64,000 nucleotides of DNA from a virus (Duplodnaviria; Caudoviricetes): positions 15,842-79,841 of IMG/VR virus record IMGVR_UViG_2937884906_000001; one strand, given 5' to 3'. Under the pieces are notes generated by a model. The model ran no database searches. It saw nothing but the letters and a program-made list of their open reading frames with translations, and was not told the origin of the DNA. Numbering within the stretch: the first letter of the stretch is position 1; the number at the start of each line of letters is the position of its first letter. Positions 1 to 64,000 of the stretch are shown here, in pieces. The translations under genes were made by a program, and so were the position numbers.

Positions 1-2
1 CC

Positions 3-1598
3 ATGCAGCCAACCGAGCGCAAGGCCATGGTCGACAGCGTCATCGGCCTGTCGGCGATCGACGACTTGGCCAAGTGGTGCGGCCAGGAGGCCAACAGCCT
101 GGCCTCTCTGATCTCTGGCATGGAGGACGGTCTGGTGAAGCCCACCAAGCCGGACCAGCCGGAAGGGTACGTCGAGAGCTCGGAGATCGCCGGCAATGTG
201 GCGCAGCTCCGCGCCCTGAATGACGAGCTGAACCAGATCAAGGGCCGCCTTGCACAACCCCGGCAGGCGCAGCCCGTGGAACCGGTTGCGAATTGCAATC
301 AGTCTGCGGGTGAGATCGAGCAGGAGCTGGATATGGCCCGCGCCTACGAGCAGGCCCAGGCCGAGCTCAAGCGCCTGCCGCCACCTCCCCCGGAGTTCTC
401 CGAGGAGGGCATCGACGATTGGGAACTGCGCGAGAAGATCCGGCGGAACTACCCGACCACGATGACGGCAGAGCAGATTGCGAAGGCCGATGCTGATGTG
501 GAACTAATCCGTCAGTTCGAGAGGCGCGACCACCTTCGGAAGCAATACGACGACCTCCGTGCTGTCGGAATGCACAATTGCCCGTCTTGCTCGTTCGAGT
601 GGCCGATCGAGGCCGCGCGTGTCAACGAGGTAGCCGAAAAGCTGTCCGTGGCGGAGGAACTGTTGGAAGGCCTGGAGCGGCCGAGCAAGCCCGACATGGT
701 CAACGTCGACGTGGCCCGTCGCCAGCTGCAGGCGTTCGACAAGGTCAGGGACGATTGGGAACGCGTAAAGGACGCTGTCCAGCCGGTGCATACGCGCCAG
801 CAGGTGGCGGAGTTCAAGGCCGCTCTCCAAGCTCAGGGACGCCGTGCAGAGCTCGAAGCCGTAGAGCCGGCCTCGGCGACGTCCAAGGAGCTCAACGCTC
901 TCTGGCGTGACCGCCTGGCCTACGAGCATGAGCTTTCCTCCTACCATGATCGTCGAAGGGCTTGGGAGGAGCTGGAGGTCAACCGCGTGATCGATGAGGA
1001 ACGTGCCGCTCAACTGGCTTCGGTACCTCACGAACTCACCAAGCTGGAGAAGGCCTACGACACGGCCAAGATCTACGAGGACCGGCTCGCCACCTACAAG
1101 CGCGAGCAGAAGGCCTACGCCGAGCGCCAGAAGGAGATCAAGGCGAGACGCGAGAAGGAACAGGGCTACCGGAAGGGTCGCGAGGCGCTGACGATCCTGC
1201 GCAAGCTCGTCAAACAGCACCTGATCCCATCCCTGAACAAGGTGGCAAGCCACTACATTTCAAGGATGACCGGCGGGCAGCGCAATGTGATCGAGGTCGA
1301 CGAGAACTTCGAGATCGTTGTCGACGGCCAGCCGCTGAACACATTGTCGGGCTCTGGCAAAGCCGTGGCAAACCTCTCGCTGCGTCTCGGTCTCGGTCAG
1401 GTCCTGACCAACAATGTGTTCTCGGTCTTCCTGGGCGACGAGATCGACGCTTCAATGGACGCCGATCGCGCGCACAATACTGCTCTTACCCTAGAGTATC
1501 TCGCAAGTCGTATCTCGCAGATCCTGTTGGTCAGTCACAAATACCCTCAAGCCGATTACTACATTGAGCTTGAGGCAAATGAAAAGAACACTGATTGA
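3..1598 (+). CDS. Rad50/SbcC/T4 gp46-like recombination ATPase, C-terminal part (probably truncated by window edge)
   Basis: Coiled coil, CPSC zinc hook, LSGSGK signature, Walker B VFLGDE, D-loop ASMD, H-loop LVSH. Confidence 0.85.
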   Translation: MQPTERKAMVDSVIGLSAIDDLAKWCGQEANSLASLISGMEDGLVKPTKPDQPEGYVESSEIAGNVAQLRALNDELNQIKGRLAQPRQAQPVEPVANCNQSAGEIEQELDMARAYEQAQAELKRLPPPPPEFSEEGIDDWELREKIRRNYPTTMTAEQIAKADADVELIRQFERRDHLRKQYDDLRAVGMHNCPSCSFEWPIEAARVNEVAEKLSVAEELLEGLERPSKPDMVNVDVARRQLQAFDKVRDDWERVKDAVQPVHTRQQVAEFKAALQAQGRRAELEAVEPASATSKELNALWRDRLAYEHELSSYHDRRRAWEELEVNRVIDEERAAQLASVPHELTKLEKAYDTAKIYEDRLATYKREQKAYAERQKEIKARREKEQGYRKGREALTILRKLVKQHLIPSLNKVASHYISRMTGGQRNVIEVDENFEIVVDGQPLNTLSGSGKAVANLSLRLGLGQVLTNNVFSVFLGDEIDASMDADRAHNTALTLEYLASRISQILLVSHKYPQADYYIELEANEKNTD

Positions 1599-1968
1599 CG
1601 AACTAGTTGAAGAAGAAATCCGGAAGACGGGCGGCAATCTCTCGATGGTCGCCCGTCGTCTTTCCATCCCATACCACTCGCTGGTGGCCCGCTTCGGCCC
1701 AACAGCAGTCTCCACACTTCCCCCCGCATGCCCCCGGCCCGACGACATCAAGGAACTCGGCCGGCCACATGTTCGCCAGCACGTGATCGCAATCAAGCGT
1801 TGCGGTACCGAATGGACAGCGGAGTTCGACGCGGTGTTGAAGGACGCCCGTCACAAGTTCGATCAGGGCACTCACGAGATGGCCCAGTCGATCGACCAGG
1901 GCTGGGTCGTCCAGTACCTGATCCCCCGCCGGAAACCGACCGCACCGCGGAGGTTCTTCCATGGCTGA
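1579..1968 (+). CDS. Hypothetical protein with N-terminal Fis-like HTH
   Basis: EEIRKTGGNLSMVARRLSIP resembles the Fis HTH; overlaps both neighbours. Confidence 0.55.
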   Translation: MKRTLIDELVEEEIRKTGGNLSMVARRLSIPYHSLVARFGPTAVSTLPPACPRPDDIKELGRPHVRQHVIAIKRCGTEWTAEFDAVLKDARHKFDQGTHEMAQSIDQGWVVQYLIPRRKPTAPRRFFHG

Positions 1969-2488
1969 CTCCGACATCCTCCTCAGCAACATGAAACTGG
2001 TCAACCCGCTGGACTTCCAGATCAGCGACGTTGATTTCAACGTATCCATCAAGGCCGTGAGCCGTCTGCCCCGCTACTCGGGACACACGACCAAGACCTA
2101 CCGCGTGGCCGAGCATCTAGTGAAGCTCTACCGCAGGGTGCCCAAGCACCTGCGCAAAGCTGCGCTGCTGCACGACCAGTCGGAAGGCTTCGGCCTGCTG
2201 GACCTGGCGCACCCGGTCAAGCGTGCGATCGACGGCTACAGCGCCCTGGAGAAGGCCATGCTCCGCGTGATCTTCGCTGCGGTCAACGAGCCGTGGGAGC
2301 ACATGGAGGAGCTCGAGCAATACGACCGTCGCATCTGCGCCGACGAGATGCTCCAGGTCTTCGCCTACCCCTGGTGCGCCAAGTTCTGGGAGCCGCTCGG
2401 CAACGTCAAAATCGAATTCTGGGGCGAGCGCCGGTGCGAGACTGAGCTGCGCAAGCTCTTCATCAAGGAGGGCCTGCTCAATGGCTAA
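1961..2488 (+). CDS. HD-domain nucleotide phosphohydrolase (YfbR/DatZ-like)
   Basis: RYSGH..YRVAEH and AALLHDQSE motifs of phage HD hydrolases. Confidence 0.8.
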   Translation: MADSDILLSNMKLVNPLDFQISDVDFNVSIKAVSRLPRYSGHTTKTYRVAEHLVKLYRRVPKHLRKAALLHDQSEGFGLLDLAHPVKRAIDGYSALEKAMLRVIFAAVNEPWEHMEELEQYDRRICADEMLQVFAYPWCAKFWEPLGNVKIEFWGERRCETELRKLFIKEGLLNG

Positions 2489-3077
2489 GCCCACCAACCC
2501 GAAGGCCGCCTTTGGCGACAAAAAGCCACCGCTCGCCTACATCCCGCTCTCCGCCCAGCTGGCGGAGCTGGAGGCCCTGTACGACGGGCTCCTGAAGTAT
2601 GAGCCTCACAACTGGCGTGACACCAAGGTCGAGGCAATGACCTACGTGGAGGCCGCGATGCGACACCTCCAACTCTGGAAGGTCGGTGAGGAGCTGACGC
2701 GCGACACGCTCGTCAAGAACCTCGGCGCGGTCAAGGCGTGTTGCACGATCCTGATCGACGCCATGGCCCACGGCACTCTGATCGACAACCGCCGGAAGTC
2801 TCAGGTGGAAGCGGATCTTCTCCATCAAGGCGAGGAGTGGGTCGAGCGCCTGAAGGCCGTCCAGGCTGAGCGTGTTCGTCAGCGACAGCAGGCGGCGACC
2901 GCGAAGGCACCGCCGGTCATCACCCGTCTCGATGACGATGGCTACCCCCTGGATGAACCCGCGCCAGTAAACACCGCCGCTGAAGGCACGCCTGTCCCCG
3001 TCGTCGACGGCTTCCTCGTCGACGGCTTCCTCGACGCCAGCGTGTTCCCGCCCTGGCCATACAGCCGCCCGCTGTGA
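2481..3077 (+). CDS. DUF5664-type dATP/dGTP diphosphohydrolase-like protein
   Basis: NPKAAFGDKKPPLAYIP...GLLKYEPHNWR...YVEAAMRHL motif set. Confidence 0.7.
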   Translation: MAKPTNPKAAFGDKKPPLAYIPLSAQLAELEALYDGLLKYEPHNWRDTKVEAMTYVEAAMRHLQLWKVGEELTRDTLVKNLGAVKACCTILIDAMAHGTLIDNRRKSQVEADLLHQGEEWVERLKAVQAERVRQRQQAATAKAPPVITRLDDDGYPLDEPAPVNTAAEGTPVPVVDGFLVDGFLDASVFPPWPYSRPL

Positions 3078-3139
3078 GCCCCTGCCCCTGGCCACGCGTC
3101 AGGGGCCACCCCTCCCCCACTTCAAAGACGAGTTTTCAA

Positions 3140-3694
3140 ATGATCACTGGAATGACCCTAAATCAACTCGCCGCCGAGTGCCACGCCAACAACGCGAAGT
3201 GGTGGCACGACCTGGAGACGGGCGCACGTCTCGACCGTGACAAGGGCGAGCTTATCATGCTCGTGCTCTCGGAGATCGCCGAGGCGATGGAAGGCGAACG
3301 CAAAGGCCTGATGGACGACAAGCTGCCACACCGCCCGATGCCGGAGGTGGAGTTGGTTGATGCCATCATCCGGCTTGGGGATTTCGCCGGAGCGTTCAGC
3401 TACCCGCTGCCGGAAGACACAACCATCCCCTTCTACTCGCTGCCGAACAACAAGGGCGCAGCCCTTCTGAAGATCAGCAAGGCGATCACCAAAGTCCACG
3501 ATCTCTGCAACAACAACTGCGCACCGGATATGATCGGCGAGCAGATCCGCAGGGCCCTCGACCTGATCAAGCAATATGCCCAGCACTGGGGCTACGACCT
3601 GAGTGGCGCCTACCACGAAAAGACGGCCTTCAACAAGGTCAGGAAAGATCACACCGCCGAACACCGCAAGGGAGTTGGCGGCAAAAAGTGGTGA
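3140..3694 (+). CDS. MazG-like NTP pyrophosphohydrolase
   Basis: SEIAEAMEGERK..MDDKLPHRPMPEVELVDAIIR and KTAFNKVRKDH; start moved to ATG 3140. Confidence 0.7.
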   Translation: MITGMTLNQLAAECHANNAKWWHDLETGARLDRDKGELIMLVLSEIAEAMEGERKGLMDDKLPHRPMPEVELVDAIIRLGDFAGAFSYPLPEDTTIPFYSLPNNKGAALLKISKAITKVHDLCNNNCAPDMIGEQIRRALDLIKQYAQHWGYDLSGAYHEKTAFNKVRKDHTAEHRKGVGGKKW

Positions 3695-3779
3695 TACTAT
3701 AGGGTGAGCAGAATGCATCACTCACATACAAGATGCTGATTTCCTACCTCTCAGTTCCTACCGAACTGAGAGGTTTTTT

Positions 3780-6188
3780 ATGTCCCGAGATTTCTTTCCG
3801 GGGATGGGCCAAGGCGTTGCCGAGCGTACCGTTTCCCGCCTCATCCTCACCGACGAAGCCAAGGCCGACTGGGCTGGTAAACGCTTCGCCAAGCTCAACC
3901 CCAAAGACCCTGACTACAAGTCCTGGTGGTCCGCGTTGAGCCTCACCTTCCCCCTGATCAAGATCACCGACGACGACAACGCACCGTTCATGGGCCGCCA
4001 GCCGGACACCCGGCGCGAGCGATGGGCCGACGTTGCCCTACGCGTGGCCGAGGGCAACACCTCGCTCGACCCGTACTGCCACGACCTGGAGCCGCTCAAC
4101 TACCATATCGCGGAGGGCACCATCCTCCTCTCCGGCCGCCACCTGCAGCATGGTGACATCCGCCAGAAAGACCGCCCGATGGAGGTCTTCACCAACTGCT
4201 CCACGGCGATGTTCCGCGCCATGACCTTCCAGCTGCTGCTCTCTGGCTCTGGCGTGGGCTCGAGCTACGACGACGCCCTGATGCTCGTCGACTGGACCAA
4301 GCAGCCCCGCGTGGTCTGCGTCATCGACAACACCCACCCTGACGTGCTCTCCGGCCTGATCACAGGCTACATGACGCCCCGTGAGGCTCTGCACCTCTAC
4401 GCCGGCGAGAAGACGATCTATCACATGGTCGGTGACAGCCGTGAAGGCTGGGCCGAGGGCGTCGAGCAGATCGAGGTCGCCACCTACAAGGGGCAGCACG
4501 ATCACGTTCTGATCCTCGACTATACCGAGGTCCGCGGGTTCGGCGAGCCGATCAAGGGCATGCAGAACCGGCCGGCCTCCGGCCCGGGCCCGCTCATGGG
4601 CGCGATCGCCAACGTCGCCCGCCTCCGCGACCTCAACATGCCCCGCTGGAAGGCCGCCATCATCGCCGACCACTATCTCGCCGAGTGCGTCCTGGTCGGT
4701 GGCGCCCGCCGCGCTGCGCGCATTGCGACCAAGTATTGGAAAGACCCAGGCATATTCGATTTCATCGACCTCAAGCGCCCGATCGAGTTCCTCGGCCGGA
4801 GCTGGGACGAGGTCGACGCCATGGCCGGCCTCCCGCAATACGGCTCGTTCCTCTGGTCCTCGAACAACTCGGTCGCGGTCGACGACGAGTTCTATGAATG
4901 CTTGCGCCAGGCGCGCAACCTCATCCGGAATGGGATTGCGCTCAACCATCAGCAGCGCTGGGCCTACATGCTCAACGAGGAGATGCAGCGCCGCCAGTAC
5001 CACGACCTGACCGGCGAGACCGGCTTCCTCAACGTGTCGAAGCTGAGCGTCAACCTCAAGGGCACCGACGACTATCTGGTCTACCCGTTCGCCAAGTTCG
5101 GCGGCGAGGACTTCAGGGAGATGCAGATCGCTCTGGCCGAGCTGGTGATGGACCACCACTACCAGTTCATCGTCAACCCGTGCGGCGAGATCGTGCTCTT
5201 CATCCTGGGCGCCTTCTGCGTGATCGGCGACCTGGCGCTCTTCCATGCCAACGACAGCTGGGAGGAGGAGCAGGCTGTGCGCCACATCACGCGCGCCCTG
5301 ATCCGCACCAACCTCATGTCTTCGATCTACGACCGGGAGGTCAAGCGCACGAACCGCATCGGCGTGTCCCTGACGGGCATCCTGGAATGGGCGATGCGCC
5401 GGTATGGGCTCAGCTTCAAGGATCTGATCGCGGTGGATGGTGACGGCGTCCAGATCCAGGACGCCAACCACAATCTGATGCTGGCGCCCAGCGTCCGCTC
5501 GATGCCCTTCTGGCTGCGCATGAGGGAGCTCGCCAATATCGTCGACGAAGAGGCTGGCACCTATAGCCAGGATCTCGGCGTCGTGTTCCCGCACACCCGC
5601 AGGACAATCAAGCCTGCTGGCACGACCAGCAAGCTGTTCGGCCTCACCGAGGGCGCTCACCTGCCGGCCATGCGGGAGTATCTCCGCTGGGTGCAGTTCC
5701 GCTCTGACGACCCGCTGGTGGCCGAGTATGCCGCCAAGGGCTACCCGACGAAAGAGCTGCAGAGCTACAAGGGCACGACGATCGTGGGCTTCCCCACGGC
5801 TCCGGTCATCTGCAACATGGGTGGCGAGGTCACCACCGCTGGCGAGGCCACGATGGAGGAGCAGTTCCGCTGGCTGCGCCTCCTGGAGACGTTCTGGATC
5901 GGCCGTGAGGGCGGCAACCAGGTCTCCTACACCCTGAAGTACGACCCCAAGAAGGTGAGCTACAAGGAATACTCGAAGGTCATGGACGCCAACATCAACC
6001 TGGTGCGCGCCGTGGCGGTCCTTCCCCAGGTCGAGACCCTATCCTACGAGTACCAGCCGGAAGAGCCGCTCACCAAGGCGCGCTATGAAGCGGTCGTCGC
6101 AGCCATCAACGAGCAGATGGCCGAGGACGTGGACAAGGTCCACATCGACTGCGCCGGCGGCGCATGCCCGGTCGACTTCGACAAGTGA
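3780..6188 (+). CDS. nrdJ: Class II (B12-dependent) ribonucleotide reductase, monomeric RTPR-like
   Basis: TNCS, NPCGEI, TIKPAGTTSKL and C-terminal CAGGACP; no small-subunit gene adjacent. Confidence 0.88.
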   Translation: MSRDFFPGMGQGVAERTVSRLILTDEAKADWAGKRFAKLNPKDPDYKSWWSALSLTFPLIKITDDDNAPFMGRQPDTRRERWADVALRVAEGNTSLDPYCHDLEPLNYHIAEGTILLSGRHLQHGDIRQKDRPMEVFTNCSTAMFRAMTFQLLLSGSGVGSSYDDALMLVDWTKQPRVVCVIDNTHPDVLSGLITGYMTPREALHLYAGEKTIYHMVGDSREGWAEGVEQIEVATYKGQHDHVLILDYTEVRGFGEPIKGMQNRPASGPGPLMGAIANVARLRDLNMPRWKAAIIADHYLAECVLVGGARRAARIATKYWKDPGIFDFIDLKRPIEFLGRSWDEVDAMAGLPQYGSFLWSSNNSVAVDDEFYECLRQARNLIRNGIALNHQQRWAYMLNEEMQRRQYHDLTGETGFLNVSKLSVNLKGTDDYLVYPFAKFGGEDFREMQIALAELVMDHHYQFIVNPCGEIVLFILGAFCVIGDLALFHANDSWEEEQAVRHITRALIRTNLMSSIYDREVKRTNRIGVSLTGILEWAMRRYGLSFKDLIAVDGDGVQIQDANHNLMLAPSVRSMPFWLRMRELANIVDEEAGTYSQDLGVVFPHTRRTIKPAGTTSKLFGLTEGAHLPAMREYLRWVQFRSDDPLVAEYAAKGYPTKELQSYKGTTIVGFPTAPVICNMGGEVTTAGEATMEEQFRWLRLLETFWIGREGGNQVSYTLKYDPKKVSYKEYSKVMDANINLVRAVAVLPQVETLSYEYQPEEPLTKARYEAVVAAINEQMAEDVDKVHIDCAGGACPVDFDK

Positions 6189-6193
6189 TCAAC

Positions 6194-6220
6194 GAAAGGG
6201 CCGCGTCAGCGGCCCTTTTC
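6194..6220. terminator. Bidirectional intrinsic terminator between convergent RNR and late operon
   Basis: GAAAGGGCCGC-GTCA-GCGGCCCTTTTC, with A and T tracts on both sides. Confidence 0.9.
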
Positions 6221-6518
6221 ATTTGCACTGATATCGATGCTGTTCGCCCGCCTTATTGTCCCAATGGATGCTGCTGACCTGCGGGAAAAACAGACAGAGC
6301 TGTTCGGCCGCCGACTGGCCCTTCGTGAGGTCCTTCCAGGAGACGAGAACCATCAGCTTGTCGTGATCCCACGAGGATGAGACCACCTCCTGGACGTTCC
6401 CGGTGCCGGCGATGGCGTCTTCAACTTGTTGGTGGGTTGGCCCCGAGGGCATCAGGGCGTACGCCAAGCCTGTGCCCGCGGCGAGAATGACGACTGCACC
6501 GGCGATGAGCTTTTTCAT
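6219..6518 (-). CDS. Small exported or membrane-anchored hypothetical protein
   Basis: MKKLIAGAVVILAAGTGLAYA signal-like N-terminus; GGGGGA SD. Confidence 0.7.
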   Translation of the reverse strand: MKKLIAGAVVILAAGTGLAYALMPSGPTHQQVEDAIAGTGNVQEVVSSSWDHDKLMVLVSWKDLTKGQSAAEQLCLFFPQVSSIHWDNKAGEQHRYQCK

Positions 6519-6544
6519 AGGTCCCCCGAATACTATAGGAAGAC

Positions 6545-6856
6545 CTATTTAGTGCGCGCCCTGCTCTCACGCAACAGTTTAGCCAGAGCTTTGGGGTCAC
6601 CGGCCGCGTCAATGATGGCGATAAGTCGCTTCCCGCAGCTGGACTTGGTCCTGTCCGACCGGATGAACTGGTCGATCTTGTCGAAGACCATGAGGTCGTC
6701 GATCGGCTTCCCCTCTGGAAACGGACCGACCATTGTGTCGAAGCAGGTCCGGAGATCCTCTGGGATCGGGGGGAGTTCAACCTTTCCAGAGGTTGCGCAC
6801 CCGGTCAGCATCATCACCGTCAAAACAGGTAGTGCGCTTCTTAGGCGTGATCGCAT
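6545..6856 (-). CDS. Outer-membrane spanin (Rz1-like lipoprotein)
   Basis: Lipobox MLTG-C, Pro-rich segment, overlaps i-spanin in another frame. Confidence 0.8.
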   Translation of the reverse strand: MRSRLRSALPVLTVMMLTGCATSGKVELPPIPEDLRTCFDTMVGPFPEGKPIDDLMVFDKIDQFIRSDRTKSSCGKRLIAIIDAAGDPKALAKLLRESRARTK

Positions 6857-7091
6857 CACGCTGCTCCTTTGCGTTCTTGTCGTATTGGGCGAGCTTCCCG
6901 GCATCGACGACAGCCTGGCTGGAGTCGGCTTCGAGGATCGCGACGTTGGTTTGCAGCTGCGTGACCTTGCTCTTGAGGGCGGCGATCTCGGCCGCCTTCT
7001 CGAACTTCATCCAGCCGGAGCCAAAGCCGGCCAGGAACACGCCGACACAGATGCCGGCGCGGAGCAGGAGCAGTTGCAACCAGGCAGGCAT
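6777..7091 (-). CDS. Inner-membrane spanin (Rz-like)
   Basis: N-terminal TM followed by coiled coil, directly after the endolysin. Confidence 0.8.
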   Translation of the reverse strand: MPAWLQLLLLRAGICVGVFLAGFGSGWMKFEKAAEIAALKSKVTQLQTNVAILEADSSQAVVDAGKLAQYDKNAKEQRDAITPKKRTTCFDGDDADRVRNLWKG

Positions 7092-7777
7092 CAGAGACCA
7101 CTCACGCAGATTTCGGCCTCGCCCTTGCGGTTCTTGTCCCCGTTCTCACGCCGGTTGACGAGACCGTCGAGACGCACACCCCCGGCCTTGTTGAAGGCGG
7201 TCAGAGCGGAACAGGCCCGGAGGTAGTTGTGTTTGCTGATCCAGTCCGCGCCGGTCGAGTTCTTCGCGGCCTTGACGCCGTAGTTGTAGGCGCCTGAGAG
7301 CAGTGAGGCCTGTACCGACACCGGAGCGACCGCGTAGTCCTTCACGCCGTCGACCAGCGGCAGATAGTAGTCGTGGGTGACGCGCTTGATCAGCATGGCC
7401 ACGCACTGCTCGCGCGTGAACTTCATCCCCTTCTTGATGTTGAGGGTCTCGCCATGGCAGACGGTCCACACAGGCTTCTTCGGGAGGGTGTCCAGATACG
7501 CGGTCAGGCGCAGCCCTTCCCAGGGCATGATCATCTCCTCGACCGCCAGCTTGACGGCCGGAGGGACTTTGCCGGCCGCGACCTGTTGGTGGATCAGCTT
7601 CTCGGGCGTGAGTGCAGGCGCCACGACGGCCGGACGGACCATCTGGACAACGGCAGGCGGCGTGTACGCCGGCGTAGGCTGATCGACGGCCTGCCAGCCG
7701 GAGGCGCCTGCGAAAATGAGGGCAGCGAGGACGGCGGCTTTTCCACGCTTGGTCGCCACGATTTTATTGATCGGCAT
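7091..7777 (-). CDS. Endolysin, GH24 lysozyme with signal/SAR-like N-terminus
   Basis: WEGLRLTAYLD...VWTVCHGET catalytic E-D-T; Ala/Gly-rich TM after KRGK. Confidence 0.88.
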   Translation of the reverse strand: MPINKIVATKRGKAAVLAALIFAGASGWQAVDQPTPAYTPPAVVQMVRPAVVAPALTPEKLIHQQVAAGKVPPAVKLAVEEMIMPWEGLRLTAYLDTLPKKPVWTVCHGETLNIKKGMKFTREQCVAMLIKRVTHDYYLPLVDGVKDYAVAPVSVQASLLSGAYNYGVKAAKNSTGADWISKHNYLRACSALTAFNKAGGVRLDGLVNRRENGDKNRKGEAEICVSGL

Positions 7778-7997
7778 TGCGAAAAACCTTCTGGCTGACA
7801 AAAACACTGCTGATGAAGGCCCCGGCCACGACCAGACCCGTGAGAATGCCCATCACCTGCGGTGAGAGCGTCAGGAAGGCCGGCAGATACGGGAGCATGG
7901 CCTGCATGCCAGCGAGGATGCCGGCAACCGCAAGGAAGCGGTTGCTCCACGCGTGTCGCAGCTTCTTCTTCCAGTCAGGGTGTAGCCACTTCTTCAT
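7764..7997 (-). CDS. Holin
   Basis: 77 aa, two TM segments, basic N-terminus, overlaps endolysin start. Confidence 0.7.
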   Translation of the reverse strand: MKKWLHPDWKKKLRHAWSNRFLAVAGILAGMQAMLPYLPAFLTLSPQVMGILTGLVVAGAFISSVFVSQKVFRNADQ

Positions 7998-8054
7998 GGC
8001 CCCTATATGGGACCGAAGGCCGTCATTGTTCGGCCTGTTGTGCTGCGCTGTGCA

Positions 8055-8399
8055 TCACGGTTTCGAGGGCGTGTTGTCCTGCTTGTACTGGACGTTACCA
8101 ACTGCGATCGTCAGCTTGGTCATCTCGCCGGTCATGGCCTCAACCTTGTCGAGGATCATTTTGTAGTCCTGGCGAGTCTGCTGGTTGGAAGCTTCGAGCT
8201 GAGCCTGGAGCTTGGCCACCTGGGTGTCCACCTTCGCGTCCAGCTTGGCGATGTCTTCCTTGGCCTGGGTCAGCACGAAGCCCTGATAGGTCACGTAGCC
8301 GACAGCGCTGAAGAGCACGCCGATAATGGAGACACATCCGACAATGGCCGAGATGACCTTGCCGTTGATGACGACCCCTTTGAGCTCTTCTGTGGACAT
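8055..8399 (-). CDS. Membrane protein with coiled coil (lysis-cassette associated)
   Basis: One TM then heptad repeats; GGAA SD. Confidence 0.6.
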   Translation of the reverse strand: MSTEELKGVVINGKVISAIVGCVSIIGVLFSAVGYVTYQGFVLTQAKEDIAKLDAKVDTQVAKLQAQLEASNQQTRQDYKMILDKVEAMTGEMTKLTIAVGNVQYKQDNTPSKP

Positions 8400-8456
8400 G
8401 GTGTTCCCTTAAACGCTCCCGGCAATATAGGGCTGAAGGCAAGGGATTGTTTGTCG

Positions 8457-8636
8457 CTACTGCTGCGCAATGATGCGTTCAGGAGGCGTGTCGGCGAAGG
8501 CCGCGGCGTACTGTCTCCGGACCTCCTGGATGATCCAGTCGGACGCGGTCTTGCCAGTCAGGCTGGAGAGCACCGCGAGCTTCGCACGGTCCTCGTCGGT
8601 GCCGTAGGCAATGATCCCTTTGTTGCGTTTAGGCAT
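8457..8636 (-). CDS. Small ribbon-helix-helix-like DNA-binding protein
   Basis: Beta-strand then two helices (EDRAKLAVLSSLTGKTASDWI). Confidence 0.5.
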   Translation of the reverse strand: MPKRNKGIIAYGTDEDRAKLAVLSSLTGKTASDWIIQEVRRQYAAAFADTPPERIIAQQ

Positions 8637-9018
8637 AAAACGCCGACCAATCAACGTTCGACGCCTGTTCGATCGCAGCAGGATTGGTGGCCTGTGCGAC
8701 TGCGGCCTTTGCTGCCAACCGCATGGTCTCGATCTGCGCCGAAATCGCCGTCCACTGCTCGGACATGGTCAGCACGATCACCGCCTGGTCATAAGGCGTG
8801 ATGCCGTTCAGGGCCGCCTCGGCGGTTATGTGTGGGATCTCGGATGGGGAGATGTCGAGTTGCGCCATCAGCAGCTCGGCCTCGACGCGCTTCTGCTGAT
8901 AGACCATCTCCTGGCCCGGTACCGATGTGATGAACAGTTTGCGCACCTCGCCGGCTGAGTTGTCGATCTTCTCCACGGCGGCGGCGCGCAGAGGCGTCAG
9001 GTTCTTACTCAGGAGCAT
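8629..9018 (-). CDS. Tail fibre assembly-like protein
   Basis: IDNSAGEVRKLFITSVPGQEMVYQQKRVEA, a common tail-accessory motif. Confidence 0.6.
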   Translation of the reverse strand: MLLSKNLTPLRAAAVEKIDNSAGEVRKLFITSVPGQEMVYQQKRVEAELLMAQLDISPSEIPHITAEAALNGITPYDQAVIVLTMSEQWTAISAQIETMRLAAKAAVAQATNPAAIEQASNVDWSAFYA

Positions 9019-9511
9019 GGGCAGTCACCTTGATGGTTTTGGCAATGTAGGGCCACTGGAGGAGCTCCAGCGTGTATTCGGCCGGCATGTCGGAGGAGAG
9101 TTCGAGCGTGCCGCCGGTGAGCGTCATCGGCTCGCCGTCGAGACGGACGTCACAGGGATCCGGAATGGAAAGCGTCTTGATGTCGACGCCATCGGCGATG
9201 ATCGAGATCTCATCCGGCAGATCCAGAACCGGCCGGGGAGTGACATGGTCATCGCCGGGGTTCGCGACATAGTCCGTCAGGATGTCACAGTTCTGGCTGA
9301 TCTTTCCGTTCGACACCATCTTCGGCGAGCCGTCTTCGTTATAACGAAGCTCACCGGTGTCCCAGTCCTTTTCATGCTCCAGAGGCGTTGGAAGGGGCGG
9401 CAGGTTCAGCACGCCACTCTCCTTGGCAAGCATCATCTCCAGAACGGTTTCATGAACCGGGTCGGAAATGATGTGGGTGATTTGACCCTTTTCGTCGTAT
9501 TCAACAATCAT
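9005..9511 (-). CDS. Tail-associated hypothetical protein
   Basis: Coupled ORF in the tail accessory block. Confidence 0.55.
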   Translation of the reverse strand: MIVEYDEKGQITHIISDPVHETVLEMMLAKESGVLNLPPLPTPLEHEKDWDTGELRYNEDGSPKMVSNGKISQNCDILTDYVANPGDDHVTPRPVLDLPDEISIIADGVDIKTLSIPDPCDVRLDGEPMTLTGGTLELSSDMPAEYTLELLQWPYIAKTIKVTAHAPE

Positions 9512-9897
9512 AGATCCAGATCCCAGATGATATATTTCATGACCATTCCCTGTTTAAGTGGGCCGGAGTATTGGAAATTGCTGGCGTTCACCCGAACCCA
9601 TGCTGAAGCATTGGTTGGAGAGGCAGAAAGAACAAAATCGTTGATGTAGAGGCCGATATAATCATTCGGCCCTGTCGTCTCCACGCACGAGAACATAATC
9701 ATCGGCATGTTCACGAACGTTTTTCCGTAATTTATCTGATTGATATTTGATTGGAATACAACCGACCCCTTTGAATGAACCGGACCCTGACCGAAATCGC
9801 TGTCGAACAGCAGATCCTTGCCGGTCACGGTCATCACGTTGAAACCGGGTTTCGATACCTTCAGGCCGCTTGCTGTGAGAAGAACCCTGTTAGCCAA
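9508..9897 (-). CDS. Tail-tip accessory paralog 3
   Basis: MANRVLL..GLKVSKPGFNVMT shared with the next two ORFs. Confidence 0.6.
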   Translation of the reverse strand: MANRVLLTASGLKVSKPGFNVMTVTGKDLLFDSDFGQGPVHSKGSVVFQSNINQINYGKTFVNMPMIMFSCVETTGPNDYIGLYINDFVLSASPTNASAWVRVNASNFQYSGPLKQGMVMKYIIWDLDL

Positions 9898-10258
9898 CTG
9901 GGATCCTTAATACCGCATAGGTCATCGTTCCGTCGTTCGAGATAGAGACGTCGCAGTGGAGCTTGATCGAGGTGAAGCTCAAATATTGAGCCCATATAAT
10001 AGACGTATACTGAGCATTGAACCCCGTAACCTTTGGAAAAATCATAATCATTGGAAAAAAGCCGAGGTTCGGCGTCGTGATGGTTACCTCCTTGCCTGAC
10101 GGGATTGTCAAGCGACCCGTCTGAACAAACTGGAACGCCTGAAAATTCGTCGAGAACAGCAAGTCGGAGTCGGCTGCGGTCATGACGTTGACCCCCGGCT
10201 TCGAGATGAATAGTCCAATGTCCGAGCCTCTGTTTCCCAGGCAAAGTCTGTTGCTCAA
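9890..10258 (-). CDS. Tail-tip accessory paralog 2
   Basis: MSNRLCLG..GLFISKPGVNVMT. Confidence 0.6.
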   Translation of the reverse strand: MSNRLCLGNRGSDIGLFISKPGVNVMTAADSDLLFSTNFQAFQFVQTGRLTIPSGKEVTITTPNLGFFPMIMIFPKVTGFNAQYTSIIWAQYLSFTSIKLHCDVSISNDGTMTYAVLRIPVG

Positions 10259-10656
10259 AATTGGTTTCCCATGATCGCGTAATAAACGATGTCAGAAGCG
10301 CCACTATTCCCAAGGGAGAATGTCACCGACCCGTAGGAGCTCTGCAACACGACACTGTGGTTTGTTTCGTCCGTAAGCATGATGCACCGGAGAACATTCA
10401 GTGGATAAAATAGACCTCCCTTCTTAGCCATGGCTAGACAAGACAGGCTTGTGTTGTAGAACGGAAGAGGGAGGCGGACATAATTGGAGGCTGTCAGATT
10501 GATTTGACCGACTTGCAGAATGTTGCCCGCCTCGTTCCAATCACTGCTGAAAGCCAGCTGCTCGTTCTTGACAGCAGTGGTCACATCATAACTGGGTTTC
10601 GCGATCAGCAGCTTGTAGTTGGCGCCGATCTTGCCGAGAAGAACTCTGTTCGACAT
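10255..10656 (-). CDS. Tail-tip accessory paralog 1
   Basis: MSNRVLLG..KLLIAKPSYDVTT. Confidence 0.6.
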   Translation of the reverse strand: MSNRVLLGKIGANYKLLIAKPSYDVTTAVKNEQLAFSSDWNEAGNILQVGQINLTASNYVRLPLPFYNTSLSCLAMAKKGGLFYPLNVLRCIMLTDETNHSVVLQSSYGSVTFSLGNSGASDIVYYAIMGNQF

Positions 10657-13600
10657 CAGGTGTTATCCGACATGAGAAGGCGCCCATTGGTCAGGCTCCA
10701 GCTTTGCTTGCCGTCTGACGAGCGGATCTCACCGACCGTCACAAGGCCGACGTTGGCGCTGATCGCGGACAACGAGTTGGTCTCAATGCTGCCGGGACCA
10801 ATCAACGTGGCACCACCAACGCTCCATGGCGACGGCTGGGTCTGGTTGTCGGTCGCCTCACCAAAGAAGGGGCGAGCGAGCCAACAATAACAGTCCGTGC
10901 CGGCAACTTTTGGCAAGGAGCCAAGAATTACAAGAGCTTTTACGGCGCCGGCTGGAGCCGTAGCAATAACAAATTCACGACGATATAGACCAAGGTTGTA
11001 GTTTGCCAGTCCATTGTCTGGACCACCGCTAGAGATATTGCTATCTAGAATAGCTACTCCGTCAGCATTGTAAAAACGTAAAATGCCAAAGTTCTTTGTT
11101 CGGATCGTATAGAAGTATGCTGAAAGTTGATACTTCTTTCCTGGAATGACCGGGAAATATTTAGTCGCTCCAACTGCATCGGTCGCTACAAAATAACCAT
11201 AGTCAGCCGCTGCTGACCCAACAGCCGTGTATATCTGAAGCGCTCCACCCGGAGGTGCATAACCGTCAGTTCGTATGGCAGCACCGACAGTCGCCGAGGT
11301 GCGGCTTAGTGCCCAATTGGTCAATCCGGCACTGAGATCAGCATTGTCAAGCCAGTTTCCGCCCGTGCCTACCTGAAGATGCTGTGCCTGGATCCCGCCA
11401 TCAACGATCAAGCTTCCGCCATATCGTTTTCTAAGAGACCCGTACTCACACACGTAAGCGGTGTCTGGTGCGGCGCCACCGTTGGTGTCAAAAACAAGAC
11501 GAGCAAACGATGCACCTACAGGAGCATTCGCAGACACCGACCTCAACGTGTGACCAGTGTCTGCGATACTCCATACTGGAAGAATGGTATTGGTGATTAT
11601 AGTCGTTTTATCTGCTTTAACCCACTGACAATACATACGCAGATTGCCAATAGTGCCGGCGGTGCCCATACGCATAACGCCGGATATTTCGTAATTTTCT
11701 CCTGGGTCAACAGATATCCACTGGCTAATCGCAATATTTCCCGACGTTTGCGCCGGCATCAACAAATCAGTTCCACTGCTATTGTAGCCAATGTTGCCAA
11801 CATTCAATCTAAAGCTGGCGCTGGGGTGTAGTATTGCCCAGGCATTTTGACTGGCAAAATACGGATCAGAATTCAGATTGTCGAAATTGGTGATCAACAT
11901 CTCGCGGGCTGTGACTGAGCCTGCCTGGATGTGCCGGGACTTGATGGCGTCGGTTTGGATGGCATCGGAGTCGATCGCGTTGACCCGCGCCTGGTCGGCG
12001 ATGACCGTGCCGGTCTTCAGCTGACCACCGTCGATGATCGTGCGCCCGTAGGTGCCATCCAGGGACTTTCCCCCTTTGTAGGTCGCAACCACGATCGCGT
12101 CGTGATCGAAGGCCGTCAGAGGGTCTGTGGTGGCCGTAAGCGTCGTGGCGCCCTTCATGAAGCAAATGAAGAGGGTGCTCGTCGCCCAGGTGGCGTTGCC
12201 GGCCGCGATATTGCGCGTGGCTGTGTTGCCGTCGTCGCCGGTGTAGCGCACGACGCCAGAGGTCCACGACACCATGTTGGTGCTCGGGCTGTTGTAGTCG
12301 AAGATGATGTCCTCGACCTGAAGACCACGCTGGCCGAAGATGCCCTTGTCAGCTGTGACGGTTCCGGTCCCCAGCTTGTTGCCGTCGATCGTCGTCAGAT
12401 CGCCAGGGTTGCGCCAGTCCGACAACATGGTGTCGCCCTGGACGCGGACCTTGCCGCCTTCGATCGAGACTGAGCCACCGTTGATCAGATCCGCGAGTTC
12501 AGGGCACTCGGGCGTGACCAAAGTCTCTTCCGCGGTGGTGCCGGAGCGGTTGCCGAACTGGTCGACCGCAGACGCACGAACCTTGTAGGTCTGGAGCGGA
12601 AGCACGGTCCACTCGAACGTGGGCGTACTGGAGGTGAAGCTCACCCAGTTGCCGGCGTTCTGCTTGATCTCGAAATCGAAGTAGGCGAAGTCCTGGTCGG
12701 CCGCCGCGTTCAGGCCAGCTGTCAGGATCATGCGCTGCACGACGCCCTCGACCGTCTCCAGGCGAGAGGACAGCGCAAGGCCAGTCGGGTCAGCCGGGGG
12801 TTCGATGTCCACCGTCTGATAGGATTGAGCTAAGACCTCCTGACTGTAATTCAGTTCGGTCTTGCCCATCGTGTCGTAGAGAGCGACCACGGCGTAGCAG
12901 ACACTCATGCTCGGGACCGCCACCGACAGAGTGTTGCTGTTGATGTCCATGCTGGGAGCATGAGAGGTCGGATCTATCCCCGGCGTGTTTGAGAGCCAGA
13001 TCAGGGCGCCCACATAGTCGACCAGGCCGTCGATCGGCCAGGAGAAGGAAACCGATCCGAAACCACGGTCGGCCGCCACCAGGGGTGCTGCCGGAGCGGG
13101 GTTCTTGATCAGGAAAGAGACTGGGGCCGAGTTGTTGCCGAAGAGATCGTAGGCGGTGACCGCCACGCGCAACTGGCGCGTGGCCGCGTCGGCGCGGATC
13201 ATCGCGGTCGTGTACGAGAAGGCCGGAGCGCTGACGAACACCGTTCGCAGGAGCACTTCGCTGTCGTTGAAGATCTGCACACGGTAAGAGGCGAGCGCGG
13301 GGTCACTCTCCCCAGGCTCCCACTGCAGATCAGCATGGACATCGTCGAACAGATGCAGCGCGCCGTCGACCCCAGACTGGTTGGTGAGCGTCAGGTTCTT
13401 GATCGGGGCGACCGCACGGACCTCGCCACTGAGGTCGATGTCCGCATAGCCGATGACGGATTTTTGACCGGTCAATGCCAGCGCTTGGATCGAGAAGAGG
13501 TAGCGGCCCTGCTTGACGTCGTAGAGCTCAAACCGGGGTGTCTTCACCTCGCCGTTGAACTGCCACTGGTCGTCGTTGAAACGCGAGCTGATCGAATAGG

Positions 13601-16100
13601 TCCGCACGAATTTGTTGGGGTGTGGATCCCATTCGACACGCAGATTTTGGACAGGGCGACCGTTGCGGACCTCCGAGAAGGGTGTCACACGCGCGTTGGT
13701 GACGGCCGAGAGATCGGTCGGGAACTCGGGAATATCGACGACGACTGAGCCTGGTGACTCGGCGGCGGTGGGATACTTCGTCCGGTTCACCTCGATCGCG
13801 CTGATGGTAACGCTCTCGCTGTCCCCTTCCCCCTCACCACCCTCACCGATCGTGAGAACCCGGTAAGGCTTTGCGTTCAGGCCGATAGAAAAGACTGCCT
13901 GGGTAGGAATGCCGCTTGGCAGCTGCTCGGTGACCTTGAGCACCTTTGTCGCGTGGCCAACCGACGCCACGTCGATCGGCAAGGTTGCGAGCTCAAACTG
14001 GTTCAGGTTGATGACGATCTCGTGGTCGAAGCCGTCTTCCAAGAAGACGTTGTCCCGCAAGAAAATAAGCTGACTGCCATCAGTGCCTGTGATGCGGCCG
14101 GTGATGACGTCATCCATGGTGTCGTCGGAGACAAGGATGATCTCGTAAGGCTCGAGATAGAGACCCTCGCGCGCCGTCTCGAACGTGACCGTTTCCACTT
14201 CGGTCTGATCAGTCAGCAGCTTGACCGTTGCCCGGAAGATGGCCTCGTCGGCGTTGTTACAACCTACCGCGATGAAATCGTCGGGAGCACGCCCGTACGC
14301 GTCGATCGCCGGCTGGGACCTGACACGCCGCTGGTCTTGGGCGTAGAAGAGCGCCGGGTTTTTGAAGGCAACCGTGTAGTCGTTGATGCGGCTTTCGATT
14401 TCCGTATAGGAATACTTGAAGATGCCGTTTTTGACGTTCTCCTTGGCGAACAGATGGACTGCCGGCGCTTGGCCGTTGTCCAGGCGCAGCCGGCCGTAGC
14501 CGTTGCCGTCGTCAAAGAAGCGACCACCGAACACACCGAAAATGTAGGTGGCCAGCTCGCGCGGCGATTGGGGGTCTTTGATCAGCTGGTTGAAGGTGAA
14601 TTGGGGCTTGCCGTTGGGGAGCCGGATATCGCACCACTGGCCCGCCTCATAGACGTCGAAAGGATCGAGCGTGATCGGATAGGTGGAGCTCATGCCATAG
14701 ACGTCGTTCTCGACCATGTCGTAGCCGACGAAGGCAGGGTTATTGCTGTAGGCCTGCTTCCAGGTGCCGTCCCAGATGCCTGCGTAGGTGCGAGCCACTG
14801 GGTCGTAGTTCGAGGGCACCTTGACGATCCGTCCTTCGTAGACGCCCTGAAACGTCGGCAGGCTGGAGAACTGATCGCTGGCCCTGCCCTTCAGACGGAT
14901 GGTTGCCAGGTTCGGGAACAGCAGCGGCTCTGCCTTCACCTCCTGGAAGCTCTCCCAGGAGACGTCGGTGCGATCGTCTTCGAGATCGTCGCTGTCCGTC
15001 GTCAGCTTGGTGACGCGGATGTCGTACGGGACGCCGATACGGTCGACCTTGATCCGCACTTCCTTGACGGCGTTCGAGGTGATCTTCTCGTTGACATGAA
15101 GAACGCCATTCTGGGAAATGATCTTGTTGCCGGCGGTGGGGTCATAAGTGCCCTTTGCCGGAAGCGACGTGACCCAGGCAGCGCCATTGAACCACAATAA
15201 GCGGGCGGAGGCCGGATTGTACCAAAGGTCACCGACCCGGGGGCTGGCGGGCGTGCCAGACGTCCAGAAATAGATGGTGCGCTTGATGTCCGACCGGGTT
15301 GGGTCGATCAGGGCGATGTAGTTCGCATCCTCGAAGGTGGCGCTCTCCCGACCGACCGTGGCGTCAACGGTGAGACCGTCAGGAACATAGAACTCCTCAT
15401 TCGAATAGAACTTCGGGTGGAACTCACCCGCGGCCGAATTGATCCACCACACGCGGTTGCCATAGGCGGGCGCCAGGGCACGCTCTTCGGAGGTCGGGTC
15501 CGGCTCGGCAGGTTGGTTGTAGATCACCTGAGTACGGCCGGCGGTCATGGCCGATACGATGTCACCGCGGTGGACGACCTTCAGACTGTTCTCATACTGC
15601 TGGGTCGTCGTTCCGATCTCGGCATACAGGACTGGAAGCTGCCAAGTTGCTTCGTCGGACGGCTTGATCTCGATCCTCACATCGAGATCTCGGGCGCTCG
15701 TCCCGTCCTCATTTGAACGCAGGAGTTGATTGATGACGAGACGGAGCTCCAGCCAGTCGATGTCGACTTGCGAGCCCTGTCTGGTGACGCCAACATTCTG
15801 CGCGAGACTGCTACTGACGGTCGTGCTGGTGGCCTGGCCACCCAGCGACAAGACGATGAGCTCGCCCTGCGGTGACCCCACATTCACGTCGAGCTCAAAA
15901 TCCTGAAAATTGGGGCTTCCGTTTGCGTTGAGCAGCGGGGTTTCGCCAATGTAGAAGTTCTTGGCGCTGTTGTCCTTCAGACCCTTGATCTTGCCTTCGG
16001 AGACGGCCAGAACCACTTCGACGATATCGTCGGTGAAATAGCTGTCGGGACTATTGCTCGCCCCACCGCCACCAAAGCCGCTGCCTGCAAACTTACGCAT
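10656..16100 (-). CDS. Central tail fibre / host-specificity protein J
   Basis: lambda J-like motifs (AVSEGKIKGL, YSNNPAF, FETAREG), FN3-like middle, carbohydrate-binding-like C-terminal modules. Confidence 0.9.
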   Translation of the reverse strand: MRKFAGSGFGGGGASNSPDSYFTDDIVEVVLAVSEGKIKGLKDNSAKNFYIGETPLLNANGSPNFQDFELDVNVGSPQGELIVLSLGGQATSTTVSSSLAQNVGVTRQGSQVDIDWLELRLVINQLLRSNEDGTSARDLDVRIEIKPSDEATWQLPVLYAEIGTTTQQYENSLKVVHRGDIVSAMTAGRTQVIYNQPAEPDPTSEERALAPAYGNRVWWINSAAGEFHPKFYSNEEFYVPDGLTVDATVGRESATFEDANYIALIDPTRSDIKRTIYFWTSGTPASPRVGDLWYNPASARLLWFNGAAWVTSLPAKGTYDPTAGNKIISQNGVLHVNEKITSNAVKEVRIKVDRIGVPYDIRVTKLTTDSDDLEDDRTDVSWESFQEVKAEPLLFPNLATIRLKGRASDQFSSLPTFQGVYEGRIVKVPSNYDPVARTYAGIWDGTWKQAYSNNPAFVGYDMVENDVYGMSSTYPITLDPFDVYEAGQWCDIRLPNGKPQFTFNQLIKDPQSPRELATYIFGVFGGRFFDDGNGYGRLRLDNGQAPAVHLFAKENVKNGIFKYSYTEIESRINDYTVAFKNPALFYAQDQRRVRSQPAIDAYGRAPDDFIAVGCNNADEAIFRATVKLLTDQTEVETVTFETAREGLYLEPYEIILVSDDTMDDVITGRITGTDGSQLIFLRDNVFLEDGFDHEIVINLNQFELATLPIDVASVGHATKVLKVTEQLPSGIPTQAVFSIGLNAKPYRVLTIGEGGEGEGDSESVTISAIEVNRTKYPTAAESPGSVVVDIPEFPTDLSAVTNARVTPFSEVRNGRPVQNLRVEWDPHPNKFVRTYSISSRFNDDQWQFNGEVKTPRFELYDVKQGRYLFSIQALALTGQKSVIGYADIDLSGEVRAVAPIKNLTLTNQSGVDGALHLFDDVHADLQWEPGESDPALASYRVQIFNDSEVLLRTVFVSAPAFSYTTAMIRADAATRQLRVAVTAYDLFGNNSAPVSFLIKNPAPAAPLVAADRGFGSVSFSWPIDGLVDYVGALIWLSNTPGIDPTSHAPSMDINSNTLSVAVPSMSVCYAVVALYDTMGKTELNYSQEVLAQSYQTVDIEPPADPTGLALSSRLETVEGVVQRMILTAGLNAAADQDFAYFDFEIKQNAGNWVSFTSSTPTFEWTVLPLQTYKVRASAVDQFGNRSGTTAEETLVTPECPELADLINGGSVSIEGGKVRVQGDTMLSDWRNPGDLTTIDGNKLGTGTVTADKGIFGQRGLQVEDIIFDYNSPSTNMVSWTSGVVRYTGDDGNTATRNIAAGNATWATSTLFICFMKGATTLTATTDPLTAFDHDAIVVATYKGGKSLDGTYGRTIIDGGQLKTGTVIADQARVNAIDSDAIQTDAIKSRHIQAGSVTAREMLITNFDNLNSDPYFASQNAWAILHPSASFRLNVGNIGYNSSGTDLLMPAQTSGNIAISQWISVDPGENYEISGVMRMGTAGTIGNLRMYCQWVKADKTTIITNTILPVWSIADTGHTLRSVSANAPVGASFARLVFDTNGGAAPDTAYVCEYGSLRKRYGGSLIVDGGIQAQHLQVGTGGNWLDNADLSAGLTNWALSRTSATVGAAIRTDGYAPPGGALQIYTAVGSAAADYGYFVATDAVGATKYFPVIPGKKYQLSAYFYTIRTKNFGILRFYNADGVAILDSNISSGGPDNGLANYNLGLYRREFVIATAPAGAVKALVILGSLPKVAGTDCYCWLARPFFGEATDNQTQPSPWSVGGATLIGPGSIETNSLSAISANVGLVTVGEIRSSDGKQSWSLTNGRLLMSDNT

Positions 16101-17118
16101 TGGCCCACCGCTTACGCATCCACGCGAGACGATCGACCGCTTGCTCGGGGTCGAACTCCCAACGGATAAAGTTCAAGGGTGAAGTCGCGTACGGGTCGAT
16201 CAGCGCCACCGGGCAGGTGTAGAGATTGAGGTTCTCCGCGCCGATCGCATCGCCGAAGCTGTCGATTTCCTTGTAGGTGCCGACCTGGACCGCGTGGAAA
16301 GCGCGCTCGGCGCCGGGATGAGCTCCCAGCGTGTAGCCGGCCGAGTGAATGTGACCAGAGACGTAGATGTCGTGCTGACCGTCGAACAGCGCCTTCTTCA
16401 CGGCGCCGAAATTCTTCAGGTACATGGAATTGCCGGGGAAGCCGTGCGCGGCGTAGATGCCCAGCTTGCGACCGTTTGGGAAGCGCAGGCCGACACGGGC
16501 ACGCCAGTCGCGGGCGGCGCCCGCATTGCCGGCCAGCATCTGGTCGAGGATCTTGGAGTGGCCAGACCACAGGTCGTGGTTGCCGTAGATCACGAACATC
16601 CAGTGGACGCGGTTCAGGAAATATTCGACCAGTGCGCGGGCCTCGGCCCCATCAGTGGTCTGCTCGGACCAGAGACGTGCGAGACGGCCGGACCAGTTGT
16701 TCCACATGTCGCCGAGGCAAGCACCGAACATGCCCTCGTTGCGACCGTCGAAGATTTCGGTGTGTCGAAGCAGGAGCTTGATGTTGCAGCCGTCGCTGTC
16801 GACGTGGGGGTCACCCATGAAGCCGAGACCGACCGGGCCGTCGATGTTGATCCTGACCGGGATCAGCTTGTCGTGCTCGCGCTGCTTGTTTTTCTTTTCG
16901 AAAACCCGGATCCGGCGCTCGAGCAGCTCTTCGATGTCGACAGCCGGACCATCATCCACCGTGAACGGCTCATCGGCCGCTGTGGGCATGTTTGCCAGCG
17001 CGCGCCGGAGCGTCCGCTCGGAGATGTCGAAGCCCATGCTGCGAAGCATCCGCTCAGCCGGTCGGAAGCCTCCTGCCTTGCTGAACGCCTCGATCATCTT
17101 CTCGGGAGTTGGTTTCAT
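16093..17118 (-). CDS. Calcineurin-like metallophosphoesterase with N-terminal HTH-like region
   Basis: GDPH, LGD, GNHD, AHG and SGHIH motifs in canonical order. Confidence 0.85.
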   Translation of the reverse strand: MKPTPEKMIEAFSKAGGFRPAERMLRSMGFDISERTLRRALANMPTAADEPFTVDDGPAVDIEELLERRIRVFEKKNKQREHDKLIPVRINIDGPVGLGFMGDPHVDSDGCNIKLLLRHTEIFDGRNEGMFGACLGDMWNNWSGRLARLWSEQTTDGAEARALVEYFLNRVHWMFVIYGNHDLWSGHSKILDQMLAGNAGAARDWRARVGLRFPNGRKLGIYAAHGFPGNSMYLKNFGAVKKALFDGQHDIYVSGHIHSAGYTLGAHPGAERAFHAVQVGTYKEIDSFGDAIGAENLNLYTCPVALIDPYATSPLNFIRWEFDPEQAVDRLAWMRKRWANA

Positions 17119-17124
17119 GTGCTG

Positions 17125-17652
17125 TTATCCCGTTACAATTGCGTCGGTGTCGAAGGAGAGGTAATGGCCGCCGCACAGGTCCTCGCCGTACAGAAACGGG
17201 ATGCGCGTCCCGATCGTGACCGTGTTCTCGGAGGCTCCGAGGTAGTGAGATTTTTTCTGGTCGTCTTCGCTGCTGGGGGTCGGCATCAGCATCTGCGCAA
17301 CGCCACCGAGGAAGGCGAGCGCGCCCGCTTGAACCAGCCAGCCGACGCCCGCAAACCAACCCACCGCCACGAGTGCGACACCGAGCAGGATCTGGAGAAA
17401 CCCGCCCTTCTTGCCGCCTACGAACTGGGGAATGAGATGGATCTCCCCGTCCTTGGCCGGCCGGTACAAGTCTTCGACCTTGTCACAACCCACCACCGAG
17501 ATACGGTGGCGGCCGTGGACGGCGTTTGGACGGAAGCCAGGGAGTTGGGGAGTAACGAGGGCGACAGCTTCGGCGACAGTGGCGGCTTCGACCTCGATCG
17601 GGCCCTCATGGAATTTGGCGAAGTATCCGTGGAGGAATACCTTAACCTTCAT
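17125..17652 (-). CDS. Tail tip assembly protein I (lambda gpI-like)
   Basis: Ubiquitin-like N-terminus, Gly-rich hydrophobic stretch, GTRIPFLYGE. Confidence 0.85.
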   Translation of the reverse strand: MKVKVFLHGYFAKFHEGPIEVEAATVAEAVALVTPQLPGFRPNAVHGRHRISVVGCDKVEDLYRPAKDGEIHLIPQFVGGKKGGFLQILLGVALVAVGWFAGVGWLVQAGALAFLGGVAQMLMPTPSSEDDQKKSHYLGASENTVTIGTRIPFLYGEDLCGGHYLSFDTDAIVTG

Positions 17653-17992
17653 TTTCCCATTTCTGATCGGTCAGGACGCGGCCCTTATCGACGCGATACG
17701 AAGTCACTCCGTCCGTACCGATGATGAGGTGAAGCCAGTCGCGATAGTTGCGGAAGCCGTACCAGTCGTTGGTCGAGAGGTTCGAGTTCTGGCCGGGGTG
17801 GGTGTGCCACGTTGCGGCGATCTTGTCGTGGTACTTGAGTAGGTCCTGACCCGACACTTCGAAGCCGTTGTCCGAATGGATACAGATGTTTTCAACCTCG
17901 ACGATCTCGCCGGTCGTCAGGACGAAGCCGACGCGCTCAGGGCCGTCCGTCAGCTTCTGGTTGAGTTCCTGAATGGGCGGCTCGAAGTTCAT
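17642..17992 (-). CDS. JAB/MPN domain tail-tip protein (gpK N-terminal half)
   Basis: ERVGFVL...HTHPG..SNLSTND. Confidence 0.8.
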   Translation of the reverse strand: MNFEPPIQELNQKLTDGPERVGFVLTTGEIVEVENICIHSDNGFEVSGQDLLKYHDKIAATWHTHPGQNSNLSTNDWYGFRNYRDWLHLIIGTDGVTSYRVDKGRVLTDQKWENEG

Positions 17993-18452
17993 CCAACAGC
18001 TTCTGCTTGCTCGGCGAAAGGAAGTCCCGAAGATCTCGTGTCTCCGTCTCGGTGACGACGACACTTGGAACATCCTGATGGCGATAGATCGCGATGCAGT
18101 TGTTCCTCATAATTCCCCGGAACGGGTCGACCTTTGAAAGGCCACCGTACAGGTGGTGGAGAATGCGTCCGTTTTCAACGAAAACACCGCAGTGATTTCC
18201 AAAAGTGGAGCCGACTGCGGCGACCGCAACATCCCCGAATTTGATCTCGGTCGGATGGACCTGAACTTCCCGAAAGCCCATGCTCTTGTAGTTGTCGCCG
18301 AACAGGTTTAGACCTCTCTGATAGAAGTCTTCTGGACGGGCTATATTGGGCAATTCGATGCCGAAAATGTCACGATAGAAGTCGCGCACCAAGCCGAAAC
18401 AGTCACACGACGCCCATACGAATTGACGGCCAAGAAGGTGCTGATAGTTCAT
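17937..18452 (-). CDS. NlpC/P60 tail-tip protein (gpK C-terminal half)
   Basis: DCFGLVRDFY and NHCGVFV...ILHH. Confidence 0.85.
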   Translation of the reverse strand: MNYQHLLGRQFVWASCDCFGLVRDFYRDIFGIELPNIARPEDFYQRGLNLFGDNYKSMGFREVQVHPTEIKFGDVAVAAVGSTFGNHCGVFVENGRILHHLYGGLSKVDPFRGIMRNNCIAIYRHQDVPSVVVTETETRDLRDFLSPSKQKLLDELRAAHSGTQPEADGRP

Positions 18453-18949
18453 CAGGCGAGCCTCACCATGGGGAACTCCGGAGGGATGAATTGGCGGGCC
18501 GGAACCTTGCTGTTTGGCCCCTCGGTCATAACCCGCAGCTCTGCGGTGATTGATTGGCCGGCGGTTACATCAGCGATCCGGGAAATGTACCACATGCGGC
18601 GCTGATAGATCTGCACGTCGCCTTCGTAGTGGTCACGCAGGAGCCGATAGCGAATGACTGTGGCACGATCGAGCAGACGCTGGCGCACGAGCGTGCTGAA
18701 CACACCGTCCGGGTTGATCAGCTGCAGCCTCGGTCGGGTTTCCTCACCATCGGCCGATCGTTTCTCCCCCGAGATCTGGATGCCGAACATCTCCCAAGAT
18801 TGTCCCTGCCAGGTGCGGGTGGTGCTGTCGCTCAGACGCAGAATAACCGGCTCTGTCCGGAGCTGGATCTCGTAGAGGTTCACGTATCCGTCCGCAGTCA
18901 GCTTCTGCGACTCGGTCATATGCTCGATTGGTTTGTTGATGTCGCTCAT
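18452..18949 (-). CDS. Tail tip protein L-like
   Basis: Synteny M-L-K-I-J; start at ATG 18949 coupled to the upstream stop. Confidence 0.65.
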   Translation of the reverse strand: MSDINKPIEHMTESQKLTADGYVNLYEIQLRTEPVILRLSDSTTRTWQGQSWEMFGIQISGEKRSADGEETRPRLQLINPDGVFSTLVRQRLLDRATVIRYRLLRDHYEGDVQIYQRRMWYISRIADVTAGQSITAELRVMTEGPNSKVPARQFIPPEFPMVRLA

Positions 18950-19332
18950 GGCTGGAGGATGAACTCGACGTTGACCTGCTCGGTTTGGCCGTTGCCCTTC
19001 TCGACGCCTTTGGGCACCTGGAGCGGCTTGGAGAAACGAACTTTGACCAAACCACGGCGCGGGTGTGGGTAGTTGAATGGCTCGTAGAGCCGATGGGCCT
19101 CGTAGAAGTCTTGCAAGCATTGCATGTTGCGTTGGGGCTCGCGGACGGCGTCCACAACACCAGGACTGCTCTCGAAGAACCACATCGCTTTGAAGGCCAG
19201 CTTGAAGGTGATCTGGTCCGGCCCGTTGGGCTTGGTGGCGAACTGGTAGCCGCCGCCAAACTGGATCACGGTCGAACTCTGCGGATATTCATCCGCCACG
19301 GTGTGAAAGGGAAAGTCGAAGGTCTGCATCAT
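18946..19332 (-). CDS. Distal tail protein M-like
   Basis: QFGGGYQFATKPNG motif; ATGA overlap with tape measure stop. Confidence 0.7.
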   Translation of the reverse strand: MMQTFDFPFHTVADEYPQSSTVIQFGGGYQFATKPNGPDQITFKLAFKAMWFFESSPGVVDAVREPQRNMQCLQDFYEAHRLYEPFNYPHPRRGLVKVRFSKPLQVPKGVEKGNGQTEQVNVEFILQP

Positions 19333-22300
19333 ATCTTCCCAGAGTTGATCGCCTTGATCAGCGAGCGGGTCACGCCACGGCGGCGGATGTCGTCGCTGAT
19401 GTACGCCACGACGTCGTCGGGCCCGAGCTGCGGCTTCTCTTCCGGCAGGACCGCCCACACGTTCACCGGCCGCTGATCAGCCGGCTGTGGGGCCGGAAGG
19501 GTCGGCATCCCGGCGGAGATCCGGCGGTTACCCAGCGCGTTCACTTTCTCCAAGGAGTCACGGCCGATCTGATTGACCGCCGAGGCACGCAGGATCATTT
19601 CTCCAGGCATCACTTTGCGGAGCTGGCTGTCGCGAAACGGCGTGGTGCCGCCGGGGATCATCTCACCGTTGGCCGACCGCTTGACGCCCGCGATGTACTG
19701 GCCGGTGGCGGCGCCGCCAACGAGCATGCTGAAGAAGCTGCCGATGCCGGAGCTCGCACCGCTGCCGCCCATCAGACCTTGCAGCATGTTAAAGACCAGC
19801 GCCTTGGCAATCATCTGCATGAGCATCTGGACGACGGACAGGCCGAACTTCTTGAAGGCCTCGCCGGCCGACATGGAGCCTGATGCAAGGTCAGTGAACA
19901 AGGTGCCCATCGAGTTGGCGATGCCGTCGAGCGCCTGGCCCCAAGCCGCACCGGCCTTTTGAGCCGACGAGATCATGTTGCCGTTCGCATCCATGATGCC
20001 GTTGCGCTGCATCCAGGCGCGGTTCGCTGCCTCGATCGCATCCTTCAGTGTCATCTCGCCCTGGGCAGCGGCCTGGGTGTCGGCGGTGGACTGCCGGCGT
20101 ACGCCCGTCAGGCTCTGCTCGACCGAATACTGACGCTCCTTCAACGCTTGGACGATCTGGCTGTTGGCGCCATACTGCTGCTCGGCCGCGGCTACCTGCT
20201 GGAGGATGTAGGCGTGGAGCTGCTCAAGCTGGTTCAGACGCTCCTGCTGAGCGGCCTGCTGCTGGAGCTGCACATCGTGCTGCGCATCCTGGACCTGAGA
20301 GTCAGTGTACTTGCTCGCATAGAGCGGGTTCTGCATTGCCGAGAGCTTGGCCTGCGCCTCTTCGAGCGGTTTGAACTCCATGTTCTCAATGGATTGCTGG
20401 TAGCGATCGAGCAGCGTGACGATCTTGCCGCCCAGGCCGCTCTCCAGTTGCTCCTTCAGGGCGGCCAGACGTTCATCGAAACCATCGGTGCCCTCATTGG
20501 CTTTGGTGAAGGAGTCGATCTCCTTCGTCGCCATGTCGGCCCACTTGGTCTTGACCTGATCGATGATCGACTGAAGGGCCTGCGGGTCCTGCGCCTTGGA
20601 CGACTGGACCATCAATGTGTTGATCTGAGCCTCGATCGCCTTGGCCTGGCTGTCGAGAAGCTTGGTCGCCGCCTTGACTTGGTTCTTCTGGATCTTGTCG
20701 GTAGCCGAGCGCATCGCATCGCTCGCACCTTCGGTCAGGTTTTTGGTCTGCGTATCCAGGGCATCGTCGGCCGCGTCGACCGGCTTCTCCACCATGTCCT
20801 TGACCTTGGCCAGGTGCTGGCTGGCCTTGGCCATGATCATGTCGAGGAACTGCTGGGCGGTCTGCGTGATGTTGCCGCCGTTGCCCGCGACGACATCGGA
20901 ACCCAAGACGGCCACTGCGTTGCCGTTCGGGTTCTGGACGGCTTTCTGGTAGCCAGATTGGCCGAGCAGGTGCGAGCCGTAATAGTCCTGGAAGGAGAGC
21001 TGGGTGGAGCCCATTTCCTTTTGGGTACGCAGCATGTCCTGGATGCCGGCGTAGATCTGCATGTCGACGCTGCTGCGGTCACCGGGCGCCAGGCCATGGC
21101 TCGCCCAGTTCGCATCCGTGTTCTGATAGATGCCTGCGGCGGTCGAGCCTGGGTTCTTGGCGTTTGGTTTGAAGCCACTCTCGAATGAGGCAATGGCGAG
21201 CGCGATTTGCGGCGGGATCCCGGCCTTGTTCGCGGCCTCAATGATCTTGCGCTGAATGTCGTTGGCGCTGGCCGAAGGCAGGCCGCCCACGGCGAACGAG
21301 CCATAGTCCTGCGAGACGCTGATCCCGGCGATCTGGCCGGCGAGCTCCTGAGCCTTCTTGTTCAGCTCGTCCAGCTTCTCCTTGACGGTCTTGATGTAAT
21401 CCGCGGTGGAGTTGTTATCGATCGACTGGGCGAGATTTTTCATCTCGTCCTGAACGCGCTTCAGCTGGTCGTTGAGGTTGTCGTCGAACGTCTCGTTGGC
21501 GACTTTGGCGAGCTCGGCCCGCTTCTCGATCACCGACTGGACGAGATCATCACGGCGCGTCTTAGCCGCGTCACGGATCTGGCGCTTGGCCAACTCCAGA
21601 TCGGCATCGTTGCCGCCGACATTCTTGTCGGGGTCGGCGTCAAAGGCATCCTGCTCCAGCTTGGCCAGTTTGCCGTCGAGGGCGTAGAGCTGGTTCTCAA
21701 GCAGATCGACCTGACGTTCGTTCTGAGCATCGCCCAACTGCTTCTTGACCGCAGCAACCTGGCGCTCGACGTTCTTCTGCTCCTGCTCGGCCATGTAGGC
21801 CTGGAACTTCTTGAAGGCCTTGACGGAGCCCTCGGCGCCTTTCTTGAACTCGCCCTGGAGACCAGCGATGTTGGTCTTTAGCTCGCTCCCATCGACGGCG
21901 TCCTTGATCTCCTTGTCCGAGAAGTCGCCGGACTTGCGCATCTCATCGGCCGCGGCCTTGAGACCCTCGTTGATCTTCTCGATACGCTTGTCGAGCTCGG
22001 CCTGAAGCTCGTCGTAGGCGGCCTTCGTCTGCTCGATCGGCAGATCCGATTTGATGATCTCGCCCAGCCTGCTCGACAGCCAGCCGGTGGTCTCGGTCTT
22101 GAGCCTGTCGGCCGTCTGGTAGCCGGGAGTGCTCTGGAGCGTTGCAGCGGACTGCTTCGAGACCTGGACGGTGCGGTCGGCTTTCTCCGCCTGGATCTGC
22201 ACCAGATATTTGGAGATTGGATCAAAGCCTTCCCGCAATGACTTCAGGAAGTCGAGGTTCTTCTTCAGGGTGGCGAGCTGGGTGCTTTCACCTTCGGAGA

Positions 22301-24764
22301 GGTCGCCGCCGATACCCATGAAGCCATTGCGGGCATCGAGCGGCTTGATCTTTCGCTCGGTGGACAGGATCAGGCGCTCCAACATGACCCCCAAAGCCTG
22401 GGCCCGCTGCCCGTCGACTTTGTCCAGGTCCGTTACCTGGTTGGTGGATATCTTGAAGGCGTCGGCGATGTCCTTGCCAAACTCCTGGGCAACCTTGTCG
22501 TTGTAGGAAGGAATGTCCCGGGTCTCGACTGCGCCACCGACGCCGAAGCGCCGAGAAGCACCCAAGGAGGCGGTCCAGTAGCTATTGCCACTCGCCTGAT
22601 CACTGGCGGCTTCACGCAACAGTCCAGTCTTCTCATCGATCTTGTCGACCAGTAGGCCGAACTGTTCGGGCAGACCCTTGACCATCTCGGCTTTGAGGTT
22701 CTGCATGGCCTTGATGAGGTCAGCGACAGAGGACGAAGAGGCGTCGATCTCTCCGGTCAGTTCCTGGAAGGTGGACAGCACCTCCATGACCTTCGTCTTG
22801 CGCAGCATGTCGCTGCCCGCGTCCAGGCTCTTCTGCTTCTGCGAGAGGTCGTCCAGCGTCGTGGTGAGGCTGGTGAGCCGGTCGGTGGTGTTGTCGATGG
22901 ACGCCTGATACTCGTTCTGTTCGGTTTTCAGCCGGTCGAGCGTGCTCGCCACCCGGCCAGCCGTGTCGCCATAGGCCGAAAGGGCCTGCACCACGCCGAG
23001 CACGATCGTGGCGCCCAGGAAGATCGGGTTGCCGAGAGTGGCAGCGCGCAAGACCGTGAAGGCACCTGCCGCGCCGGTCGCCGCCGTGCCGAGACCAATG
23101 AGGCCCGCTACCAGCCTGCCGAGCTTGACCAGGAGAGCGGCCGAGACCAGCGTTGCGATCGCAGTGCCGACAATCTGCACGAGGGGCTGAAGTTCCCGGA
23201 GCCAGGCGATCACGCTTGACCCAGTTGAAACGGTGTTCTGCAGAGTGCGGATGAACGGCTGGAATGCGGTGTAGACCAGGGCGCCGAGGTTCGACCCGAA
23301 GTTCTTCGCCGTGTTGGCGAGCGACTCCATCTGGGTCTGGTTCGCCTCGGCCGCAGCGTTGGTCAGAAGGAAGGACTGCCGGAGCTCCGACATCGTGTCC
23401 AGGTTGTTTGCGAGTGCCGTGTAGGCGGCGGCGGCACGCACCTCGAGACCGTTGAACGCGCTCGACGTATCGAAGCCGGCGTTCTTGAGGTTCTCCAGGA
23501 CGCCCGAGAGGCCGTGTGATTTGAGATCGATGTCCTCCAGCGACAGGCCGAGACGGGAGAGCTCGGCCTTGAGGTTCTTGGAAGGTGTGATCAGGTCCAC
23601 CAGGAGCTGGCGCATGCCGGTGCCGATGGTCGAGCCGGATCTGATGCCGGCGTTGGCCATCGCGCCAACGGCAGCAGTCAGTTCGTTGTAGCTGACACCC
23701 ACGGTTGCCGCGGTGTTGCCAGCGTACTGAAGGGCGGCCGACAACTGGTCGAGCGTCAGCTTGCTCTCGTTCAGAGCAGCGGTGAAGACGTCGGCCAGGT
23801 GGCCCGCCTCGCCCGCCTGAAGACCGAAGATGTTCAGAGAGCTGGTGACGAGATCGACGGCGTCCTTCAACTCAGTGCCGGCAGCGGTCGCCAGCTTGGC
23901 CACCGGTTCGATGGCCTCAGAGACCTGCCCAGCCGACATGCCTGCTTGGCCCATCAGGGTCGCAGCTTCGGAGATCTCATTGGCAGTGAACTTGGTCTTC
24001 TCCGACACCGAAAGGAGCCGATCCTCCATCAGCCCCATCTCGGCGTTGGTGGAGGCAGTGATGGCCTGGAACTGCTTGAACTGCTCGTCGAGGTTGACGA
24101 TGAAGTTTCCGAGGCTGAAGGCCGCGCTGTAAGCGCCACCCACCATGGCGTAATTGTTGAGGATGCCAGCCTGGGACAGAAACTGGTTGGCGCCGCCATT
24201 CAGGTTCCGGCGCTCGCTCTGCTTCTGGAAACCATACGCAGCGTCACCCAGCCGCGCGCGGTTGTTGCGGTCGGTCATCCGGTTCCGGAGCAGTGTCTCT
24301 TCGCTCTCCAGATTGGTGAGCGACCGCTTGACCGCCTTGAGGTAGGTGGAGTTGACTTCGTCGAGATACTTGCCCACCAGCTGGTTGGTGGTCGACTTCA
24401 TCTCGGAAATTTCGCGCTGGAAGGCTGCACGGTTGGCCTGGGACTGCTCGGTGCCCAGGGCGTAGTCTCGAGCCACGGCGGCCGGCGCCGAACGCTGCCG
24501 ATTGCGGATCTGGGAAAGGCGGGCCTCGTGGGCGGCTGTGTCCTGGCCCTGCTTGCGCAGCGAGGCCATCTCGCTCTCAAGCTTCTTGATGTACGAGACG
24601 TATTCCTGTGCCGCCTTGCGCATGTTCTGTTGAACCTGCGTGGAGTTGACGGCGAGGTCGTCACTGAACGTTTTCAGTTTGTTGCGGAGCTGATCGATTT
24701 CTCGAAGACTGTCCTGCAGGTCGATATCGACGTCATACAGGATGTCATTCTGCTCAAGCGCCAA
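19329..24764 (-). CDS. Tape measure protein (TP901-type N-domain) with lytic transglycosylase domain
   Basis: 1811 aa helical; KTKFTANEISEA motif; IASFESGFKPNAKN..STAAGIYQ SLT motif. Confidence 0.92.
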   Translation of the reverse strand: MALEQNDILYDVDIDLQDSLREIDQLRNKLKTFSDDLAVNSTQVQQNMRKAAQEYVSYIKKLESEMASLRKQGQDTAAHEARLSQIRNRQRSAPAAVARDYALGTEQSQANRAAFQREISEMKSTTNQLVGKYLDEVNSTYLKAVKRSLTNLESEETLLRNRMTDRNNRARLGDAAYGFQKQSERRNLNGGANQFLSQAGILNNYAMVGGAYSAAFSLGNFIVNLDEQFKQFQAITASTNAEMGLMEDRLLSVSEKTKFTANEISEAATLMGQAGMSAGQVSEAIEPVAKLATAAGTELKDAVDLVTSSLNIFGLQAGEAGHLADVFTAALNESKLTLDQLSAALQYAGNTAATVGVSYNELTAAVGAMANAGIRSGSTIGTGMRQLLVDLITPSKNLKAELSRLGLSLEDIDLKSHGLSGVLENLKNAGFDTSSAFNGLEVRAAAAYTALANNLDTMSELRQSFLLTNAAAEANQTQMESLANTAKNFGSNLGALVYTAFQPFIRTLQNTVSTGSSVIAWLRELQPLVQIVGTAIATLVSAALLVKLGRLVAGLIGLGTAATGAAGAFTVLRAATLGNPIFLGATIVLGVVQALSAYGDTAGRVASTLDRLKTEQNEYQASIDNTTDRLTSLTTTLDDLSQKQKSLDAGSDMLRKTKVMEVLSTFQELTGEIDASSSSVADLIKAMQNLKAEMVKGLPEQFGLLVDKIDEKTGLLREAASDQASGNSYWTASLGASRRFGVGGAVETRDIPSYNDKVAQEFGKDIADAFKISTNQVTDLDKVDGQRAQALGVMLERLILSTERKIKPLDARNGFMGIGGDLSEGESTQLATLKKNLDFLKSLREGFDPISKYLVQIQAEKADRTVQVSKQSAATLQSTPGYQTADRLKTETTGWLSSRLGEIIKSDLPIEQTKAAYDELQAELDKRIEKINEGLKAAADEMRKSGDFSDKEIKDAVDGSELKTNIAGLQGEFKKGAEGSVKAFKKFQAYMAEQEQKNVERQVAAVKKQLGDAQNERQVDLLENQLYALDGKLAKLEQDAFDADPDKNVGGNDADLELAKRQIRDAAKTRRDDLVQSVIEKRAELAKVANETFDDNLNDQLKRVQDEMKNLAQSIDNNSTADYIKTVKEKLDELNKKAQELAGQIAGISVSQDYGSFAVGGLPSASANDIQRKIIEAANKAGIPPQIALAIASFESGFKPNAKNPGSTAAGIYQNTDANWASHGLAPGDRSSVDMQIYAGIQDMLRTQKEMGSTQLSFQDYYGSHLLGQSGYQKAVQNPNGNAVAVLGSDVVAGNGGNITQTAQQFLDMIMAKASQHLAKVKDMVEKPVDAADDALDTQTKNLTEGASDAMRSATDKIQKNQVKAATKLLDSQAKAIEAQINTLMVQSSKAQDPQALQSIIDQVKTKWADMATKEIDSFTKANEGTDGFDERLAALKEQLESGLGGKIVTLLDRYQQSIENMEFKPLEEAQAKLSAMQNPLYASKYTDSQVQDAQHDVQLQQQAAQQERLNQLEQLHAYILQQVAAAEQQYGANSQIVQALKERQYSVEQSLTGVRRQSTADTQAAAQGEMTLKDAIEAANRAWMQRNGIMDANGNMISSAQKAGAAWGQALDGIANSMGTLFTDLASGSMSAGEAFKKFGLSVVQMLMQMIAKALVFNMLQGLMGGSGASSGIGSFFSMLVGGAATGQYIAGVKRSANGEMIPGGTTPFRDSQLRKVMPGEMILRASAVNQIGRDSLEKVNALGNRRISAGMPTLPAPQPADQRPVNVWAVLPEEKPQLGPDDVVAYISDDIRRRGVTRSLIKAINSGKI

Positions 24765-25131
24765 CTTGACCCCCTAGCGTTTGGAACGCCGCCGCGAGTT
24801 GGTCCCAGCTTTCAATCACCTGGACTTCCTCGTCGTCAGTTTCATCATCGGAACCGCCGAGAGCCTTCGAGACGACCGTTGCCAGGTTGTCGAAGTGCTG
24901 CCCCAGTTCCGCTACCTTTCCTTCAGTGTTCAGCCGGACGATCGTGACGAGGTCTTTGTAGGTATGGCTCCAATAGACCTCGCGGAGATCGCTGGGTTTG
25001 ATCTTCAGCGTCCAGACGATTGCTTCTTCGAAGGAGAGCCCTGTGACCCAGTCAGTGAAGACGCGCCCTGATGCAGACCGTCGAGAGCTCCCTTGAGCTT
25101 CACCACCCGATCCATAGATCGTGTGAAAAAA
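24754..25131 (-). CDS. Tail assembly chaperone T segment (-1 frameshift extension)
   Basis: Open -1 frame from T-TTT-TTC (25131-25125) to the tape measure start. Confidence 0.65.
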   Translation of the reverse strand, partial: FFHTIYGSGGEAQGSSRRSASGRVFTDWVTGLSFEEAIVWTLKIKPSDLREVYWSHTYKDLVTIVRLNTEGKVAELGQHFDNLATVVSKALGGSDDETDDEEVQVIESWDQLAAAFQTLGGQVGA

Positions 25132-25418
25132 CCGATGGCATGATCCACCTCCCATGCCAGGAGGCCTTCCATGTCCGAAGCCGAGATCTCGACATCGTCA
25201 AGAGAAGCCAGTCGCTCCTTGATCTTGCCGCTCGGTGCGCGGTCATGGAGCGCCGTCAGCAGCACTTGTTCACGAAGCTTGGGGGCGAAATAGACGCTGG
25301 CCGCGGTGGCCGGCTCGCCCATCAGGGCGGTGATCTCGTTGAGCAATCCGAAGGACATGAAAATCTCACGCGGTTCACCGTTCTGATTAAGCTCGAACCG
25401 GTCCTTTAGATCGGACAT
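25005..25418 (-). CDS. Tail assembly chaperone G
   Basis: Position between major tail and tape measure; GGAG SD. Confidence 0.75.
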   Translation of the reverse strand: MSDLKDRFELNQNGEPREIFMSFGLLNEITALMGEPATAASVYFAPKLREQVLLTALHDRAPSGKIKERLASLDDVEISASDMEGLLAWEVDHAIGFFTRSMDRVVKLKGALDGLHQGASSLTGSQGSPSKKQSSGR

Positions 25419-25437
25419 AAAGTGCTCCTAAAATGTG

Positions 25438-25471
25438 AAAAACCTCGCCCGTGATGTAGTCACGGGCGAGG
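25438..25471 (-). terminator. Intrinsic terminator after major tail gene
   Basis: 12-bp perfect stem CCTCGCCCGTGA/TCACGGGCGAGG, with T-run on the minus strand. Confidence 0.85.
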
Positions 25472-25495
25472 CTTTGTTCTACGGAGTTTTGGAAA

Positions 25496-26290
25496 TTAGC
25501 GAGCCAGGAGGATCGCCTGGCCGTCGCCGTACTCCCCATAGAAGGGATCGGTCGTGACCATCTGGTAGGGCTGCATCTCGAACGGCATGTTCGAGAAGTT
25601 GTCCGACGCGAAGGAGATGCCCAGACCGCGCGTCACCTTCACCTTCGGCAGAAGGATGGTGAACGGCGAGTTGTCCTTCGGCAGGATGCCGGTGACCTTG
25701 CAGGCCAGGTCGGGCTGGGTCACGTTCACGCCGACATCGACACGCTTCAGGCGGCCGACGCGCGAGCCCACCGGGAAGGTCATTCCAGTCGGGATCTCGA
25801 AGCCCGCGGCCAGCGTGGCCGTTTTGGTCGCCTCGGTCCATTCATCGACCTTCACGACGTGGACGTAGTCGTCCTGGCCCTTCTGGATGAAGAGGTAGTC
25901 ACCGGCCACGATTGGTTTGGTCGGCGAGACCGCCAGCACGATGTCGGAGGCAGCGGCGGTCACCTCGGCGCTCAGGGCCGACAGTTCGTCCACGACGTCG
26001 AAGCTCGTGCCCGAGGCGTCGAGGCCGGCGGCGTACGCGATGTTCTTCGCGGTGAACTCGTAGACTTCGCACGAAGTCTTGAGGCCTTCGCCCGTGCGGA
26101 CGGACATCACAACGGCGTTTCGGATGCCCTGCGTGAGTTCGGTGTATTGGGCTTCGCCGGTCAGCTGGAAGTTCTTCACGAGGCCGATCGAATGTTCCAT
26201 CGGATTGAGCTGGTGAAGGTCAGCGAGGGGACCGAGCATGACGGTCGCCGTGGACAGCATAAACTTGTTCGTTTTGGCGTTACCGGCCAT
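25496..26290 (-). CDS. Major tail tube protein
   Basis: Synteny, GGAG SD before MAGNAK, beta-rich sequence, followed by terminator. Confidence 0.75.
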   Translation of the reverse strand: MAGNAKTNKFMLSTATVMLGPLADLHQLNPMEHSIGLVKNFQLTGEAQYTELTQGIRNAVVMSVRTGEGLKTSCEVYEFTAKNIAYAAGLDASGTSFDVVDELSALSAEVTAAASDIVLAVSPTKPIVAGDYLFIQKGQDDYVHVVKVDEWTEATKTATLAAGFEIPTGMTFPVGSRVGRLKRVDVGVNVTQPDLACKVTGILPKDNSPFTILLPKVKVTRGLGISFASDNFSNMPFEMQPYQMVTTDPFYGEYGDGQAILLAR

Positions 26291-26397
26291 GGGGTGCTCC
26301 TTTTGGAAATCGGCGCAGAATGATCTTTCAATCGCGCTTGTTAGGTGGGCACCCGCACCTACATGAGCAATCAACCTGTGCAGCATAATGGTGTAAA

Positions 26398-26589
26398 ATG
26401 AAGCGCATTACCGTGAATGTCGACGACGAGTTGAAGGAGATCCTGGAGCGCCGTGCTACCTTTCTTCGGCGTTCCTTGTCTGCTGAGATCGTCACGCTTG
26501 TTGAGACGGCTCTCGCTCAGGAAGACGAGACCAATCGGGCCATCCTCCAGGCTCACTATGCCATCGGATCGACCAGCGCCTCGGCCTGA
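26398..26589 (+). CDS. Arc/CopG-like ribbon-helix-helix regulator, antisense to the late operon
   Basis: MKRITVNVDDELKEILERRA...RSLSAEIV. Confidence 0.75.
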   Translation: MKRITVNVDDELKEILERRATFLRRSLSAEIVTLVETALAQEDETNRAILQAHYAIGSTSASA

Positions 26590-27005
26590 ATGAACTGCAG
26601 CGCTCTTGTATTGGCCTTGGTCATCGGGGCGACTGATGTTCCATCAACGATCTTGAGCCAGCTGTATGGCTGCTCCGTTTTGCTGTCGAAGACCGACAGC
26701 CGCGTTCCGCTCTTCAGAGACTTGAAGAGGAAGTCCACCATCGCGCGGTGGACAAACAATCCATCGTCCTTGAACGAACCGACGCCGATCACAAACGTTG
26801 CGCTGTAGATCCCATTGGACAACTCGTCGATCGCCAACGAGGCTGGACCGATCAGGTGGAGAGCCGGCGCTTCTTCGATGTTGGCGTGCGCCTCCCAGTC
26901 GAACATCTGCATGCTTTCGAGCGGCGTGATGTCGTTGGCGGCTATCATCTGGATCTGCTGGTTGACGTAGGCCGCGACCGACGTCCAAACATTCATGTAG
27001 GCCAT
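26556..27005 (-). CDS. Tail terminator/completion-like protein
   Basis: Position immediately upstream of major tail. Confidence 0.55.
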   Translation of the reverse strand: MAYMNVWTSVAAYVNQQIQMIAANDITPLESMQMFDWEAHANIEEAPALHLIGPASLAIDELSNGIYSATFVIGVGSFKDDGLFVHRAMVDFLFKSLKSGTRLSVFDSKTEQPYSWLKIVDGTSVAPMTKANTRALQFIQAEALVDPMA

Positions 27006-27007
27006 TC

Positions 27008-27982
27008 TCAATCTCCGTATTTGCGGCTCTTGCCGATCGAGTATCGGTTCAAAGCCTTCGCAACCGCGGCCGGTACCCTCTTCTGGAAGAAGTACGCCAA
27101 GGACGGCTCGAGCATCGGCCTGTAGAAATTCATGCTCTGGCTGGTGCTTGGGTTGTGGACCGAGCCGATCTTGAAGCCGCTCTTGTTCCTCTTGAGGATG
27201 CGGTGACGATCGATGACGCCGCCCTCTAGCTTCTTGATTGCGCTCTCACTGAGGCCCATCAGGCGGGCCAGCACCGGCATGTTGCCGGAGGTGCTGATAT
27301 CCTGGTTGAATGTCTTCTGGTTGAGGACGGCGTGCGCGACGTTGACGGGCGCCCCCGCCAACAGGTTGATGCTGATGTCGGCAATCTTGTAGACGCGCTT
27401 GCCGGTGTCGCTCTCATAGTAATAGGGGCGGATCGTGACGCACCCATAACTGACCGTTCCGGTGCCGCCCGCAGCCTTGAAGCCCTTGTTCAATCCCACC
27501 ACGCCGGGGCCTGCCTTGGCTCGGATCTCGGAACGCAGCGCGGAAGTGTGTAGGAAGAACTTGTCCTTGTTGGCTGTCTTCTTCCGCCGGGTGATGTTGG
27601 CCAGGTTGCGCCAGTCCAGCAGAATGCCGGCCTCGTCGAATTCATCAATTTCAAGGGTTGTCTTGCCCCCATACTCACTCTCAGAGCGTTGACCGATCAG
27701 CTCCGTGCCAATGAACTGCCCGATCTTGCGCAGCTCCTGGTCGATGCCATCAGAGATCCGCTTCGCCAAAGTCTCAGCTTTGGTGCTGAAGAAGTTGGCC
27801 CTGTTTGACCTCTCTATCGTCCTGGCCAGCTCGTTGGCGATGAAGCTCGGGATCTGCCCCATATCCGAGGTAGAAAACTGGTTCACCGACCGACCGATCG
27901 AGGCTGAAGCTAAACCACCCGGTACCCCGGAGCCGTGCTTGGTGATGGTGGCGGTGATTTTGGCCTTAGCGGATCTCGGCAT
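27008..27982 (-). CDS. Neck/tail completion-region protein
   Basis: 324-aa basic ORF coupled within the structural operon. Confidence 0.5.
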   Translation of the reverse strand: MPRSAKAKITATITKHGSGVPGGLASASIGRSVNQFSTSDMGQIPSFIANELARTIERSNRANFFSTKAETLAKRISDGIDQELRKIGQFIGTELIGQRSESEYGGKTTLEIDEFDEAGILLDWRNLANITRRKKTANKDKFFLHTSALRSEIRAKAGPGVVGLNKGFKAAGGTGTVSYGCVTIRPYYYESDTGKRVYKIADISINLLAGAPVNVAHAVLNQKTFNQDISTSGNMPVLARLMGLSESAIKKLEGGVIDRHRILKRNKSGFKIGSVHNPSTSQSMNFYRPMLEPSLAYFFQKRVPAAVAKALNRYSIGKSRKYGD

Positions 27983-28502
27983 AAGTCACCCCGAGGGCCG
28001 TATCGAGTCTTCGGACAATGGCGTCGTCGACCTGGTCCCCGAGCTGGATATGAGCACCGGTGACGATCCGGCGCGTTTCCTCCGAGAGGTTGGTCGCCGG
28101 CTCGGGATATTCCCTGCCCGTCATCTCAACCGTGCATGCGATCAAGCCGAGATCCTCGGCCGCCTGGCCGCGCTTCAGGCCCGTGAGAGTGTCCGTCTGG
28201 CTCGCGTGTCGCTTCCAGACCAGGTCGGCCAGCACCTGGAATAGCCTGAAGGTGAATTGTTCGCCGTATGGCGAGTAGCCGTTGTTGGCGACGATGAAGC
28301 GCCGGTTCTGCTCATCCAGGATGATGTCGCGCGGCTTGACGACGCCCGCGGTGATCGTGCGGAGCATCAGCCGTGGCGATGAGAAGTCGTAGGTCGGGAC
28401 CTTGCCCTCGTCGACCGGCATGATGGTGCCATTGAAGGGCTGACCGTTTTCCTTGTAGATCAGCGTCTGGAAACGGCGAGCGGCTGTGTGGAGGCTGGCC
28501 AT
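27966..28502 (-). CDS. Head closure/adaptor-like protein
   Basis: Synteny; beta-rich 178 aa. Confidence 0.5.
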   Translation of the reverse strand: MASLHTAARRFQTLIYKENGQPFNGTIMPVDEGKVPTYDFSSPRLMLRTITAGVVKPRDIILDEQNRRFIVANNGYSPYGEQFTFRLFQVLADLVWKRHASQTDTLTGLKRGQAAEDLGLIACTVEMTGREYPEPATNLSEETRRIVTGAHIQLGDQVDDAIVRRLDTALGVTYAEIR

Positions 28503-28505
28503 ATC

Positions 28506-29213
28506 TCACCCCGTGATCGGATCGGCGTCGGTCGTGGTGATCAGGATGGCGTAACCCGGGTCGATCACCGGGTTGATGATCGCCAGGGCGGCCGATAGAC
28601 GGCCCTCGGCGGCCTTCTTCAGTTCGGAGAAGTCCTTGCGGGCATTCCGCTTGAAGCTGAGCGCCCCGTCCGTCTCTTCCTGGGCCACGCGGTTGGAGAG
28701 CGAAGGAATGATGTCCAGCACGGCCCGGTACAGGACCGCCTCGTTCGCGCGCACCTCGGCCTCTTCGCCGGAGGTCAGGGCAGCAGCCAAGGTTGTGCGG
28801 GTGACCTGAAATTCAAGGTTCAGGAGCGCGGCCGAGAGATCGACGTCTTCGTCCGGCAGCTCGCTTTCGTTCACGCCCAAAAATGAGCGCACGTCCTTTG
28901 GCTGGACGGAGTAAAGGATTTTCGGCACCAGCCGATACGTCGTCACGGAGTCAAATGGGATGCCGCCCCGCTGGGCACTCACGCGCACAACGCGCCGGGA
29001 GAACGACGTGGAGATCTCGTTGTGCTCGGCGGGAACCGTCACGACCAGCACGGCGTCGGTCGGGCCGGTGGTGAGATCCTGCGTGAAGAGGACAGCCCCA
29101 TCCGGACCTGTCACCGACAGCACTGCCGTCCCGGTATCCGGGACGGCAGGCTGGCCGTTGTAGGTCAGGTTGACAGGAAGGGTTACATCCCCGCCGGCCT
29201 CAAAGGTACGCAT
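28506..29213 (-). CDS. Head-tail connector-like protein
   Basis: VRSFLGV..ELPD motif; synteny. Confidence 0.55.
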   Translation of the reverse strand: MRTFEAGGDVTLPVNLTYNGQPAVPDTGTAVLSVTGPDGAVLFTQDLTTGPTDAVLVVTVPAEHNEISTSFSRRVVRVSAQRGGIPFDSVTTYRLVPKILYSVQPKDVRSFLGVNESELPDEDVDLSAALLNLEFQVTRTTLAAALTSGEEAEVRANEAVLYRAVLDIIPSLSNRVAQEETDGALSFKRNARKDFSELKKAAEGRLSAALAIINPVIDPGYAILITTTDADPITG

Positions 29214-29557
29214 CAGGCTTCGTCTTCCGGGCTGGGGATTTCGTCTTCCTTGGCCTTCCGACCTCCGCGCTTCTTCTTGACCGGCTGGTCGACCGCCTCG
29301 GTGCCGAACTCGGCCATGAAGGCGTCGATCGCGAACTGCATGTCGCCTTCGGCCTCCTTCACGTAGGCGACGAAGTCTTCGTCGGTCGCCTCGGGCTTGA
29401 GCTCGGCAATGATCCGAACCTGGCCGCGGCCAATACGGTCCTGGATGAAATGGGAGTTCTCGACGACGCTGGGCCGGCGGGCATGAATGCGCTGGCCCTT
29501 GTGGGCCAGGTCGTGGAGCTGGAAAGAGCCCTTGGTTTCAGCAAGCAATTTGATCAT
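29213..29557 (-). CDS. Hypothetical virion morphogenesis protein
   Basis: Coupled ORF after the capsid terminator. Confidence 0.5.
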   Translation of the reverse strand: MIKLLAETKGSFQLHDLAHKGQRIHARRPSVVENSHFIQDRIGRGQVRIIAELKPEATDEDFVAYVKEAEGDMQFAIDAFMAEFGTEAVDQPVKKKRGGRKAKEDEIPSPEDEA

Positions 29558-29572
29558 GATTTTCCTCACACC

Positions 29573-29604
29573 GAAAAGAGCCCGCCGCCTCTAGGGCGGC
29601 GGGC
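29573..29604 (-). terminator. Intrinsic terminator after major capsid gene
   Basis: GCCCGCCGCC-TCTAG-GGCGGCGGGC with T-run on the minus strand. Confidence 0.85.
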
Positions 29605-29612
29605 CTGGGTTC

Positions 29613-30812
29613 TTAGTCGTCGGTGCTGTCGTAGTCGAAGATCGACCGGGTGTCGGAGAAGGCCAGCTTGTAGCCGGTGTTCTCGGACTTGGTGAACGTG
29701 ATCGACTGGTTGGTGATCGCGCGTTCGGTCTCCTCGATCTGCGAGCCGCCCTCGTTCAGCTCTTCCAGCGTGTCGCCGCGCGACATGCCCAGGAGCTGCT
29801 TGGCCGGAGCCGAGGACGACAGGGCGAAGTTGACCGTGCCACGCAGGATCGGCACGCCACCGATCTGGAAGCCCGAGGCCGCCAGGTTCTCTGCGTCGGT
29901 GCGGTTCGCATTCGACGTCGGGATGGCGAACAGCAGCAGCCAGTCGATGTAGGTGTCCCAGTTGCCGATGACGGTGTCGACCGGGATGCCAGCCTGAGCG
30001 CGAGCCACGAGCCAGCGGAGCAGCGCCTCGTAGTTCAGCTTCTTGTCGGCAGCGGTGGACACGAAGTCCTTCTGCTTAACGACAGGAGCGGCCGGGTTGA
30101 CGCCGTCGCCATTGATCAGGATGTGGGTCGCCGAACGAACCTTCGACAGCTCCTTCTCACGGTCCATACGGTTGACATAGGGCACCAGCGTCTCGATGCT
30201 GGCGCGACGATCGAACTCGTACGAGAAGCGGTAGCCGCCGCCGTGCTTGTAGAACTTGACGCTCTGTTCGGACAGACGGATCGTCTTGACCGGGAAGCGG
30301 CCGAGTTCGGCGACAGCCGACACGACCTGGTAATCGTCGGCCTTGTCGTCGACGACGGTCGAGATCAGCTCGACGCCGGACATCGTGCGGCTCGAACCCA
30401 CGATAGCAGCGGTCGTCTCCAGCGTGTCCTGGCGGAACTTCCAACGGACGACGTCGTCGACGACTTCCGGGAAGATGGCGCGGACGCCGGGGAACGTCTG
30501 GAACGTGTCCGACGCAGCTTCCAGCACGATGCCGCGCTCGAAGTCGTTCTGGATCGGCAGGTTCAGGTAGGCCAGCGAGGCCTCGTAGCCCGAGAGATAG
30601 CCGCGGTCGTCGCGGTAGCGCTTGTCGGCTTCCTCGGAACCGCGCACGTCGATCGCGAGGTTGAGGTAGTCGCGCATGCCGAGGCCAAAGGACTTGGCTT
30701 CCGACAGGATTTTCTGGCCGGCGCCCTTCGACGCCTGGGCGTCTTCGTGCTTCAGCGAGGCGAGAGCTTCCACACCCCGACGCTTGACCTGAGAGAGAGG
30801 CTTGAATTGCAT
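29613..30812 (-). CDS. Major capsid protein
   Basis: 399 aa, VAELGRFP and KHGGGYRFSYE HK97-fold-like segments, strong codon bias, downstream terminator. Confidence 0.8.
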   Translation of the reverse strand: MQFKPLSQVKRRGVEALASLKHEDAQASKGAGQKILSEAKSFGLGMRDYLNLAIDVRGSEEADKRYRDDRGYLSGYEASLAYLNLPIQNDFERGIVLEAASDTFQTFPGVRAIFPEVVDDVVRWKFRQDTLETTAAIVGSSRTMSGVELISTVVDDKADDYQVVSAVAELGRFPVKTIRLSEQSVKFYKHGGGYRFSYEFDRRASIETLVPYVNRMDREKELSKVRSATHILINGDGVNPAAPVVKQKDFVSTAADKKLNYEALLRWLVARAQAGIPVDTVIGNWDTYIDWLLLFAIPTSNANRTDAENLAASGFQIGGVPILRGTVNFALSSSAPAKQLLGMSRGDTLEELNEGGSQIEETERAITNQSITFTKSENTGYKLAFSDTRSIFDYDSTDD

Positions 30813-30844
30813 TGCAGTGTTTCCTCGTTTCGTTCGGGGTTTGA

Positions 30845-31261
30845 TTAGACCTTGACCACCACGGCGTAGCTGCCGATGACCTCAGCGACGAAGTTGATGC
30901 TGTGGTTCGGAGCGGACGCGCCGGCGTTCTTCAGCGCCTTGACTTCGCCGTTGCCGGCGCCGACGACGGTGTCGGCAACGGCGACGACCTCGCCCGCCTT
31001 GATCGGAAGCAGGTTGGCAAACTGAAGCTCGACGGCACCGATCAGCGAGCCTTCGACGGAGCGGTTTTCGATGGTCGAGAGGCGGCCGATAATGGTGTCG
31101 CCGTCACCGGCCAGCTTGACCTTGTTCGCGCCCGAGGCGTCGAGGGACACAGCCTTGCCGACGTCAGCGTCGACAATGCCGGTGGCGAGGTTGAAGGTGA
31201 GCGACGAGACTTCCCAGTGAAACCCGCGCAGCGTGACGTTCTGATGAGAATAAGTGGCCAT
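30845..31261 (-). CDS. Head decoration/cement protein
   Basis: DVGKAVSLD..NKVKLAGDGD, 138 aa, upstream of capsid. Confidence 0.7.
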   Translation of the reverse strand: MATYSHQNVTLRGFHWEVSSLTFNLATGIVDADVGKAVSLDASGANKVKLAGDGDTIIGRLSTIENRSVEGSLIGAVELQFANLLPIKAGEVVAVADTVVGAGNGEVKALKNAGASAPNHSINFVAEVIGSYAVVVKV

Positions 31262-31293
31262 TGGTTCGTTTTCCTGTTGGCTTGCGGTTGCGA

Positions 31294-32436
31294 TTAGCGG
31301 CGGGTGCGGAACGACGTGACCACAGGGGATCCCGAGGCTCCGAGGTCACCCTCGGCGCCCTTGGCGCGACCACCGGCGGTCAGATTGATCTTGGTCTCGT
31401 TGATCTTGGCGACGACGTCTTCGATCTTCGCCGGGACCTCGGCGTCGACCTGGCCAGCCGCCGTCAGGACCTTTTTGCAGATCTCGCGGAGAGCCGCGTC
31501 GGCCGCCGTCAGGCTTGCCTCGGTGGCCGTGTGCTTGGTCTTCAGCTCGTCGAGCTCCGTCTGGATCGCAGGCGCTCCCTGCTTGGCGGTGTCGAGAGCA
31601 GCCTTGAGCGTGTCGCGCTCCGAGGTGAGTGCCGTGTTCGTGGCCTTCAGCTGTTCGTTTTCGATGGCTACCTTCATGCTCTCCTTCTCGGTGGAGCGCA
31701 GTTCGGCGAGGAGTTCCTTGACGTCCATGATGGGCTTTTCCCTGATGGTTGCAGTTGCGGTGAGTGCGAGACGATCGAGAGAGGTCTTCGCGGCCAGCGC
31801 CTTCATGTGAGGCGAGAACCGGCTTTGATCGCTGTTCACGATGCGCGCGTTTTGGGCGCCGCCTTGTCCGACGAGCGAGATCTCGAAGAACGCTTCGAGC
31901 CCAACCATCTTGCAGTAGACGCCGTTCTCACCGACCGTGTGCCCGTCAGGCGTGGTGCCGGTGAAGATGTTTTCGAAGCTGGCATCGGGGCCGAAGAAAT
32001 CGAAGCCGTCTGCCGAGCAGATCATCTGCTTGGGCAGGATGCCGACTGAGACCTGGTCCACGGTGCCGTTGTCGACTTGTTTGATTTTATCCTGATGGGT
32101 TTTGTCGATCCACAAAAGGACGCGCAGCTCGGTGTCCTGGCCGTCGAATACCTGGCCGCGGAAGACGCGGCCAATCGGAAGGTCTGACCCTTCGTGCATG
32201 ATCTGGACAGGCCGGCTCTCGGTCTCGAGCGCCAGGGCCATTTCCAGGAGAATTGATCGCTGCGCGACTGCGCCGTTGTAGATCGGGCTGCGCTTGCGCA
32301 AAGGGCGGTTATTCAGAGCAATCGCCTCAAAAATCGCGACTTCATCAACCTCCGCGCCGGCCTCTTTGAGGCGCGCGATGATCTCCGGTGTTTTCGCAAT
32401 TTGTTTCACGACATACCCTGCGTTGCTGGGTGGCAT
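31294..32436 (-). CDS. Prohead protease/scaffold fusion
   Basis: HEGSDLPIGR, VSVG and EISLVGQG protease-like motifs, then coiled coil. Confidence 0.7.
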   Translation of the reverse strand: MPPSNAGYVVKQIAKTPEIIARLKEAGAEVDEVAIFEAIALNNRPLRKRSPIYNGAVAQRSILLEMALALETESRPVQIMHEGSDLPIGRVFRGQVFDGQDTELRVLLWIDKTHQDKIKQVDNGTVDQVSVGILPKQMICSADGFDFFGPDASFENIFTGTTPDGHTVGENGVYCKMVGLEAFFEISLVGQGGAQNARIVNSDQSRFSPHMKALAAKTSLDRLALTATATIREKPIMDVKELLAELRSTEKESMKVAIENEQLKATNTALTSERDTLKAALDTAKQGAPAIQTELDELKTKHTATEASLTAADAALREICKKVLTAAGQVDAEVPAKIEDVVAKINETKINLTAGGRAKGAEGDLGASGSPVVTSFRTRR

Positions 32437-32493
32437 GTCGTGATTTGTTAGTCAGGTCGCAAACTTCGAGTGCAGCACATTGCTGCACATTGA

Positions 32494-33939
32494 CTAGTTG
32501 CTTCGCGCCGCTTTGCTGCCCTCGGGTGAGAGCGACCGGCCGAGCGGGTCGGAGTTCGGGCTGACCTCTTCGGCCTTGGTCTTGACGGGTGTCATGAAGC
32601 CGGTGCCAGCCATCTCCGGCGCGCTGTCGGGGCGGAGCCGGCCATACATCCACAGGTGATATTCATCGTCGGTGATGAGGCCGTCCGACAGGTCCTGACG
32701 GAGCCGGCTGGCCTTGAGGGTCAACTGCGGCTCGAGTTCGGTATCTGGGCGCAGCTCGGCCTTGCGGAACAGGACTTCGACGAAGCCCTGGAAACCCTGC
32801 TGGTGCAGGATGAAGGAGAAGGCATTCTGCAGGAGCTCGGCGACGGGTTCGTTGAGCTCGTCGGCGTTCATGGCGGCGATGCGCGCTTCGACCGAACCTG
32901 TGTTGACGCCGGAGGCGCCGCGGCCGATCACGGTCGCCATGGTCTTCAGCGCAGCCTGGTTCTGGGCATTGAGCGTCTCGATCACAGCCGTGATGTCAAC
33001 ACCGGCGCCAGGCTTGGCGTCATTCATGATGGATGGCTGCACGCTGTCGAAGTGGATCAGCGGTTGGTCGGAGCGCAGACCTTCGATCACGGCTCGGATC
33101 TCGCCCAGGCGGTTCGCCTTCCACTCCCGGAGCTTGACGTCATCGGACTTGATGTTTTCGGGCGCGTTCTTGGTCAGAACCTCCTCGACCACCTCGACCT
33201 GCATGCGCGGGAAGCCCGTCAGGCGCATGATGCGGTAAAGGTCGTTGATTACCTGCTGGCGGGCGGCGATCGTGTTGATGGACGACACGAAGGTCGAATG
33301 CCCATAGATCGAGGTCGGATCCTTGCGGTAGTGCGACACGAAGAAGGTTGGGATGTCGAGATTGATCTCGTCGTTGGAACCCGAGATCTTCTGGATCGGC
33401 TTGTACTCGCCAGGCTTCTTTTCGTACCACTGGACCGTCGACAGGTCGACGTTGCGGATGCGATCGGGAAGCAGCTGCTTATCGACGATCAGCTCGGCGG
33501 CGATGCCACCGCGGAGCAGGCACATGTAGCGCAGCTCCTCGGCGATCGAGCGCATGGATTTCTTCAGCTGGAAGCCCAGCGTGTAATCGGTCGGTCGGCC
33601 GATCTTCTCGATGGCCAGCATCAGGCTCTTGGTGGCGTCCCGGTCGATGTTCTGCTCCAGGTCGCGCGCAAGCACGATCCAGTCGGTGTTCGCCATCGTC
33701 AGGTATGCGTTGAGCGCCGCCGAGACGTCGGGATCGAACTTGAACAGGGATTGGAGAAGGGTTCGGCTGTCGTCCGATTGCCGCGTTGTGAAAAGATCCG
33801 TGAGGTGGTCCCGGTATTGCGGAACCGTGAGGACGCGATCCACCTGCTGTGGATTGTAGGTAGGCGTGGAGGCGGTGCCGCCAACCTTGGCTTTCTTCTT
33901 CGCAGGGATGATTGCGCTGAGAAAATCGAAAGCCGCCAC
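32494..33939 (-). CDS. Portal protein
   Basis: 481 aa directly after terminase; GTG start. Confidence 0.75.
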   Translation of the reverse strand: MAAFDFLSAIIPAKKKAKVGGTASTPTYNPQQVDRVLTVPQYRDHLTDLFTTRQSDDSRTLLQSLFKFDPDVSAALNAYLTMANTDWIVLARDLEQNIDRDATKSLMLAIEKIGRPTDYTLGFQLKKSMRSIAEELRYMCLLRGGIAAELIVDKQLLPDRIRNVDLSTVQWYEKKPGEYKPIQKISGSNDEINLDIPTFFVSHYRKDPTSIYGHSTFVSSINTIAARQQVINDLYRIMRLTGFPRMQVEVVEEVLTKNAPENIKSDDVKLREWKANRLGEIRAVIEGLRSDQPLIHFDSVQPSIMNDAKPGAGVDITAVIETLNAQNQAALKTMATVIGRGASGVNTGSVEARIAAMNADELNEPVAELLQNAFSFILHQQGFQGFVEVLFRKAELRPDTELEPQLTLKASRLRQDLSDGLITDDEYHLWMYGRLRPDSAPEMAGTGFMTPVKTKAEEVSPNSDPLGRSLSPEGSKAARSN

Positions 33940-33948
33940 AGTATGTCC

Positions 33949-35691
33949 TTATGAAAGTCCAAGGACAGATGGGGTCTTGAGGCGACTTCTGTAATTCAGT
34001 CCTGCATCACTCTGCTGCACCGCTTGAACGAGGCCCAGGATCATCGACATTTGGCGCTCTTCCTGCTCGTCCTGGCTGGCGATGTAGTCATGGACCCGCA
34101 GCGAATGCAGAAGATAGCCAAGCGCGTGGAAGAAGTGGTCATCGCCGGTGAGCTTGACCCATTTGGCCGGTTGTTCCGGCAACTCGACGCGCACCATGTC
34201 CTGAAGGTGTGTCTGGATGATCAGCTTCTTGTTGCCGTAGCCGGCGAAGACGATCTTCTGGCCGCGGATCATACCGACCGTCTTGTCGATGATCCCGGTG
34301 CGGTTGGACGAGACGTGGGTGATGTTGTCCATCTCGTCCTTGATCAAGGTCACCGGGGCGGCCTTGAGGCTCGTCGAGTATTCGATGGGTATGATGATGC
34401 CCTTGGACTCATCCCTGATCTCGCGGGCGAGCGGTGCGTAGGGGTTAAGGTCCATGCCCCCGGCGACGACGCGATATTGCTGACGGATGTCGGCCAGTGT
34501 CTCCTTCAGGTCGTCTGAGGGAACCTGCAGCCATTTAAAAACAACCGGTACCGATAGTCCCAGATGAGCCACGACAACATGACAGGTCTGACCAACGTCC
34601 ACACCCACAGCCACTGGAGATCCCAAGGGTACATCTATGGCTCCTTCGCCTTTCATGACGGCCTCGATCTCCGGGATGGAGAGGCGGGCATTCGCGTCGT
34701 TGTAGGGTTCCCCGAGCACGGTGTTGTACCAACGCCGGATCGAGTTCTTCCGCTTGTAGTCGAGCAGCTGCTCGACGATGTATTGGACGGACAGACGGGG
34801 CGTAGCGAAGGGTCGGACCCAGTATCCGCGGCCGAGCCGGCCGGGGTGGCGGGGCACCCACTCACGCTTATCGGGGTCGCCCAGTTCCAGGCGCCGGCCG
34901 CAGTGCTCGCACATCATGAAGGCGTTCGAGAAATCGAACTTGGCCGCCATGTCATTGTCGATTTCGGAGAGATCGTTGAGATCCGACGACAGGCCGGGGA
35001 TGTGGACGAAACGTGGGCTGAAGACCGGCAGGTTCCAGTGGCCGCAGCCGCACCGGCAGAGGAACTCATGCTGGTCGGACGCCTTGTAGGAGGAGTCGAT
35101 GCCGTAGCCCTCGAACGTTGGGGTCGAGAAACCCTGACGCATCTTGATGTCGGAGCCCTGTAGGCGCGAGCCGTAGAGCGCCAGGATCTCCTGGTCTGTC
35201 AGGTCGACCTCGTCGTTGAACATGATGTCGGCGTTGATGGAGGTCGCGTCACCTTCCTTGCCGCCCGTGATGAAGCCGAAGCTGTCATCGATCTGGTACA
35301 GGTCCATCGAGCGCGCTGGTTTCTTCGAAGAGTCTTGCTGATTAAAGACCAGCTCGTCGTCGACCAGAGGCTTGATGCGTGTTTTTGACACGCGCTTGTA
35401 CATTTCGTCGTTCGGCAGGCTGAAGATGCCGTTGATGCCGTTCGTTCGCTTGAGAAACGACAGAAATTTGCGGATCTGGACCTCTGTCAGGCCCACCTGC
35501 GAGCACTTGATCACCGACAGATTGAGGTGCATATCGTCCACGATCTGGCGCTGGAACTCGTATCCCTTGAACGAAAATGGCTTCTTTCGGAGGCTCGTGT
35601 TCGCGCAGATGAACTCCGACATGGACATTTCTGCCCCGTCTTCGGGGAATTTTTGTTGAAGGCGGGTTAGAAAATCCGCGTAAAGGCTCAT
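33949..35691 (-). CDS. terL: Terminase large subunit (GpA-like)
   Basis: KCSQVGLTE Walker A-type, FNDEVD Walker B, STPT, zinc-binding Cys, RNase H-like GVDVG. Confidence 0.9.
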   Translation of the reverse strand: MSLYADFLTRLQQKFPEDGAEMSMSEFICANTSLRKKPFSFKGYEFQRQIVDDMHLNLSVIKCSQVGLTEVQIRKFLSFLKRTNGINGIFSLPNDEMYKRVSKTRIKPLVDDELVFNQQDSSKKPARSMDLYQIDDSFGFITGGKEGDATSINADIMFNDEVDLTDQEILALYGSRLQGSDIKMRQGFSTPTFEGYGIDSSYKASDQHEFLCRCGCGHWNLPVFSPRFVHIPGLSSDLNDLSEIDNDMAAKFDFSNAFMMCEHCGRRLELGDPDKREWVPRHPGRLGRGYWVRPFATPRLSVQYIVEQLLDYKRKNSIRRWYNTVLGEPYNDANARLSIPEIEAVMKGEGAIDVPLGSPVAVGVDVGQTCHVVVAHLGLSVPVVFKWLQVPSDDLKETLADIRQQYRVVAGGMDLNPYAPLAREIRDESKGIIIPIEYSTSLKAAPVTLIKDEMDNITHVSSNRTGIIDKTVGMIRGQKIVFAGYGNKKLIIQTHLQDMVRVELPEQPAKWVKLTGDDHFFHALGYLLHSLRVHDYIASQDEQEERQMSMILGLVQAVQQSDAGLNYRSRLKTPSVLGLS

Positions 35692-35802
35692 GCGCCTTAT
35701 ATCGGGCTGTTGTTTGCGGAAATCTTCATTCTTGTCCTAGAGTAGTGCGGTCGATGTTCAAAAAATCGACCCCACATGAGATACCCCAAACCGGAGTACC
35801 TC

Positions 35803-36261
35803 ATGTCCAACTTCTACCCGACCCTGCCGGAGGCGACTGTCCTCCAGTTCAGGGTGGCGCTGAACCAGTTGCGCGAAAAGCCCGACTATCTGGATCAGTC
35901 GCCCTATTCGACCGAAATTCGTGACTTCCTGAAGGAGCTCAATGGCCGCGGTGGTGCGGCCGAAGCTGTCACCTTCGACGGCGAAGCAGACCGGCTTGAT
36001 TACGTCGAGCAGGAGATCACCACCGTCCTGGCCGATCTCAAGACGCTCGTCGCCAGCCTCGGGAACGCCGACCATTCCGAGAAGCTGCAGGTGGCCAAGG
36101 CCCGCGCCGGCCTCATCGAGAAGCTGGTCGCGGCCCGCGAGAAGGTCTGGACCATGAAGGAAATGGCCGATTTCCAGGCCAAGATCGTCGGTTTTCTCGA
36201 CGAAATCTGCACGCCGGATCAGATCCAGGCGCTGAAAGAGCGCGTGAAAGGGGCCGAATGA
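35803..36261 (+). CDS. Helical hypothetical protein, candidate terminase small subunit
   Basis: GGAG SD, adjacent to but divergent from terL, ATGA-coupled to primase. Confidence 0.45.
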   Translation: MSNFYPTLPEATVLQFRVALNQLREKPDYLDQSPYSTEIRDFLKELNGRGGAAEAVTFDGEADRLDYVEQEITTVLADLKTLVASLGNADHSEKLQVAKARAGLIEKLVAAREKVWTMKEMADFQAKIVGFLDEICTPDQIQALKERVKGAE

Positions 36262-38702
36262 TGGGTATTTTTGCCTCCGAAGCGCCGAAATACTGGGCTC
36301 TCGGCAAGCCCGCGATCCCGCTGCGGATCGGTTTCAAGAACCCGTGGATCGATGCGTGGCAGGTTTTCGCCGATCGCATGCCCACCGAACGCGAGCAGCA
36401 CATCTGGTTGCAGCAAAAGGGCAACGGCAACATCGGCATGCCGATGGGCGCCGCCTCTGGCATCGTCGCGATCGACGTCGACAGCGATGATCCGCGCGTC
36501 CAGCGCATCATCGAACAGCTCCTCCCGAAGTCGCCCTGGCGCCGTGTCGGTCGCAAGGGTGCCGTCTACGCTTACCGGTTCGAGGGCGAGCGCACTTTCC
36601 GCATCAAGGACTCGAAAGGTGAAATGCTGCTGGAATGCCTGTCCAAAGGCACCCAGATCGTGCTCCCGCCGTCAATCCACCCGGACACGGGCAAGGCCTA
36701 CGCGGCCAACTGCGAGCTGACCGAGGTCATCGGTGCCCTCCCGGCCCTCCCGAAGGGTGTCGAGGGCATGCTGCGCGAGGCTCTGAAGGTCGAGGGCTTC
36801 GAGCTTTCGAGCTCGGGTAACACCAAAATCACTTCTTTCGTGCCGGCTGGTGCGCGTGACAACGCTCTGGTCTACAATGCCGGCCTGCTCGCTCGAGCAG
36901 TTACGAGGGGTGAACGCACACTGGTTGAAGCCATGGGCGAGATGAAGGCCTGGGTCGAGGGCTACACCGAGAAGGTGGCCGGCGATGAGGTCGACATCGG
37001 CAAGGCGCAGACCAAGGTCGTCGACTTCCTCATGCGCGACGTCACCGGCGAGAAGCGCAAGGCCCTCCCCCTCGGCTGGGACGACGGCCTGACCGAGGAT
37101 GATAAGACCAAGCTCGGCCTCTCTATCACCGACGAGAATGAGCGCTGGGACGCTGAAAGGATCACGGCCCACCTGGTCTCCGAGTTCGAGCGTCATGTCA
37201 CGCCGGACACAGCCGGCTGGACGCGCGCCGTGGAAGTCGTGCTCGATCGCATGGCGCGCAATCCCGACATCAGCTCGCTCGATGAAGAGCGCATTCTGAA
37301 GTTCATCGTCTCGGCGTCGAGAGGTGCCTTCTCGCTCACCACACTGCGCGGCGAGCTCAAGAAGCTGCGCATGGGCGAGATCTCCGGCACCGACCACACC
37401 GAGGTCGCCCTGGCGGCGATCAAGGACATGGAGGAGTTCGGCAAGCTGAAGTTCCACCAGGGCCAGTTCTGGCAGTGGAAGGGCGCGTCCTGGGAGACGG
37501 TCGACCAGAACGAGTTCATCAAACACCTGTCCCAGGAATACGGCAAGCTGCCGGTCTGCAAGCGGTACTCCGACCTGGCGCAGATCGTGAAGCTGATGGG
37601 CAGCAAGCTGACGGCCGAGCTCAAGTCGGTCCAGCTGACCGGCGTGAACTTCGCCAACGGCTTCCTGACCGAGGAGCTGGATCTGCGCAAGCACTCACCA
37701 GAGTTCGGCTGCACCTACGTGCTGCCCTATCGGTACCAGCAGGACAGCCGCTGCCCGCTTTTTCTTCAGATGCTGGACGATTGCTGGGGAGAAGATCCTG
37801 ACTACGGCGACAAGGTGATGGCGCTGCAGGAGGCACTTGCGGTAACGCTCATGGGTATTGCACCGCAATATCAGCGAGCGTTCTGTCTGATCGGCCAAGC
37901 ACACAGCGGCAAGTCACGTATCCTGGAGATCCTCCGGGGCCTGATCCCGCAGGGCAGCTTCTCCGCTATCCCGCCGACCGATTGGCATGACAAGTTCCTG
38001 CCGGCCCAGATGGCCGACAAGCTGGTCAACTTCGCCGGTGAGATCTCCGAGAAGCGTGACATCGACGGCGAAATCTTCAAGCAGATCGTGTGCGGCGAAA
38101 ACATCACGGCTCAGCACAAGAACCAGTCGCCGTTCGGCTTCAACGCGCGGGCCGCCCAGTGGTTCGCCTCGAACCACACGCCCAAGACCAAGGACACGTC
38201 GGACGGCTTCAACCGTCGCTGGCTCTTCATCAAGTTTCCGCGGCGTATCCCGGACGAGAAGAAGATCATCGACATCGACCAGATCATCCTGGCGGCCGAG
38301 CGCGAGCAGATCGTCGCCTGGGCGCTCCAGGGGCTCTCGCGACTGAAGCAGAACAAGGACTACACCATCCCCTCAAGCCATAGGGTGGTGATCGACGACA
38401 TGGCTAACCAGAACAATTCGGTGCGATATTTTTTGTCACAGAGCCCTCGTCTCAGAGTGGGGAAGCGCGAGCACGAGGGCATGAATTCTTCCAAGACCCG
38501 CACTATGGGGGATCTCCTTTTCGACGAATACTGGGTTTTCTGCGCTCAGGCGGGGGGTGTCCAGCGTGTGCCACGTCAGAGATTTCACGGATTGATGGAG
38601 GAGCTGGCGCCCGCCTTCAGGTTCGAGCAGCTGAGAGAGATCCGGAATGGGGGCACCGACATCGTCTACAACTACGTCACCTTTGCGGGGACGATGAAGT
38701 AA
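36258..38702 (+). CDS. Bifunctional primase-polymerase fused to D5/P4-type SF3 helicase
   Basis: GNIGMP..IVAIDVD, QIVLPPSIH, GARDNAL, Walker A GQAHSGKS, ASNH. Confidence 0.9.
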   Translation: MMGIFASEAPKYWALGKPAIPLRIGFKNPWIDAWQVFADRMPTEREQHIWLQQKGNGNIGMPMGAASGIVAIDVDSDDPRVQRIIEQLLPKSPWRRVGRKGAVYAYRFEGERTFRIKDSKGEMLLECLSKGTQIVLPPSIHPDTGKAYAANCELTEVIGALPALPKGVEGMLREALKVEGFELSSSGNTKITSFVPAGARDNALVYNAGLLARAVTRGERTLVEAMGEMKAWVEGYTEKVAGDEVDIGKAQTKVVDFLMRDVTGEKRKALPLGWDDGLTEDDKTKLGLSITDENERWDAERITAHLVSEFERHVTPDTAGWTRAVEVVLDRMARNPDISSLDEERILKFIVSASRGAFSLTTLRGELKKLRMGEISGTDHTEVALAAIKDMEEFGKLKFHQGQFWQWKGASWETVDQNEFIKHLSQEYGKLPVCKRYSDLAQIVKLMGSKLTAELKSVQLTGVNFANGFLTEELDLRKHSPEFGCTYVLPYRYQQDSRCPLFLQMLDDCWGEDPDYGDKVMALQEALAVTLMGIAPQYQRAFCLIGQAHSGKSRILEILRGLIPQGSFSAIPPTDWHDKFLPAQMADKLVNFAGEISEKRDIDGEIFKQIVCGENITAQHKNQSPFGFNARAAQWFASNHTPKTKDTSDGFNRRWLFIKFPRRIPDEKKIIDIDQIILAAEREQIVAWALQGLSRLKQNKDYTIPSSHRVVIDDMANQNNSVRYFLSQSPRLRVGKREHEGMNSSKTRTMGDLLFDEYWVFCAQAGGVQRVPRQRFHGLMEELAPAFRFEQLREIRNGGTDIVYNYVTFAGTMK

Positions 38703-38750
38703 TCACCGTCGATGCTGATGAGTGGTGGGAATACGAGAAGTGGATCAGTT

Positions 38751-38987
38751 ATGAGCCAGAATGAAGACCTCGACCTGCTGCTCGACGCCGTGTCCGACCA
38801 CCTGGACATCGCGTTCCAGGCTGGTTGCTCAGTGCCGGAGATCGTCAGTTGCCTGGAGCAGGCGGTCGCTCTGTTCCTGCTCGACAAGATGTCGGTGGAG
38901 GAGGCGCTGGGGGTGGTGCGGACCTCCTGCGCTGACATGATGGCTCGGATCCCCAGGATCGCCGGAGATCCGGACGCAAAACACTAA
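38751..38987 (+). CDS. Small hypothetical protein
   Basis: ORF with phage-like codon use. Confidence 0.5.
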   Translation: MSQNEDLDLLLDAVSDHLDIAFQAGCSVPEIVSCLEQAVALFLLDKMSVEEALGVVRTSCADMMARIPRIAGDPDAKH

Positions 38988-39063
38988 AAATCACTCTTCC
39001 TATAGTATCGCGTTTGACCATCTCCCGGTTTGGGATTAGGGATTTGGTCAAGAGACGCGGAAG

Positions 39064-39092
39064 AAAGGGCGCTCTTCGGGGCGCCCTTTTTC
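39064..39092 (+). terminator. Intrinsic terminator (probably bidirectional)
   Basis: AAAGGGCGCTC-TTCG-GGGCGCCCTTTTT. Confidence 0.85.
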
Positions 39093-39427
39093 GTTCTTGC
39101 TAAGTATTAGAGTGCTATTACTTGGTTTTCCAAAAATTTTTGTAGAGTATGTGTGGGTCCATTCCCGGCGTCGAGGCAGGAAAAGCCTAGGAAAATGGTG
39201 TACTCCTTCTCTTGTTCCTGCGAACTGGTGGGTTATTCTTAGTTATCGGCAATGAGTTGTTGCTGGTGGCGGGGCTCCCCCGCGAGGTCTCCCTCGGGAG
39301 GCAAGGGCGGAGCCATGTCTGAACCGGAAGTTGCTCAATCGAGCAGCGCCAAGCCCCGAAGGGGGCGAGGACGGGGAAGGTGCGCCTGATCCACAACCTG
39401 CTCAATTGAGCAAAACGGAGAGTGAAA

Positions 39428-40060
39428 ATGGCTACGGGTTACACGCTGGCGGGCGTCGCTGGACGCATCCGCGATCTCGAGAACAAGACAAATGGCGCTT
39501 ACTACGTGGGCGTTTGCTGGCTGGCGATGTGCCGCGATAGCGGCAAGGGTGCGAAAAAGCGCCTCGCCGACAAGGTGTTCGGCGTCGACAAGGGCGCGAA
39601 GGAAACCAGCACGTTCCGCAATGCATGGCGGATTGCCGAAAAGGCCTTTTCGGAAGGCTTCCCGGCGGCGCACCGCAAGGCGGTTGTGGAGCTGGCGCTG
39701 GATGAGGCGATTGACTTCGCAGTCAAGGCGCTGGAGGCGCACAAGACCGCGCTCAAGGTCACGAACATGAAGGATTACGAGGACGTATGCAAATACGCCT
39801 CTGTCGAGACCATGCCGCCCAAGGCGGAGGCCGAACCGGACCCTGAAGCGGAGGCGAAGGCCAAAGCGGAGGCGGAGGAACAGGCCGAAGCGGAGGCGAA
39901 GGCCAAACGTGAGGCCGAACTCAACCCGGTCGACCCGCTGATCGGTCTGCGACATGCCGCCAGCGAGTTGACGCTGGAACAGGCGATCGAATTCGCCGGA
40001 TGGCTGAACGAGCACATCCAGCGGGCGATGCAGCCCACGGAAGAGAGGAAGGCGGCCTAA
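39428..40060 (+). CDS. First early-region hypothetical protein with AEAEAKAK low-complexity linker
   Basis: GGAG SD, 210 aa, typical codon use. Confidence 0.7.
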   Translation: MATGYTLAGVAGRIRDLENKTNGAYYVGVCWLAMCRDSGKGAKKRLADKVFGVDKGAKETSTFRNAWRIAEKAFSEGFPAAHRKAVVELALDEAIDFAVKALEAHKTALKVTNMKDYEDVCKYASVETMPPKAEAEPDPEAEAKAKAEAEEQAEAEAKAKREAELNPVDPLIGLRHAASELTLEQAIEFAGWLNEHIQRAMQPTEERKAA

Positions 40061-40174
40061 GCCGCCCTCCCCGGGCCGCCCCCACGGGCGGCCCACCCCC
40101 TCCTGCGTCCGCGCATAGGGTGCGCGTGGACGCTCATTTAGCGCACCCGCTACAGCCCAAAAATCGCAAGGAGA

Positions 40175-40612
40175 GTGAGAATGCGTGTCCTTCCGGACCT
40201 GTCGCAAAAACCCCGTCGCGGCCAGCGTCTGGCGCATACCGTGCTGGTGCGCGAGGACGGCTTTTCGCAGTCTCATTCCCTTGCCGACATGGTGCATCGC
40301 GTCTGGAATGGCTTCAGCCTTCCCAAGGTCGCCTGCACCGCACCCGAGCGTGAGGCGCTTGAGCGTGTCTCCGCTCGGCCGTCGCGCCAGCACCAGGCCC
40401 CCGTCCGACGCAATGCCCGCCGGCTGTACTCGCCGCAGGATCAGCGTGGGGTCGAGACCGTCTTCGTGATCATGGATCGCCAAGAGGGCCAGGTGCTGGC
40501 GCGGGTGAAGGGCGGTGCCCTTCACGCTGAAGTTGAAGCCGAGAAGCTCGCCCGATCGCAGGGGTTCGAGCTCTCCGATCTCAAAGTCATTTTCGAGGGA
40601 GAACTCTCATGA
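40175..40612 (+). CDS. Hypothetical protein
   Basis: AAGGAG SD; ATGA overlap downstream. Confidence 0.6.
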   Translation: MRMRVLPDLSQKPRRGQRLAHTVLVREDGFSQSHSLADMVHRVWNGFSLPKVACTAPEREALERVSARPSRQHQAPVRRNARRLYSPQDQRGVETVFVIMDRQEGQVLARVKGGALHAEVEAEKLARSQGFELSDLKVIFEGELS

Positions 40613-40818
40613 TCCGCATCACACTCGCCGCCAGCGGGCTGGCCGCGCTCGTCGGCTGGATGTCACCACAGCTACAGGACGGCCAGCAGCACCTCTACAC
40701 GCTGGAGGTGGACGGCAAGCAGATCTCGGCCGGCCCGAGCTGCGTGGCCGCGTGGCGCGCGGCGGACGGCGCCATCCCAGCCGGGTGGCGCGAGATCATC
40801 TGCTACCAGATCAGGTGA
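40609..40818 (+). CDS. Small exported hypothetical protein
   Basis: Hydrophobic N-terminus, two Cys. Confidence 0.55.
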   Translation: MIRITLAASGLAALVGWMSPQLQDGQQHLYTLEVDGKQISAGPSCVAAWRAADGAIPAGWREIICYQIR

Positions 40819-40828
40819 CATTTCTAGG

Positions 40829-41073
40829 CCGCTCCACGGTCGTGTGGGGGAGCGGGACGCGCCGGAAGCTCGGGAGAGCGCTTGGCTGCACTTCGGGTGC
40901 GGGAGACGGGTCAACGCGGACGGAGGGACGACGACCACATCCCGAGAGAGAGCGCCTGCGCCACATCCTAACCGAGCGGTTGGGGCTGTGTCTGCAACTT
41001 ATTGTTGTGGAATTCAGCCTCGGTTCGGGCTCTGGACGTGGCGCAGGCGGTGGCGGGGGCCAAATCAGCGCTC
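40829..41073. ncRNA. Candidate large structured non-coding RNA
   Basis: Nested inverted repeats including a perfect 12-bp stem 40953-40964/41038-41049; no credible ORF. Confidence 0.4.
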
Positions 41074-41147
41074 CACCAAGTTTTTCTGTCACGCGTCCAC
41101 ATGAGTTTTCCAGTTGTCTTTTGCAACCAGTTTCGCGGAGAAATCAG

Positions 41148-41300
41148 ATGATGCAACACCCTTACTGGACCCCGGCTAAGGTCGAACAGCGGCTCGAAGC
41201 GATCGAGAAGAACCGGCTGGAGGCCATTCGCTATCTCGATGAGGCCAGGCTTCGCCGACCGGCCGGTAGGGTGCTCGAGGCACTCGAAATCAAACATTAG
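41148..41300 (+). CDS. 50-aa hypothetical protein
   Basis: GGAG SD; helical sequence MMQHPYWTPAKVEQRLEA... Confidence 0.55.
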   Translation: MMQHPYWTPAKVEQRLEAIEKNRLEAIRYLDEARLRRPAGRVLEALEIKH

Positions 41301-41528
41301 TTTAAGAAACCGGAATAAGCTATTCTAATTGCGTGGCTTTTTCCCTATTATAAGATCTTTTATTTCTCTCCCAATTCCCCAACGCGGGGAAAATAATAAG
41401 GAGTACAGAACGATACCTAAAATCACAAAGGGGCTAAGAAAATTTGACTATAGTACATATAAAATAATGGTCTTAGGAATTGGCCCCTCACACTGTTCTC
41501 CTTATTCCGCGATACTATGTGAGCACCC

Positions 41529-41963
41529 ATGGCCAGACCGAAAACCCCTCTGAAAGACCGAGTACTCCGGCAATCCCACATTGAGGGCAACCACCTGATC
41601 TGGAACGGTCCAATGCGTGGTCGTCGCCCTGTCATGCGCCACTACGGAAACCCGGCCCGTGTGCTGCTCAATTTGGTGGATTTCCCACGGATTTCAATCC
41701 GTCCCACCTGCCTTGAGCCGCGATGCATCGAGCCCACCCACTGGCGCGTGGTGAAAGAGCGCGACTTCAAATACCTCGACCTCCCACCGGTGACATGGCG
41801 CGATCCCCGCGACACCTCGACGGCCGATTTCACCGACCAAGAGGTCGAGGAAATCCAGATGATCGTCGAGGACGGAAACGTCGACGAGGAAGAGCTTGCG
41901 AAGTGGTATCGGCCCGAAGTCGTGGCCGAGATCCTGCGCCGCGCCAGCGCCACCTCCACCTAA
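41529..41963 (+). CDS. Degenerate HNH-like protein
   Basis: HLIWNG...PTCLEPRCIEPTH resembles the phage HNH C..CVNP.H motif with catalytic positions altered. Confidence 0.5.
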   Translation: MARPKTPLKDRVLRQSHIEGNHLIWNGPMRGRRPVMRHYGNPARVLLNLVDFPRISIRPTCLEPRCIEPTHWRVVKERDFKYLDLPPVTWRDPRDTSTADFTDQEVEEIQMIVEDGNVDEEELAKWYRPEVVAEILRRASATST

Positions 41964-41991
41964 GAACCACCAAAAGCAACAGCAACAGCAA

Positions 41992-42016
41992 CGCGCCCTG
42001 AGCGCCACGGAGAAGC
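41992..42016 (+). repeat. 25-bp direct repeat, copy 1
   Basis: CGCGCCCTGAGCGCCACGGAGAAGC; 1 mismatch to 58780-58804. Confidence 0.9.
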
Positions 42017-42127
42017 ACGTCATGGCGCAAGCGGCCAACCCTTTCCGTCGCAAGAGACGACGGAACCAGTCAACCCGCTTCCTTTCGAAGCGCGAAACCG
42101 CAACTCACCCGTCCTTGGTGAAGTGAC

Positions 42128-42316
42128 ATGTCCCAGCCCCTCTATCGCATCGTCGCGACCAGACGATGCAAGACGCACAGACCAGGCACCACACTCGACT
42201 TCACCGGCCCTCGCAGCTCCCTGACCAAAGGCTGGCGTGTCGTCGGCCGATACCAGGGCAAGAACTACGTCACCAACCTGTCGGGCATGCAGTTCGACAT
42301 CGTGGAGTACCGATGA
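42128..42316 (+). CDS. Hypothetical protein
   Basis: Coupled small ORF. Confidence 0.55.
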   Translation: MSQPLYRIVATRRCKTHRPGTTLDFTGPRSSLTKGWRVVGRYQGKNYVTNLSGMQFDIVEYR

Positions 42317-42729
42317 TGCTGACCCATTCCCAAGCCCGCTCGATCGCGGAAGCCCTCTGGGGCACAGGCGGCACCCATTCCGCCCGCACCAACAGGCCCG
42401 GTGCCTTCTACTTCTCCTGTTCGGGCCACGGCGGCTTCGTGATCGACGCCCGCTGCCTTGCCCATGACGAGTATGCTCGCTTCATCAAGCACATCACCCC
42501 CGAGCAGGCCCAGGACTACGGCAAGGCGATCCAACACCCCTACCGCCGCCGCTCGTTCAAGGTCACCCAGACCCAACTCGCCAACATGCAGGAGTTCGAG
42601 TTCTTCGTGCTCGAGGAAGACTGCGATTGGTGCATCGCGCCACTCATGGCCGGCATCCGCGTTGAGGGCATGACCGACGAGGCCGCCCAATCCACGTTCG
42701 ACCACTGGCTGAAGGACAAAGCCGCATGA
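42313..42729 (+). CDS. Hypothetical phage protein
   Basis: SCSGHGGF and EEDCDW conserved-looking motifs. Confidence 0.6.
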   Translation: MMLTHSQARSIAEALWGTGGTHSARTNRPGAFYFSCSGHGGFVIDARCLAHDEYARFIKHITPEQAQDYGKAIQHPYRRRSFKVTQTQLANMQEFEFFVLEEDCDWCIAPLMAGIRVEGMTDEAAQSTFDHWLKDKAA

Positions 42730-42938
42730 ACCGCCACCTTTTCCACCCCGATGGCCGCCACGTCCAAATAGGCGACGAGGTCACCTCATTCCGCGACGAG
42801 AAAGCCACCATCACCGGCTGGGACAAGACCGGCCGCAATCGGGTCTACGTGAAGTGGGCTGATGGTGGCATCGGGTCTGAGTACTTCGTCTCTGTCTTCG
42901 ACCTCACATGGGACAAGCCAAATGCAGCAACTGACTAG
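42726..42938 (+). CDS. Hypothetical SH3-like small protein
   Basis: IGDEVTSFR..NRVYVKW; ATGA overlap. Confidence 0.55.
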   Translation: MNRHLFHPDGRHVQIGDEVTSFRDEKATITGWDKTGRNRVYVKWADGGIGSEYFVSVFDLTWDKPNAATD

Positions 42939-43236
42939 CGCCCAGGGCGATAGCGACCAGCATTACCGGAACCTCAATCTTTACCAGCGCCTGGGAAAGC
43001 CCGCCGAGTCCATGCTCGGCTGCTACTGGCAGATCGACGAGAAGGCCTACCACTTCTTCGAGGCCCTACTGCCACCTCGCTACTGCGCCGGTGGCTTCCG
43101 CCTCAGCGAGCGCCTGACCGGCGACATCGCCGCGACCTATCTAAAGGTCGGCGCCCACTACTGGTGCGGGTTCACGGATCTGGGCGACACGCCGGCCACC
43201 GCTCTGGTGGCGCACATCGCGTTGGAGCTCGCATGA
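42922..43236 (+). CDS. DUF1419-like protein
   Basis: WQIDEKAYHFFEALLPP..GFRLSERLTGDIAATY. Confidence 0.55.
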   Translation: MQQLTSAQGDSDQHYRNLNLYQRLGKPAESMLGCYWQIDEKAYHFFEALLPPRYCAGGFRLSERLTGDIAATYLKVGAHYWCGFTDLGDTPATALVAHIALELA

Positions 43237-43596
43237 GGCTACGCCGCCGCAAAGGCAGGCGAACCGGGCCCGCCGTTCCCAACGCCGGACAGCTCATGGG
43301 CTGACCGTCTCTACAACCGCGGCTGGTGTGACGGTCGCGCTACCATAGCTGATCCGAGAGTTGTTCCCGAATGCGTGGTCGACGATCAGCCAACACAGGA
43401 GGCCATCATGAAGAAGTAACCGCACCACCTCCGCCGGACTAATATAGCGCCCCCATCAACCACCGCTCCTTCCGAGCACCTACGGCGCATCGGACTTCAA
43501 CCAAATCTCTCAATTGGCACTCAACTAGAGCTCATGGGATCAAAATCGATTTAGTTCGATCGGGTCATGAGACGAACGGCTTGCCATAATACCCCC

Positions 43597-43721
43597 TCGC
43601 TGAATGCGGGTCTGCAACGACCTAAACTTGTGACCCGTCCACCGCATGAGCGTGGACCGAGCCGCTCCTTCGAGAATGGAGCACCTCAAGGCCCTCGCCA
43701 CCAGCGAGGGCCTTTTTCTTT
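43597..43721 (+). ncRNA. Candidate ~125-nt sRNA or attenuator leader
   Basis: Extended -10 TGcCATAAT (43582-43590), three hairpins, terminator AAGGCCCTCGC-CACCA-GCGAGGGCCTTTTTCTTT. Confidence 0.5.
43688..43721 (+). terminator. Intrinsic terminator just upstream of the kinase genes
   Basis: 11-bp perfect stem plus T-run. Confidence 0.88.
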
Positions 43722-43738
43722 GCCCACGGAGAGCGACC

Positions 43739-44233
43739 ATGAGCAGGACCACCATCACCACGGCATCTGATCCCAACACCAAATACCACGACGTCTGTAG
43801 CCAGCTCGAATTCAGCGGTTGGGCCAAAATCAGCTGCGGAGAATATGCGTCGATCTGGGCTCACCCCGATTGCCCCGACTCCGTCTTGAAGGTCGGCCAC
43901 GACCTCAGCGACGGCTGGCTGGACTACGCCAAGTCCTGCACCAAGACCCGCTCGCCCCACGCGCCCCGTATCCACGCGATCGAGCTCTACGAGAACTTCT
44001 TCTACGCCGAGATCGAGCGCCTCGCGCCTCTCTCACCCGATCGCTACTACGAGGAAAGCCTCAGCCGGCATCCTTATCCCGAGGACGTTCCGACCCACTC
44101 GCTGGCATGCTTCCTGCGCCGTACGGAGCGCGTCCGCCGCAAGTTCACGGACCATCTCGCCGACTACCATGAGAACAACTTCATGGTCCGGCCCTCCACC
44201 AACGAAATCGTCTGCACGGACCCATGGTGCTAA
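43739..44233 (+). CDS. T7 gp0.7-like protein kinase 1
   Basis: GEYASIWAHP..VLKVG, DYHENN, TDP align to T7 kinase GHFSAAYSHP..VIKVG, DMHSGN, TDP. Confidence 0.75.
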   Translation: MSRTTITTASDPNTKYHDVCSQLEFSGWAKISCGEYASIWAHPDCPDSVLKVGHDLSDGWLDYAKSCTKTRSPHAPRIHAIELYENFFYAEIERLAPLSPDRYYEESLSRHPYPEDVPTHSLACFLRRTERVRRKFTDHLADYHENNFMVRPSTNEIVCTDPWC

Positions 44234-44234
44234 C

Positions 44235-44777
44235 ATGAGAGCCCAGATCAATCACGCCCGCCGCAACGCCTGCTTCAGCGAAGCCGCACTGCGCCAAAAG
44301 GGATACCGTCAGATCGGCCGCGGAGCCTTCTCCAAGGCGTTCGTCCATCCCGACGCCCCCGAAGTCGTCATCAAGGTCGGCAAGCTCTACAGCAAGCGCT
44401 GCGGTCTCACCGATGGCTTCCCGCACTTCGCCCAGCAACTGCTTGAGGGCGAGATCCATTCCAAGTTCTTCCCCAAGGTCTACGGGCTCGTGATCGACCC
44501 CGTCAAACAGCTCTTCTGGTGCATCATGAAGCGCTACCGGAAGGTGCGGGGCGCCAAGAAAACGGCCGAGCAGATCAGCACCACACACAAGGCCATCACC
44601 GGCTCCATCAGCGGCACCAAGCCGGTCGGCCGCTTCCGCAAGGCGATGGAACAGCTGATCGACCATCGGTTCATCTCGGACATTCACGCTGGCAACGTCC
44701 TCTGGAACGGCGCCACTCCCATCGTCATCGACCCAATCTGCATCCGGCCGCGTTACCAAACGGAGTTCTACGCATGA
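44235..44777 (+). CDS. T7 gp0.7-like protein kinase 2
   Basis: IGRGAFSKAFVHP..VVIKVG, DIHAGN, IDP. Confidence 0.82.
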   Translation: MRAQINHARRNACFSEAALRQKGYRQIGRGAFSKAFVHPDAPEVVIKVGKLYSKRCGLTDGFPHFAQQLLEGEIHSKFFPKVYGLVIDPVKQLFWCIMKRYRKVRGAKKTAEQISTTHKAITGSISGTKPVGRFRKAMEQLIDHRFISDIHAGNVLWNGATPIVIDPICIRPRYQTEFYA

Positions 44778-45130
44778 TCACCCAGACCCAATTCGACACC
44801 ATCTACCGCGGCCTGGCCGCCCAGGGCTGGGAGCGGTCATACGACGAGGAGCACACCATGTGCCTGTACCGCGACCGACCCAACGGCCGGAAGTGTGCGA
44901 TCGGCCACCTCATCGCCGACGAGGACTACACCGTCGACATGGATGCATTCGACACCAGCAGCGGCTGCTTCACACTGGTCAACTTTCACCAGCGCGATCT
45001 GCTGATGGACATGACGTCGGACGAGTTCCAGCTCCTTCAGCAGGCCCATGACAACAACGAGTACCCGGCCGAAATGAAGGCTGCTTTCGAGGACATCGCC
45101 CTCGACCTCGGCCTGGTGATCCCGTCATGA
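44774..45130 (+). CDS. Hypothetical phage protein
   Basis: CLYRD..GRKCAIGHLI motif; ATGA overlap. Confidence 0.6.
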   Translation: MITQTQFDTIYRGLAAQGWERSYDEEHTMCLYRDRPNGRKCAIGHLIADEDYTVDMDAFDTSSGCFTLVNFHQRDLLMDMTSDEFQLLQQAHDNNEYPAEMKAAFEDIALDLGLVIPS

Positions 45131-45289
45131 AGAACTGGCGGAACTCCGTCCACGACGTCGGCCCTCCCCTCCACCACGACGACCCGCGCCACCGGTTCAC
45201 CAAGATCGGCTTCGGTGGGGTCGCCATCGTCATCGGCCCAGGCCCGTTCGCGGTGCCTGCGCCGTCCGTCTATGTCAAGGAGACACCCA

Positions 45290-45565
45290 GTGAATGACCG
45301 AGTTCGCTTCACCCTCAGCGACGTCGACAAGAACCACGCCGCCAACGCCAGGGCAGCGCAGAAGGCCTTCGGCCTGACCTGCACCCAGGCCTACAACGCT
45401 GTCCGCACCGAGCAGACGATCATCTGCCGGCCAAGCCAGTTCGCCCGGTTCCTGATCTTTCGGTCGCAGGAAGTCGACGGCAACCGCTTCAAGCAGCTCA
45501 ACGCCGAGCTGCTTCCGCCCGAGCACCTCGACTACATGCTCGACGTCACAAGGAACGCAGCATGA
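45290..45565 (+). CDS. Hypothetical protein
   Basis: AAGGAG SD, GTG start. Confidence 0.55.
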   Translation: MNDRVRFTLSDVDKNHAANARAAQKAFGLTCTQAYNAVRTEQTIICRPSQFARFLIFRSQEVDGNRFKQLNAELLPPEHLDYMLDVTRNAA

Positions 45566-45777
45566 CCACCATCACCTCTAACTTCGCCATCCTCGACGTC
45601 AAGGCCGGCCGCCACCGGCTCGCCCGTCATTTCTCGAACCGCCCGCGTCTCGGCGAGTGCCCCGAGAAGCTGCGTATCCCTATCGTGATCCACGGATACA
45701 TCGACGACATCCATGGTCACGATGATGGGGTCAGTCAGGAGTTCCAGATCACGGTCTCGAAACTGGAGACGTCATGA
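45562..45777 (+). CDS. Hypothetical protein
   Basis: ATGA-coupled ORF. Confidence 0.55.
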   Translation: MTTITSNFAILDVKAGRHRLARHFSNRPRLGECPEKLRIPIVIHGYIDDIHGHDDGVSQEFQITVSKLETS

Positions 45778-46010
45778 ACCGCAAGATCGACTTCCCCCAG
45801 CTCCTGGAGCCAATCTATGCCCACGGCAGGAATGGCTTCTTTCAGGCCGCGGCGCTCAACGTGCTCGAGATCACCAACTCCTGTCTCGTCCTGGAGAACT
45901 GGACGAGCAAGGGCACGATTGGCCGCGGCCGAGTGGTTCTGCCGGTGGACCGCAACGTGGTTCGTGATCTCGCGAACCACCTCAACAGGATAGCCGACCG
46001 GCTCCCCTGA
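45774..46010 (+). CDS. Hypothetical protein
   Basis: ATGA-coupled ORF. Confidence 0.55.
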   Translation: MNRKIDFPQLLEPIYAHGRNGFFQAAALNVLEITNSCLVLENWTSKGTIGRGRVVLPVDRNVVRDLANHLNRIADRLP

Positions 46011-46051
46011 CCCACAAGTTTCAGGTGCATCGCTCTCCTCCTGCGGGTCCA

Positions 46052-46120
46052 CCAACCATCCACTTAACGGCAACGCATGTTGGCTCGATCTGGCACCTGG
46101 ATCGGGGCGTGGATGGTTGG
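46052..46120. other. Intergenic three-way-junction structured element
   Basis: Perfect 12-bp stem CCAACCATCCAC/GTGGATGGTTGG enclosing two hairpins. Confidence 0.7.
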
Positions 46121-46146
46121 CACCTACGCCATCATTGGAGACCATC

Positions 46147-46419
46147 GTGAACGTCAACGACCTCACCTTCAACACCGGCCGCCTCTACACCAAGGACGGC
46201 CAGGTCATCCGCGCCGTCTTCGATGCCAACGCCGGCGTCGTGCGCTTCAACGACTTCTCACGCATGGTGTCGGGAGAGTTCCCCTACCAGCGCCACAACA
46301 ACACGCCCCAGGATCTCGCCCTCGCGGTGATGCTTGCCTACGACCACGGCATCTACACCTACACCCGCGAGGCCCCGCGCCGTGACCCGGACGCCGAGAT
46401 CAGGAGCATCCGGCTATGA
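46147..46419 (+). CDS. Hypothetical protein
   Basis: GGAG SD, GTG start. Confidence 0.55.
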   Translation: MNVNDLTFNTGRLYTKDGQVIRAVFDANAGVVRFNDFSRMVSGEFPYQRHNNTPQDLALAVMLAYDHGIYTYTREAPRRDPDAEIRSIRL

Positions 46420-46586
46420 GGCTGACCGCCCTGCTCCTCACCCTGACGCTGCTCACCGGCTGTCAAACGGTCGACAACTGCTCCTTCTGGAAAGGCAAGC
46501 CCTACGACGGGAGCCAGGAACTCTGGCGGCAATTCGACTGCCCGCTGACCGGGCAGCGCAGCACGTTTCTCAAATATCAGGAGTAG
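46416..46586 (+). CDS. 56-aa lipoprotein (absent from the ORF track)
   Basis: MRLTALLLTLTLLTG-C lipobox; ATGA overlap with the upstream stop. Confidence 0.7.
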   Translation: MRLTALLLTLTLLTGCQTVDNCSFWKGKPYDGSQELWRQFDCPLTGQRSTFLKYQE

Positions 46587-46588
46587 TC

Positions 46589-46918
46589 GTGACCACCGAA
46601 TGGAACCCCGGTCAGCAGACCGATGCCCAAGCAGAGGGCTGGGACATCTTCGAAGCGAGCGGCTCCCAGCTCAATGAGAACGGCGACCGCCCCTTCCAGC
46701 TGCAGGCCTGTGACCAAGCCCAGATATTCACCGGCTTCCTCTGCGACCTGAAGGCCTGGACCCACGTTTACACCAAGGCGATGACCGGCTCGCTGCTCCA
46801 CCAACAGGCACTGAACTTCCTCAAGGAACACAGCGCGCCGGAGTTCGAGGCCATCATCAGCGAGAACAGCCCTGACGGGCGCGAACTGAACGAGGAGTTC
46901 CAATGGCCGATGCTCTGA
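46589..46918 (+). CDS. Hypothetical phage protein
   Basis: AEGWDIF..QLQACD motif; AGGAG SD. Confidence 0.6.
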   Translation: MTTEWNPGQQTDAQAEGWDIFEASGSQLNENGDRPFQLQACDQAQIFTGFLCDLKAWTHVYTKAMTGSLLHQQALNFLKEHSAPEFEAIISENSPDGRELNEEFQWPML

Positions 46919-47229
46919 AATGCCTCTGGCAGATCCTCGTGCCGTGCAACTACAACAACGGCAAGCCCGTCCGCACCCGCCACCACCGTGAGTGGGACAA
47001 GCGCATCAGGGCGATCACCGGCGGCCTCACGATCCTGTCCCCGGGCAAGGGCCAGTGGGTCGATCCCGCCACCGACACGCTCTACCAGGACCGCGTGATC
47101 CCGGTGCAGCTCATCGCGACCGCCGAAGAAATGGAGCGGATCGCCGACATCACCAACCAACACTACCGCCAGCTCGCCGTCATGTATTTCAAGATGAGCG
47201 AGACGGCGATCATCAGGGAGGCAGCATGA
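46903..47229 (+). CDS. Hypothetical protein
   Basis: GGLTILSPGKGQWV..RVIPV; P-II-like fold possible. Confidence 0.6.
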   Translation: MADALKCLWQILVPCNYNNGKPVRTRHHREWDKRIRAITGGLTILSPGKGQWVDPATDTLYQDRVIPVQLIATAEEMERIADITNQHYRQLAVMYFKMSETAIIREAA

Positions 47230-48797
47230 ACGCCTTGTGCTTCCAGGTCCACGGCGACCACATAACGGAAATCTCCCGAACCCGCGTGATCGAGGGCCGC
47301 TTCGATCACGGCTACCGCATCCTCTATGAGGGCCTGCACGGGATCAGCGCGGACCAGGTGCTCTCAATCCTGCGAGGTGACAGCAAGCTCGAAGGCATCA
47401 ACGATCTTGACCTGATCGAGGACAACGACACTGAGTGGAAGGCCAAGCTCGAATACCACTTCGCCGGTGTCTGGGTCACGTCGGCCGGCCGGCATCTGCG
47501 CCCCTACGCCATTGTCACGTCGTGGGGACCTGACGACATGAAGCACGCCGCTCGGATCACCCCCGACAGCGACAGCGTGAAGACATCCAGTCTGATGCAG
47601 CCGATCGGCCAGGAAATGTCCGGGCGCAACCTGTATTACGCCGACGACCCCGACCGCGACGTGGTGAAGAGCCTGCGGTTCAAATCGAATGACCCGGACA
47701 TCGCGACCGCAAAGGACGGCACGGTGTCGATCCTCTTTAAGGAGATCAGAGGGTTCCCGATGACTCTCATGTCGGCACACCACGACCCGCAGAAGGCGCT
47801 GGATGCCTTCATCAACGCCGACCGCAATCTGGAGCGGCGCGGCTACTGCGACCTGTATCCGCGTGAATATTTCAAGGTGCGGTACGAATGCGAGAAGGTC
47901 ACCGACCCGGCGCCCGACGCCCAGACCCACATGACGATCAACGAGAACAGCCAGACCGACTTCAACACGATCGGCCGGTTCCGCAACAAAGTGATCGACG
48001 CCAAGCAGCGCGGCATGGAGCTGGAGGAATACGAGCACTACCAGAGCATCATGCTGAACAGGGACAGTCCCTTCCAGCAGCGGCTCGATGCACTCGATAA
48101 CGTCATGAAGCTCCAGAAGACGCTTGATCGAAGCATTCCCGACTGGCGGGAGGCGATCATCGAGCAGGCCGGACTCAGCTGGATCGAAATGGAGTTTAAT
48201 GGAAAGACGATCCGCTTTCCGAGAGCGCCGTTCGAGAACTGGTGCCTATGGCGCACGGACGGCGCCCACCTGGCCCCGCCCTGGCAGATCGTGTCGCCCC
48301 AAGGCGTCAAGATGATGGGTGATGATCCATACCACACCGACTTCCTGATTGGCGCCGGCCTCGAGCCGGATGCCATGATGCGGGACCGCATGTTCAACGA
48401 CGCTGTCTTCAAGCTCCGCGGCGAGGTCCAGCAGGAGAAGATGGGCTTCGAATGTGCGGTGCTCAGCGGCAAGGGCTCGGCCTGGGGCACGGTGGTCCAT
48501 CCGAAGGTGGGCGACTCCCTACCGGACGATGCGATCGTCGTGCTGAAGAGCGCATCGGCCAAATATCTGGACCTCGCTCTCCAGGCCAAGGGCGTGATCG
48601 TGGAGCGTGGTGGTGAAATGGCACACCTGATCACCGTTGCCCGGGAAAAGGACGCGATCATCGTCCGCGTTCCCGACGCTCTCAAGATCTACCCCGCCGA
48701 CGCTTCAGTCACGATCGACGCCTCCGAAGGCAAGGTCACTCTCCACGAGGGCGACATGAAGTCGATCTGGGAGTTCAGCCGTCGCCAGGCAGAATGA
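47226..48797 (+). CDS. Protein with C-terminal PEP-utilising-enzyme swivelling phosphohistidine domain
   Basis: VIVERGGEMAHLITVARE..IIV and VTIDASEGKV match the mobile-domain consensus GG.t.H..IvARE. Confidence 0.75.
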   Translation: MNALCFQVHGDHITEISRTRVIEGRFDHGYRILYEGLHGISADQVLSILRGDSKLEGINDLDLIEDNDTEWKAKLEYHFAGVWVTSAGRHLRPYAIVTSWGPDDMKHAARITPDSDSVKTSSLMQPIGQEMSGRNLYYADDPDRDVVKSLRFKSNDPDIATAKDGTVSILFKEIRGFPMTLMSAHHDPQKALDAFINADRNLERRGYCDLYPREYFKVRYECEKVTDPAPDAQTHMTINENSQTDFNTIGRFRNKVIDAKQRGMELEEYEHYQSIMLNRDSPFQQRLDALDNVMKLQKTLDRSIPDWREAIIEQAGLSWIEMEFNGKTIRFPRAPFENWCLWRTDGAHLAPPWQIVSPQGVKMMGDDPYHTDFLIGAGLEPDAMMRDRMFNDAVFKLRGEVQQEKMGFECAVLSGKGSAWGTVVHPKVGDSLPDDAIVVLKSASAKYLDLALQAKGVIVERGGEMAHLITVAREKDAIIVRVPDALKIYPADASVTIDASEGKVTLHEGDMKSIWEFSRRQAE

Positions 48798-48987
48798 CCC
48801 TAGCGCCGTGTCGTAGCTTCACGACGCGGCCCTCCTGCCCGCGCACGGCCTCCTCGTAGGCCGCCCGCGCCACGCGAATATTCTTCGCCACCGCCAACGT
48901 CTCATCCACCCGCAGATCGTCGCCGCTCCACAGCTCAACGTGGAATGCGAACTCTTCGATTGTGGGTGGATCGATGCGCCGTGCCAT
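48775..48987 (-). CDS. Small counter-oriented hypothetical protein
   Basis: FHVELWS..VDETLAVAKNIRVARAAYE..LRHGARVI. Confidence 0.6.
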   Translation of the reverse strand: MARRIDPPTIEEFAFHVELWSGDDLRVDETLAVAKNIRVARAAYEEAVRGQEGRVVKLRHGARVILPGDG

Positions 48988-49012
48988 GAATTTATTCCTA
49001 CACCCTGAACGG

Positions 49013-49258
49013 ATGGAGAACAAGGTGAAATCCTTCACTCTCGACGGCAAGCGGCACAAAATCCACCCCAAGATCCCGCTCCAACAGATCCGCTGGCTGA
49101 TCGGCCGGCAGCATGTCGGCACGCCCGACGCCGACATCGAGCAGTTGGTCGCCGCTCGCGCCAACGACTGGCCCAGGGCGGCGGTCGACTCCGGTAAGAA
49201 GTTCGCCGTCTGGTGCCACCGCAAGAACCAGGAGCTGGTGAGGGAGATGAGGCTGTGA
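49013..49258 (+). CDS. Hypothetical protein
   Basis: Small ORF, start uncertain. Confidence 0.5.
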   Translation: MENKVKSFTLDGKRHKIHPKIPLQQIRWLIGRQHVGTPDADIEQLVAARANDWPRAAVDSGKKFAVWCHRKNQELVREMRL

Positions 49259-49602
49259 CCGAACTCCGCACCAATGTCATGGTCCGCGGCGAAGCTCGTT
49301 TCGACATGGTTGGTCAAAAGCTGCCTTACAGCCTGCACGACACCGACGAGCAGATCAGCCCCGGCCTCGTGACCAGGCTCTATCGCTACGCCCTGCGCGA
49401 GCTGGTGGAGAGCGGCTTCGAAATCTCATCCTGGGACTGCGAGGTCTACACGATGGACGGCAATCTCCGCCCATCGGAGCGCTACTATTGCGTCGAGTTC
49501 ACCGGCCCCAAAGGCGGGATGATCGGTGTGCAGGGCATTATGACCAATTACGGTTGGCCATGCCTCGATCATGGCCTTTGCGTCGGGAGGGACAGGTCAT
49601 GA
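49255..49602 (+). CDS. Hypothetical protein
   Basis: GTGA-coupled ORF. Confidence 0.55.
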   Translation: MTELRTNVMVRGEARFDMVGQKLPYSLHDTDEQISPGLVTRLYRYALRELVESGFEISSWDCEVYTMDGNLRPSERYYCVEFTGPKGGMIGVQGIMTNYGWPCLDHGLCVGRDRS

Positions 49603-49814
49603 CCGTCCATCACTACACCCGCTGGACCTTCAAGGCCTCTCGGCTCGCCCACACCGAAGCCTGCCAGATCGAGGATGCCGATGTCTGGCGCCAGATCGGC
49701 ACCCCCGGCGAGCTCGGCTTCCTGCGCCTGCTTTCCAACTGGAACCGTGTCTCCGCCCGAGGCTTCGAGACCACCGGCATCCTCTACCTCTATCACCCGG
49801 AGTACAAACCATGA
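49599..49814 (+). CDS. Hypothetical protein
   Basis: ATGA-coupled ORF. Confidence 0.5.
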   Translation: MTVHHYTRWTFKASRLAHTEACQIEDADVWRQIGTPGELGFLRLLSNWNRVSARGFETTGILYLYHPEYKP

Positions 49815-49953
49815 GCATCCGTCACCAATACCAGCGCTGCAAGCCGGTGACCGACAAGAACATCGGCAAGAACCTGCTCAAGCGCGGGAAGAAGGACTAC
49901 TCAGCCGGCGGCGGCGCCAAGGAGCTGGCCCGGGCTGCGAAGAGGGCCGCGAA

Positions 49954-50163
49954 ATGACATGGGTTCCCTGCCAGCGCTGCAAGCTACTCACCCAGATCGA
50001 CCAGCTCGACAGCAAGCCGAAGATGACGCCCCTACTGCGGGTCATCAATGCGGCCCGAGGCCAGATCAAGATGCTGGCCTATGCAGCGGACCACGGGCAC
50101 GATTTCACCGTGCTCGAATGCAGGACCTGCTACGGCCCGGGCTGGTCGTCCAACACGGCCTGA
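49954..50163 (+). CDS. Small Cys-containing hypothetical protein
   Basis: CQRC...CRTC possible zinc finger. Confidence 0.5.
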   Translation: MTWVPCQRCKLLTQIDQLDSKPKMTPLLRVINAARGQIKMLAYAADHGHDFTVLECRTCYGPGWSSNTA

Positions 50164-51002
50164 ACCGTCGCGTGGCGCAGCTTCGGCTCGCCTCGCAACG
50201 TTCGCACCTTTGCCTTTACCCTGGACGCAAGCCACTCGACCTCGGGCTCGACCGCCGCCTTTGGCACCCCCACTGGCGGTCTCCCGCTACGAACTCGTTC
50301 CATGAGGCGCTCGCGCATCTGCTTTGTGACCGCGATGGTGGCGCGACCGACATATTTGCCCTCGCGTGCCATGATCCCGACCGTCTGCTTGCCGGGTTCC
50401 CGCTTGAGGCCGAGCAGCTCGAATTCGCCGACCTCCCAGCACTTCGTCTTGACCCAGATGTCGGACGGGCCGCTGCGATAAGGGCTGTTCCGGCGCTTCG
50501 AGACGATGCCCTCAAGGTCCATCTTCTCGGCTGCGGCGTAAAACTCAGCGCCGCCGCCCTCGACGTGCTGGCTGTACTGAATGATGCCCTCGGCCGGCTT
50601 GACCAGATCCCACAGGATCGCCTTGCGCTCAATCACTGGCCGCTTGCGAAGGTCCTCACCGTTCAGGTGCAGGATGTCAAAGGCCACGAAGGCGAGCAGC
50701 TCGGCATTCCAGGCCATACGTGAGTGCATCTGGCGGAAGTTCGGCCGCCCATCAGGCTCCGGCGCGATCATCTCGCCGTCTAGGATGAAGGCCTTGGCCG
50801 GCAACTTCTCGGCCGCGGCGACGATCGGCCAATAGCGCTTCGACCAGTCGTGCCCGTTCTTGGTGAAGGCCCGGGCGCCTGCCCAGTCAAGGATCAGCTG
50901 GGTGCGAAACCCGTCATATTTGATCTCGTGGATCCAGTCGTCGCTGACCGGCGGCTCGAGCACCAACTCTGGTTCCAATGGCTTGATGAACTTCAGACGC
51001 AT
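50130..51002 (-). CDS. ATP-dependent DNA ligase (LigD-type ligase domain only)
   Basis: EIKYDGFR, LDGE, AFDIL, EGIVSKR, WVKTK. Confidence 0.88.
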   Translation of the reverse strand: MRLKFIKPLEPELVLEPPVSDDWIHEIKYDGFRTQLILDWAGARAFTKNGHDWSKRYWPIVAAAEKLPAKAFILDGEMIAPEPDGRPNFRQMHSRMAWNAELLAFVAFDILHLNGEDLRKRPVIERKAILWDLVKPAEGIIQYSQHVEGGGAEFYAAAEKMDLEGIVSKRRNSPYRSGPSDIWVKTKCWEVGEFELLGLKREPGKQTVGIMAREGKYVGRATIAVTKQMRERLMERVRSGRPPVGVPKAAVEPEVEWLASRVKAKVRTLRGEPKLRHATVQAVLDDQPGP

Positions 51003-51079
51003 ACCCCACCCACCCCGCGATAAGTCACGAGGTCCAATTCTGTTCCGGAACAATTTAGCCGCTTTGAATTTAAAAGATA

Positions 51080-51262
51080 ATGACGAAGCTCTCCGACCTC
51101 GGCAAACCAAAACCAGGCCATCGGCATGGTGGCGACCCGGTGCGTGAAGAGGACAACTTCTACACCTGCAAAATCTGCGGGCAGAAGGTCGATATGCGCG
51201 ATCTGCGGCAGGTGTTCTGGCACGAAGAGCCAGACCATGAACCTTTAGAATACGACTCCTAA
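51080..51262 (+). CDS. Small zinc-binding-like protein
   Basis: FYTCKICGQKVDMRDLRQVFWH. Confidence 0.6.
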   Translation: MTKLSDLGKPKPGHRHGGDPVREEDNFYTCKICGQKVDMRDLRQVFWHEEPDHEPLEYDS

Positions 51263-51283
51263 CCCCGACATCACGGAGGAGCC

Positions 51284-51478
51284 ATGAAGCTCCGCGCCAT
51301 TTGGAGCCAGCGCTACCAGCACTGGGTGCTTTGCCATGACCAACCCTGTGAGAAGGGCGAGACGAGCGTCGTAGCCCGTCTCTACGACTGCGATGGGCCG
51401 GCGATCGCCGAGCGCTTCAACATTCACCACCACCCTCAACGCTACCTCACCCTCATGAAGGAGGTCTACGGACTATGA
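51284..51478 (+). CDS. Hypothetical protein
   Basis: GGAGGAG SD. Confidence 0.6.
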   Translation: MKLRAIWSQRYQHWVLCHDQPCEKGETSVVARLYDCDGPAIAERFNIHHHPQRYLTLMKEVYGL

Positions 51479-51756
51479 CCACCGCGCGCTACTTCTGCCT
51501 CGCCGTCTACGGCTTCAAGAAATGCTGCCCGGTCCACCTTGACCCCTACACCAAGAACAACGCCGAGCGCGCCAAGCGGTGGCAGATGGTGGCCGACCAA
51601 GGTGGCCAGGACAACTTCCACATCGTCACGGTGCATCCGACCGAACGCGGCACCTTCGTGTCGGTCGAGACCGGCGCCCACTTCGAGGCGAGCCAAATGG
51701 CCTACACCAAGGAGGCCTGGGACCGCTTCCTCGACCGGATGTGGCCCCCGGCGTGA
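51475..51756 (+). CDS. Hypothetical protein
   Basis: ATGA-coupled ORF. Confidence 0.55.
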   Translation: MTTARYFCLAVYGFKKCCPVHLDPYTKNNAERAKRWQMVADQGGQDNFHIVTVHPTERGTFVSVETGAHFEASQMAYTKEAWDRFLDRMWPPA

Positions 51757-51959
51757 ACCAGCGCCACAAGGCGATGCTGAAGATCCTGAAGCTGTCCGAC
51801 GTGACCACCGCGCGTGGCTTCACCGAGAACGAGGTCCGCACGGCCGACGCCAAGATCCAGCAGCTGATGGAAACCCACAAACTTGAGTTCAGAAAACCCC
51901 GCCGGCGCCGCTGGTGGGCATCCATTTGGAGATTGAGATGGCGTTCCCTAACCACATGA
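51753..51959 (+). CDS. DUF2786-like small protein
   Basis: KILKL..TENEVRTADAKIQQLMETHKL helix pattern. Confidence 0.45.
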   Translation: MNQRHKAMLKILKLSDVTTARGFTENEVRTADAKIQQLMETHKLEFRKPRRRRWWASIWRLRWRSLTT

Positions 51960-52246
51960 GGCCGATCGAGGCCACGATCGTCGGCAATCTGATCAAGAAG
52001 GCCCTGGGCCTGGGCTGGACAGTGTCGGTCTACGACGGCGAGGAGTGGGCTCTCCAGCAGTCCAGTGACTACGAGGCGATCACCACCGAGATCGCTGCCA
52101 CCGACGAGACCCAGATCATCTTCCGCGGTGGTATCGGCCAGAGGATCGGCTGGCTGCAGCTCATCCACGGCAACGACGAAGACGTGATCTCAGACCACAC
52201 CGACAACATAGCCATGGGGCTGTTGGTGCAGGGTCTCGCCGCATGA
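51938..52246 (+). CDS. Hypothetical phage protein
   Basis: GWTVSVYDGEE..TDETQ..GNDEDVISDH. Confidence 0.6.
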   Translation: MAFPNHMRPIEATIVGNLIKKALGLGWTVSVYDGEEWALQQSSDYEAITTEIAATDETQIIFRGGIGQRIGWLQLIHGNDEDVISDHTDNIAMGLLVQGLAA

Positions 52247-52527
52247 AAATCGTTGTTCAGACCCTGGCGATCGACGATCGCAACGGCACCCAGTCCATGG
52301 CCTTCGCCACCGAGGACGAGCTCTATCGCTACCTCTACGATGATGTGATCGCCTGCAACAGCGACCTCCTCACCTACGAGCAGTTCCTGGAAGACCCCTG
52401 GGACTACATCCCGAAATTCAGCGGCGATCTGGACACCTACTCGGCCGACGAGGTGGTGCTCGACATCCCGCTCTGGCGGATCCTCCGCGACAATCTGAAA
52501 ACGAAACTGGAGAAGTGGCTACCATGA
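52243..52527 (+). CDS. Hypothetical protein
   Basis: ATGA-coupled ORF. Confidence 0.55.
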   Translation: MKIVVQTLAIDDRNGTQSMAFATEDELYRYLYDDVIACNSDLLTYEQFLEDPWDYIPKFSGDLDTYSADEVVLDIPLWRILRDNLKTKLEKWLP

Positions 52528-52946
52528 ACGTCGACGCCATCAACAATCTGGCCGGCTTCCTCGAAAACATCCCGAGCAAGCACAATCGCGGCTTCAACAT
52601 GGGCAGTTATACCGGTCCCACCGACCCCGACGAGAGCACCAACGTTGGCTTCCAGTGCAACAGCACGGCATGTATCGCCGGTTGGGCATGCCTTGTGGTG
52701 GGCGAGAAGGGTCAGATCCGGAAAACCGCTCGCAGCACCAAAGACGTCCCCAGTCGTTACGAGGATTTCGCCGCCGATCTTCTCGACCTCGACTACCGCA
52801 CCAGCAAACAACTGTTCGAGCCAATGAACGTAGGCCCTCACGTCAATGCTGACGTCGACTGGGACAAGATCACGCCCCGGCAGGCCGCCAAGGTTCTGCG
52901 CCACCTCGCGAAAACGGGAGAAGCCGATTGGTCGATCGCGCTGTGA
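52524..52946 (+). CDS. Hypothetical phage protein
   Basis: FNMGSY..CNSTACIAGWA..AAKVLRH. Confidence 0.6.
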   Translation: MNVDAINNLAGFLENIPSKHNRGFNMGSYTGPTDPDESTNVGFQCNSTACIAGWACLVVGEKGQIRKTARSTKDVPSRYEDFAADLLDLDYRTSKQLFEPMNVGPHVNADVDWDKITPRQAAKVLRHLAKTGEADWSIAL

Positions 52947-53188
52947 ACATCAACCCCAACACCCTGGCCAACATCTGCGCCGTTGCGGCGGAACGCTTCA
53001 AAAACCACGCGAAGGAGTTCTGCAAGCTGATCGATTACAAGCCGAAGGCCAACACCGGCACGACGATCGACATGATCCCTCACGGTGAAGGCGCCCGTCG
53101 CTTGGCAGAGCAGTTCGAGCTGCAGGCCAAGGAAGCCGAGGAATACGCTGCCATCTTCGCGGAGGCAGACACCATAAAAGTGAGCTAG
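52943..53188 (+). CDS. Hypothetical protein
   Basis: GTGA-coupled ORF. Confidence 0.55.
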   Translation: MNINPNTLANICAVAAERFKNHAKEFCKLIDYKPKANTGTTIDMIPHGEGARRLAEQFELQAKEAEEYAAIFAEADTIKVS

Positions 53189-53388
53189 TCCTTGTCCGAC
53201 TGGCGTTCACGTCGCTCGATCTCGCGCTCCACGGCCTCACGGATAAACGCCGCCCGCCGATTTTTTCCGCCTGCAATTTGATCAATCTTCTCCGCCATGC
53301 CCTTGGGCAGTCGGACAAGTATTGGCTTCACATTCAATGGCGGGCGTCCCATTCGCCTGCGACTATCCGATATCGGTATTTGAGTCAA
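53185..53388 (-). CDS. Ribbon-helix-helix repressor with GRPP motif
   Basis: MGRPPLNVKPILVRLP..KIDQIA..RAAFIREAVE; TTG start with GGAGAG SD. Confidence 0.8.
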   Translation of the reverse strand: MTQIPISDSRRRMGRPPLNVKPILVRLPKGMAEKIDQIAGGKNRRAAFIREAVEREIERRERQSDKD

Positions 53389-53414
53389 TTCGCTCTCCTA
53401 TTCGATAGCGTTTA

Positions 53415-53440
53415 TTGACATATAACCGATATCGCTTATA
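53415..53440 (+). promoter_or_regulatory. Sigma70 promoter with palindromic operator in the spacer
   Basis: TTGACA followed by TATAACCGATATCGCTTATA; second CCGATATCGG at 53367-53376. Confidence 0.7.
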
Positions 53441-53472
53441 GCTTCAACCAGTAAACAGAACGAGGTGATCCC

Positions 53473-53871
53473 ATGAAAGCGCCTGACGGAACAGCCATCG
53501 TCGCCACCCTGGAAAACACACCCGGCACGTGTGGTGTCGTCTTTGAAAACGACGGCACCTGGGATTTCGATGGCAGTGGGACGGAGCACAATTACGACGG
53601 CCAGGAAACCGTCACCCGAGCCGACCAGACTGTCTTCATTGACGAAGATGGCAAGGAGTGGCTGGAAAGCCAACTGATCCCCGATAGCGCCAGGCCGCGG
53701 AAGAACATCAAGCCGTGGTTCCACGACCGTGAGCTCCGCCGGATCGAGATCGTCAACACGATCGAGTCCCTGATGGAGCGCACCACCGGCAAGAAGCTCA
53801 AGGTGGCCGAATGCGAGTACCTGACCCGCGCAGTCACTCTGTTGCTCACCAGATCGGAACCCGAGAAATGA
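53473..53871 (+). CDS. Hypothetical protein
   Basis: GAGGTG SD; first gene after the promoter. Confidence 0.65.
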   Translation: MKAPDGTAIVATLENTPGTCGVVFENDGTWDFDGSGTEHNYDGQETVTRADQTVFIDEDGKEWLESQLIPDSARPRKNIKPWFHDRELRRIEIVNTIESLMERTTGKKLKVAECEYLTRAVTLLLTRSEPEK

Positions 53872-54152
53872 ACCTGTATTCGATCGAGCTGAAGATCGCC
53901 GCCACGGCCTACATCAAGGCCGTGGACGAGGAGCAGGCCCTGGCCGCGGCCATGGACATGGTCGGCAACGGCATCGAGCTGAGTGAAGACCTGTGCGCTG
54001 GTATCCCCATCACCGGCCGCCGTTTTGACGACGAGGACCTCCCCGAAGTCAGCCTATCGCCGGCGATGACGATCGACAGCTTGTGGAGCCCCGATACCAC
54101 GCCTGATCTTGCCGAGGAGGATGTGCCTGATGCGCCTGAAGATCGTCCCTAA
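53868..54152 (+). CDS. Hypothetical acidic protein
   Basis: ATGA-coupled ORF. Confidence 0.55.
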   Translation: MNLYSIELKIAATAYIKAVDEEQALAAAMDMVGNGIELSEDLCAGIPITGRRFDDEDLPEVSLSPAMTIDSLWSPDTTPDLAEEDVPDAPEDRP

Positions 54153-54194
54153 CGGCGCCGAGCGCCACATCCAACACCGGAGAAACTGCACATC

Positions 54195-55592
54195 ATGATC
54201 ACTGGCAAGACGCTGATCGACTGGGGCATCGACCCCAAAGGTAGAGGCAAGTGGTTCGGCGAAGCGATCCGCAACGCCAACATCCTCCATAGCCTCGGCC
54301 GGTCGGGGATGGAGATCCTCGCCGAGATCCGCAAGAGCGAACCCCAACTACCCCCCGAGATCCCACTCCGCACCAACTCACTGCCGTTCAACGTTTTCCT
54401 CGAGCCGGAGGACGAGATCGAGCACACCAACCTCAACCTGGTCGTCGAGGCCATGGACAAGCTGATGCGAGTGCCGACCGTCGAGAAGGCCGTCGTCATG
54501 CCCGACGCCTGCCCTGCCGGCATCATCCCGGTCGGCGGCGTGGTGGCCACCATGAATGCCATCCATCCCGGTTTCCACTCGGCCGACGTCTGCTGCTCGA
54601 TGGCGATCACCGTCTTCAAGCGCATGGAGGATCTGAAGAAGATCCTGGACGTTGCCCAGGAGGTCACTCATTTTGGCCCGGGTGGCCGTAGGGCGCTTCA
54701 CACGTCCATGGGTGCTTCCATTGGTCTGGTCGATCTTATCGACCGCATGGATGGTAACCGCTTCACGCAAGACCGCCAGTCAAAACACGGCGACATCGCC
54801 GAGACCAATCTCGGCACCCAGGGCGACGGGAACCACTTTCTGTTCGTCGGCGCGCTGCGCTCGACCGGTCAGCCCGCCATCGTGACCCATCACGGCTCCC
54901 GCGGACTCGGTGCGCTCGTCTACAAGCGAGGCTTGGCCGCGGCCAAGAAGCACACCGCGATCGTGTCGCCCAGGACCGACCCACAGGCCGCTTGGATCGA
55001 CGCCGACAGCGAGGCCGGCCAGGATTACTGGAAGGCGCTCCAGCTGGTGCGCGAGTGGACAAAGCTGAACCACTTCGTCCTCCACGACCGCATCCAGCAA
55101 CGCATTGGCAACTCCGTGGTCGATCGGTTCTGGAACGAGCATAATTTCGTGTTCCGGCGCGACGACGGCCTCTACTACCACGCCAAGGGTGCCACCCCGT
55201 CATTCGCCGGCTTCTCGGCTGACGACGACGGCCGGACCCTCATTCCTCTCAACATGGCGGAGCCGATTTTGGTCACGCGGCACGCCGACAAAGTCGAGGC
55301 GCTTGGCTTCTCACCACATGGCGCCGGCCGGAACATGAGCCGGACTGCCTACCTCCGCGACGTGATTGGAGACCGAGACGGTGCCGCTATCATGACGATG
55401 CTTCGCCGGAAGGTCGATGCCCGTTTCTATCTCGGCATCCCCGACCTGTCCGAACTGCCCGAGGCATACAAGAACGCCGAACAGGTTCAGCAGCAGATCA
55501 ACAAGCACGGCTTGGCGAAGGTGGTCGACTTCGTCGATCCCTACGGCTGCATCATGGCCGGCGAAATGCACTGGCAAAGGAAAACCAAATGA
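54195..55592 (+). CDS. rtcB: RtcB-family RNA ligase
   Basis: MPDAC, ADVCC, LGTQGDGNHF, THHGSRG, HNF, HAKGAT, PHGAGR, PEAYK. Confidence 0.92.
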   Translation: MITGKTLIDWGIDPKGRGKWFGEAIRNANILHSLGRSGMEILAEIRKSEPQLPPEIPLRTNSLPFNVFLEPEDEIEHTNLNLVVEAMDKLMRVPTVEKAVVMPDACPAGIIPVGGVVATMNAIHPGFHSADVCCSMAITVFKRMEDLKKILDVAQEVTHFGPGGRRALHTSMGASIGLVDLIDRMDGNRFTQDRQSKHGDIAETNLGTQGDGNHFLFVGALRSTGQPAIVTHHGSRGLGALVYKRGLAAAKKHTAIVSPRTDPQAAWIDADSEAGQDYWKALQLVREWTKLNHFVLHDRIQQRIGNSVVDRFWNEHNFVFRRDDGLYYHAKGATPSFAGFSADDDGRTLIPLNMAEPILVTRHADKVEALGFSPHGAGRNMSRTAYLRDVIGDRDGAAIMTMLRRKVDARFYLGIPDLSELPEAYKNAEQVQQQINKHGLAKVVDFVDPYGCIMAGEMHWQRKTK

Positions 55593-56245
55593 AGATCGAC
55601 CTCTTCTATATCGAGGGCGAGCACGACACCGTGCCGGGAATTGCCCGAGCCCTTGTCGCCACCGAGGCCGACGCCAAGAAGGAGGCCGAGGAACTGCTCA
55701 AGGCCGGCGCCCACGTTTACCGCCAGGACATGTCGGTCGAGGTCCCCCTCGCCTACAGCCATCTTGAAGTGGAGGCTGCGCTCTGCGTCTGGGAGCACCT
55801 ATGCGAGATCACCGTCGTTGGAGACCAGCCGGCCAGTCCTGAATGGATGAAATACCGGGAAGACGTCGGCTCGCTCGAGCTTCGGCACCACAGCATCGAC
55901 ATCGGCAAGTGGGTGCTCCAGGTCTACGACCTGCTGCCCGAATGGTACAGGGCTTCTGGCGCCTATGACTGGGAGATCGTCCCCGCGATCGTCAGCTGTC
56001 TCACGCCGGGTGAAGCTTTCCGCGACCCGGTCATGGCCCGAAGGGAGCTCCTGATCAGTCAGAGCGCCAAAGAGGAATACTTCCGGAGCTGCGATTGGCA
56101 CCTGAAGGCCTTCTACGGCATCACGATCGAAGACGCTGGCGTGGAGAAGGACGAATTTCTCCAGGTATGGTTCGACATCAATACCGACCCGGCCGAGCAG
56201 ATCAGGCGCTACGCCGAGAAGTACGATCTGGAGAAGATCAGATGA
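55589..56245 (+). CDS. Hypothetical protein
   Basis: ATGA-coupled to rtcB. Confidence 0.6.
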   Translation: MKIDLFYIEGEHDTVPGIARALVATEADAKKEAEELLKAGAHVYRQDMSVEVPLAYSHLEVEAALCVWEHLCEITVVGDQPASPEWMKYREDVGSLELRHHSIDIGKWVLQVYDLLPEWYRASGAYDWEIVPAIVSCLTPGEAFRDPVMARRELLISQSAKEEYFRSCDWHLKAFYGITIEDAGVEKDEFLQVWFDINTDPAEQIRRYAEKYDLEKIR

Positions 56246-56450
56246 CCGCCGACGACATCAATGTCCGCCTCAAGGTGGACATGAGCTGCTTCATCACGGT
56301 CGGCGTCTACGCCGGCCCGATAACTTCAGCGATGATCGCTGAGCACGTCTACGAGCTGGTCGTGCAAAGCAAGATGGTCGACCTGATAGACAAGGTCACG
56401 ATCGATGCCATCACCTTGGACGACAACACCACCCTCATTGAGGCAGGAAC

Positions 56451-56942
56451 ATGCACACCCGGCTGAACATGCAAGACTGGAAGGTCGCCGAAGGTGAAGA
56501 CGCAGACCCCCGCAAATGGGTCGTCAACATCAAGTCGGAGACATCCCGGATCGACGTCGAGGCGAAATGCCCAGACGGCACCAAACGCAAGCTCTGGGTC
56601 GAGATCAACGACGGCCAACTGGTCGTCCATGCCTACGATCCCGACCATGACGAGCCGGTCAACGTGAGGATCACGAAGACCGGCATCCTCGTCGACAGCG
56701 ACGACCGCGGCGAGAAGCCGCTGAACCGCTACGAGCGGTTCGAGGAATTCGTCCAGCAGATGGCCCGCCTCACGACGCCGGAGAAGGAGTTCGAGGAGAA
56801 GAAGGCCGCCGGTGAGAACTGGGACGGCGTCACCTACGAGGACGCCGACGAGATGGTCTCGGACTTCAGCGACGACCGGCTCTGCGACGAATACGGCGCC
56901 TTCATGACAATGGTCCGCGCAGCAAAGGAGCTGGTGAAATGA
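56451..56942 (+). CDS. Hypothetical protein
   Basis: AGGAAC SD. Confidence 0.6.
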   Translation: MHTRLNMQDWKVAEGEDADPRKWVVNIKSETSRIDVEAKCPDGTKRKLWVEINDGQLVVHAYDPDHDEPVNVRITKTGILVDSDDRGEKPLNRYERFEEFVQQMARLTTPEKEFEEKKAAGENWDGVTYEDADEMVSDFSDDRLCDEYGAFMTMVRAAKELVK

Positions 56943-57157
56943 ACAAATTCCAAAAGGCCGCGGCTGCGACTTTCTCCAATGGAGAACATAGCCACGTCCA
57001 AGACCTAACCCAGGCGGATAAGGTGGGCGACACACTCTTCCTCTTCATCCTCCGCGAATTGGAGGACGTCGAGGACGCCGAAACGGCCAGCAGTCGGATC
57101 GACCGAGCGGTAATTGACCTGATGGAGGTCGGCAACGCCCTGGAGCTGGTGCGATGA
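56939..57157 (+). CDS. Hypothetical protein
   Basis: GDTLFLFILREL; ATGA overlap. Confidence 0.55.
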   Translation: MNKFQKAAAATFSNGEHSHVQDLTQADKVGDTLFLFILRELEDVEDAETASSRIDRAVIDLMEVGNALELVR

Positions 57158-57522
57158 TTGTCTACAACGTCGACCGCGCCTGGTTCCCGATGAAGAACGA
57201 CGCTGACGCCCACCGGCGTCAGCTCGGCCTCAAACCGGCCGCGCTCGCCACCATCAGGATCGACTCCCGAGAGGAGCTGGCCGCGTTCTTGAACGCCCTC
57301 ATGGGCCTAAAGAAGGAGCCGGCGCCCGACGCGCCGGAAGAAACCCCGCCCGCCGGTGCTATCTTGGAGCCACATGTCGTGGAACCCGAGGTGGTCGAAC
57401 GAAACTATATCGAGGTGCCTGACTTCGTGCCCATGTTCCTGGCTAAGGAGCATGCGAAGCAACAAGGCAAGGAGATCCGGTGGATCAGTTCGGCTTCGAC
57501 CGAGACCAACCCCGGATCTTGA
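57154..57522 (+). CDS. Hypothetical protein
   Basis: ATGA-coupled ORF. Confidence 0.55.
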   Translation: MIVYNVDRAWFPMKNDADAHRRQLGLKPAALATIRIDSREELAAFLNALMGLKKEPAPDAPEETPPAGAILEPHVVEPEVVERNYIEVPDFVPMFLAKEHAKQQGKEIRWISSASTETNPGS

Positions 57523-57712
57523 AGTTCGGCAGCTGGTCTTCTTTGACCACGCCGGCCCTCACCATCTTACCCTTCAGCTCCTGATATTGGCGGATCAGAT
57601 CATTCTGATGCTCGATCGCCTTAGCCTGCTTGGCCTGCATCACGGCCTCGTGGATGGCTTCGAGCTCGTCCATGCTTTTGTCCGTCAGGTCCACTGGATA
57701 CTGTTTTGGCAT
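57485..57712 (-). CDS. Counter-oriented 75-aa protein resembling an H-NS N-terminal oligomerisation domain
   Basis: GGAGG SD; DLTDKSMDELEAIHEAV..KAIEHQNDLI helical pattern. Confidence 0.5.
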   Translation of the reverse strand: MPKQYPVDLTDKSMDELEAIHEAVMQAKQAKAIEHQNDLIRQYQELKGKMVRAGVVKEDQLPNFKIRGWSRSKPN

Positions 57713-57722
57713 AGGAACCTCC

Positions 57723-57911
57723 ATGTCTAAGAAATACGACGTCACGATTGTCGAGACGGTCATACACACCTTCACCATCGACGTCGAGTCCGACGAAGAT
57801 CCGAATGAAGCGGCCGGTGAGGCGTTTGTCCAGGCCGAGAAATTCGAGGAGCTGGAGAACTACGGCCTCGTGGTCAGTCACCGGGAGGTAGAGAATGTCA
57901 CACCTCAGTGA
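57723..57911 (+). CDS. Small acidic hypothetical protein
   Basis: KYDVTIVET..TIDVESDE..AAGEA. Confidence 0.6.
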   Translation: MSKKYDVTIVETVIHTFTIDVESDEDPNEAAGEAFVQAEKFEELENYGLVVSHREVENVTPQ

Positions 57912-58275
57912 GGTCTACTGGAACAGCCACAAGCGCTGTTTCAGCATCCGGCCGAAATTCGCCTGTGAGCTTGAAGGCTTCGACCAATCCCCCAGGGGTC
58001 GCGTGTTCTACAATCGCGGCCCCTTCGTTTTGGCGGCGCCCCGCTTCAAGGTCAACGAGGTCACTCGCCAGCGGGTAATCCGCACCGGAAAGAAGGAGGT
58101 TCACGCAACAATCTCTGGTCTTCCTCTAGTACTGGAGACTTTGACCATTCCAACAGGAGCACAACGAGTGCGATACAACCCGTTCAGGGCCCCATACTTT
58201 CAGGGCCCGGGAGGTGGCGCCGTCTGGCATGCCGACATCGCGTTCATGAAGGACAACGAGGTCTGGATCCTATGA
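57895..58275 (+). CDS. Hypothetical phage protein
   Basis: VYWNSHKRCFSI..VIRTGKKEVHA..VRYNPF. Confidence 0.6.
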   Translation: MSHLSEVYWNSHKRCFSIRPKFACELEGFDQSPRGRVFYNRGPFVLAAPRFKVNEVTRQRVIRTGKKEVHATISGLPLVLETLTIPTGAQRVRYNPFRAPYFQGPGGGAVWHADIAFMKDNEVWIL

Positions 58276-58577
58276 CACCCAAGCAGAAAGAGCTCCTCGT
58301 CCGGGGACTGCTCACCAACAGGCTCTACCCCGCCGGGGGTGAGTACGCTGCAATAAAGGCGATGAAGCGCCGGGGCTGGACGACCGAGGAATGGTTCATC
58401 GGCCGCGAAACCATCACGACCGATGGGGTGGCCGCGCTCGAAGCCAACAGCAAACCAATCGAAATTTTCCAGGCCAATTTTCGGTACCTGCTGCTCGTCA
58501 AGGGCCAGCCCGTCGCCGAGATGTTGCCTGGGCAACGCCAGAAAATGGAGAAACTCCTTGCAGATACAGGTCTATGA
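58272..58577 (+). CDS. Hypothetical protein
   Basis: ATGA-coupled ORF. Confidence 0.55.
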   Translation: MTPKQKELLVRGLLTNRLYPAGGEYAAIKAMKRRGWTTEEWFIGRETITTDGVAALEANSKPIEIFQANFRYLLLVKGQPVAEMLPGQRQKMEKLLADTGL

Positions 58578-58779
58578 GCCTCTGACCGGCGACGTACTCA
58601 CCCGAGCGGACGTCGCCAACATGAAGCTCCCCTTCGAACACGGCTGGGATCAATGGTGGGTGACGAGCCCATCCGGGCGCATCCTCGGGCGCCACAATTC
58701 CTATGACGCCGCCGAGCTCCAGGCCCGTATCCAGCCCCTCGCAGCCTAAACCACCCCTCCCTTCTCAATCGCTTCCACC

Positions 58780-58804
58780 CGCGCCCTGAGCGCCACGGCG
58801 AAGC
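58780..58804 (+). repeat. 25-bp direct repeat, copy 2
   Basis: CGCGCCCTGAGCGCCACGGCGAAGC. Confidence 0.9.
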
Positions 58805-58805
58805 C

Positions 58806-60812
58806 ATGCACAAGGACAAGACCATGAAACTGCTCAACACCGCCCGCGCCGAAGACTTCCACGCCGCCGGCGTCACCGAAGCCCGCACCTTTGGCTTCGA
58901 GATGAACGCGATCGCCTTCCACGCCGTGATCGACGGCATCTATTCGGACAAGATCCTGGCGCCGGTGCGCGAATATGCGACCAACGCCTACGACGCCCAC
59001 ATCGCCGCGGGAAAGGCTGACCAGCCGTTCCTCCTCATGGCGCCCTCGACCCTCAGCCCGTACTTCATGGTCCGTGACTTCGGCCCGGGCATGACCCACG
59101 AAGAGGTGACGCAGCGCGCCACCACGCTGTTTGGCTCGGACAAGCGCGACAGCAACACCCAGGTCGGAATGCTCGGCCTCGGCATGAAGTCGGCCTTCGC
59201 CTACACCAAGCAGTACACCATCACCTGCTTCGACGGCACGACGAAGCGCGAGTATGTCTGCTTCCTGGACGGCAGCGGCATGCCGACCGTGAGCCTGGCG
59301 GCCGAGGATGAGAGCCAGGAGCGCACCGGCGTCATGATCAAGTTCCCGGTGCAGCAGCTCGACATCGAGCGGTTCCGCACCGCGATAGAGAAGGTGATGA
59401 TCGGCTTCGACCCGATGCCGACTGTGCTCAATGATCAGTGGACGCCGTCCGGCGTCACCACGCTGATGGAGGGCAGCAACTATCGCATCGTCAAGTCCAA
59501 CCATGTATCGAGCCCCCGCATCCGTCAGGGGTGTGTGCTCTACCCCCTCGACATAACCCAGTTGGTCCATGTCGACGACGACAACGAGCTCCGGATCCCG
59601 ATCATCATCGACGTGCCGATCGGCACGGCCAGTGTGTCGACCTCGCGAGAGCAACTCGGCTACGACGAGCCCACCAAGGACAACCTGCGCCTCATCTGGC
59701 AGCAGGTGCGCCAGGACATCCGCAACGAGCTCCAGGCCACCCTCGACGCGCCGGACACTTTCCTGGACGCCTGCATCGTCTACGGCGAGCTGGCCACTCG
59801 TCTCGGCAAGACCATGCTCAAGCAGCCGAAGTGGCGTGGCAAGGCCGAACTCCGCACCAGCTTCTCCTATCTCGGCGCTGGGCGAGCTGCCGTGCTGCTC
59901 AATTGGGACGACCTCCGGTTCTCGCCGCCACGTCAGCCTACTGGTCGTTCTCGCTACTACCAGACGGCGCCGTCGCTCACCCCGCAAGAACTGAAGGGAT
60001 ACACGGTCGTTTGGGAGGCGCCGGACTGCCGCTTCTCCAAGGACCGGATGCGGATGTTCCGCGACCAGAACGAGGAAGCCGACATCCTGTGGGTGAAGGC
60101 CGACACGTTGGCCAAGGTCACCGAGTATTACGGTGTCGAGGCGGTCGTCGACCTCCGCACCATCGAGCGCCTCAAGCTCGTCCGCACCAGCCGCCCCCGG
60201 GTCGGTCTGAGCAAGCAGGACATCCGCACCTTCGATCGCTACCGGAGCATCATCCAGGAGCCGGAGAAGGCCGTCTATGTCTACTCCGAGGGCGCCAATT
60301 ATGAGGTCTTCGGCCAGATCCTCGATATGGAACAGGTGCAGGACCGCTACATCAGGAGGCTCCGGAACATCGACGCCATCAAGCATGACCAGTCTGTCAT
60401 CGTCCTGATGAAGAACCAGCGCAACCTGCCGAAGGACCGCCCTGGCTGGATCCACCTCGACCAGCTCCTCAAGGACACCGTCGCCGGCTTCAACGCCAAG
60501 GCTCACGCCGTCAAGAGCGACGTGACCAGCTTCCGAAACGACCGCCTGGTCAACATTCTGGGCCGCAAGCTGGATCAGCTGCCGAAGCGACTGCGAGACC
60601 TTCTCCAGAAGGCCATCAACATGTCCTCGAACACCTATGAGGACCTGTTGCTCTCCCAGTTGTGGGTCGAGGTGACCGGCAAGAGCCTGCCGAGCGTCAC
60701 GACAGACTTCCACGCGAGGTTCGCCAAGCTGGTGGCCGGCTACCCGCTGCTCAACGTGCTCGCCAACAATGACGAGCACCTGACCCACTATCTCAAACTC
60801 ATCGCGAGGTAA
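58806..60812 (+). CDS. rIIA: rIIA-like protein with GHKL/Hsp90-type ATPase domain
   Basis: IYSDKILAPVREYATNAYD, VRDFGPGM, SDKRDSNTQVGMLGLGMKSAFAY. Confidence 0.88.
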   Translation: MHKDKTMKLLNTARAEDFHAAGVTEARTFGFEMNAIAFHAVIDGIYSDKILAPVREYATNAYDAHIAAGKADQPFLLMAPSTLSPYFMVRDFGPGMTHEEVTQRATTLFGSDKRDSNTQVGMLGLGMKSAFAYTKQYTITCFDGTTKREYVCFLDGSGMPTVSLAAEDESQERTGVMIKFPVQQLDIERFRTAIEKVMIGFDPMPTVLNDQWTPSGVTTLMEGSNYRIVKSNHVSSPRIRQGCVLYPLDITQLVHVDDDNELRIPIIIDVPIGTASVSTSREQLGYDEPTKDNLRLIWQQVRQDIRNELQATLDAPDTFLDACIVYGELATRLGKTMLKQPKWRGKAELRTSFSYLGAGRAAVLLNWDDLRFSPPRQPTGRSRYYQTAPSLTPQELKGYTVVWEAPDCRFSKDRMRMFRDQNEEADILWVKADTLAKVTEYYGVEAVVDLRTIERLKLVRTSRPRVGLSKQDIRTFDRYRSIIQEPEKAVYVYSEGANYEVFGQILDMEQVQDRYIRRLRNIDAIKHDQSVIVLMKNQRNLPKDRPGWIHLDQLLKDTVAGFNAKAHAVKSDVTSFRNDRLVNILGRKLDQLPKRLRDLLQKAINMSSNTYEDLLLSQLWVEVTGKSLPSVTTDFHARFAKLVAGYPLLNVLANNDEHLTHYLKLIAR

Positions 60813-60818
60813 TCCACC

Positions 60819-61670
60819 ATGGTCCCGCACGTCGTTTCCGGGAATACGATCTCCGCCTTCGTCGGCGGAGATCTCAAGTGCATCGACAGCAGCCACCCAA
60901 ACTTCGAGCTGATCAAACAGCGGCTCGTGGAGGGTGGCGAAGTCGGCGAAGAGGACTTCGATATGGCCGCGGCGCTCCGCAAGTACCTTCTCTATGAGGA
61001 CGCCCTGGTTCGGGTCGGCTACGACGGCCTGACCTACGACGGCAAGGCGCTCCATAACCACCTCACCATGCGGATCATCGATCTCCTGAAGAGGCAACAG
61101 CCGGCCACGCCGTGGATCAACTTCCTGAAGCGGCTGCAGCTCAACCCGGACCACGAGATCCGCGAACACCTGTTCGAATGGCTCGAGCATGGCAACATGC
61201 CGATCACCCCGGACGGCTTCTTCCTGGCCTACAAGAAAGTGAACAAGGACTATCTGTCGTTCCACGACGGGAGGACCTTGAACACCGTTGGATCGACAAT
61301 CTTCCTTCCCAGGAACCAGTGCGATCTCGATCGGTTCCGCACCTGCTCGGCGGGCCTGCATTTCTGCTCCTGGGACTACCTACCCCTCTATGCGGGGCAC
61401 GCAGGACATGTGCTGATCCTCAAGATCAGCCCCGCCGACGTTGTGGCCTTCCCGCCCGACGACCAGGCCAAGGGCAGAGCCTGTCGCTACACCATCGTCG
61501 ATGAGGTGCCAGAAGAGAAAGCCAAGCATGCTTTCCCGGAGCCGGTCTACTCGACCTTCTACGATGACGAGGAGGACGACGACGGTCTGCCCGATTGGAG
61601 CAACATCGAACCCAGCAGCCCTGGCATCTTCGGCCGCCTGAAGGCCTGGACTAAGCGGCTGCTGAACTAG
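60819..61670 (+). CDS. rIIB: rIIB-like protein
   Basis: LFEWLEHGNMPITPDGFFLAYK, CSAGLHF, LKISPADVV. Confidence 0.88.
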   Translation: MVPHVVSGNTISAFVGGDLKCIDSSHPNFELIKQRLVEGGEVGEEDFDMAAALRKYLLYEDALVRVGYDGLTYDGKALHNHLTMRIIDLLKRQQPATPWINFLKRLQLNPDHEIREHLFEWLEHGNMPITPDGFFLAYKKVNKDYLSFHDGRTLNTVGSTIFLPRNQCDLDRFRTCSAGLHFCSWDYLPLYAGHAGHVLILKISPADVVAFPPDDQAKGRACRYTIVDEVPEEKAKHAFPEPVYSTFYDDEEDDDGLPDWSNIEPSSPGIFGRLKAWTKRLLN

Positions 61671-61699
61671 CCAACACCAACCACCAACCAGCGTGAACA

Positions 61700-61732
61700 A
61701 AAGGGCGTCCCTCGGGGCGCCCTTTTTCTTTT
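61700..61732 (+). terminator. Intrinsic terminator after rIIB
   Basis: AAAGGGCGTCC-CTCG-GGGCGCCCTTTTTCTTTT. Confidence 0.88.
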
Positions 61733-61743
61733 GCGAGGAAAAG

Positions 61744-62487
61744 ATGCACTACCACACGACCCCGATCTCTCGGAACGTGAAGACCGGGCCGATGCCGGTG
61801 ATGACCAGTTCGCGTGAAACCTGTCCAGACAGTTGCCCGTTAAAGCAGGGCGGCTGCTATGCCATGACCGGGCCGTTGAAGCTGCACTGGGACCAGGTTA
61901 CCTCCGGCGCGCGAGGCTCCGATTTGGACGAGGCTCTGAAGCCGATCCGCAAGCTTAATCGCGGCGCAATCTGGCGATATGGTCAGGCTGGGGACTTGCC
62001 AGGGGAGCGCGACAATATTGACCGTGAAGGTATTTTAAAGATAGCTAAAGCAAGCAAGGGGAAGCGCGCCATAATCTTTACACACAAGCCACCGAGCCTT
62101 GAAAATCTCGCAATTATCAGGGAAGCGGCGGCAGAAGGCTTAAACATCAACATGTCGGCCGACAGTATAGACAAGGCCGACGAGCTAGCCGATCTGGAAC
62201 TCCCAGTAGCGGTCGTGTTGCATTCGGAATACGGAAGGAAAAAGGACGAAAGTCTGAGTGATTACAGACGCAGGGTCAAACGACTAGCGAACTACACTCC
62301 AAAAGGTAGGAAAATCGCTGTCTGCCCTGCGACTTATACGGATGTAAGTTGTACACAGTGTGGCGTATGTGCTGATGGAGACAGAAAGGGAGTGATAGTA
62401 GGCTTCCCCGCCCACGGCACGAAAAAGAAACGGGTGGACGAAATTGCTGGACATGCCGGAGAACGAGAACCTGACAAACGCGGATAA
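61744..62487 (+). CDS. Cys-rich gp88-like phage protein (possible Fe-S or radical-SAM-like)
   Basis: TCPDSCP...GCYA, GDLPG, CPAT..CTQCGVC, GFPAHG. Confidence 0.55.
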   Translation: MHYHTTPISRNVKTGPMPVMTSSRETCPDSCPLKQGGCYAMTGPLKLHWDQVTSGARGSDLDEALKPIRKLNRGAIWRYGQAGDLPGERDNIDREGILKIAKASKGKRAIIFTHKPPSLENLAIIREAAAEGLNINMSADSIDKADELADLELPVAVVLHSEYGRKKDESLSDYRRRVKRLANYTPKGRKIAVCPATYTDVSCTQCGVCADGDRKGVIVGFPAHGTKKKRVDEIAGHAGEREPDKRG

Positions 62488-62680
62488 GGAGACGATTTCT
62501 AATCTCCTACTTGAGCTCGCTACCGAGCTCGATCTTCATTATGATGATGAAGATATGTTTGCTTTGACGCCGTCCTTTAAAGTCATAAAGGACGGCGTCA
62601 AGTTATTAGAGAAGCTGGGGGAGCCCGTCCACCCCGACGTGGTTCGCATATTAGCGAGGTTTAATAGGTCGCATCAATAA
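62453..62680 (+). CDS. Small hypothetical protein
   Basis: AT-richer ORF overlapping the upstream gene. Confidence 0.5.
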   Translation: MPENENLTNADKETISNLLLELATELDLHYDDEDMFALTPSFKVIKDGVKLLEKLGEPVHPDVVRILARFNRSHQ

Positions 62681-62681
62681 T

Positions 62682-63116
62682 TTGTTAATTTTTGTTACCG
62701 TTCGTGAATTTTCTCTTGAAATGCTGTCCCAATACGGTACAGAAGCCACCATCTATAAACATTCAGGGTTGGGCGGCGGTATCGTGCTTTGGGTTTCAAC
62801 AAAGCGGCTGGCGGATAGGCTAGCCGTGTCTGATAGGACCATTCGCTACTGGGCCGCTCGCGGCATGATACCAGGGGCGGCGAGGATCGGCAGACAGTTC
62901 CGCTTCCGCTTGACAGAAGTCGACCATTGGCTGAACAACATGGATGTTTCTCACAAACAGAGGAAGGTCCAGGAATGGCCGACATTTACCTTAGAGAAGG
63001 ATCAGCAATCTACCAAGCGCGCCTCCGCGTCGGGGGCGACACCGTCCGAAAATCAACTGGGCTTAAATGTCCAAAGGCTGCTCAGTCGGAGGCAGACCGT
63101 CTTGAACAAGAGCTGA
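62682..63116 (+). CDS. Excisionase-like MerR/HTH protein (start uncertain)
   Basis: TKRLADRLAVSDRTIRYWAARGMIPGAARIGRQFRF. Confidence 0.7.
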   Translation: MLIFVTVREFSLEMLSQYGTEATIYKHSGLGGGIVLWVSTKRLADRLAVSDRTIRYWAARGMIPGAARIGRQFRFRLTEVDHWLNNMDVSHKQRKVQEWPTFTLEKDQQSTKRASASGATPSENQLGLNVQRLLSRRQTVLNKS

Positions 63117-64000
63117 ACGACGCTCTTCTTCTCGACACCGACATCCGCATCATCAAGGCGACGGAGCTGCTCTTTGCGCACCCCCGGCGCCGGCCGTATT
63201 CGAAGAACACCAAGCGCCACTACACGACAAGTTTGACCAACGTCGTCGAGGTGCTGGGCGATGTCGCTCTGCGCGTACTAGATGAAGCGAAGGTGAAGAC
63301 CTATATCAAGGAGAAGCTGAAGACTGGCAAGACGGTCCAGCTTCGGCGCGACCTCGCCTTCCTGAGCCTGCTGCTCACGTTTGCGAAAAGGAGACTGGAC
63401 TGCGGTGTCACCTACAACGCCGTCAAGGAGGTTGACAAGGGCGACATTCCCGACGCCACGAGGCGGGAGGTCTATCTGCAGCGTCACCATTACGACAAGC
63501 TGCTGGCGGCCTGCAACAACCACGAACAGCGCCTGTTCATCACACTGGCCGTCTGGACCGGTATGAGGCACCAGGAAATCATGAAGCTTGAGTGGAGCGA
63601 GATAAACCCCAAGCTGACTGCCATACAACTGGACGGCGAGCGGGTGAAAAACAGCAGCCCCAGGCGAATACCGCTCCGTCAGGAGGTGCGCGACACACTC
63701 GCACACACACCGAAGGACCAGCGGAAGGGATACGTGTTCATTGGAGAAGAGGAGGGTAAACCACAGTACAGCTTTGCGAAGAGGTGGTTGGGCATCCGCA
63801 AGCGGGCGGGCATGCCGAAGCTTCACATTCATGATCTACGCCATACGTTTGCCAGCTGGCTGCTTCAGTCCGGCGTGGCAGACAAGACGACCCAGGACCT
63901 GATGGGGCATAAGACGGACTCAATGACCCGTCGCTATTCCCACAACAGCCTGAAGTCTCTGAAGCGGGCGATCGACCAGATGGAGGCCGACACACTTTGA
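62975..64000 (+). CDS. int: Tyrosine recombinase / phage integrase
   Basis: TGMRHQEI, HDLRH, LMGH..MTRRY catalytic residues; arm-binding-like N-terminus. Confidence 0.95.
   Translation: MADIYLREGSAIYQARLRVGGDTVRKSTGLKCPKAAQSEADRLEQELNDALLLDTDIRIIKATELLFAHPRRRPYSKNTKRHYTTSLTNVVEVLGDVALRVLDEAKVKTYIKEKLKTGKTVQLRRDLAFLSLLLTFAKRRLDCGVTYNAVKEVDKGDIPDATRREVYLQRHHYDKLLAACNNHEQRLFITLAVWTGMRHQEIMKLEWSEINPKLTAIQLDGERVKNSSPRRIPLRQEVRDTLAHTPKDQRKGYVFIGEEEGKPQYSFAKRWLGIRKRAGMPKLHIHDLRHTFASWLLQSGVADKTTQDLMGHKTDSMTRRYSHNSLKSLKRAIDQMEADTL

Follow-up and report, generated by a model that had tools for sequence, protein, structure and literature searches.

The early genes of phage T7 are separated by RNase III processing hairpins, and sites of the same kind are found in lambda at sib and in the N leader; such sites have no need of invariant hexamer repeats. 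Intra-operon antitermination is carried out by RNAs such as put of phage HK022 and the Bacillus EAR element, the latter of which contains a pseudoknot. Small stable RNAs, termed species 1 and 2, are co-transcribed with the tRNAs of phage T4, and the CI/C4 immunity RNAs of P4, P1 and P7 are likewise processed from longer transcripts. HDV-like theta ribozymes adjoin phage tRNAs and have been postulated to process tRNA 3' trailers (PMC10879173). In phages and bacteria, comparative genomics has moreover turned up structured RNA motifs that are still orphans (Weinberg et al. 2010, PMC2864571; Weinberg et al. 2017, PMC5737381; Fremin et al. 2023, PMC10690425), including more than 10,000 unnamed IMG/VR candidates in PMC10690425. 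The pseudoknotted RNA motif described here, Module A, is similar to these orphan motifs in being intergenic, covarying, pseudoknotted, equipped with conserved junctions and prophage-borne, and differs from them in that it falls into none of the 4227 families of Rfam 15 and is very rare, with six distinct sequences. Judged against Rfam 15, Module A counts as a new family of RNAs, although their general kind is known.

Module A is carried by a 79.8-kb Mesorhizobium provirus of IMG/VR, part of which is covered by the stretch of 64,000 nucleotides analysed here (the window) and whose relatives reside in Mesorhizobium and Nitratireductor genomes. It lies in the spacer between two small early genes, p69 and p50 (Table 1). 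The start of p69 overlaps the stop of a 145-aa gene (40175-40612) via ATGA, and tblastn places p69 homologues at the equivalent position in 12 related loci. The p50 product is 43-86% identical across 18 loci (tblastn), and the p50-like gene always comes immediately after the spacer or, where a DUF6197 gene is inserted, after the latter. For the 145-aa, p69 and p50 proteins, no Pfam or PHROG family was found. Using the 145-aa neighbour protein as an anchor, we gathered about 20 related loci, in which the spacer occurs in a short (193-211 nt) and a long (293-329 nt) form, the difference being the Module A block. A first-pass annotation had described about 250 nt of this spacer (40829-41073) as one densely paired candidate non-coding RNA. 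Instead of a single RNA, we find that the spacer is a mosaic of hairpin modules, with Module A and a long stem-loop domain as two separable units.

Table 1. Features of the spacer and its flanking genes (window coordinates).
Feature	Position	Strand	Description
p69, 69-aa gene	40609..40818	+	from the ORF list; upstream neighbour of the spacer
Spacer	40819-41147	+	329-nt gap between the 69-aa and 50-aa genes
Module A, pseudoknotted RNA motif	40826..40938	+	113 nt here; 100-121 nt in relatives
P1 hairpin	40829..40855	+	CCGCUCC 40829-35 / GGAGCGG 40849-55
P2/P2' helix	40856..40921	+	GACGCG+CCG 40856-64 / C.GG 40907-09 and CGC.GAC 40915-21
P3 hairpin	40868..40879	+	GCUC-GGGA-GAGC, GNRA-type tetraloop
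P4 variable hairpin	40881..40905	+	CUGCAC-UUCGG-GUGCGG, C(UUCG)G loop; 12 nt longer in the window
Conserved 3' tail	40922..40936	+	GGAGGGA 40922-28, then ACGACC 40931-36 = 3' strand of the pseudoknot
Stem-loop domain	40948..41052	+	closed by helix X:Z, CGCCUGCGCCACAUCC 40953-68 / GGACGUGGCGCAGGCG 41034-49
Terminator-like element	41049..41085	+	hairpin GGUGG...CCACC 41049-77, AAG, UUUUU 41081-85
Small hairpin and RBS	41113..41147	+	GUUGU-CUUUU-GCAAC 41113-27, then GGAG 41137-40
p50, 50-aa gene	41148..41300	+	downstream neighbour of the spacer

The non-coding character of the spacer, as annotated, is borne out by its homologues. No frame is open throughout all 14 homologous spacers, each frame having stops in most of them, the spacer lengths fall into all three modulo-3 classes, and the tblastn matches are fragmentary, in several frames and on both strands. 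An ORF of 261 aa that runs across the region is Arg/Gly-rich and reads like an out-of-frame artefact, and a coding reading was rejected, including read-through or frameshift into this open frame. The structured RNA that had been proposed is supported by compensatory changes, described below. The dense pairing also exceeds chance: the entire spacer folds at -149 kcal/mol on the + strand (z -3.8), and none of 100 shuffles, averaging -131 kcal/mol, was as good. Since the - strand likewise folds beyond its shuffles (z -4.85), we dropped folding energy alone as a basis for assigning the strand. The region matched no RNA family known to the initial annotator, and the same held for the covariance models of Rfam 15. 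At gathering scores, they returned zero matches in the whole window; at E<=10, no match overlapping the element was obtained on either strand of 40300-41600, and within 40810-40960 only two matches at chance level were seen (12.5 and 12.6 bits, E 7.7 and 9.5). The Module A copies of two other loci, L042 and L016, gave no Rfam match either. ARAGORN detected no tRNA or tmRNA in the window.

Module A combines the P1 hairpin with a three-way junction of P2, P3 and P4, and a pseudoknot links the P1 loop to the 3' tail. The seven pairs of P1, the CCGCTCC/GGAGCGG helix recognized in the original reading, are 100% paired in six sequences. In the divergent L016 copy, four of the seven differ, three through exchange of both partners and one through a change in a single strand; two of the L016 pairs are G-U, which would become unpaired A-C on the - strand. 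The apical loop of P1 carries GGUCGU (40838-43), the 5' strand of the pseudoknot. P2/P2' encloses P3, P4 and a conserved AUCAA-type bulge (GUCAA 40910-14 in the window), and two of its nine pairs show compensatory changes (U-A to C-G; G-C to A-U). The third pair of P3 appears as U-A, C-G or, as in L016, A-U, being paired in 100% of the sequences, and its loop GGGA(U) is invariant. P4 differs in length and sequence in every lineage and is longer in L016, the hairpin as such being always kept, and all three of its basal pairs exhibit compensatory changes. The GCAC-TTCGG-GTGC hairpin noticed at the outset does exist, but only as the window's own extension of this variable element. While the stems covary, the unpaired CCGGAA, GGGA and GGAGGGA do not vary at all, and the AUCAA bulge is close to invariant. 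Two covariance models of the motif, R1 and R2, score the window copy at 100.1 and 97.8 bits, respectively. The G-U pairs in P1 of L016, the GGGA loop, and the window P4 with its C(UUCG)G loop mark Module A as an RNA of the + strand.

The annotation had also suspected a pseudoknot. One is indeed present and covaries, yet it is formed by GGUCGU and ACGACC rather than by the pair proposed, GAGCGCT (40876-82) with AGCGCTC (41067-73). This crossing helix can be drawn in the window sequence, as can CTCGGGA (40869-75) with TCCCGAG (40940-46), but both are specific to the window and absent from L002, L003, L039 and L042. The two long-range helices moreover conflict with the supported fold, because they use nucleotides of the covarying P3 hairpin (GCUC-GGGA-GAGC). 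For the pseudoknot identified here, the pairing GGUCGU/ACGACC of the Mesorhizobium-phage copies is replaced by CCGCCUUC/GAAGGCGG (8 bp) in L016; the six shared columns are 100% paired and three of them covary. In this alignment the pseudoknot covaries as a whole, and its helix had been left out of R1, the model that found L016, whereas the nested helices were aligned with a model that already held them. Using RNAalifold and the curated structure, 96% pairing and four compensatory pairs were observed for five sequences, with none of 500 shuffles reaching as high. With L016 included, 97.7% of the cells pair and 12 of the 29 pairs undergo compensatory changes; again, 0/500 shuffles scored as high and slid controls yielded 0-1. 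The sample comprises only six distinct sequences, and as five of these are close relatives, most of the covariation rests on the divergent L016. Energetically, Module A alone is ordinary (z +0.7), and its support is comparative, in the form of covariation, and not thermodynamic. On the alignment, these data show that the Module A fold is real, with both fold and sequence being conserved.

The L016 copy (L016:1472-1592) was retrieved by R1 as a much diverged sequence with 43.5 bits and an E value of about 1e-8 to 1e-6. It keeps all helices as well as the junction nucleotides CCGGAAGC, GGGAU, GGGAUCAAC and GGAGGGA, in flanks unrelated to those of the other copies. The locus belongs to genome G196, where it is part of a prophage unrelated to the window phage, and the same sequence is also recorded as an IMG/VR provirus. 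In this prophage, helicase, DnaB, ParB and methyltransferase genes precede the motif and terminase, portal and major head genes follow it. The motif ends 7 nt before a tRNA-Ser(GCU), with a tRNA-Thr next, the tRNAs lying beside and not inside it. Of note, the cluster at L016:1409-2020 (= L051:10532-11143, G196) reads intrinsic terminator, small hairpin, Module A, tRNA-Ser(GCU), 256-nt gap and tRNA-Thr(UGU), and is placed between the replication and the packaging genes. The diverged copy bears directly on the trivial explanation that the spacer has no specific function and merely reflects fortuitous pairing in G+C-rich DNA, kept by recent ancestry and shuffled by recombination. G+C-rich sequence does fold strongly by chance, as the shuffles of the spacer illustrate, Module A alone is no better than its shuffles and the family is tiny. 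However, 12 of 29 compensatory pairs as opposed to 0-1 in slid controls and 0/500 in shuffles, the preservation of all helices and junction nucleotides in an unrelated prophage with unrelated flanks, and the z of -6.9 of the neighbouring stem-loop all speak against it. The absence of any function is already disfavoured, and we regard it as extremely improbable.

With respect to its distribution, Module A is present in the window, L002, L003, L039/L040 and L042-44, representing five related Mesorhizobium-phage lineages, and absent from nine related spacers (L004, L006/L011, L020-L025 and L038). The flanks of L002 and L020 are about 99% identical, and at the position of the 107-nt block of L002, L020 has 18 unrelated bases. 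By sequence comparison, Module A is thus a presence/absence cassette among relatives. The Mesorhizobium-phage copies are 79-91% identical to each other; the upstream flanks share 59-69% identity in most pairs (83% for the window and L002), the downstream flanks 43-66%, and the 145-aa proteins of L042 and the window are only 52% identical. In the L042 lineage, Module A precedes a DUF6197 gene. The motif always lies in sense orientation at a unit boundary, either between two genes, between a gene and the DUF6197 gene or between a terminator and tRNA-Ser, and the downstream gene is not constant.

Module A is also rare. The provirus harbours a single copy, and blastn detected the motif in 3 of 202 Mesorhizobium genomes and in one real match among 401 genomes of the family; every genomic match falls either at the homologous prophage site or within the G196 prophage. 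This low copy number, in few genomes and at homologous sites, led us to reject a dispersed repeat of the REP, RIME or MITE type. R1 and R2 uncovered no further Module A in 151 genomes of the genus and 151 of the family, a pattern of the junction nucleotides was found in 0/401 genomes of the order, and in IMG/VR the pattern returned the known records plus only L052, which is the G196 prophage. There was no blastn match among GenBank phages and PLSDB plasmids. Additional IMG/VR records sharing exact 17-mers or 19-mers (L035-L037, L045-L050) were discarded as unrelated, the word being common by chance. The Module A family is rare, with its six distinct sequences coming from two phage lineages.

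Downstream of Module A, the stem-loop domain folds at -63.5 kcal/mol (z -6.9, 0/200 shuffles). The perfect 12-bp helix CGCCTGCGCCAC/GTGGCGCAGGCG reported in the first reading is present and conserved and turned out to be part of a 16-nt arm pair, X:Z, with 94% complementarity. The further observations of that reading, namely AACCGAG/CTCGGTT, the TCTGCAAC-TTATT-GTTGTGGA hairpin and the duplicated GAGAGCGC and CCACATCC, could all be located in the sequence. Inside, the domain is paired nearly throughout, with the UCUGCAAC-UUAUU-GUUGUGGA hairpin (40991-41011) as its cap. In the minimum-energy fold, helices of 12, 3, 6, 8 and 8 bp are stacked with small internal loops, which provides the geometry of an RNase III substrate, i.e. 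about two turns or more of near-continuous double-stranded RNA. In each of the 11 other relatives that were folded (of 14 spacers), the minimum-energy structure is again this X:Z-closed domain, with z values from -1.5 to -9.0. Nine X:Z pairs are identical in 14/14 sequences, X and Z being complementary hexamer repeats, (GCGCCN)n and (NGGCGC)n, whose copy number varies among the phages. Because X:Z is invariant, its pairing is without covariation support, and the sequence could be conserved for another reason. In the alignment, then, the closing helix of the stem-loop and its sequence blocks show conservation. Like the T7 and lambda RNase III sites, the domain is a long, nearly perfect intergenic stem-loop in an early polycistronic unit, but differs from them in having a basal helix of sequence-invariant hexamer repeats. 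A similar intergenic element was noted at 46047-46125, between a stop codon at about 46010 and a start at about 46148, with a 12-bp stem CCAACCATCCAC/GTGGATGGTTGG around the hairpins GCAACGCATGTTG and CGATC...GATCG.

The 3' part of the spacer contains two smaller elements. A terminator-like block, GGCG.GGGCCAAAUCAG.GCUCC.CCAAG followed by U3-5, is conserved in all 14 spacers, and the U run starts 2-4 nt past the stem. L021 has a strong form of the hairpin (-18.7 kcal/mol, z -3.3), the window a weak one (-11.8 kcal/mol, z 0.2). In a fixed register, 77% of the cells pair and the covariation is no better than in shuffles, and a consensus terminator scan did not flag 41049-41085. The GCAAC hairpin ahead of the ribosome-binding site was confirmed as conserved; it is found at the same place in relatives in at least four unrelated sequence versions. 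Several loci are rearranged around these blocks. In L028:3242-3571, L029:3242-3577 and L042:3331-3660, the X block and the p50-like gene are separated by an inserted DUF6197 gene, whose first 60-70 nt contain a copy of GGCGCAGGCGC. In L007:577-1190 and L027:570-1000, unrelated sequence of about 430-600 nt takes the place of p69 and of the spacer's 5' part, L027 retaining the 3' conserved blocks of the spacer and the p50 gene.

The position of Module A ahead of a terminator-like site invites comparison with put and EAR, which are likewise conserved structured RNAs between operon genes. Module A could accordingly be pictured as a sensor, that is, an aptamer of the riboswitch type or a site bound by RNA polymerase or by a protein of phage or host, that would control read-through of the terminator-like hairpin and hence p50 expression, with the X:Z helix and its alternative local partners as expression platform. 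Pockets that bind ligands or proteins typically combine strictly conserved unpaired nucleotides in junctions and loops with variable stems and a pseudoknot, and in the window lineage the motif is indeed upstream of a hairpin and U run. In several relatives, block X furthermore has a choice of partners, a local one or the distal Z block, and in the alignment Z overlaps the 5' arm of the terminator-like hairpin. Nevertheless, we consider a sensor doubtful. The downstream element differs by lineage (p50 spacer, DUF6197 gene, tRNA-Ser), so no single gene would be regulated throughout; the same spacer and p50 occur without Module A in nine relatives; in G196 the motif follows a terminator instead of preceding it; and the terminator-like hairpin, weak in the window, shows no covariation. 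With regard to riboswitches, Module A offers the conserved aptamer-like unpaired nucleotides, whereas a consistent association with the 5' UTRs of functionally related genes is not seen. It also differs from put and EAR in giving no sequence or model match to them.

All genes flanking the spacer are encoded on the + strand, as is Module A, and the tRNAs beside the L016 copy share its strand. Lying on the sense strand of their neighbours, Module A and the stem-loop are presumably co-transcribed with them. A scan of the + strand from 39000 to 42500 revealed no sigma-70-like promoter, a result that is weakly consistent with co-transcription of the spacer with the early genes. Downstream of the primase-helicase gene, a strong intrinsic terminator is found at 39062-39091 (13-bp stem, UUCG loop, T run), and the genes at 39422-41300 therefore probably constitute a transcription unit of their own. 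Two copies of a near-perfect palindrome, TGCTCAATCGAGCA and TGCTCAATTGAGCA, closely precede the unit's first gene (start 39422) at 39331-39413, 67 nt apart, and look like twin operators rather than one RNA helix. On its other side, p50 is followed by an AT-rich segment (41300-41530, 36-47% G+C compared to about 62%), conserved in part among relatives, with the hairpin CCCCAACGCGGGG and a sigma-70-like promoter match on the - strand (41374-41347).

These surroundings raise the question of whether the element might act as DNA, either as a replication origin or single-strand initiation site for the Prim-Pol/D5-type primase-helicase or as protein-binding inverted repeats. The gene of this enzyme ends 2.1 kb upstream of the spacer, X and Z are invariant inverted hexamer repeats, the - strand folds well too (z -4.85), and the sequence at 41300-41500 is AT-rich (36% G+C). 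Yet only a + strand RNA would account for the G-U pairs of the covarying helices and for the GNRA and UUCG loops, Module A is dispensable between near-identical phages and is also found in a prophage whose DnaB-type replication module is unrelated, and no iterons were found. We thus judge a DNA site to be very unlikely.

Another option is that Module A is excised from the early transcript and works in trans as a small stable RNA, be it a regulator, decoy or cofactor. The cassette is self-contained with sharp conservation boundaries, its compact pseudoknotted fold would favour stability, and in G196 the 3' end of the motif is 7 nt from the 5' end of a tRNA, such that RNase P cleavage would release Module A. 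The motif is similar to T4 species 1 and 2 and to CI/C4 in being a phage RNA of the about 70-140 nt class within a longer predicted transcript and, as concerns the T4 species, in adjoining tRNA genes in one lineage. It lacks homology to any of them, however, Rfam C4 and all other sRNA families remain without a match, the scan of 39000-42500 found neither a promoter nor a terminator belonging to the motif itself, and no complementary target was identified. A trans-acting RNA is, in our view, not a likely outcome.

The explanation we tentatively favour, without giving it even chances, is that Module A and the stem-loop are cis-acting processing or boundary elements of the early transcript, a processing role that we infer from position only. 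This preference is founded on the unit-boundary position of Module A in three contexts, with a tRNA precursor adjoining it in one of them, on its nature as a dispensable cassette and on the neighbouring stem-loop with the geometry of an RNase III substrate. In such a scheme, the spacer would be transcribed together with the early genes of the + strand and act as RNA through two independent modules. Module A would fold on its own, with P1 tied to the 3' tail by a 6-8-bp pseudoknot that spans the three-way junction, and could define or protect an RNA end, either by self-cleavage or as a structure against which nucleases or RNase P work. The long stem-loop may serve as an RNase III-type cleavage site or as an attenuation site, uncoupling the upstream mRNA from the p50 mRNA. 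Both modules would then act in cis on the same early transcript.

A link from the motif to a nuclease or to catalysis was not seen. Involvement of an RtcB RNA ligase was considered and rejected: RtcB is encoded by the window phage and by the L004 phage, which is without Module A, and is absent from the L002, L003 and G196 phages, all of which carry the motif. The window gene itself is at 54195-55592 (Pfam PF01139, E 1e-36). Two further ORFs of the window, at 43646-44777, have no Pfam family at E<=0.001, and the L041 gene at the corresponding place bears a weak PF27024 (Phage_T7_kinase) mark. As to known self-cleaving ribozymes (HDV-like, hammerhead, twister, pistol, hatchet), there was no Rfam match at E<=10, and by eye Module A displays neither a CUGANGA...GAAA core nor a P3/L3/P1.1 arrangement. 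With the theta ribozymes, Module A shares that it is a small pseudoknotted phage RNA, of which one copy is directly beside a tRNA gene, and by this analogy a theta-like role in tRNA precursor processing is conceivable. It differs in being upstream of the tRNA, in matching no HDV-type model and in a strand order without the P3/L3/P1.1 core. A derivation of Module A from a tRNA, with P3 resembling a D-arm and the AUCAA bulge a T-loop by eye, is speculation.

That Module A represents a new class of catalytic or sensing RNA in temperate phages is a possibility to which we assign little weight. If it does, the motif would be a self-cleaving ribozyme trimming early transcripts and tRNA precursors, or an aptamer for an unidentified signal, and its pseudoknot-clamped junction with CCGGAA, GGGA, AUCAA and GGAGGGA would form the active site or binding pocket. 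The rarity of the family, with six sequences in two prophage lineages of Rhizobiales-type hosts, limits its general importance unless more members are found. New pseudoknotted RNA classes with invariant junctions are often ribozymes, riboswitches or protein-recruiting RNAs, and phages are an under-explored source of them. For the present family, nature has supplied its own controls, namely near-identical phages with and without the cassette and a diverged copy that swaps its helices while keeping the junction nucleotides. More generally, dense pairing in a spacer need not mean one RNA: as this locus illustrates, it can come from several independent modules in a mosaic.

Follow-up and report, generated by a model that had tools for sequence, protein, structure and literature searches.

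A conserved non-coding cassette with a predicted terminator upstream of gp0.7-like kinase genes in a Mesorhizobium prophage

Leaders, terminators and small RNAs in temperate phages

To our knowledge, gene regulation in the temperate phages of rhizobia is almost unstudied. In better known phages, several arrangements place a terminator or a structured RNA ahead of a gene block. The nut sites of phage λ consist of a boxA and a boxB hairpin located upstream of early terminators, with two such sites being present per phage, and partial terminators inside phage gene arrays are a common means of setting expression ratios. A different solution is found in P4, P1/P7 and N15, where small RNAs (CI, c4 and CA, respectively) derive from the leaders of potentially harmful prophage operons. 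These RNAs are tied to premature termination and pair with complementary repeats carried by the same transcript, the immunity RNA of P4 being flanked by short repeats.

In the AlpA system of P. aeruginosa, the promoter is followed by an intrinsic terminator (tB) placed right before the first ORF, which is bypassed by the antiterminator (PMC7969949). Phage HK022 achieves antitermination with RNA only, its put RNA being a ~70-nt element with two long bulged stem-loops, present in two copies per phage, that acts on the zinc-binding domain of RNA polymerase (PMC9378689). The concept of very short phage ORFs, in turn, is exemplified by the bar minigenes of λ (PMC2490762).

The provirus and the genes downstream of the cassette

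The sequence analysed here, called the window throughout, is a 64-kb stretch (G000:C1:15842-79841) of an IMG/VR provirus record of 79.8 kb, estimated to be 97% complete. Late genes lie on the minus strand, from ~35.7 kb down to ~6 kb of the window, while early genes form a long plus-strand array running from 35.8 kb to ~62 kb, with the integrase at its end. The early array encodes a Prim-Pol/D5 helicase, two gp0.7-like kinases, a protein with a PEP-utiliser mobile domain, ligases and RtcB. The host is considered to be Mesorhizobium because the close homologues of kinase 2 bear Mesorhizobium names. The kinase genes and the start signals of the first one are as follows.

43728-43741, plus strand: Shine-Dalgarno sequence GGAGAG and ATG of kinase 1; N-terminus conserved in P0002 and P0003
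43739-44233, plus strand: kinase 1, phrog_15752 (T7 gp0.7-type kinase), E 1e-14
About 44235-44777, plus strand: kinase 2, phrog_15752 (T7 gp0.7-type kinase), E 8e-13

Both kinases retain the VxK, DxHxxN and DP motifs. The tandem pair occurs only in the window, L002 and L003, the other syntenic relatives (including L019, L026, L028, L029 and L032-L034) having the kinase-2 type only, immediately 3' of the cassette; this restricted occurrence suggests a gain or a loss of kinase 1 inside this lineage. An ATG at 43646, in the kinase frame, was rejected as the start of an N-terminal extension, given that a stop closes it in L002 and that alignment indels exclude a conserved ORF over this segment.

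A gap of 502 nt (43237-43738) separates kinase 1 from a DUF1419-like gene on its other side. A 23-codon, Arg-rich micro-ORF (43233-43304, starting MRLRRRKGRR) overlaps the stop codon of this upstream gene through an ATGA; it is missing from relatives and probably spurious.

Anatomy of the cassette

Relatives were gathered by protein look-ups with kinase 1 and kinase 2 and by DNA-pattern scans, which yielded 11 distinct homologous intergenic cassettes, the window included. Their comparison delimits a conserved, non-coding cassette of ~330 nt (about 43397-43738). The stretch flagged in a first-pass annotation, as a self-contained ~125-nt sRNA or attenuator, corresponds only to its 3' half, and the conserved, structured region reaches ~190 nt upstream of the transcription start then proposed at 43597. 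The cassette comprises the following elements, the last being found in three relatives.

43397-43419, plus strand: strong Shine-Dalgarno sequence (AGGAGG, 43397-43402) and mini-ORF of 3 sense codons plus stop (43408-43419); 11/11 cassettes
43443-43457, plus strand: box B, a -10-like sequence made of T/C-ATAGCGCCC, two variable bases and ATC; exact in 10/11
43463-43481, plus strand: first copy of a direct repeat, with the second copy at 43662-43686
43471-43494, plus strand: hairpin B1, 3' of box B; 85% of cells paired in 11 sequences
43582-43594, plus strand: box C, -10-like CATAAT (43585-43590) with an upstream TG; candidate internal promoter
43597-43608, plus strand: invariant 5' motif (TCGCTGA...), which can form a 3-bp mini-hairpin; 11/11 copies
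43608-43623, plus strand: hairpin 1, 5 bp with a 6-nt loop, followed by a conserved U(U)AA(A)C; 55/55 cells paired
43637-43657, plus strand: hairpin 2, predicted in the window and identical in L029
43664-43682, plus strand: hairpin 3, preceded by a conserved CCGCU; ~9-10 of 11 copies
43688-43721, plus strand: predicted Rho-independent terminator, 11-bp stem (8 GC), 5-nt loop and U-tract; stem 43688-43714, T-run to 43721
L019:11400-11500 (minus strand), L026:2390-2480 and L028:2375-2465: structured insert, closing stem of 7-8 bp and T-loop-like hairpin (GGTTCGA)

The most upstream element, the mini-ORF, has a fixed length (exactly three codons in 11/11 cassettes), with the encoded peptide being variable (MKK, MKI, MKL, MKA, MTY, MSM or MCM). 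Box B, from which the L032 copy deviates by a single base, is a candidate promoter or protein site. In the hairpin that follows, B1, one pair switches from A-U to G-C (4 vs 4 sequences), and in slid controls pairing drops to 50% or less. A variable spacer then separates hairpin B1 from box C. The upstream half also holds the first copy of a direct repeat that had been described as offset by 200 nt. The repeat is real; it is composed of a 10-mer (43463 and 43662, offset 199) and an 8-mer (43474 and 43679), with 7 extra bases in the second copy. The 10-mer pair is borderline when compared to chance (6/100 shuffles contain two or more copies), and only the core ACCGCT recurs in relatives, in some of them.

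All the features that had been listed for the 3' half were found in the sequence, namely the -10-like box (43582-43590), the hairpins (43606-43638, 43637-43657 and 43664-43682) and the terminator (43688-43721), although their conservation is uneven. The box had been taken for an extended -10, TG-C-CATAAT. Six of the 11 copies share its 11-nt sequence unchanged, two have CTTAAT and three lack the box; its TG is not conserved. Neither box B nor box C has a recognisable -35, and a consensus promoter scan calls nothing at either of them. The 5' motif is kept even in copies without box C. In a sliding comparison with L003, identity is highest over 43593-43637 (0.87-0.90), where it equals that of the best-conserved kinase codons.

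Hairpin 1 (arms 43608-43612 and 43619-43623) shows compensatory double changes at two pairs across the 11 sequences, and none of 500 shuffles paired as well. This small hairpin is the conserved one; the longer structure proposed at 43606-43638 (GCGGGTC..GACCCGT) can be formed in the window but is specific to it. At the site of hairpin 2 other copies carry a different hairpin, and the consensus fold does not resolve it. One stem position of hairpin 3 covaries (C-G vs G-C) and its loop is recurrently CGCG-W-GAA, the stem being different in L002. As a whole, the unit 43597-43721 is predicted to form four hairpins in a row (-55.4 kcal/mol, z -4.97; 0/200 shuffles as good), and to keep a z of -2.89 when the terminator is removed. 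The leaders of L003 and L002 minus their terminators fold no better than shuffles (z -0.2 and -0.7).

The fact that hairpin B1 also covaries argues for selection at the level of plus-strand RNA across the whole cassette. Together with the retention of the 5' motif and hairpin 1 where box C has been lost, it indicates that the selected RNA starts upstream of 43597, in some phages at least. Judged from sequence comparison, the functional unit is not in all cases the "self-contained" stretch of 125 nt.

The terminator and its replacement

The terminator hairpin has a predicted ΔG of -21.4 kcal/mol, with values of -20.7 to -25.8 across four copies. The earlier placing of a strong terminator just ahead of the kinase ATG holds: the interval to the start codon at 43739 is 17 nt long and contains GGAGAG. 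In 8/11 copies a canonical terminator occupies the same place, with 17-34 nt and only the Shine-Dalgarno sequence between it and the start codon. Stem sequences differ between copies, 5 pairs showing compensatory changes, and identity to L003 falls here to 0.2-0.5, so that structure alone is kept. The element is the top-ranked terminator-like site between 35 and 55 kb, where only one other strong site is found on the plus strand. The GC-rich stem-loop, the U-tract, the conserved position and the covarying stem are those expected of a Rho-independent terminator. The interval from terminator to start codon is too short to accommodate a promoter, meaning that in these 8/11 copies the downstream genes would need read-through.

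In L019, L026 and L028 a structured insert of ~85 nt takes the place of the terminator, so that not every cassette would have a terminator gate; the insert of L026 is not followed by a U-tract. Despite the T-loop-like hairpin, identification of the insert as a tRNA was rejected, since neither ARAGORN nor Rfam calls one.

More generally, a search of the whole window against Rfam 15 at gathering thresholds returned no matches, nor did an Rfam search of L026. The best sub-threshold match in the window was RF00519 (19.4 bits against a gathering score of 41 bits, E 0.14), at 43660-43727 and thus mostly on the terminator. ARAGORN found no tRNA or tmRNA genes in the window and 10 related loci. The cassette belongs to no described RNA family.

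Distribution and mobility

Ten of the 11 cassettes reside in related, syntenic Mesorhizobium prophages. The remaining one (L013) is located in provirus G001, upstream of a NADAR/YbiA-like gene instead of a kinase. No homologue of the terminase or primase of the window was detected in G001, and the only proteins common to both are a lysozyme and a small RHH protein. The two cassettes are nevertheless 75-88% identical, with none of the neighbouring genes being shared; conservation begins exactly at box B (88% over 75 nt), and the G001 cassette is better conserved than the genes flanking it. Such transfer between unrelated phages without neighbours suggests that the cassette carries its own specificity. 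In every case, G001 included, it is co-oriented with an ORF and directly 5' of it.

The G001 case speaks against the specific link to gp0.7-like kinases that had been proposed, as does the absence of the cassette at more distant kinase homologues (L005/L007, L008, L010 and the Nitratireductor locus L035). One DNA-pattern match (L014) was dismissed as chance. Blastn of the region gave no match among 50,697 phage records or 72,556 plasmids, and kinase-based locus searches of viral and genome collections yielded little. No paralogues of the element were found in the window, a shared 9-mer at 40990 marking none, and a covariance model of the 5' motif and hairpin 1 (R1) detects a single copy in each of G000, G001 and G002. 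The distribution seen so far is narrow, being confined to Mesorhizobium prophages.

Comparison with known systems

As in the λ PR'-qut-6S RNA-tR'/Q and AlpA systems, a short transcript would end at an intrinsic terminator preceding the first gene of the operon. In those systems the operon is expressed only once the polymerase becomes terminator-resistant, as proposed here for the cassette, and termination leaves the leader as a distinct small RNA, a by-product likewise predicted for the cassette. An intrinsic terminator between the candidate promoter region and the first ORF is indeed found in 8/11 copies. No sigma-70 -35/-10 promoter with a factor-binding element was recognised, nor any Q- or AlpA-like domain in the ~40 ORFs searched with Pfam. 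The cassette differs from both systems also in having early or accessory genes downstream, where those systems have lysis or late genes, and in that its conserved element would lie in the transcribed part.

With λ N/nut, the cassette shares a linear conserved motif followed by a short hairpin, the stem of which covaries in the cassette, and a position in an early array, upstream of a terminator dividing two gene blocks. The motif appears not to fit the boxA consensus, having only ~4 bases in common with the boxA of λ; also unlike in nut, there is one site per genome instead of two, and the terminator is intrinsic and immediately adjacent. ORF scans found no conserved N-like Arg-rich protein, the micro-ORF at 43233-43304 being absent from relatives.

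The resemblance to putL and putR of HK022 lies in a structured, presumably cis-acting stem-loop RNA near the 5' end of early transcripts. However, the stems of the cassette are short (5-8 bp), the element is single-copy and it has no sequence similarity to put. With the immunity leaders of P4, P1/P7 and N15, the cassette would have in common a small RNA that arises by premature termination ahead of potentially harmful prophage genes. It departs from them in its repeats, which are direct, not loop-complementary, and not conserved. Finally, the mini-ORF recalls the bar minigenes of λ in being a very short ORF with a strong Shine-Dalgarno sequence on a phage early transcript, but it has three codons instead of two and, in the 11 cassettes, its length is conserved and its sequence is not.

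Proposed function and alternatives

A cis-acting leader with a conserved 5' element is favoured because of the gating anatomy, the RNA-level selection and the mobility of the cassette. From sequence data, we would give an even chance to the cassette acting in cis, as a terminated leader or as a gate for antitermination, and releasing a ~125-nt RNA besides. In what follows, the direction of transcription is presumed, as are the activity of the promoters, the efficiency of the terminator and any antitermination. The cassette would be a cis-regulatory element inside the long co-directional early/accessory gene array of a temperate Mesorhizobium phage. Transcripts would arrive from upstream or start at box B, or both, and also start at box C in the copies that have it; the polymerase would copy the 5' motif, hairpin 1 and the next two hairpins before halting, in most cases, at the terminator that precedes the ribosome-binding site. 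The default products would be short terminated RNAs, of ~125 nt when initiated at box C and ~265 nt when initiated at box B, and expression of the two gp0.7-like kinases, as of the genes further downstream, would depend entirely on polymerases that read through. The 5' motif and hairpin 1 would constitute the recognition element rendering the polymerase terminator-resistant, this being nut-like, put-like or a site for a putative phage factor. In this way, the cassette would split an earlier from a later expression class.

A leader gating the downstream genes had been one half of the original suggestion, and it is the better supported one, since it fits the anatomy (terminators in 8/11 copies, 17-34 nt from the start codon, with a covarying stem); it does not extend to the three relatives lacking a terminator. 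Further observations count against a gate: each provirus has a single copy of the 5' motif and hairpin 1, when λ and HK022 have two such sites; the -35 is missing, with the promoter scan being empty; the L003 and L002 leaders, minus their terminators, fold no better than shuffles; and no antiterminator-like protein was found by Pfam or PHROGs among ~40 ORFs. The last result would be explained if the element acted like put, without a dedicated protein. A more elaborate version, rather unlikely in our estimation, is that the 5' motif and hairpin 1 represent an antitermination RNA of rhizobial phages, either self-sufficient (put-like) or dependent on a phage factor, with an obligatory three-codon mini-ORF, an exchangeable 3' module (terminator or ~85-nt insert) and a leader doubling as regulatory sRNA.

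The main rival is a stand-alone trans-acting sRNA gene, in which box C would be the promoter, the 5' motif a seed and the hairpins a scaffold ending in an Hfq-type terminator and U-tail; host or phage mRNAs would be regulated, with low kinase read-through being incidental or secondary. We regard this possibility as tentative and somewhat improbable. It would account for the exact coincidence of the conservation peak with the predicted 5' end, where many sRNAs have their seed, for the retention of the 3' terminator while the distal hairpin sequences vary, and for the transfer of the module between unrelated phages independently of neighbour genes. The weak, sub-threshold likeness of 43660-43727 to RF00519, an alpha-proteobacterial sRNA family, points in the same direction, as does the swapping of the terminator in three relatives for another structured module that may form an RNA 3' end; an exchangeable 3' module fits equally well an RNA needing a defined 3' end. 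Measured against Hfq-type sRNAs, the cassette has the terminator in 8/11 copies, the promoter box in 6/11 and a conserved 5' end. However, the -10 box is degenerate or absent in 5/11 copies with the motif behind it being kept, and the conserved structure extends ~190 nt 5' of the supposed start, the proposed unit being just the 3' half of a longer cassette. Moreover, a trans-acting RNA needs no fixed position and orientation right before an ORF start. As for phage-internal targets, complementary 10-11-mer counts in the 64-kb window equal those of shuffles, and the best duplex there (-29.4 kcal/mol) is within the range obtained with shuffled seeds (-27.4 to -30.9). A self-contained sRNA with its own promoter, the other half of the original suggestion, is thus possible but unsupported, and no evidence was found for the anti-defence decoy offered as its role, no complementary target in the phage exceeding the shuffled controls.

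It is also conceivable, though unlikely, that the cassette is a passive operon boundary, whose terminator ends the upstream unit or constantly damps the kinase block, with the boxes being ordinary weak promoters and the hairpins having no specific role. Partial terminators do commonly set expression ratios within phage gene arrays, the stability of the middle hairpins is not significant in two relatives and the Pfam and PHROGs scans of the ORFs revealed no trans factor. Such a boundary leaves unexplained, nevertheless, the 5' motif, the covarying hairpins 1 and B1, the fixed three-codon mini-ORF and the 75-88% cassette identity in a provirus sharing no neighbouring genes; in addition, as no promoter can be accommodated after the terminator, the kinase block would be silent if the boundary were fully efficient. 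Very improbable, finally, is an attenuator or riboswitch-like device in which the 3' arm of hairpin 2 would pair with the 5' arm of the terminator to form an antiterminator, with a ligand, a protein or the translated mini-ORF as the controlling factor. Positions 43649-43657 of the window could pair with the terminator 5' arm at 7/9 positions, and a conserved mini-ORF, presumed to be translated, lies upstream. The alternative pairing is restricted to the window, though, being unrecognisable in L002 and L003, the mini-ORF is ~270 nt 5' of the terminator, too distant for classical ribosome-coupled attenuation, and no riboswitch family matches.

If confirmed, the terminated leader favoured here would be the first defined termination/antitermination module in a Mesorhizobium prophage, or else the cassette would provide the first phage sRNA in such a prophage. 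The block placed under its control would consist of host-takeover or anti-defence-type genes, that is, gp0.7-like kinases in the window and a NADAR-like gene elsewhere. Its conservation, which exceeds that of the surrounding genes, and its passage from one phage to an unrelated one suggest that the cassette is a portable part for regulation, equipped with a specific recognition element. The fixed three-codon mini-ORF, in turn, offers a clean system to ask what minimal ORFs do. Given the narrow known distribution and the resemblance to known layouts, specialists may find the cassette moderately surprising.

Other elements in the window

A small RHH-like protein (53188-53388, minus strand; Pfam RHH_1, 17.4 bits, below the cut-off) is encoded antisense to the plus-strand early array. 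It shares 39% identity with its G001 counterpart and is absent from G002; as G002 has the cassette, this protein was rejected as an obligatory trans factor.

A non-coding stretch of 282 nt at 40819-41100 folds at -141 kcal/mol (z -3.6); it was rejected as a paralogue of the cassette. Another unit formed by a promoter-like box, a putative short RNA and a strong predicted terminator occurs at 38995-39098, where a CCTATAGTA box at 38999 is followed by a 13-bp terminator (39062-39091), within a gap of 435 nt before the gene at 39422. Boxes of the CCTATAGTA type are also present at 1490 and 35736 and, on the minus strand, at 3703 and 6539.

A further short non-coding element, at 46053-46118, corresponds to L017:1499-1566 (G001:5468-5530) and is 89% shared with G001. 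Its 12-bp closing stem, which surrounds two inner hairpins, shows compensatory changes between both phages, and the element is a candidate structured ncRNA.

What the first reader, a model, noticed from the sequence alone, without database searches (positions are those of the whole stretch)
47226..48797. Orphan swivelling phosphohistidine domain fused to an unknown ~420-aa region
Seen: the C-terminal PEP-utiliser mobile domain retains its His (GGEMAH). I see no ATP-grasp or PEP-binding barrel in the rest of the protein. Established: this domain carries phosphate in PTS enzyme I, PEP synthase, PPDK and rifampin phosphotransferase. Inference: a phage phosphate sink or donor that taps host PTS/PTS-Ntr, or phosphorylates a nucleotide or defence effector through the novel N-terminal domain.
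Basis: partly seen in the sequence, partly recalled or inferred. Interest (0 to 1): 0.7.

Follow-up and report, generated by a model that had tools for sequence, protein, structure and literature searches.

The report
Phage phosphohistidine enzyme with new domains
This prophage gene encodes a member of a large, unstudied family that joins the phosphate-carrying histidine domain of PEP synthase-type enzymes to two domains with no known relatives, so it is probably a new kind of phosphate-transfer enzyme whose donor and target are unknown.

Summary

The upstream 405 aa give no match to an ATP-grasp or a PEP-binding barrel. They split into three parts:
- An N-terminal domain (1-235), modelled at pLDDT 94.5, with no match in the PDB.
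- A variable helical linker.
- A ~100-aa "mid" domain, always next to the swivel. D366, H370 and D372 (in DDPYHTD) are invariant; K362 and R343 are nearly so.

The mid-domain profile finds 641 clusters among 1.84 billion representative proteins. The members seen are in phages (phiCbK-like, Seuss, Bajun, Vibrio phages, jumbo contigs) and only 2 of 185,579 species genomes. A second architecture, mid+swivel plus a different C-terminal domain, lies in bacterial toxin/immunity and defence islands.

Neighbours are not conserved, and five phage genomes checked encode no ATP-grasp partner. The swivel is closest to the PEP synthase/RPH type, not enzyme I. The PTS-tapping idea is neither supported nor excluded.

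First-stage notes from three other windows of this scan describe proteins that look similar; I did not check them.

My verdict is an uncharacterised, mainly phage-borne phosphohistidine phosphotransferase family whose function needs biochemistry.

The parts
47216..47221 (+). Ribosome-binding site GGGAGG, 4 nt upstream of the ATG
   Evidence: Read directly from the sequence
47226..48797 (+). Coding sequence, 523 aa plus stop; member of phrog_11532 (function unknown)
   Evidence: phrog_11532 at E 2.7e-104; 64 homologues
47226..47930 (+). N-terminal domain, aa 1-235: a helical part (1-85) and a beta-rich part (86-235), found only in this family. Conserved R18, R92, P93, D104, R134, Y138, P178
47931..48140 (+). 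Variable helical linker, aa 236-305; differs in length between homologues and is partly deleted in some
   Evidence: Alignment A1; predicted helices 240-261, 266-277 and 282-315
48141..48440 (+). Mid domain, aa 306-405: beta-hairpin, a conserved loop and helices; next to the swivel domain in nearly every relative collected
   Evidence: A3 and A4; 641 representative clusters at E <= 1e-3; no Pfam or PDB sequence match; hhalign against the RPH pre-swivel region gives probability 0.16%
48321..48341 (+). DDPYHTD motif (D366-D372). D366, H370 and D372 are invariant in the 89-sequence alignment; K362 and R343 lie upstream
   Evidence: Translation; invariant columns in 89 diverse sequences; frequencies in 160 sequences
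48441..48755 (+). PEP-utiliser swivel (phosphohistidine) domain, aa 406-510
48609..48626 (+). GGEMAH; the His467 codon is 48624-48626, the predicted phospho-carrier histidine
   Evidence: Translation; aligned with the catalytic His of PEP synthase and RPH; G462 invariant in both alignments, H467 invariant in A4 and 99% in 160 sequences

Best explanation
The gene encodes a phosphotransfer enzyme of an uncharacterised, mainly phage-borne family. His467 on the C-terminal swivel domain carries a phosphoryl group. It delivers that group to, or collects it from, a catalytic pocket on the adjacent family-specific mid domain. That pocket would be formed by R343, K362, D366, D367, H370 and D372, with the acidic residues holding Mg2+ and the basic ones holding phosphate. 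The Arg-rich N-terminal domain provides the second site: either the binding site for the target or a new kind of donor site. The gene lies in the phage's accessory block, close to T7 gp0.7-like kinases, a DNA ligase, RtcB and RIIA-like genes, and I infer that this block is expressed early. The enzyme is therefore most likely used to phosphorylate a host, or host-defence, molecule during take-over.

Shown:
- The domain anatomy.
- The homology and fold of the swivel domain, and the conserved His.
- The obligate pairing of mid and swivel domains.
- The distribution of the family.

Inferred:
- That His467 is phosphorylated.
- That the mid-domain motif is the partner active site.
- The role of the N-terminal domain, and the biological purpose.
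For: The swivel domain is genuine and the His is conserved.
- hhalign to 30 RPH-superfamily swivel domains gives 99.1% probability, E 9e-19.
- Across 89 diverse relatives the only invariant columns are D366, H370, D372, G462 and H467. In 160 sequences K362 is kept in 99% and R343 in 91%. This is the pattern of two cooperating catalytic centres.

The mid and swivel domains go together.
- In 188 of 197 family proteins collected, the mid domain sits next to a swivel domain. The other nine are short or lack the C-terminal end, so they are probably fragments.
- PF00391 is the only Pfam family found, in 82 of 89 members.

The accessory domain is interchangeable.
- It is the N-terminal domain in type A and an unrelated C-terminal extension in type B (hhalign probability 0.3%).
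- Some ~220-250-aa proteins show no accessory domain at all.
- This fits a constant chemical core with a variable specificity module.

Precedent for one substrate site served by the swivel His.
- In RPH the second phosphotransfer site lies on the RIF-binding domain, against which the swivel domain docks (PMC4844700).
- HpeH, which has no ATP-grasp domain, on its own moves phosphate between two substrates (PMC12167813).

Context. In the window the gene lies in a co-directional block with two gp0.7-like kinases, a ligase, RtcB and an RIIA-like gene. In phiCbK, Seuss and Bajun it lies among small unnamed genes.
Against: - No phosphoryl donor site can be named. No ATP-grasp (PF01326) is found in the protein or anywhere in five phage genomes at E <= 1, and there is no PEP-binding barrel.
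- The mid domain was never searched as a fold by itself.
- I could not read model coordinates, so I do not know whether His467 faces the DDPYHTD loop. pTM 0.58 for the full model means the domain arrangement is uncertain.
- No conserved neighbour genes point to a substrate.
- Swivel-fold domains without phosphotransfer exist, for example the C-terminal domain of Geobacillus and Staphylococcus pyruvate kinase.
Confidence: 0.45

Rival explanations
1. It is the acceptor half of a split dikinase. Like HpeH or the alpha subunit of phenylphosphate synthase, it has a swivel domain and a substrate site but no ATP-grasp domain. It would be loaded in trans by an ATP-grasp protein, here necessarily a host one (PEP synthase, PPDK or an HpeI-like protein).
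For: - The swivel is closest in sequence to the ATP-grasp-loaded PEP synthase/RPH type.
- Two-component dikinases are real (PMC12167813). ATP-grasp-only ORFs lie next to proteins with a C-terminal swivel in Pseudomonadota genomes (L039, L040, L043).
- PPDK_N is found in 13 of the 14 control genomes, Caulobacter among them.
Against: - No ATP-grasp gene is found in the own provirus, Seuss, Karma, Bajun or VP-1, and none recurs near the gene in 25 loci.
- The region before the swivel shows no relationship to the RPH/HpeH substrate domain (hhalign probability 0.16%; no RPH hit for the N-terminal domain).
- I know of no example of a foreign swivel domain being loaded by a host PEP synthase.
Confidence: 0.15
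2. The swivel His exchanges phosphate with the host PTS or PTS-Ntr (enzyme I/EI-Ntr, HPr/NPr), acting as a phosphate sink or tap that rewires host nitrogen, carbon or (p)ppGpp signalling during infection.
For: - Every host that could be checked has HPr and enzyme I: the Caulobacter control, the Phreatobacter MAG G003 and the Planctomycetota MAG G004. From general knowledge, Vibrio has a full PTS.
- A conserved acidic and His pocket beside the swivel could hydrolyse or pass on the phosphate.
Against: - The sequence affinities are with PEP synthase, RPH and pyruvate kinase, not enzyme I.
- Pfam finds no HPr-binding EIN helical subdomain (PF05524) at E <= 1.
- A PTS is present in about half of the control genomes, so its presence in three or four hosts is weak evidence.
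- Type B relatives sit in toxin/immunity and defence islands, which a PTS role does not explain.
Confidence: 0.12
3. The swivel domain is not a phospho-carrier here. It would serve as a binding or regulatory module, as proposed for the extra C-terminal domain of some pyruvate kinases, or as a decoy that binds and blocks a host PEP-utilising enzyme or its regulator.
For: - No donor site can be recognised in the protein.
Against: - The His and the GG motif are invariant or nearly so across 89-160 very diverged sequences, whose mean column identity is 15%.
- An equally invariant D/H/D cluster sits next door.
- That degree of conservation suggests catalysis rather than binding alone.
Confidence: 0.1

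Closest known systems
Rifampin phosphotransferase (RPH) and the small-molecule dikinases (HpeHI, phenylphosphate synthase, PigC/HapC)
   Same: - A non-barrel domain sits in front of the swivel.
- Two-component forms without an ATP-grasp domain exist (PMC4844700, PMC12167813).
   Different: - There is no ATP-grasp domain in the protein or in the phage genomes checked.
- The 405 aa before the swivel show no detectable relationship to the RIF-binding domain.
- The catalytic block is D-x3-H-x-D with K and R, not the R-E-x-x-K of RPH.
- It is phage-borne.
PEP synthase and pyruvate phosphate dikinase
   Same: They have the swivel domain. PEP synthase 9dae is the best sequence hit (E 3e-10).
   Different: The phage protein gives no match to the N-terminal ATP-grasp (PF01326) or the C-terminal PEP/pyruvate TIM barrel (PF02896). 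Its swivel domain is C-terminal rather than central.
PTS enzyme I / EI-Ntr
   Different: Pfam finds no HPr-binding helical subdomain and no PEP-binding domain. No enzyme I sequence model matches at E <= 1.
phrog_11532; hypothetical proteins of phiCbK-like phages (D865_gp179), Seuss gp102 and Bajun BAJUN_01120; 'PEP-utilizing enzyme' of Vibrio phages VP-1 and 1.232.O
   Same: The same family and architecture: full-length matches at 30-37% identity, and hhalign E 4e-44 to the Vibrio phage 1.232.O protein. The N-terminal fold is shared with the VP-1 protein.
   Different: None in kind. All are unannotated or named only after the swivel domain, and none has been studied.

Membership tests
PEP-utilising enzyme mobile (swivel phosphohistidine) domain, PF00391 | Match to the family HMM above the gathering score | tested here: met
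   35.9 bits against a 23.1 cut-off, E 5.5e-9, residues 433-502; 82 of 89 relatives also match
PEP-utilising enzyme mobile (swivel phosphohistidine) domain, PF00391 | Three-layer beta/beta/alpha swivel fold | tested here: met
   [not shown]
PEP-utilising enzyme mobile (swivel phosphohistidine) domain, PF00391 | Catalytic His after a GG loop, at the start of a helix | tested here: met
   GGEMAH at residues 462-467 pairs with GGMTSH and GGLMTH in the PDB alignments. A helix is predicted at 466-474. G462 and H467 are invariant
PEP-utilising enzyme mobile (swivel phosphohistidine) domain, PF00391 | The His is actually phosphorylated | not testable with these tools
   Needs 32P labelling or mass spectrometry
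PEP synthase / PPDK dikinases | Sequence match to the ATP-grasp nucleotide-binding domain (PPDK_N, PF01326) | tested here: not met
   PF00391 is the only Pfam hit at E <= 1. PF01326 is not found in the provirus or four related phage genomes at E <= 1
PEP synthase / PPDK dikinases | ATP-grasp fold in the N-terminal region | tested here: inconclusive
   [not shown]
PEP synthase / PPDK dikinases | C-terminal PEP/pyruvate-binding TIM barrel (PF02896) | tested here: not met
   No Pfam hit at E <= 1. The protein ends 13 residues after the swivel domain
PTS enzyme I | HPr-binding helical subdomain (PEP-utilisers_N, PF05524) and PEP-binding domain | tested here: not met
   No Pfam hit at E <= 1. No enzyme I model is among the NCBIfam hits at E <= 1
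Rifampin phosphotransferase superfamily (small-molecule dikinases) | Substrate-binding domain before the swivel that is homologous to the RIF-binding domain (R-E-x-x-K block) | tested here: not met
   hhalign of the mid-domain profile (160 sequences) against the 175 aa preceding the swivel in 30 RPH-superfamily proteins gives probability 0.16%, E 0.37, while the swivel domains align at 99.1%. The only hint was an ESM-atlas lead to Rph_4th at score 0.88
Two-component dikinases (HpeHI, phenylphosphate synthase) | A separate ATP-grasp subunit encoded alongside | tested here: not met
   PF01326 is not found in five phage genomes, and there is no recurrent neighbour in 25 loci
phrog_11532 | Match to the family profile | tested here: met
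   E 2.7e-104, 350.8 bits

The most novel reading that the evidence does not exclude
The mid+swivel core is a previously unknown, self-sufficient phosphotransfer module. Its DDPYHTD pocket would be a new kind of phosphoryl donor/acceptor site that replaces both the ATP-grasp domain and the PEP barrel. Both sides of the phage-bacterium conflict would then use this module. Phages would fuse it to the Arg-rich N-terminal domain to phosphorylate, and so disarm or hijack, a host or defence molecule. Bacteria would fuse it to a different domain in defence and toxin-immunity islands.
Probability: 0.25. Interest if true: 0.8.

Novelty: new variant of a known kind. Interest (0 to 1): 0.6.

Why it matters
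Enzymes with a swivelling phosphohistidine are known only with an ATP-grasp domain, a PEP-binding barrel, or both. This family has at least 641 sequence clusters. It is carried by well-known model phages (phiCbK and relatives, Vibrio Ackermannviridae) and by jumbo-phage contigs. It keeps the catalytic histidine but replaces every other known part with domains that have no detectable relatives.

Finding its donor and acceptor would add a new branch to this enzyme superfamily. It would probably also reveal a phage take-over or counter-defence reaction based on phosphorylation. The relatives in bacterial defence and toxin-immunity islands suggest that the same chemistry is used on both sides of the conflict.

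The question can be tested directly, because phiCbK and Caulobacter form a tractable genetic system.

Tried and rejected
**The N-terminal region as a standard dikinase domain**
- Pfam at E <= 1 and NCBIfam found nothing upstream of the swivel.
- A family profile against PDB sequences found only swivel hits.

**The mid domain as the 'fourth domain' of RPH**
- The lead came from the ESM atlas at score 0.88. PF27448 is not in the local Pfam copy.
- I collected 30 RPH-superfamily C-terminal halves.
- hhalign gave probability 0.16%; a first try with 4 sequences gave 0.2%. I rejected the lead.

**Other negative results**
- The type B C-terminal extension is not a permuted N-terminal domain (hhalign 0.3%).
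- The mid-domain profile against PDB sequences gave nothing.
- PADLOC gave no match for type A or type B proteins.
- Conserved gene neighbourhood: tblastn of all window ORFs against 21 loci and clustering of all ORFs in 25 loci showed no partner. There were only sporadic Thg1-like and RNR small-subunit genes.
- A phage-encoded ATP-grasp partner was not found.
- Fused forms longer than 916 aa were not found, which is weak evidence.
- The ESM atlas gave nothing usable for the N-terminal domain.
- The promoter and terminator scan gave no more sites than chance.
- Six literature searches found no study of this family. The jumbo-phage comparative review does not mention it.

- Reading model coordinates or PAE to measure the distance from His467 to the DDPYHTD loop.

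Full report
**The gene**

Window 47226-48797 (+) is an open frame of 523 codons. GGGAGG lies 4 nt before the ATG, and the ATG overlaps the stop of the upstream ORF 46903-47229 as ATGA. The window belongs to a 79.8-kb provirus record that CheckV rates 97% complete. The phage carries these genes:
- structural and replication genes: a lambda-J-like tail protein, tape measure, major head, portal, large terminase and primase;
- nucleic-acid metabolism genes: ribonucleotide reductase and an SbcC-like protein;
- a co-directional accessory block holding two T7 gp0.7-like kinases, an ATP-dependent DNA ligase (on the opposite strand), RtcB and an RIIA-like protein.

The target gene lies inside this accessory block.

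**The observation**

PF00391 matches residues 433-502 at E 5.5e-9, above the gathering score. A 48-sequence family profile hits PEP synthase (9dae, E 3e-10), rifampin phosphotransferase (5fbs, E 5e-9) and the C-terminal domain of Geobacillus pyruvate kinase (2e28, E 5e-8). In these alignments His467 falls on the catalytic His. GGEMAH is encoded at 48609-48626.

**The rest of the protein**

Pfam at E <= 1 and NCBIfam find nothing upstream of residue 419. Alignments of homologues and domain HMMs divide the upstream 405 residues into three parts.

2. *Helical linker, residues 236-305.* It varies in length and is partly deleted in some homologues.
3. *Mid domain, residues 306-405.* It has a beta-hairpin, a conserved loop and helices. 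Its signature is VPxAPFxxW...W..V...G.K...DDPYHTDW..GAG. DDPYHTD is encoded at 48321-48341.

Across 89 diverse relatives, with mean column identity 15%, the only invariant columns in the whole protein are D366, H370, D372, G462 and H467. In 160 sequences K362 is kept in 99% and R343 in 91%.

**The family**

The mid-domain profile finds 641 clusters at E <= 1e-3, and 499 at E <= 1e-10, among 1.84 billion representative proteins. Most are 430-520 aa long with the mid domain at about residues 250-350. PF00391 is the only Pfam family on them, in 82 of 89.

Named carriers are the phiCbK-like Caulobacter phages, Caulobacter phage Seuss, Brevundimonas phage Bajun and several Vibrio phages, including Ackermannviridae VP-1/VAP7. 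Every one is annotated as hypothetical or simply as 'PEP-utilizing enzyme'. Twenty-one IMG/VR loci carry the gene, many of them on contigs of 200-578 kb.

Only 2 of 185,579 species genomes carry the family. One further member lies in a Bradyrhizobium chromosome, in a region that looks like a prophage.

There are two architectures:
- *Type A*, as here: N-terminal domain, linker, mid domain, swivel domain.
- *Type B*: mid and swivel domains at the N-terminus, followed by an unrelated ~230-aa extension (hhalign to the N-terminal domain 0.3%).

Some ~220-250-aa proteins appear to be the bare core, but they may be fragments.

Type B genes lie in bacterial conflict regions:
- one lies among SUKH immunity genes and a Colicin-DNase/WHH toxin;
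- one lies next to a GmrSD_N gene and a P4 cII-like gene;
- one lies near a NADAR gene.

**Partners**

No neighbour is conserved. The window's ORFs do not recur beside the gene in 21 loci. Clustering all ORFs from 25 loci gives only sporadic Thg1-like and RNR small-subunit genes.

No PPDK_N ATP-grasp domain is encoded anywhere in the provirus, Seuss, Karma, Bajun or VP-1. No fused form longer than 916 aa was found, although that is weak evidence.

**Relation to known enzymes**

The swivel domain is clearly of the PEP synthase/RPH type, with hhalign at 99.1% to 30 RPH-superfamily proteins. The ESM atlas suggested that the mid domain might be the RPH 'fourth domain', at score 0.88, which is only a lead. 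I tested this. In RPH the catalytic R666/E667/K670 lie in the RIF-binding domain ahead of the swivel (PMC4844700). The profile of the 175 residues preceding the swivel in 30 RPH-superfamily proteins shows no relationship to the mid domain (probability 0.16%).

The family therefore shares only the swivel domain with RPH, HpeH (PMC12167813), PEP synthase, PPDK and enzyme I.

**Mechanism**

The pattern of conservation has three features:
- an invariant carrier His;
- an equally invariant Asp/His/Asp cluster with Lys and Arg in the domain fused directly to it;
- a replaceable third domain.

This is best read as a phosphohistidine enzyme whose constant chemistry takes place between His467 and the mid-domain pocket. 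The accessory domain would then supply specificity or a second site. HpeH alone can shuttle phosphate between two substrates at one site (PMC12167813), so a core without an ATP-grasp domain can still be catalytically meaningful.

Three things remain unknown: the donor, the acceptor, and whether His467 actually reaches the pocket. I could not read model coordinates, and pTM 0.58 for the full model means the domain arrangement is uncertain.

The rival explanations are:
- loading in trans by a host ATP-grasp enzyme;
- a non-catalytic binding role.

The hosts that could be checked do have HPr and enzyme I. However, the swivel's sequence affinities, and the lack of any Pfam match to the HPr-binding subdomain, do not favour the PTS idea.

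**Novelty**

No paper in the library deals with this family. PHROGs lists it as of unknown function.

First-stage notes from three other windows of this scan describe proteins that look similar (GGAVAHL and GGEMSHL motifs after unknown regions). No follow-up is shown for those notes, and I did not verify that they belong to the same family.

I class this as a new variant of a known kind: a known phospho-carrier domain in a wholly new enzyme context.

Noticed in passing
window 43646-44233 and 44169-44777 (+): Two adjacent, overlapping ORFs both match the T7 gp0.7-like protein kinase family (phrog_15752, E 1e-14 and 8e-13). They appear to be tandem paralogues of a host take-over kinase, about 2.5 kb upstream of the target gene.
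   Followed up: partly
window 50130-51110 (-), 54195-55592 (+), 58806-60812 (+): The same accessory block holds an ATP-dependent DNA ligase on the opposite strand (PF01068, E 9e-27), an RtcB-type RNA ligase (phrog_1075, E 2e-95) and an RIIA-like protein (phrog_612, E 2e-94). Together they suggest a counter-defence and repair gene set.
   Followed up: partly
L068 6001-7395 (P0054); L072 7001-8515 (P0060); L074 7001-8494 (P0063): Type B relatives (mid+swivel core plus an unrelated C-terminal domain) lie in bacterial conflict regions. One lies among SUKH immunity genes, DUF1963, DUF3841 and a Colicin-DNase/WHH toxin. One lies next to GmrSD_N and a P4 cII-like gene. One lies near a NADAR gene and a 1951-aa helicase-like protein. 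PADLOC does not know them.
   Followed up: partly
L039, L040, L043 (Pseudomonadota genomes): ATP-grasp-only ORFs (349-391 aa, matching NF004877 positions 4-315) lie directly beside ORFs that end in a swivel domain. These look like HpeHI-type two-component dikinases.
   Followed up: no
window 46903-47229 (+): The 108-aa ORF whose stop overlaps the target's start codon (phrog_3543, function unknown) has a homologue about 2.5 kb upstream of the family member in one other locus (L006, E 5e-28). It is absent from the other 20 loci.
   Followed up: partly
L007 1258-2082; also L012, L019, L021: A Thg1-like tRNA 3'-5' polymerase gene (PF04446, E 1e-26) lies 5-7 kb upstream of the family member in four jumbo-phage contigs, while the window has RtcB 5.4 kb downstream. 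This is a loose recurrence of tRNA-repair genes near the family and may be coincidental.
   Followed up: no
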